A stretch of DNA of 20,000 nt, taken from an uncultured virus (IMG/VR IMGVR_UViG_2541047319_000002). Lineage: Duplodnaviria > Heunggongvirae > Uroviricota > Caudoviricetes. A program made the position numbers and the translations under genes. Location: the IMG/VR virus record IMGVR_UViG_2541047319_000002; one strand, 5' to 3'. This document shows positions 1 through 20,000 of this stretch, one piece after another. Positions within the stretch are counted from its first letter, which is position 1, and each line of letters opens with the position of its first letter. The notes under the pieces were generated by a model, which saw only the letters and a program-made list of their open reading frames with translations, had not been told where the DNA came from and searched no databases.

Positions 1-77
1 GAACATCTTATTATACTGAAATAGAATTTAATAAACTATTTAGAGGAATTAATAGCATCCTAGAGAATATTATCTAA
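1..77 (+). CDS. 3' end of an upstream gene (partial, ...TSYYTEIEFNKLFRGINSILENII*)
   Basis: Frame open from base 3 to TAA at 75-77, followed by a terminator. Confidence 0.4.
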   Translation, partial: TSYYTEIEFNKLFRGINSILENII

Positions 78-103
78 TATATATTTTTAAGGAACTGAGG
101 GTT

Positions 104-136
104 GAGAGCTATTAATTAATAGCTCTCTATTTTTTT
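104..136 (+). terminator. Intrinsic terminator
   Basis: Perfect palindrome GAGAGCTATTAATTAATAGCTCTC (104-127) followed by TATTTTTTT. Confidence 0.75.
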
Positions 137-151
137 GAAAGGGGAGAATCA

Positions 152-958
152 ATGGAAAAGGAACTATACAGCTTTAGTAAATTAAATGCATTTCACACAT
201 GTCCATTTCAGTACTATCTTACATATGTAAAAAATTTAAATCGAGAACAAAATTGTTATGGTTATTATGGCAATGAATTACATAGTTTACTAGAACAATT
301 ACAACAAAGAAAAATAACAAATCAAGAAGCTATTCAAAAATACAATGAAGTTATAGAATATGCAAATCTAATGGATTACAACTTTCCTACACCAAATTCA
401 AGAATTAATTATTTAGAATGTATATTACATTATATAGAAAATTTTGTACCAATTGAATGTGATAGATACTATATAGAAGAATATTTTGAGTTTGATATTA
501 ATGGAATTACAATGAGGGGATACATAGATTTATATTATATAATAGGTAATAAAATTTATGTTATAGATTACAAATCAAGTAGTAAATTTTCTAAAAAAGA
601 CCTACCTAAAAAATCAATGCAACTTATCTTATATGCAATGTATCTTAAAGAAAAATATCCAGATAAATCAATTAAATATGTAGCTTTCGATATGTGCAAG
701 TATATGAAGAATGAAAAAGGGGTGTTAGTTGAAAGAAATAAGATTGATAATATAAACAATTATGAAAGAGCTATAGTAAAAATTAAATATACTAAAGAAC
801 TAGAGAAACAATTAATTGATTTTGTTGTTGATACAGTTACTCAAATAAAACAGTTAGATTCCAACGATGAGAGCGTTTGGTGCAAAAGTGATGACAAAAG
901 TAATCAGTTTTTTTGTAAAACTCTATGTTCTCATTACAGGGTAAATTGTAAGATATGA
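152..958 (+). CDS. PD-(D/E)XK nuclease, Cas4/AddB-like, probable Fe-S cluster
   Basis: YSFSKL..F..CP N-terminus, G.ELH, GYID and IDYKS motifs, QL.LY motif, C-terminal CKTLC...C cysteines; RBS GGGGAG. Confidence 0.85.
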   Translation: MEKELYSFSKLNAFHTCPFQYYLTYVKNLNREQNCYGYYGNELHSLLEQLQQRKITNQEAIQKYNEVIEYANLMDYNFPTPNSRINYLECILHYIENFVPIECDRYYIEEYFEFDINGITMRGYIDLYYIIGNKIYVIDYKSSSKFSKKDLPKKSMQLILYAMYLKEKYPDKSIKYVAFDMCKYMKNEKGVLVERNKIDNINNYERAIVKIKYTKELEKQLIDFVVDTVTQIKQLDSNDESVWCKSDDKSNQFFCKTLCSHYRVNCKI

Positions 959-996
959 GTCAGTTCTAATTTAAAAAGTTTATAAGAGGTGATAAC

Positions 997-1806
997 TTGC
1001 TTAAAACAACCAGATATGAGTTATACAATGATGAATGTTTAAAAATAATGGATACATTAATTGAAAAAAATGTAAAAGTAGATGCAATAATTGCTGATAT
1101 ACCACAGGGGATAACTAAAAATAATTGGGATAAACCTTTAGCATTTAATGCTATGTGGGATAGATTATATAAATTAAGAAGGAATAAAAATACTCCAATT
1201 ATACTATTTACCAATCAACCATTTACATCTAAATTAATATGCAGTAATGATAAGCACTTCAAAATAATGAAATATTGGGAAAAAGACAGACCAAGTGGTT
1301 TTTTAAATGCTAAAAGAATGCCTTTAAAAAATGTTGAAGAGATAGCAATATTTTATGAAAAACCACCAGTATATAACCCACAAATGATAGTTGGAAAGCC
1401 TAGTCACAGTATAGGTAAGGTTAATGGAGAAAGTAAATGTAAAAACAATAACAATTATGGCAATTTTGCAAGAGTTGAGAGAGAAGGGAACTTAAAATAT
1501 CCTAAACAAATCCTAAAATATTCTAGACCTCACCCACCAATACATCCAACCGAAAAACCTGTACCACTTTTAAAAGATTTAATAATGACATATTCAAATG
1601 AGGGAGATGTAATTTTAGATTTTACTGCTGGTGTAATTTCAACAGGAGTAGCAGCATTAGAAACAAATAGAAGGTTTATTGGAATAGAATTAAACGAAGA
1701 AAGTTTTAATAAGGGGGTAAAAAGGATGAGAAATACAGAAAGTTTAATAATGAAAGGTTGCAAACATAAGGAAAACAAGAGTTTTAGAAAATCAAAATCA
1801 CAATAA
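997..1806 (+). CDS. Beta-class N4/N6 DNA methyltransferase with atypical motifs
   Basis: TTG start after GAGGTG; HPTEKPV.LL..LI..YSNEGD.ILDF and RRFIGIEL motifs; motif IV reads DIPQ and motif I reads FTAGVIS. Confidence 0.85.
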   Translation: MLKTTRYELYNDECLKIMDTLIEKNVKVDAIIADIPQGITKNNWDKPLAFNAMWDRLYKLRRNKNTPIILFTNQPFTSKLICSNDKHFKIMKYWEKDRPSGFLNAKRMPLKNVEEIAIFYEKPPVYNPQMIVGKPSHSIGKVNGESKCKNNNNYGNFARVEREGNLKYPKQILKYSRPHPPIHPTEKPVPLLKDLIMTYSNEGDVILDFTAGVISTGVAALETNRRFIGIELNEESFNKGVKRMRNTESLIMKGCKHKENKSFRKSKSQ

Positions 1807-1810
1807 AATT

Positions 1811-1835
1811 TGAATTTTAATAAGATTGGAGAGTG
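1811..1835 (+). repeat. 25-bp direct repeat, copy 1 (TGAATTTTAATAAGATTGGAGAGTG)
   Basis: Identical to 2669-2693; contains the RBS of the downstream gene. Confidence 0.95.
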
Positions 1836-2666
1836 ATGAGTATTAAATTTCAACCTGTAATAAAATGGAGTGGAAGTAAAAGAAGTCAATCTGAAGAAAT
1901 AGTAAACAAATTTCCTGATATAATTGACACCTATTATGAACCATTTATAGGTGGAGGAAGTGTGATGTTTCAATTATTAAATAGCAATAAAAAAGTAAAA
2001 AGATATATATGTAGTGATATAAATGAGGATTTAATTTCTTTATGGAACGCAATTAAATCAGATACCGAATCATTATGCTTAAAATATGAAAAGCTGTGGA
2101 ATGAATTAAATAAAGATGAAGATATAGAAAGAAAGAAAAAGTATTATTATTCAATAAGAAATAGTTATAATAGTACAAGAAAACCAGAATTATTCTTATT
2201 TTTAAGTAGAACATGTGTAAATGGGCTAATTAGATATAACTCCAAAAATGAATTTAATACATCTCTTCATTTTTCTAGGAATGGTATAAATCCAAAAAAA
2301 TTAAAAGAAATAATATATCAATGGTCAAAGATTTTAAATGATAAAAACGTTGTATTTTTAAAACAAAGTTACGAAAAAGTATATCCTAAAAGTAATGATT
2401 TTATATATTTAGACCCACCCTATGCAAATACAAAAGGAATGTATCAAGGAACTATAGATTATGAGTATTTTTGGGATTGGATTAGAACTTTAGAATGTAA
2501 ATTAGCGTTGAGTTTTGATGGAAAGCTTGGAAATAAAGATAAAACATATGATGTACCAAAAGATATATATAAAATTCATAATTATCTTTATAGTGGAATA
2601 AGTGTTTTTAAAAAAATAAAACAAAAACAGGAGCCTGTGTATGAAAGTTTATATCTAAATTATTGA
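1833..2666 (+). CDS. Dam-family (D12 class) N6-adenine DNA methyltransferase
   Basis: KWSGSK, YYEPFIGGGSV, SDIN, NGLIRYN and FIYLDPPY motifs; start may be the ATG at 1836. Confidence 0.9.
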   Translation: MMSIKFQPVIKWSGSKRSQSEEIVNKFPDIIDTYYEPFIGGGSVMFQLLNSNKKVKRYICSDINEDLISLWNAIKSDTESLCLKYEKLWNELNKDEDIERKKKYYYSIRNSYNSTRKPELFLFLSRTCVNGLIRYNSKNEFNTSLHFSRNGINPKKLKEIIYQWSKILNDKNVVFLKQSYEKVYPKSNDFIYLDPPYANTKGMYQGTIDYEYFWDWIRTLECKLALSFDGKLGNKDKTYDVPKDIYKIHNYLYSGISVFKKIKQKQEPVYESLYLNY

Positions 2667-2668
2667 TA

Positions 2669-2693
2669 TGAATTTTAATAAGATTGGAGAGTG
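2669..2693 (+). repeat. 25-bp direct repeat, copy 2
   Basis: Identical to 1811-1835; contains the RBS of the 2699 ORF. Confidence 0.95.
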
Positions 2694-2698
2694 TTTAA

Positions 2699-3082
2699 AT
2701 GAATATACCAAAGCAAGTAAAAGTAGGAGGTTTATTCTATAAAATAGAAGAGACAGAAGAACCCATTCTAGTAAATAATCAATTATGTTATGGATTAGCT
2801 GATTATGGAACTGAAACAATGAAATTATCTAATAATTTACAATCACAAAGAGTAAAAGAAGCTACATTTTTACATGAGCTATTTCATTGTATATTTAGAG
2901 ATAGATGCATAGAGAGTGAAGATGAGGAATATTTAGTGGATGTATTAGCTAAAGGGCTTCATCAAGTAATTATAGATAATCCAAAAATATTTGAATGTAA
3001 AAAAAAGGTGAATTGTAATCCAATCACTTATCCTTCAATCCCGCCTGATAAACTAGAATCTATAGAATTAAGAGGAATGTAA
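2699..3082 (+). CDS. Phage protein with HExxH zincin-like (ImmA/IrrE-like) motif
   Basis: TFLHELFHCIF followed by EEYLVD; IP..VKVGG..Y N-terminus typical of this phage family. Confidence 0.7.
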   Translation: MNIPKQVKVGGLFYKIEETEEPILVNNQLCYGLADYGTETMKLSNNLQSQRVKEATFLHELFHCIFRDRCIESEDEEYLVDVLAKGLHQVIIDNPKIFECKKKVNCNPITYPSIPPDKLESIELRGM

Positions 3083-3654
3083 TGAATAAAATATTTGTAT
3101 TTTTAGGATATTCAGGTTCAGGTAAAGATAGTATAGTAACAGAAATTTCAAAGCAATTCAATATTCCAATTCTAATATCACATACAACAAGACCTCCTCG
3201 TGGCCAATCAGAAATCATCAATAAAACATATTATTTTGTAGATAATAAATTTTTTAAGAAAGAAAAAAATAATTTTATTGAAATGAGAAAATATATAGTT
3301 CATGATGGCAGCACTTGGCTATATGGTATACATAAATCTGAATTAGAAAATAAAAAATATGCTTTGACTATAGTAGATGCATGTGGATATAAGGCGTTAG
3401 AAAAATATTTTATGGGAACAAAAACTAAGTTAATACCATTTTTTATAAATACAGATGAGAATATATTAAGAAAAAGACTTATTAATAGGGGTGATAATGC
3501 TAAAGAAATAGAGAGAAGATTAGCAGATGATAAACTTAAATTTAATGATTTTCTAAATAATGAAAGTTATATTGCAATACCAAATAACACTAATCTAATT
3601 AATGCAGTGGAGCAAGTCAAAATACATATGAAAGAAGGGATTGAATGGTATTAG
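3082..3654 (+). CDS. gmk: Guanylate kinase-like nucleotide kinase
   Basis: P-loop GYSGSGKD, ISHTTRPPR, YYFV, WLYG, RL..RGD...EIERR. Confidence 0.88.
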   Translation: MNKIFVFLGYSGSGKDSIVTEISKQFNIPILISHTTRPPRGQSEIINKTYYFVDNKFFKKEKNNFIEMRKYIVHDGSTWLYGIHKSELENKKYALTIVDACGYKALEKYFMGTKTKLIPFFINTDENILRKRLINRGDNAKEIERRLADDKLKFNDFLNNESYIAIPNNTNLINAVEQVKIHMKEGIEWY

Positions 3655-4139
3655 CCCTAGATATATCCATGTCCTCAACTGGATGGGCAGTTATAAATAG
3701 AAATAAAAAGGTATTAAAATATGGAAAAATAGTAACTAAAAAAGATAAATTTAAGTCTGAAGATGAGAGAATGTGCTATATCTGTAATACAATTCAAGAG
3801 ATAATTACAACTCATAATATTCAAATAGTCTTAGTTGAAGACCAATTCACTTCAAGAAATTCTAAAACAATTCTTAGTTTAAGAAAACTCTTAGGAGCAA
3901 TAATGAGGACTGTAAAATTAAATAATATAGAGATTGAATATATGTATCCAGTTTCTATTAGAAAATATCTCATGAATAATGGTAAAGCTAAAAAGGAAGA
4001 AGTAGCTGCATATGTAAGAGAAAACATTATTGATATTGGAGAATATATTGATAGGACTTGTAAGGCTAAAACAAGTGATATATATGATGCTATAGCACTT
4101 GGAATAGCTTATTTAAACAAACTTGATACTAACAGATAA
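3645..4139 (+). CDS. ruvC: RuvC-like Holliday junction resolvase
   Basis: LALDISMSSTGWAV, VLVED, G.AKKEEV and D..DAIALG motifs. Confidence 0.88.
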   Translation: MVLALDISMSSTGWAVINRNKKVLKYGKIVTKKDKFKSEDERMCYICNTIQEIITTHNIQIVLVEDQFTSRNSKTILSLRKLLGAIMRTVKLNNIEIEYMYPVSIRKYLMNNGKAKKEEVAAYVRENIIDIGEYIDRTCKAKTSDIYDAIALGIAYLNKLDTNR

Positions 4140-4162
4140 TTTTAAAAAGGGAGATTAAATTA

Positions 4163-4711
4163 ATGAGTATAAATGTTAAAATAAAGAAATTAAGTCAAGA
4201 CACAATAATGCCATCTTATGCAAAAGAAGGTGATAGTGGAATAGATTTATATACACTAAAAGATACGGTGATTCCAGCCAAATCAGCAGTAGCAGTCTCT
4301 ACAGGTATAGCGTTGGAAATTCCGTTTGGATATGAAATGCAAATTAGACCTAGAAGCGGTATAAGCTTAAAAGGAATGTTATTTACAAGAGATGTAGAAG
4401 TCCTTTATGTAGACAGAGATAAATCATTTAAAGATGTAATTGTATGTGATAGAATAAAACCTAAAAAGCAAATGAGAAAAAGTTTTGTAGTATATCCAAC
4501 TGTGCGACTAGGTACGATAGATTCGGGATATAGAGGTGAAATTAAAATAATTACATATAATGAAGAGGATTTTGATATTTTAATTCCTAAACATACTAAA
4601 CTTGCACAAGGTGTGTTTCAACAAGTTCCAAGAGCTATTTTAAAAGTTGTAGATGAATTGACTAGCTCTGAAAGAGGTAATAATGGATTTGGAAGCACTG
4701 GTATAAGATAG
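4163..4711 (+). CDS. dut: Trimeric dUTPase with a large insertion
   Basis: Motifs SGIDL, RPRSG, GTIDSGYRGEI, KLAQ and RGNNGFGSTG. Confidence 0.95.
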   Translation: MSINVKIKKLSQDTIMPSYAKEGDSGIDLYTLKDTVIPAKSAVAVSTGIALEIPFGYEMQIRPRSGISLKGMLFTRDVEVLYVDRDKSFKDVIVCDRIKPKKQMRKSFVVYPTVRLGTIDSGYRGEIKIITYNEEDFDILIPKHTKLAQGVFQQVPRAILKVVDELTSSERGNNGFGSTGIR

Positions 4712-4719
4712 GAGGCTAT

Positions 4720-5379
4720 ATGTATACTATTAAAGATGTGATAGATGTATTGAAATCTACTAGAAACTGCAATCTAAAATGTAATGATTGTATATTAAAT
4801 AAAAGTATAGTTACAAATAAAATAGAAAAAACATTATGTTGGTGGCTAGAAGAAACAAGAAAATCTCTTAAGCTATCACATTCAAATATTGAATTTGATA
4901 AACAAATTGAAATACTAAAAGAAGTGAATGACATTATATTTGAATGTGAGGACAAAACTTGCAATAAGTGTATATTTGGCGAAGAAGTGAGTAATCTATA
5001 TAGTTCTTGTGATATATTAGAAAAGATATGTGATGAATTGAGCAAAAAAACATGTAAACTAATAGAAAAAATTAATTATTATCATGATTATACTTATGAA
5101 AAATTATATTGTTTAGAAAATGTTAAAACTGGAGAGAAATTTGCTGTTGAAGAAAATCAAATAAAGAGATATAATATCCTCAATACTAATTTTGGAGGTG
5201 CTAATATGTTTAAATATGATGATTATGTTAATTTGACAAATAGTTTAGAGTTACCAGAAGAAATTAGAAATAAATGTGTTAGAGTTGTAATGACATTGGA
5301 AAATATGCAAGATATTATGATAGTACATAAGTTCAAGACTTATGTTGTTAATGAAAAATACATTGAAAAAGTATCATAA
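4720..5379 (+). CDS. Hypothetical protein with two Cys-rich repeats
   Basis: Strong RBS AGGAGG; CNLKCNDC..LC and CEDKTCNKC..SC clusters. Confidence 0.7.
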   Translation: MYTIKDVIDVLKSTRNCNLKCNDCILNKSIVTNKIEKTLCWWLEETRKSLKLSHSNIEFDKQIEILKEVNDIIFECEDKTCNKCIFGEEVSNLYSSCDILEKICDELSKKTCKLIEKINYYHDYTYEKLYCLENVKTGEKFAVEENQIKRYNILNTNFGGANMFKYDDYVNLTNSLELPEEIRNKCVRVVMTLENMQDIMIVHKFKTYVVNEKYIEKVS

Positions 5380-5381
5380 AA

Positions 5382-5419
5382 ATAAAAAAGTCATCTATTA
5401 ATTTAGATGACTTTTTTAT
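5382..5419. terminator. Bidirectional intrinsic terminator between convergent genes
   Basis: ATAAAAAAGTCATCTA-TTAATT-TAGATGACTTTTTTAT, perfect 16-bp inverted repeat with A/T tails. Confidence 0.9.
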
Positions 5420-5466
5420 CTGTTAATAATATAATAGAAGTATTATTGAAAAAATAAAAGAACAAA

Positions 5467-6777
5467 TTAAAATCTATCACTTTTGAAAACTTCAAGTAAT
5501 TGTGGAATATTAACTCCGAATCCCTCTATTAATTTTTCTTTATTATATGAATCATCCCAACTAAAAGGCTTGATGGTATTTACAATTTTAGTTGAGGTTA
5601 ATTTGTTATATTTAGGTTTATTAGTTGCTATTGTTTCAAATAATATCTTAGCTCTAAAAATTTCAAATCTATAACCTTTTCCAGCTTTTTCAATATATTT
5701 AATTAAATTATTTACGCTTTCAGTAGAAGTATTTGCTGTTCTATATCCAAAATAGTTAAATATCTCTAAGTACCAACTATCAACTGTTTTTATCACCTCT
5801 TGGTAATATTTCATATTTTTAGGAACTGACAATTTCCATTTCTCATATATTTTAAAAGCATCTTCTTTATTTTGACATCCATAAATATCTCTAAATTGTT
5901 CCTTAAGCTCATATACTAATTTTAAATGTGGAAATTCATTGAATATCGTTTGCATATTCTGTATTTGTTCATCTTTTAATTCCTCTCTATTTTTTGATAG
6001 TAAAATTTTATCTTTTAATAGTTTTTTGCGTTGCTTAATTGTTAAAGTATCTTTAAAAGACTTTCTTTCTTTTTCTAGGGCATTTGTAATTAATTGTAAA
6101 ACATGAAATCTATCTATAATAATTTTTACCTTTGGTAATTCCTCATAAATTGCTTCTTTACAATGTTTGCACATATCAATTATTATGACTTCGATTTGTT
6201 TTTTATTAGGAAATTTATTTAAAAATGCTTTGATATCAGTTTTATTTCTAGTTGCTTGAATATCAAGAATTTTATGATGGACTACATCTATATATATAGC
6301 TCTTACTGAGTTCTTAAGATATAGTCCATTTATACTCAACACTATCGGGGTAGTGTAAACTATATTTTTTTCAAGTTCCTTCATATAAACTTCAAACACT
6401 CTTTTTACTGTGGTTGGTGAAACACTATATTCATCTGCAATACTGGAAAATGGTTTCTTAAGAGATTCTTTTTCTATCTGTTTTCTTAATCTAATAGTAA
6501 TTTTACCTCTTTCATCAATGCTTTTATATTTTTGATTGAATGTAGAATTACAATGTTTACATTTATATCTATAACTATGTATTTCTATTACTACATGTTT
6601 GTCAAAAATATTTAAATCCTTAACAGAACGTGTAGACTTTCCATGCTTATAATATTCAGTGCAACCACATTCATAACATATGGTGGGTTCTTTTTTAGGT
6701 TTAACAATTACAGTCATATCGTGTTCATTTATTATTGTATCAATAACTTCAAAATCTGGTAAATTTAATACATCCAT
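5467..6777 (-). CDS. ISL3-family transposase-like protein, first catalytic Asp substituted
   Basis: Zinc finger CYECG...CKHC, HTH, IIIDM, IDRFHV, T...ESVNN.IK and G.GY.FE.FRA motifs; LSING where LGIDE is expected. Confidence 0.9.
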   Translation of the reverse strand: MDVLNLPDFEVIDTIINEHDMTVIVKPKKEPTICYECGCTEYYKHGKSTRSVKDLNIFDKHVVIEIHSYRYKCKHCNSTFNQKYKSIDERGKITIRLRKQIEKESLKKPFSSIADEYSVSPTTVKRVFEVYMKELEKNIVYTTPIVLSINGLYLKNSVRAIYIDVVHHKILDIQATRNKTDIKAFLNKFPNKKQIEVIIIDMCKHCKEAIYEELPKVKIIIDRFHVLQLITNALEKERKSFKDTLTIKQRKKLLKDKILLSKNREELKDEQIQNMQTIFNEFPHLKLVYELKEQFRDIYGCQNKEDAFKIYEKWKLSVPKNMKYYQEVIKTVDSWYLEIFNYFGYRTANTSTESVNNLIKYIEKAGKGYRFEIFRAKILFETIATNKPKYNKLTSTKIVNTIKPFSWDDSYNKEKLIEGFGVNIPQLLEVFKSDRF

Positions 6778-6779
6778 TT

Positions 6780-7622
6780 TTATTCACATTCTTTAATTAG
6801 ATTAATAGCTGTTATCATTCTAATATTATATATAGTTTTTTTTGTATTTTGTAAATACCATTCTAAATAACTTCTATTTTCTTTATAAACATCATATGCT
6901 GTTTTACCTTTGTATTTTCCACTTGTAAAAATAATTTTTTTTGCATCATCAAGACTTATATCTTTAAAATAAGCTAATAAATTTTTTGATATATGAGGAT
7001 AAAATGTATCTAATAAATATTTTATGCAATTATAACTTTTAGTTCTTTCTGATGATGGATTGTAATTTAACTGATTAACACCAACACTTGAAAAGTTAAA
7101 TTCTTTACTGTTTAAATTTCCTGCATAATATGCAACACAATGCTCTAAATCAGTTTGCATTACATCATATATATATTCACCTGAGTATTTTGAGAAACAA
7201 GGAAATTTAACAGTTTTAGCCTTCTCTAGGGTGTCAACATTTTCTTCTTCTAATATTTTGGATTGTCTCTTTTCTTTAATATCCCAAATTAATGAATTTA
7301 AATATTCAAAGTCACTTAAGTGCTTATCAGCCCAAATATTAGCTTTTTCAAATCCTATTTCAAAAGATTCAACTTCTTCTTTTAAAATAGTCTCTTTTAA
7401 ATATTCGATATATAAGTAATATTTTTCATTCAGTTCTTTTTTACCATTATCTAAAAATTTAACAAATATATCTTCTTTTTTTACTCTAAAAGTAACTCTA
7501 TTTTTAGTAATCTTATAATGAGTATCACTATTTTTTGTACCTATTCTGTTTAGATAATTTATACCTGCTGCATCCTGTATTTCAATTTCAGGTACTTTTG
7601 TTGGTTTAAAATCAAGTTTCAT
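6780..7622 (-). CDS. Hypothetical protein with two F.GKYKG...Y..W repeats (DUF3820 / exonuclease X C-terminal-like)
   Basis: FPCFSKYSGEYIYDV and IFTSGKYKGKTAYDVYKENRSYLEWYL; RBS AAGGAGG. Confidence 0.7.
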   Translation of the reverse strand: MKLDFKPTKVPEIEIQDAAGINYLNRIGTKNSDTHYKITKNRVTFRVKKEDIFVKFLDNGKKELNEKYYLYIEYLKETILKEEVESFEIGFEKANIWADKHLSDFEYLNSLIWDIKEKRQSKILEEENVDTLEKAKTVKFPCFSKYSGEYIYDVMQTDLEHCVAYYAGNLNSKEFNFSSVGVNQLNYNPSSERTKSYNCIKYLLDTFYPHISKNLLAYFKDISLDDAKKIIFTSGKYKGKTAYDVYKENRSYLEWYLQNTKKTIYNIRMITAINLIKECE

Positions 7623-7662
7623 AGATATATCAACCTCCTTTTTATAATTTATTATATAAAAT

Positions 7663-7671
7663 ATTATACCA
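7663..7671 (-). promoter_or_regulatory. Extended -10 promoter for the 7622-5467 operon
   Basis: TGGTATAAT on the minus strand about 40 bp upstream of the start. Confidence 0.6.
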
Positions 7672-7710
7672 CATTTAAAGTTATATTTTCCACTATTAAA
7701 GTTGTTTTAT
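7669..7710. repeat. Two tandem imperfect 21-bp repeats (CCACnnTTAAAGTT core)
   Basis: CCACATTTAAAGTTATATTTT followed by CCACTATTAAAGTTGTTTTAT. Confidence 0.55.
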
Positions 7711-7900
7711 ATAATAAATTCCAGATTAACTCTTTACTATCTAATTATCCTAATACTTAATTAGAATTTAAAACTTATCAAAACGAAATGACCTTCTAAA
7801 TTCGATTTTAAGGCTTTATAAAAATCAATGCTTATAATTAGTCCTATTCAGAAATTCGATTGCTTAAAACGCAAAATATAAAAAATAATAAATTACTAGT

Positions 7901-7939
7901 ATAAGACATAGAATTGTGTATTCTATGTCTTATTTCTTT
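7901..7939 (+). terminator. Terminator-like hairpin upstream of the integrase
   Basis: ATAAGACATAGAAT-TGTGT-ATTCTATGTCTTAT, perfect 14-bp inverted repeat followed by TTCTTT. Confidence 0.6.
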
Positions 7940-8031
7940 ACAACTAAGTAATTTCAATAATTATATAAATAAAAGAATTAAAAAAGTCAGTTGAAAGTCA
8001 GCTAAAATGACTATTTTTTGCCTCCTCTGTA

Positions 8032-8040
8032 TGGTATAAT
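8032..8040 (+). promoter_or_regulatory. Extended -10 promoter of the integrase
   Basis: TGGTATAAT about 30 bp upstream of the ATG; RBS GGAGGG follows. Confidence 0.6.
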
Positions 8041-8071
8041 AAGTATATGAATTTTCATAGGAGGGATAACC

Positions 8072-9184
8072 ATGAACGCTTTTATAAGAAAAAGAAATAA
8101 AAATTATGTAGTGTACTTAGAATTTAGAGATGATGAATCAGGAAAAAGAAAACAAAAAAATATGGGAGCATTTGATAAAAAAAGAGATGCTAATAAAAGA
8201 TTGGCTGAAGTTAAGGACAGTATATATAAAGATAGTTTTCTTGTGCCAAATGAAATCACTCTAGCTGGATTTTTATTAGACTTTCTTGAAAAATATAAAG
8301 ATAATATTTCAGCATCTACATATAAAAGCTATATTGCTATTTGTAAAAATCATATTAATCCTTCTATTGGAAAATATCGTCTTCAAGAGTTGAGAAATAT
8401 TCATATACAGAATTATATAGATGATTTAGCTGGTAACTTAAACCCTCAAACTATTAAAGTACATATAAATGTATTGAGACTTGCAATAAAGAGAGCTTAT
8501 AGAATTAAATTAATAAAAGAAAATATTATAGATGGAATAGAAAGTCCAAGAATTAAAAAATTTAAAAATGAAATTTATGATAAAGAGCAGATGCTAAAAT
8601 TATTAGAAGTAGCTAAAGGAACTAATCTTGAGCTTCCTATTAGTTTGGCTATAGGTCTAGGATTGAGACTTTCAGAAGTTTTGGGATTAACTTGGGATAA
8701 TATTGATTTTGATGAAAATACAATAACAGTAAATAAGATAACTAGTAGATTAGATGGTTCTGTTATACTTAAAGAGCCAAAGACAGAAAGCTCTGTTAGA
8801 AAAATATTTGCACCAATAGAGCTTATGAATTTACTAAAAAATTATAGGCTGGAGCAGAATAAGAAGTTATTGAGAAGTATTGTTAGAAATGAATATAACT
8901 TACTATTTTTTGATAGAAAAGGGAATCCAATTGCTGAAGATGTAATGAGTAAGAAATTTAGAAAATTCTTAGAGAATAATGACTTGCCTCATATTAGATT
9001 TCATGACTTAAGACATTCGCACGTTACTTTACTTATAAATTCTAAAGTACCTATAAAAGTTATATCTGAAAGGGTAGGACATTCAAATATTAATACTACT
9101 CTTAATGTATATTCTCATGTACTTAAAGAAATGGACAAAGAAGCTTCTGATAGAATATCTGAAAACTTATTTAAGGCTAATTAA
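8072..9184 (+). CDS. int: Tyrosine integrase with N-terminal arm-binding domain
   Basis: GLRLSE, EPKT, FHDLRH, VGHS and NVYSH catalytic motifs; N-terminal GKRKQK...F..KRDA arm-type domain. Confidence 0.95.
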   Translation: MNAFIRKRNKNYVVYLEFRDDESGKRKQKNMGAFDKKRDANKRLAEVKDSIYKDSFLVPNEITLAGFLLDFLEKYKDNISASTYKSYIAICKNHINPSIGKYRLQELRNIHIQNYIDDLAGNLNPQTIKVHINVLRLAIKRAYRIKLIKENIIDGIESPRIKKFKNEIYDKEQMLKLLEVAKGTNLELPISLAIGLGLRLSEVLGLTWDNIDFDENTITVNKITSRLDGSVILKEPKTESSVRKIFAPIELMNLLKNYRLEQNKKLLRSIVRNEYNLLFFDRKGNPIAEDVMSKKFRKFLENNDLPHIRFHDLRHSHVTLLINSKVPIKVISERVGHSNINTTLNVYSHVLKEMDKEASDRISENLFKAN

Positions 9185-9321
9185 TAATTATCATCAATAA
9201 ATACAAAATTAATAATAAAAGCAAAGGTATAAACATAAAGGGGAATTTTTACAAAGCCTTAGAATGGCATATAGAGCGTCAGATTTTAGAAGATATTAAA
9301 ATTTTATATTTCCAATATTTA

Positions 9322-9330
9322 TGATATAAT
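9322..9330 (+). promoter_or_regulatory. Extended -10 promoter of the type I toxin mRNA
   Basis: TGATATAAT about 90 nt upstream of the toxin ATG. Confidence 0.65.
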
Positions 9331-9420
9331 AAACATAGCAAGGAATAAATATTTGAAAAAAGCTGTGAGTGGTGTTTCCATAGAAATTTCCTCACTTTCT
9401 TATGAAAGGAGGTGAAAACT

Positions 9421-9555
9421 ATGGAAAATCTAATGATGAGTATTATAGCTGGTGTTATAGCTAGTTATATCTACGATAAATTAAAATGCCACTCTGAGCG
9501 ACCAACTAAGAGTGGCTGGGAACTTAATATTAAGTTCCATAAAAACAAACATTAA
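9421..9555 (+). CDS. Type I toxin-antitoxin toxin, 44 aa (MENLMMSIIAGVIASYIYDKLKCHSERPTKSGWELNIKFHKNKH); not in the ORF track
   Basis: Strong RBS AAAGGAGGTGA, N-terminal hydrophobic helix and basic tail as in C. difficile prophage type I toxins; anti-SD hairpin and long-range UTR pairing. Confidence 0.85.
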   Translation: MENLMMSIIAGVIASYIYDKLKCHSERPTKSGWELNIKFHKNKH

Positions 9556-9605
9556 TAACTAATTAATGGAAACATCACTCAAAGTTAAGTAAAATATGTT
9601 TCCTT
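9480..9605 (-). ncRNA. Putative antisense antitoxin RNA (RCd-like); ends approximate
   Basis: Minus-strand TGGTATAAT at 9612-9620; hairpin GCCACTCT/AGAGTGGC (9488-9516) followed on the minus strand by a T-rich tail; overlaps the toxin 3' half. Confidence 0.7.
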
Positions 9606-9760
9606 GCTTTTATTATACCACAAATTAAGAATATTAAAACAAAATTTTGTAAATACATACTTAATTATCAATTTAATCATTTGGAAAAAATTGGATTTGA
9701 TTGTATGAAATTATTGCTGTAATATTTAAATTAAATAAACAAATGATGGGAGAGATAATT

Positions 9761-10138
9761 ATGTATTTAAGAAAATTATCAAAGTCAGAATTAATTGTAA
9801 TGAAATTTATATGGAATTTAGATACAAAAGTAAAATCATATCAAATCATTAATTATATGAAAGAAAAATATAGTTGGTCAGAAAAAACAACATTAAAAAC
9901 TTTATCTAAGTTATCAAATAAAAGGTTCATATATGTTCAAGAAACAAGTCAATGTACATACTATACAATTTCAATTAAAGAAGATAAGTATCATGAATTT
10001 ATATCACAAAAAATACATAAGCTCTTAGGGTGCAATTCTATAAAAAGCCTTTTAGCATCATTGTTTCAAGAAGAATTAACAGATGAAAAAATAACTTCAT
10101 TGGAAGAATGGGTAAAAAACTGGGAAGAAGAGGAATAA
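9761..10138 (+). CDS. BlaI/MecI/CopY-family transcriptional regulator
   Basis: KLSKSEL.VMKFIW, WS.KT....LSKL..K.F wHTH pattern; ATG at 9761 after GGGAGAG preferred over the track start at 9701. Confidence 0.88.
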   Translation: MYLRKLSKSELIVMKFIWNLDTKVKSYQIINYMKEKYSWSEKTTLKTLSKLSNKRFIYVQETSQCTYYTISIKEDKYHEFISQKIHKLLGCNSIKSLLASLFQEELTDEKITSLEEWVKNWEEEE

Positions 10139-10228
10139 AGATAATATATACTATTCCTTAAAAATCTATTTAAAGAATAATTGAAATTTTGATTTTAATA
10201 TAATTTCTTTAATCAACTCTAACATACA

Positions 10229-10270
10229 AAAATAAGACTCTTTTCAATATTAACTAAAGAGCCTTATTTT
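10229..10270 (-). terminator. Intrinsic terminator of the CWB2 gene, possibly bidirectional
   Basis: AAAATAAGACTCTTT ... AAAGAGCCTTATTTT; the one mismatch is a G-U pair on the minus-strand RNA. Confidence 0.7.
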
Positions 10271-10278
10271 ATAATTGA

Positions 10279-11541
10279 TTATATTTTAGTTAACTTTTGT
10301 GTATCAAAACTATACTCATATACTTCTAATGTTTCAGAATTTACAATTAGAGTTCCTACTGTTTTAATGCTATCTTCTTTATCAGTATAAGTATCAGAAC
10401 CATCAGTGCTAGATTCATCTTGTTTAACATTTTTAACACTGATTATTTCAAACTCATAGTGTGGAAAATCTATATTTTCAGCTTTTTTATATCTTGAGTT
10501 ACCATAATTATATGTATAACAATATTCATGTGCTTTTGAACCTTTTGCTTTATATATAGCATCTAAAGCTTTTGAGATGTCACTTCTTTTAGTATTACCA
10601 GTTAACATATAATCTGGAGTTAAGCATTGGTCTAAAATTTCATTTTTTATATCACCTATTATTATTGGGAAATTAGCACTAGTAACTAATGATTTGTCAT
10701 TAGTTTCATTTACTAAAAATACAGGATATTCTTTGTGTATTGTAGAAGATAATAGTGCATCTATTAAATTATCAGAACTTACAATACATATTTGATTTGG
10801 ATGTTTTAATTCATCTTTATAAAAATGCTTAATTATTTTTTCATTAGTGTCAAGTCTATCAACACCACCAATTCTAGTTGCTTTTGTACTGTTCACTAAA
10901 GAGTCGTTTATTGATGCTGTTCCTCCAATAGCATATGTTTTTACCCCATCTGTTTTAAATGGTATATTCTTTCCATTTGTTAATACAACTGGATTTTTAT
11001 ATTTAGCAGCAACTGGAGATATACTTATAGAATCAGCTTCTCCTTGATAAGCATTTGTAAAATATACTTCATCAACCTTTTTTAGATAACTTATCTCTTT
11101 TGCAACATTGTAACTTGTGTCGATTCTGTCTTTGCCTTCTATCCTAATAACCTTTATTTTTTTGTTTTTTAGTATATTTTCTACATTTTTGCTTATAGAA
11201 TTAACTCCGCCTATTAAATAGATTTTTTTAAATTTATCTAATCTTTTAAGAGTAGAATTTGGTATAGAATTTTGTTTAGTAAGTAATATCGGCGAGTTAG
11301 AAGCTCCAGCTAAACCACTTGCACTTAATCCATCTGCAAGACTTTTATCTGTATTTATAATTATTGCTTGAGTGTACTTTCTTCTGTCAGCTATTAAACC
11401 TGCTGTTTCATACTTATTTGCTCCTTGTATTCTATGAGCTGGACGTCTAAATTTTAGTTCTTTAGCTGAAACTAATAATGTACTAGACATGACAATAGAA
11501 AATATTATAGCTAAGGTTAATACTTTTCTTTTGAATTTCAT
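10279..11541 (-). CDS. Secreted cell wall protein with three CWB2 (cell wall binding 2) repeats and an unassigned C-terminal domain
   Basis: Signal peptide MKFKRKVLTLAIIFS...VSA; RIQG.NKYETA, ADGLSA...PILLT, RIEGKDRIDTS and RIGGVDRLDTN repeats; ATG at 11541 after GGGAGG. Confidence 0.92.
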   Translation of the reverse strand: MKFKRKVLTLAIIFSIVMSSTLLVSAKELKFRRPAHRIQGANKYETAGLIADRRKYTQAIIINTDKSLADGLSASGLAGASNSPILLTKQNSIPNSTLKRLDKFKKIYLIGGVNSISKNVENILKNKKIKVIRIEGKDRIDTSYNVAKEISYLKKVDEVYFTNAYQGEADSISISPVAAKYKNPVVLTNGKNIPFKTDGVKTYAIGGTASINDSLVNSTKATRIGGVDRLDTNEKIIKHFYKDELKHPNQICIVSSDNLIDALLSSTIHKEYPVFLVNETNDKSLVTSANFPIIIGDIKNEILDQCLTPDYMLTGNTKRSDISKALDAIYKAKGSKAHEYCYTYNYGNSRYKKAENIDFPHYEFEIISVKNVKQDESSTDGSDTYTDKEDSIKTVGTLIVNSETLEVYEYSFDTQKLTKI

Positions 11542-11711
11542 ATTGTAAAATCCTCCCATCCTTTTATACTATAAATGGTAGTGTATATTGTTTTAGTTGT
11601 CAACTCTCTCTACATACTTTGTTGTATTATAATTTATAAGTTGATATTTTGTAAAAATAAGGATATTATTTAAGTAGAATATAATTACTATTTTTACAAG
11701 GAGGTTGTGAT

Positions 11712-12482
11712 TTGAGTAGGTATTCTCCTCAAACAAAATATTTTGAAATAGCAGTTAAGTTTAAAAAAGTTAACACATTTTTATTTTGGGTATTTTTTAT
11801 TTTATCAATAATATTCACCTTTCAAAATAATAATAATTTAATAACTTGTTTTAGTATTATCTCTCTTATAATACTAAACATGCTTGATATCTTTATTTGT
11901 AACTATCAAGAAAAAGGAGAATCTAAGAGAAGGAATGATTTTATTGACAACTCATTTGATTGTAAATATTCTACACATAACTCAATAGAATATTATGATA
12001 ATGATGAAATACATTATGGATTATATAAAGCTCTTGTCAATGTATATCAAAATGCTTTTTTCTCTAAAGAAATTTTATCTTATACAAGAAAATTTATAAT
12101 AATAAAAAATGTAATACCATGTATGATAATAGTTATATTTTCATTTATAGGATTCTCAAATAGTAATTTTGCTTTGCCTATATTGCAATTATTTTTCTCA
12201 AAATATTTTATATTAGACTTAATAAATACTTCTGGATATTTAAAAAATGTAGAATCGGTATTTGATAGCATAACAGATATGTTTGAGACTGGTCTGGTTG
12301 CAAAAAAAGATAACAAGGTAGAATCTAAAATAATAAAAGTTTTAATAAACTATGAAACTAATATCTCTAGTTCAAAGATATTTTTAAATTCTAAAGTATA
12401 TAAAAAAATGAACCCTGAATTAACAGGAGAATGGGATAAAATAAAAAAAAGATATAATATAAAAGAGGTGTCAAATATTTGA
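11712..12482 (+). CDS. Four-transmembrane CBASS-type effector (SMODS-associated 4TM, Cap16-like)
   Basis: Two pairs of hydrophobic helices separated by a soluble segment; TTG start after GAGG; stop overlaps the CD-NTase start. Confidence 0.72.
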   Translation: MSRYSPQTKYFEIAVKFKKVNTFLFWVFFILSIIFTFQNNNNLITCFSIISLIILNMLDIFICNYQEKGESKRRNDFIDNSFDCKYSTHNSIEYYDNDEIHYGLYKALVNVYQNAFFSKEILSYTRKFIIIKNVIPCMIIVIFSFIGFSNSNFALPILQLFFSKYFILDLINTSGYLKNVESVFDSITDMFETGLVAKKDNKVESKIIKVLINYETNISSSKIFLNSKVYKKMNPELTGEWDKIKKRYNIKEVSNI

Positions 12483-13291
12483 GTGTAAATAGTTATTTAG
12501 AAAATCTATCTCATGAATTAATAATAAGAGATAATGAAAAGGAAAATATAAAAAAATCAATAGAAGTTATTAAGAGTAGGTTAAAATCATATTTTGGAAA
12601 CAATATTGTAGAAACATTTTGTTTTGGCTCTTATACCAGAGGAACTATGCTGCCTAGAAAAGTAAATGAAAATTCGGATGTAGATTACATGGTAGTTTTT
12701 TCAAATAGTTTTTTATATGCTCCACAGACTTTACTAAATAAACTTAGAGATTTTGTGAGAACATATTACTCTAAGTCTGAAATATACCAGTCTAATCCAA
12801 CAATAGTCTTAGAGTTGAATCATATAAAATTTGAATTAGTTCCAGCATATTCTAATAATATGTATCTTTGGCAAGAAAATCACTATAGAATACCTGCAAA
12901 AGCCTCTAATTATAACGACTGGATAGATACATGTCCAGATGATATTAATAGTAGATTGACTAGACTAAATGTTGAATCAAATAATAAATTAAAACCTGCA
13001 ATACGAATAATTAAATATTGGAATTCTTTAAACAATAATGTTTATAGTTCATATGAACTTGAAAGTGCAATTTTAGAAAATATGCATTGTTATTGGAGAA
13101 CATCTATTCAGGATTATTTTACAGCTATAACAGAATCTTTAATTTATAATTTCGGTACACCATCATGGAAGGTTGATAAAATCTCTTCTCTTAAAAAATG
13201 GTATAATCATGCATTAAAAGAAGAATATATTTGGAGAAATTATATACAATCTAATTTATATATGGAAAATATTTTACCTTCAATAAAATAA
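12479..13291 (+). CDS. SMODS-domain nucleotidyltransferase (cGAS/DncV-like CD-NTase)
   Basis: FGSYTRGT, SDVDY, FELVPA, W..T.P, K..IR..KYWN and SYELE motifs. Confidence 0.9.
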   Translation: MSVNSYLENLSHELIIRDNEKENIKKSIEVIKSRLKSYFGNNIVETFCFGSYTRGTMLPRKVNENSDVDYMVVFSNSFLYAPQTLLNKLRDFVRTYYSKSEIYQSNPTIVLELNHIKFELVPAYSNNMYLWQENHYRIPAKASNYNDWIDTCPDDINSRLTRLNVESNNKLKPAIRIIKYWNSLNNNVYSSYELESAILENMHCYWRTSIQDYFTAITESLIYNFGTPSWKVDKISSLKKWYNHALKEEYIWRNYIQSNLYMENILPSIK

Positions 13292-13313
13292 AATATAGTA
13301 TTATAGATAGACA

Positions 13314-13368
13314 AAAAAAATAAAGCCCTTTAAAGAAAACTCATTTAAGAGTAATCCTTAAAGGGCTT
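13314..13368. terminator. Terminator hairpin between convergent transcripts
   Basis: AAGCCCTTTAA (13323-13333) pairs with TTAAAGGGCTT (13358-13368); A-tract at 13314-13320. Confidence 0.7.
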
Positions 13369-13373
13369 ATTAG

Positions 13374-13415
13374 CTATCTCTTTTTCTTACCTTTTTTGCT
13401 ACCTTTACATGCCAT
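13374..13415 (-). CDS. 13-aa basic micro-ORF MACKGSKKGKKKR; not in the ORF track
   Basis: RBS-like GAAAGGAAGTGG just upstream of the ATG; fills the gap between the recombinase stop and the terminator. Confidence 0.55.
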   Translation of the reverse strand: MACKGSKKGKKKR

Positions 13416-13434
13416 GATACCACTTCCTTTCAAT

Positions 13435-14379
13435 TTACATAAACTTATCATATTCCTCAGCTAATTTATTTTTATTTTCTATTGTGTAGTGATTTATAGT
13501 TACATCAACCCCACTGTGGCCAAGCAATTTTGAAACTGTAGTTATTGGAACTCCTCTGTCTTTTAAAAGATTAGACATACTATGTCTAAGGTCATGATTA
13601 TATCCACCTTCTATACCAATTAACCTGAAAGCTTTTTTAACCCATGAACTTAAGACATTTGAATTGACTTGATTGTATTTGCCTCCATATCTTGTAAAGA
13701 ATATATACGGATAATCTATATTATTTTGAGATAGATAATCCTTCCATTCTATTAATAGATGCTGGACTTCTTCTGAAAATCTAAAATCTCTTGAAACTCC
13801 ACCTTTGGCTGTAATACCATGAATCCATCTATTATCTAAATCTATATTGTCCCATCTAAATTGACTTATCTCATTACTTCTAGCCATTGTAGCCAATCCT
13901 AAATTTATATAAACTTCTAACTGTAAATTGTCTTGCTCTGAAAGCTTTTCTTTTAATTTGCTTAACTGTTCTTCAGTTAAAAAAGTTCTTTTCTGAACTT
14001 CTTCGCCTGTTCCTGGTCTTTCTATCATTTCACACCAGTTGTCAGTAATTTTCCTCTTCTTCTTTAAAAAGGATAGTAATGATGAAATTGAACTTATTCT
14101 ACGTCTAATTCTTTTTTCATTATTTCCATGTTCCATACAATAACCTATATAAGCTTCTATTTCTTCTTCATTTATATCAGTTAGTAATGCATCAAAACAT
14201 TCTATATTTAAAAACTTAAAAAATTGCATTATATCACATTCATAATTATATATTGTTTTTTCACTTTTCCCAGCTATTTGTTTTGCTCTTTTGTATTGCT
14301 TCCATAATTTAATATTCTCTGGATTTAGTTCTCCATTTATGCTTATTCTTTTACTGCGTTGTTTTGCCAAATACTTCAC
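13435..14379 (-). CDS. Xer-like tyrosine recombinase without arm-binding domain
   Basis: ARSNEI, AKGG, HDLRH, LGHS and NHY motifs; KS..TI.NY N-terminal domain; true start probably TTG at 14370 after AAGGAAGTGA. Confidence 0.92.
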   Translation of the reverse strand: MKYLAKQRSKRISINGELNPENIKLWKQYKRAKQIAGKSEKTIYNYECDIMQFFKFLNIECFDALLTDINEEEIEAYIGYCMEHGNNEKRIRRRISSISSLLSFLKKKRKITDNWCEMIERPGTGEEVQKRTFLTEEQLSKLKEKLSEQDNLQLEVYINLGLATMARSNEISQFRWDNIDLDNRWIHGITAKGGVSRDFRFSEEVQHLLIEWKDYLSQNNIDYPYIFFTRYGGKYNQVNSNVLSSWVKKAFRLIGIEGGYNHDLRHSMSNLLKDRGVPITTVSKLLGHSGVDVTINHYTIENKNKLAEEYDKFM

Positions 14380-14387
14380 TTCCTTAT

Positions 14388-14418
14388 AAAAAAGACTAGA
14401 GAAATTAATCTCTAGTCT
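14388..14418 (-). terminator. Terminator overlapping the holin stop codon, upstream of the recombinase
   Basis: AGACTAGAGA-AATTAA-TCTCTAGTCT, with a T-tract following on the minus strand. Confidence 0.7.
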
Positions 14419-14716
14419 CTAATTTATCTTTAATTTTTGTTATGTCTGTTTCAACTCTTTCAAGTCTACTGTTATTAGTATTTAATGCTTCAGCAAATTT
14501 ATCTAATTTATCATCAAACTTATCTATTGTATTACCAAATAAAGTTCTCTGCTCTTTAATTTCTCTTGAAAAATAAGCTCTTTCTTTTTTTCTATCATCC
14601 TGCTCTAGTTGTCTATTCTTTTCTAAATATCTGCCAAACCATAACATTACTACTGTAAGTAGTATGGCTGTATATCCATATTGGCTTAATAATTCAATCA
14701 TTTCTTTAGATAACAT
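14405..14716 (-). CDS. BhlA/UviB-like holin
   Basis: E...LLSQ.G..A.L, single TM helix, then coiled coil ending RLERVE.DI..IK. Confidence 0.7.
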   Translation of the reverse strand: MLSKEMIELLSQYGYTAILLTVVMLWFGRYLEKNRQLEQDDRKKERAYFSREIKEQRTLFGNTIDKFDDKLDKFAEALNTNNSRLERVETDITKIKDKLETRD

Positions 14717-14968
14717 CTACTTTTCCTTTCTGTTTTGTACTTGTATTTGATTTATTCCTATAGATGCTCCCCAACATAAAATACCTTCAAAAACAGCTTC
14801 TATTGACAGCTCTTTCATAAACAAACAACTGCTTATCATTGCTATAACTAACAATATAAAAGGTATGTATTTATTTTTAATATTAGATTCTTTTATAAAT
14901 GTTCCTAATATGTAAAGCCCACCTATTAACATTATTAAATTTTCAGGTATAAATTGCATTATATCCAT
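14717..14968 (-). CDS. Phage holin
   Basis: 83 aa, hydrophobic helices, K..NKYIP.IL and GILC.G.....NQ pattern; adjacent to lysins. Confidence 0.85.
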   Translation of the reverse strand: MDIMQFIPENLIMLIGGLYILGTFIKESNIKNKYIPFILLVIAMISSCLFMKELSIEAVFEGILCWGASIGINQIQVQNRKEK

Positions 14969-14979
14969 GTGATTTCCTC

Positions 14980-15597
14980 CTATCCAAGAATCTCATTTAA
15001 TTCTTTTACTTTAGTTTTTATTTGCTCTAATTTTACATCATTGTTTTCTACCTTCATTGAACTTATCTTATTACATATATTTATTATGTTTTGGCCATAA
15101 TTCATATCTGGACACCATTTGCCTGATAAACTTTCTACTGTTTTAGCTTCTCCATGTAAATATGGAAAATGTCTAGGGTCTAATGTAGTTCCATTTACTT
15201 TATATTCAACTTTACCAACTAATTCACTATATTTTGGATATCCCTTAGCTCCAGCATATAATGCTAGATGGTCAATAAATGCTGATACTCCATCCTCCCA
15301 ACAATTAAATCTTGTATGAGCTGTTGGGTCTAAATCTCCTCCACCTTTATTTCCTTTAAGACCACACACATTGCAATAAGAAGGATTTAAAACTCTACCA
15401 AAATTAAAATATCCAGTTTCTACAAATGCTTGAGCAATTGCAATAACTGGATTTACACCTTTTTTCTCTGCTTCTTTATATATAATTGGTACTATAGCTC
15501 TGCATAAAAAATGTGGTGGATTAGAGTTATTTTTTAATGTGTCTAAATACGAAAAGACTTGTTCTAATGTAGCTGTTGATTTATCTAATATATTCAA
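14980..15597 (-). CDS. Glucosaminidase-family (GH73-like) lysin
   Basis: GVNP.IAIAQA..ETGY, N.CGLK, F..WEDGV.A...HL..YA and L.GKW..D..YG motifs. Confidence 0.88.
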   Translation of the reverse strand: MNILDKSTATLEQVFSYLDTLKNNSNPPHFLCRAIVPIIYKEAEKKGVNPVIAIAQAFVETGYFNFGRVLNPSYCNVCGLKGNKGGGDLDPTAHTRFNCWEDGVSAFIDHLALYAGAKGYPKYSELVGKVEYKVNGTTLDPRHFPYLHGEAKTVESLSGKWCPDMNYGQNIINICNKISSMKVENNDVKLEQIKTKVKELNEILG

Positions 15598-15608
15598 TTC
15601 ATTACCTC

Positions 15609-16424
15609 CTACTTGCCTATAAAATCTAACACTTTATGAAGTGTAGCCCATCTATCATCACCTTGTAACTTAGTGAATCTCTCGCTAGTTTTAATTTTAC
15701 TGGATGCTCCACCAATCACATATAGGTTTTCACAATGTCCAGGAACATAATTTTCCAAATCACACACAGAGACTTCATTAGTCTTATAATTCATGGCCAT
15801 TAATTGGGCTATAACTTTATCTACCTCACCCTCATAAACTATTGCATATTTCACTTTGTTATCTTGTGGTTTACCAGCTACAGACTTATTAAATATTCCT
15901 TCATAAATATCTATGGCCATATCTTTAGCATTATATTTTTTAGTATCAGATGTGTCTACAAAACAGCACTCAACTAAAATTGACTTTGCCTTCGTTCTTC
16001 TTAAAAATGCTAGAGTTTTCTTTTCTTTAACTCCACGATTTTTAAAATCTTTATCACCTTTTGCATGATAAGTTTCAGTTATTTTTTTACATATTCTTGA
16101 TGCTATTTCAACAGTTTCTTTGTCATTTAAATTATAAACTAAAACTTCTACTCCTCGACCACCACCACTGTTAAAATGGATACTTACATTTAAATCTGTG
16201 TTATATGAATTACATTTATCTATAATCTTATTCAATATATCACTCTGAGAAGTTCCATTGTTACATGTACAATCATAAACTTTACATTCCTTTTGAGATA
16301 AAGGTATTAACTCTTTTAGTACATTTCTTGCTTCTGTAGATTCTTTTATATTTCCTACTGCTCCAGAACCTACTTTACCATCTGGGTTGTGTCCTGCATG
16401 AACTGTCAGTGTTTTTATATTCAA
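15609..16424 (-). CDS. N-acetylmuramoyl-L-alanine amidase endolysin (Amidase_3, CD27L-like)
   Basis: HAGH, E, SIHFN and LVECCFVD zinc/catalytic motifs; CD27L-type C-terminal domain IVYEGEVDK...NLYVIGG...G.DRW.T; TTG at 16424 after AAGGAG preferred over 16433. Confidence 0.93.
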   Translation of the reverse strand: MNIKTLTVHAGHNPDGKVGSGAVGNIKESTEARNVLKELIPLSQKECKVYDCTCNNGTSQSDILNKIIDKCNSYNTDLNVSIHFNSGGGRGVEVLVYNLNDKETVEIASRICKKITETYHAKGDKDFKNRGVKEKKTLAFLRRTKAKSILVECCFVDTSDTKKYNAKDMAIDIYEGIFNKSVAGKPQDNKVKYAIVYEGEVDKVIAQLMAMNYKTNEVSVCDLENYVPGHCENLYVIGGASSKIKTSERFTKLQGDDRWATLHKVLDFIGK

Positions 16425-16538
16425 AATTACCACTCCTTTAAAACAATTAATATAAAAAGAGTCTATAAAATAAGGCTCTTATTTACTCAATTTCTAATTA
16501 AAATTATGATTTTAATCTGTTTTGTACATTAAAAAAGA

Positions 16539-16676
16539 CTATACTATGTAGTCCTCTCCTGTTATTTCTTTATATTCACTTGCTGTTATCTTATTCTTTT
16601 CTACTGCTGTTTTAACTTGCTCTTTAGTCCAATTACCATTATTATAGAAATCTGTTATTATCTTATACCAATTCAT
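16539..16676 (-). CDS. XkdX-family small phage protein, 45 aa; not in the ORF track
   Basis: MNWYKIITDFYNNGNWTKEQVKTAVEKNKITASEYKEITGEDYIV, with the IT.EY..ITG..Y signature. Confidence 0.88.
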   Translation of the reverse strand: MNWYKIITDFYNNGNWTKEQVKTAVEKNKITASEYKEITGEDYIV

Positions 16677-16677
16677 A

Positions 16678-16977
16678 CTATATCACCCCATTACTCATTA
16701 ATTGAAATGTTAAATCTGCTATTGTTTGTTCTGTAGAATTTACTTTATCTTCTATGCTACTTTTAATATCTGTATATCTATAGAAAACCTCTTTAGTATC
16801 TATATTTATAAATAACTTTGCTTCTTTATTTTCTACATATTGTTGTACTGGCAATTTCTCAATTAAAATTCCATTTTTTAACTCTTCTTCTGATAGTAAA
16901 GTTGGTTTATAGTGTATCATCCCAATATATTTTATATTTTGTTCATCTGTCTCCATAAAATTTCCTAAATAAATCAT
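16678..16977 (-). CDS. Tail-fibre-associated chaperone-like protein
   Basis: Lies between a tail fibre and XkdX; C-terminal EQ.IADL..QLM.NGVI. Confidence 0.65.
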   Translation of the reverse strand: MIYLGNFMETDEQNIKYIGMIHYKPTLLSEEELKNGILIEKLPVQQYVENKEAKLFINIDTKEVFYRYTDIKSSIEDKVNSTEQTIADLTFQLMSNGVI

Positions 16978-18206
16978 AATTCCTCTCCTTTTTCATCTGA
17001 ATAAACCTTTTTTGATAATATATTTCTGTGAATGCCACCACCAATAAAAAAAATTATATTGTTTATTATAAACATACCTTTTTGAGGATTTGTGTTAATG
17101 AGCGTTCGGTAGCTATTAACTTCTTTAAGAGTATTTAAATTTATTTTTATAAATGGGCTACTAGAAAGTGAATTAAATGTATATATATATCCATTATATA
17201 TTTCAAAATTTTCATATCTATCTGACCCACCATAAGTAATCAAATTTAGATTTGCATCATATTTTGCTAATCCACTTTTTTTACCACTCTCAACTTCTAT
17301 GCTTCTGCCACTATCAGATACAAAAACAAAATCATTTAAAAACTTAATGTTTTTTTCATATAAATATCCTCCAATTCTAAAATCCTTAGCAATAGTAAAA
17401 TCAAAATTTATTTTAGTTAGGTAACAATCTGTATAACCACTTGAATTAGCGTGTTCTGTTGTAGCATAAATAGCATTCTTATTGCAAACAAACTTACCTC
17501 TTTCAAAATCGTAAATACTATTGATTGACATATCTTTAGTTAACATTTTATACATATCCGATATTCTTATTTTGTGAAGTATTGAAGAAGTCTCATCTCC
17601 ATATATTCCATAAATAAATTCCCCATAAGTACATAGCTTATAATAAGAACCTTCTATTGACTGCACTTCAATTCCTGTTGTCTTATTTATTTTATATAAT
17701 TTAGTATTATCAGATATAAACAAATAATCTTGAGTAATGCAAATACATGAGAAATTATCATTAGACAAAGTAATATCAAAAGTTACAGATTCATCAATTG
17801 CATTAATTTTAATTAAATGTGTACCTTTAATTACATAAAAGAAAGGTTCTTCATATTCTAATGCTTTTAAATCTCCACTATATTTTTCAATATATTTTAT
17901 AGCACCATTCATAACTAAATATGATGAACTATTTGAAAGTATTGTTTCTCTTAAATCTAATCTTCCTTCCTTGTTGTTTACTTTATTCTTTATTTCCTCC
18001 CAAGTGTTATTTGTAGTAACCTCTGCACCCTTGGAGTTCAATGCTGTTACTACATTATTTTTAGCATTAACTCCACTTTGAAAAACCTCTTTTAATGCTC
18101 CCTCAACATTATCACTTGTAAAGTTATTCTCTGTATCTTCTATAGTTACATTTTTTGCTTCTAGTACAAGATTTCTAACTTTATTAACTAACTCTTTAAA
18201 AGTCAT
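16974..18206 (-). CDS. Tail fibre / receptor-binding-like protein 2
   Basis: N-terminal FTSDNVEGALKE.FQSG.NAK tail-fibre segment, then beta-rich repeats; RBS GAAGGTGA. Confidence 0.7.
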   Translation of the reverse strand: MTFKELVNKVRNLVLEAKNVTIEDTENNFTSDNVEGALKEVFQSGVNAKNNVVTALNSKGAEVTTNNTWEEIKNKVNNKEGRLDLRETILSNSSSYLVMNGAIKYIEKYSGDLKALEYEEPFFYVIKGTHLIKINAIDESVTFDITLSNDNFSCICITQDYLFISDNTKLYKINKTTGIEVQSIEGSYYKLCTYGEFIYGIYGDETSSILHKIRISDMYKMLTKDMSINSIYDFERGKFVCNKNAIYATTEHANSSGYTDCYLTKINFDFTIAKDFRIGGYLYEKNIKFLNDFVFVSDSGRSIEVESGKKSGLAKYDANLNLITYGGSDRYENFEIYNGYIYTFNSLSSSPFIKINLNTLKEVNSYRTLINTNPQKGMFIINNIIFFIGGGIHRNILSKKVYSDEKGEEL

Positions 18207-18240
18207 TTAATCACCTTCTTTCAATAAAAAAAAGAACCCT

Positions 18241-18423
18241 CTATATAGTTGTTTCTGCTCCTTCTACTACTCCGCTTTCTTTAATTATATAATCCTCTAC
18301 TGCCTTTCTATACTCTATGTTAGTCACGTCATCTAATTCAAATTCTCGATTTTTCAAAGGATTTAACCCTTTATTTAATATTCTCTCTGCTAATATTCTT
18401 ACTACAACATTATTTATATTCAT
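18241..18423 (-). CDS. CD1375-family small tail-associated protein
   Basis: VVVRILAERIL..GLNPLK.REF.LDDV...YRKAVEDY. Confidence 0.75.
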   Translation of the reverse strand: MNINNVVVRILAERILNKGLNPLKNREFELDDVTNIEYRKAVEDYIIKESGVVEGAETTI

Positions 18424-18716
18424 TATAATAATCCTCCTACTTTTTCATTTTCATTTAATAAAACTTGATTTTCTAATTCTTGTATTCTCTTTTTTTCTTC
18501 ACTTACATATACTGGTATTTCTTCCAAAATTGGTTGTTTTGTTTCTATATTTATGCCTATAATTCTATTTTTAATATAATCTATACTTCCATATGGAATA
18601 TCAATATAATCTAATTCAGTTATTTTATTGTGTGGTAACACATCCCCACAGGACTCACCTGTTTCAAAAATTATTTTGCCTGTTTGGTCATATATTACTC
18701 TGTTTGGAACATTCAT
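18423..18716 (-). CDS. Tail-fibre-associated chaperone-like protein
   Basis: NRVIYDQTG.I..ETGE..GD...RIQELENQ.LL; directly follows the tail fibre gene. Confidence 0.7.
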   Translation of the reverse strand: MNVPNRVIYDQTGKIIFETGESCGDVLPHNKITELDYIDIPYGSIDYIKNRIIGINIETKQPILEEIPVYVSEEKKRIQELENQVLLNENEKVGGLL

Positions 18717-18731
18717 ATTTTTTTCTCCTTC

Positions 18732-20000
18732 TTAAATAAATTTAATAGCATACCATTTATAAATATGTCTTTGAGTTGAGTCAAAGTTATAAGCTGGAAT
18801 TTGAACACCAGTATTATTAAAATAAACATCCCCTTCGGAATTATTATAGAGCCAACCATTAGCATGAAAATTTTCATCACTGTTTTTTCTAATAAAAGCT
18901 GTAACGCTTGAAAAATCAACACCTCTTTGTGTAGCGACACCACGACAAGCAAAAAGGAAAAGTTTATAATTATTTTTATATTCAGTATCATAGTAATCAA
19001 AATCAGCAAAGAAAATGTTAGGCTTAAAATCTAAATTACTAATTTTAACCCAAGTACCAGGTTTAAAAGTTCTGTCGGTTAGATATGGATAAGCAATTTT
19101 AGCACTATCCGCAAAAGAAGTGACTGTTCCACTAGCAACTTTATATTTAGAGTTTAATTGCGATATAGTATTATTAGCTTGTGTTAACTGATTCATCAAA
19201 TCCTGTAAACTAGCGTCTCCACTATCAAAAGACTGCTTTATTTTCTCTGATAACTCAACAAGTGTGTTATTCAAACTTGCTTCTATATTCTTTAATGCTA
19301 AAGTGTTTATAATACTTGTTTTCCCAACTTTAAATCCTGCATTAACCTCAACTAATTTTGTTGATATATCATTTAAATTTACATTTTCGGGCAGTGGCAT
19401 TATATTCTTACTTATACTTAAAACTTTTTCAGCAGTTGCATTATTGCTGTCTGTAACAACTATTTTAAGCGTGTGCAGTGCATTATCTTCTAATGTATAG
19501 TTAATTGTTTTCTCTGTTGTTAAATCTGTTGTTATAGTTTCTTTTAGCACATCATCTATAAAATATTCTATCTTAGTTAATAATGTAGGGTCTGTGTGGT
19601 CAGCTTTAAATGTTGCTTGTGTAGAATTATAAGATGATATATTTAAAAATGGTAATGATTGAAGTAAAGTTATTTGTGCGTAACCATAAGCACCAGCAGT
19701 ATTTCCACCCGGTGTCATAACAATATTATCAAAATAATATTCAGATGTTGGTGTGTAGCCAGTAGGCTTATAACTGTCTTTAGTCAATACATAACTACTT
19801 CCACCTCCACCTGCTCCTACACCATTCATGCCTGCACCACCAAACCAGCCACCTCCGCCGCCTTCGCCAGTTGAATCTTTAACAGAACACCCTTTTCCAA
19901 AACTTCCGTTTTCTGTATTTACACGACCAATACCACCTTGATATTGAGTACCACCGGGACGGTATCTGTCATTAGAACTATACCCAGTACCTCCTTCTAA
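18732..20000 (-). CDS. Glycine-rich tail fibre / receptor-binding protein 1 (5' end outside the window)
   Basis: Frame stays open from 20000 (LEGGTGYSS...GEGGGGGWFGGAG) into the 19829 track ORF; Gly-rich domain, Ig-like segment, coiled coil and C-terminal head. Confidence 0.85.
   Translation of the reverse strand, partial: LEGGTGYSSNDRYRPGGTQYQGGIGRVNTENGSFGKGCSVKDSTGEGGGGGWFGGAGMNGVGAGGGGSSYVLTKDSYKPTGYTPTSEYYFDNIVMTPGGNTAGAYGYAQITLLQSLPFLNISSYNSTQATFKADHTDPTLLTKIEYFIDDVLKETITTDLTTEKTINYTLEDNALHTLKIVVTDSNNATAEKVLSISKNIMPLPENVNLNDISTKLVEVNAGFKVGKTSIINTLALKNIEASLNNTLVELSEKIKQSFDSGDASLQDLMNQLTQANNTISQLNSKYKVASGTVTSFADSAKIAYPYLTDRTFKPGTWVKISNLDFKPNIFFADFDYYDTEYKNNYKLFLFACRGVATQRGVDFSSVTAFIRKNSDENFHANGWLYNNSEGDVYFNNTGVQIPAYNFDSTQRHIYKWYAIKFI

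Follow-up and report, generated by a model that had tools for sequence, protein, structure and literature searches.

What is a full-length ISL3 transposase, altered at its first catalytic motif, doing as the second gene of a two-gene unit in a phage genome? The window analyzed here, a stretch of 20,000 nucleotides from an uncultured virus of the Caudoviricetes (IMG/VR IMGVR_UViG_2541047319_000002), presents this question, and the initial annotation offered two answers, namely a transposase repurposed as a DNA-binding, regulatory or defence factor acting with its partner, or a transporter IS that has become immobile and contains a passenger gene. Comparison with active relatives indicates that the cassette is very probably an immobilised, phage-resident and cargo-carrying ISL3 element, the second of these answers, which the relatives' layout and the homology of the ends support directly. 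That the dead transposase also persists as an autorepressor of the cassette promoter is the reading we favour by a narrow margin over doubt, and it is drawn from patterns of conservation.

The transposase, its cargo and the phage slot

The 436-aa ORF scores over the cut-off with three Pfam models, DDE_Tnp_ISL3, Zn_ribbon_ISL3 and HTH_Tnp_ISL3, in agreement with the zinc finger and HTH read from the letters alone, and the 2-bp gap to the 280-aa ORF is likewise as first described. The codons AAT GGA at 6330-6325 give SING where positions 150-151 are D and E in 40/40 aligned homologues (40 taken from 67 found), leaving N150 in the window, and strand 146-154 holds no acidic residue. The second Asp and the Glu, D201 and E353, are retained as claimed, together with D222 and H225. 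AAT GGA had been derived from GAT GAA, but three active relatives encode the motif as GAC GAA/GAG, and the damage is wider than a two-codon change, as 13 of 34 columns conserved in the RNase H core are altered. The fold is intact in the predicted structure, for which the best Foldseek match is the ISCth4 transposase (E 2e-10), an active enzyme of IS256/Mutator type with 16% identity; a sequence search found no solved ISL3 structure. The N-terminal domains of the ISCth4 transposase reportedly read its inverted repeats (IRs).

Among the Clostridioides difficile cluster members listed (the best 15 of 31, the 15th being a 170-aa fragment), SING is present in 14/14 near-complete alleles, 13 of which are full length and represent 593 of 594 contigs, while one is C-terminally truncated. 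Judged by these residues, catalysis is lost in all sampled C. difficile alleles. Set against the active ISL3 family, the cassette has the family domains, lacks the intact D-D-E triad and occupies a single site instead of several; it is no longer an active ISL3 element but derives from an active ISL3 ancestor.

The structure model of the cargo protein (pLDDT 90) displays a beta-rich domain and two small repeats. The two GKYKG-type domains of the initial annotation are thus borne out by the model as repeats, although Pfam ExoX-like_C matches the second only and the first reads FSKYSG. Foldseek returned no fold match for the model at E<=0.001, and no nuclease domain was detected in the 280-aa protein, which does not qualify as DEDDh. 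The GenBank label 'Exodeoxyribonuclease X' is unsupported, as the match is limited to the 28-aa ExoX-like_C motif with no fold match. The protein most likely binds nucleic acid via its repeats. Its homologues share 48-78% identity, and one of them (74%; L016/L025) is free-standing in another prophage, without ISL3 and behind a similar leader, with a dN/dS of 0.38 between the two genes. Relatives number none in genome_contigs and two in metagenome_contigs, a weak search found no longer fused form, and matches in the atlas all lie below 0.9.

C. difficile phage-plasmids of the phiCD211/phiCDIF1296T type match the window at 99.8-100% over 4700-9300, and in GenBank the two cassette genes are labelled 'transposase' and 'Exodeoxyribonuclease X'; in the relevant passages of PMC5786514, a paper on such phages, mention is limited to 'multiple transposases'. 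The cassette fills a variable slot bounded by a backbone hairpin at 5382-5419 and by backbone DNA from ~7786, and homology to the backbone of other phages correspondingly stops at 5417-5442 on the right and resumes at 7786-7791 on the left. The terminator that the gene pair was proposed to share is a strong hairpin, but it is the phage backbone's own and is present in four phages without the cassette. All retrieved C. difficile copies lie at this one site, with a single copy in the one 133-kb genome examined. The search for empty sites that had been proposed gave no clean one, as the five sister phages examined all hold other genes in the slot, and the ISL3 end motif is absent from it in 5/5.

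The slot (window 5420-7786) is an accessory-gene hotspot: in the sister phages L003, L004, L005, L008 and L010 it encodes cell-wall-binding proteins, a NERD nuclease or unassigned proteins of 252-303 aa. Further modules lie elsewhere in the window. A two-gene CBASS-like locus at 11712-13291 encodes a 4TM effector and a SMODS/oligonucleotide cyclase (PADLOC E-values 3e-42 and 6e-90) and is missing from the corresponding position of the phiCD211 record. A tyrosine integrase gene at 8072-9184 is bracketed by a 37-nt inverted repeat (7789-7825 / 9245-9281; 81% complementary), the left arm of which is kept in sister phages, and a Dam-type methyltransferase gene between 28-nt direct repeats (1808-1835 / 2666-2693; 96%) has the look of a swappable module.

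Element ends and active relatives

The initial annotation saw no room for an IS end and no terminal inverted repeats, and a generic repeat search around the cassette likewise returned no IR pair. The ends are detectable only by comparison with relatives, which reveals a decayed left end at ~7662-7776, 5' of the partner gene and containing the promoter, together with a right end, likewise decayed, that spans ~5427-5466, each homologous to its counterpart in the relatives (Table 1). Since the left-end homology lies upstream of the partner gene, the partner is cargo within the element, and its position between the two end homologies is that of a passenger gene as defined for transporter IS (tIS; PMC9330008). 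The reported lack of a target duplication stands, as no 8-bp duplication is visible at the aligned ends; it has been lost together with the terminal GG/CC and the symmetry of the ends (best 11/24 in the window vs 19/24 in an active element).

Table 1. Features of the ISL3 cassette and its border, in window coordinates
Feature	Position	Strand	Remarks
Decayed terminal inverted repeat, left end, GG lost	7753-7776	(-)	Alignable to the left terminus in active relatives; 13/21 conserved positions kept
Inner repeat site 1, IR-core copy over the -35 region; likely transposase operator (predicted)	7690-7703	(-)	Same site at +67 in active left ends
Inner repeat site 2, IR-core copy that occupies the promoter spacer as far as the extended -10; probable transposase operator (predicted)	7669-7682	(-)	
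Sigma-A-type promoter, weak -35, TG-extended -10, within the left end	7663-7692	(-)	Recurs at this position in 14 active left ends
5' leader with ribosome-binding site, apparently acquired along with the cargo	7623-7655	(-)	Similar to the leader that precedes the free-standing homologue of L016
Cargo gene, 280 aa, phrog_12402	6780-7622	(-)	Beta-rich N-domain, helical linker, two ExoX-like_C-type repeats
Full-length ISL3 transposase, 436 aa	5467-6777	(-)	First catalytic Asp lost (N150), RNase H core eroded, conservation kept in the HTH and C-terminal motif
Decayed right end, terminal CC lost, without target duplication	5427-5466	(-)	Homology to relatives
Bidirectional terminator-like hairpin	5382-5419	.	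z about -7.6; phage backbone, just outside the element

The inner left end matches the relatives at 40 of 45 positions. The extended -10 promoter proposed for the gene pair is borne out by its recurrence in the active left ends; the promoter scan taken alone is weak, as it returned 31 promoter-like sites vs 24 expected. A 41-nt left-end search pattern, derived from the relatives and the window itself, occurs at 44 loci of viral_contigs, comprising 38 active termini, 6 of window type and 0 others. RNA covering the region was found in 7 runs of 2 studies, with contigs from four runs spanning 5514-7639, 5521-7789, 5575-7535, and 5521-6920 plus 6982-7639; two contigs from one study end at 7639. 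These contigs, which give no strand, start or level, are a weak hint of cassette transcription. A joint between 7259 and 7639 in the RNA, with 22 nt on one side, is regarded as chance.

A scan of viral_contigs recovered 41 loci, of which 6 are of window type and 35 are relatives at 54-64%, from gut phages. Conserved loss of the Asp and conserved linkage to the GKYKG gene, both of which the initial annotation proposed to look for, are absent here: GIDE is kept in 35/35 close relatives and the partner gene lies within 5 kb in 0/35. The relatives share an order of left end with promoter, whole phage gene or genes, transposase and right end. In 32/35 a left end precedes the transposase at a distance of 405-1264 nt; two were lost to contig ends, and L084 has none despite 4 kb of upstream sequence. 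The left end measures ~116 nt and bears a terminal IR, two inner IR-core copies and the TG-extended -10, and the right end lies ~40 nt past the transposase stop. The DNA preceding the transposase ATG is variable, being made up of whole ORFs, the last of which stops 0-71 nt before that ATG.

These elements move and exchange cargo. Perfect 8-bp duplications flank 23 of 30 complete elements (7 are without), and 32 elements with transposases 90-97% identical carry 14 cargo types (~9-10 of them unrelated) between 26 flank pairs, the same cargo being found at several sites. Some elements have an identical flank and different cargo, which suggests recombination between element copies. Several cargo genes have free-standing phage homologues, with the match spanning approximately from the RBS/start codon to the stop codon. 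New cargo most likely enters by recombination at short RBS/start-codon homology, and its entry is most likely filtered by the requirement of the transposase for an upstream message. No mobile copy carrying the window's cargo was found among the relatives, and a search of C. difficile phages and plasmids yielded no close relative that is active.

Pfam matched 12 of 20 cargo proteins from the relatives and assigned no family to 8. The matches include Tad2-like, Dam, PAPS reductase, Nuc_deoxyri_tr2, HNH, NUMOD, two HTH and YopX, while Lar was matched by one cargo over the cut-off and by two under it. Lar-like and methylase cargo recur in more distant elements. The cargo-element layout is repeated in 6/10 more distant loci and in 6/7 cultured-phage records, hand-picked from 53, with phages of Bacillus, Vibrio, Burkholderia and Caulobacter among them; three of these records carry an annotated methyltransferase as cargo. 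No element ends were found at L185, L188, L189, L193 or in phage LspM-01, and 39 ISL3 matches in genome_contigs (22-43%) were left out as too distant.

Several variants accompany these elements. Tandem-domain cargo resembling Tad2 (Thoeris anti-defence 2) is found at several sites (L075:4228-4740, L083, L088, L121 and L135), and in L079 and L121, which are one contig, the Tad2-like-carrying element sits inside a PAPS-reductase-like gene that is itself a homologue of other elements' cargo. Non-autonomous derivatives (L112, L147, L146 and L194) keep ends and cargo with an internally deleted transposase; the 8-bp duplications are perfect in L112, L147 and L194. Gut phages also hold a second ISL3 transposase that lacks IRs (L188:4001-5308, L189 and L193). 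Its GIDE and NAYTES motifs are intact, it has an upstream leader of its own, it occupies a single site, following a methyltransferase gene, and it possibly represents an independent domestication.

Decay, retention and the fate of the dead transposase

Homologues with DE, at varied loci and with IRs and duplications, had been named as the observation that would speak for recent decay. Such homologues exist, but the decay of the window copy is old and patterned, not fresh breakage. In a 32-sequence tree the window branch measures 0.41 vs 0.06 for a DDE-intact sister (~7x), and the window departs from 35/177 conserved columns vs 3/177 in the sister. The departures fall unevenly, on the core (13/34), the E-helix (8/36), the zinc-finger region (7/33), the HTH (1/26) and the C-terminus (0/11), with contrasts of p=0.03 for the HTH and p=0.007 for the core, each vs the rest. 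Distant active homologues show 20-40 departures, chiefly in the zinc finger and HTH. Part of the window's long branch may predate inactivation, and dN/dS to the relatives (0.13-0.15) is unreliable, with dS near saturation. A comparable division appears in the left end, where conserved non-promoter positions are kept at 21/22 in the inner sites vs 13/21 in the terminal IR (p=0.009), a retention that could be due in part to promoter function (UP element, spacer).

The history that would best account for this pattern begins with an element carrying the 280-aa gene, which would have landed in the variable slot of the phage and there lost its termini and active site to decay. The dead transposase may then have continued to bind the two repeat sites across the -35 and spacer, limiting the two-gene message in the lysogen. 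By analogy, the ISL3 HTH presumably reads the inner repeat sites, and its preservation along with both sites would be explained if the protein binds there and limits transcription; as the sites span the -35 and spacer, bound transposase would block RNA polymerase. That the HTH and inner sites were retained while the active site and termini were lost is consistent with an accessory operon, now fixed, that the protein would autorepress. The domestication features observed are a fixed locus, a lost catalytic residue and an intact ORF, alongside polymorphism that is near-neutral.

That last feature is where the main rival, rather unlikely on our assessment, finds its footing. Here the cassette is the same immobilised cargo element, while the transposase is a functionless relic and selection acts on the cargo and promoter only. 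Ten DNA alleles hold 4 missense and 1 silent change in the transposase and none in the cargo, which for the transposase is close to neutral expectation, although the counts are tiny; alleles on 46-47 contigs alter the conserved S118 (HTH) and R296, another variant affects the conserved G368, and the truncated allele and the 35 lost columns point the same way. A relic is harder to reconcile with the uneven damage that spares the HTH, with the retained promoter-spacer bases that match the IR core, and with the lack of any stop or frameshift, since neutral decay to the window's level would be expected to yield 5.7-8.1 stops (P 0.0003-0.004), a test biased by ascertainment because the locus was flagged for being intact. 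Nor would the transposase frame, as that of the unit's last gene, be required to avoid polarity.

It is improbable that the dead transposase serves instead as an immunity factor, binding the ends of incoming active relatives or joining their transpososomes to block insertion. Active relatives do insert into phage genes, such as the PAPS-reductase gene noted above, and the conserved HTH and the want of a second copy in the 133-kb genome are compatible with this, but no such relative is at hand in C. difficile phages or plasmids, and a single genome without extra copies is unremarkable. Just as improbable, and if anything slightly more so, is a dedicated two-protein defence or regulation system in which cargo and dead transposase cooperate physically. 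The 2-bp coupling is tight, the linkage is stable in phiCD211-like phages, and sister phages use the slot for accessory genes, a NERD nuclease among them; against this, gaps of 0-1 nt are also seen with unrelated cargo in active elements, a homologue of the partner is free-standing and no close relative carries the partner. The defence proposal of the initial annotation gains nothing from PADLOC, which matched neither protein, and its repurposed transposase survives in the signs of retention as a DNA binder but not in a conserved pairing with the GKYKG gene (0/35). Continued mobility, through another acidic residue or a transposase in trans, is very improbable, for although D201, D222, H225, E353 and the predicted fold are kept, strand 146-154 offers no acidic residue, both termini lack GG/CC and symmetry, and all retrieved copies share one site.

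Comparison with known systems and meaning

Passenger-carrying ISL3 elements are already known, as are IS boundaries marked in the record of Burkholderia phage Bcep22. ISPst2, as described in PMC6305408, has 24-bp IRs beginning GGGTAT, 8-bp AT-rich duplications and passengers inside its ends, so that ISPst2-like elements and the cassette clade share an ISL3 transposase, GGGTAT-type ends, an 8-bp duplication and internal passengers. The ISPst2 copies described there carry one passenger pair, an ArsR regulator and a permease, and reside on plasmids, whereas the clade described here is phage-resident and exchanges entire phage genes within a single slot, downstream of a promoter supplied by the element's end; the window copy differs further in being dead and fixed. 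In the Bcep22 record (AY349011), a 'putative insertion sequence boundary' is marked around two hypothetical genes and an ISL3 transposase, and the IRs and 8-bp duplication of this element were confirmed here. Unlike the clade, it is a lone element of DDE type, and it shares 33% identity with the close relatives.

In integrons, a fixed promoter drives interchangeable whole ORFs. The cassette clade likewise has a fixed promoter and interchangeable whole ORFs, a likeness of working and not of membership, as the element contains neither a tyrosine integrase nor an attC-like site, the cargo arrives with an RBS of its own, and its exchange is probably recombinational. The literature searched yielded no paper on a domesticated ISL3, nor on an ISL3 clade that resides in phages and has an exchangeable slot; the phiCD211 survey of Garneau 2018 and ISfinder lie outside that search and may describe parts.

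Taken together, these elements may, on a tentative reading that we hold at somewhat less than an even chance, form a widespread phage-resident ISL3 clade that shuttles genes by means of an integron-like expression slot and a transposase-controlled promoter. As part of this same joint claim, whole phage genes (Tad2-like, Lar-like and DNA methyltransferases) would be captured at start/stop boundaries and spread between phages, and the phiCD211 copy would have become, through domestication, an accessory operon that is fixed and represses itself. Such elements offer a possible route for phages to reshuffle and re-express accessory and counter-defence genes, and candidate counter-defence proteins can be read directly from their cargo slot, where no Pfam family was assigned to 8 of the 20 proteins scanned. 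Small elements with defined ends are also tractable for the study of ISL3 transposition, the mechanism of which is described as unclear in the relevant passage of PMC10886379, and the window copy provides a testable case of a transposase turning repressor, predicted operator sites included.
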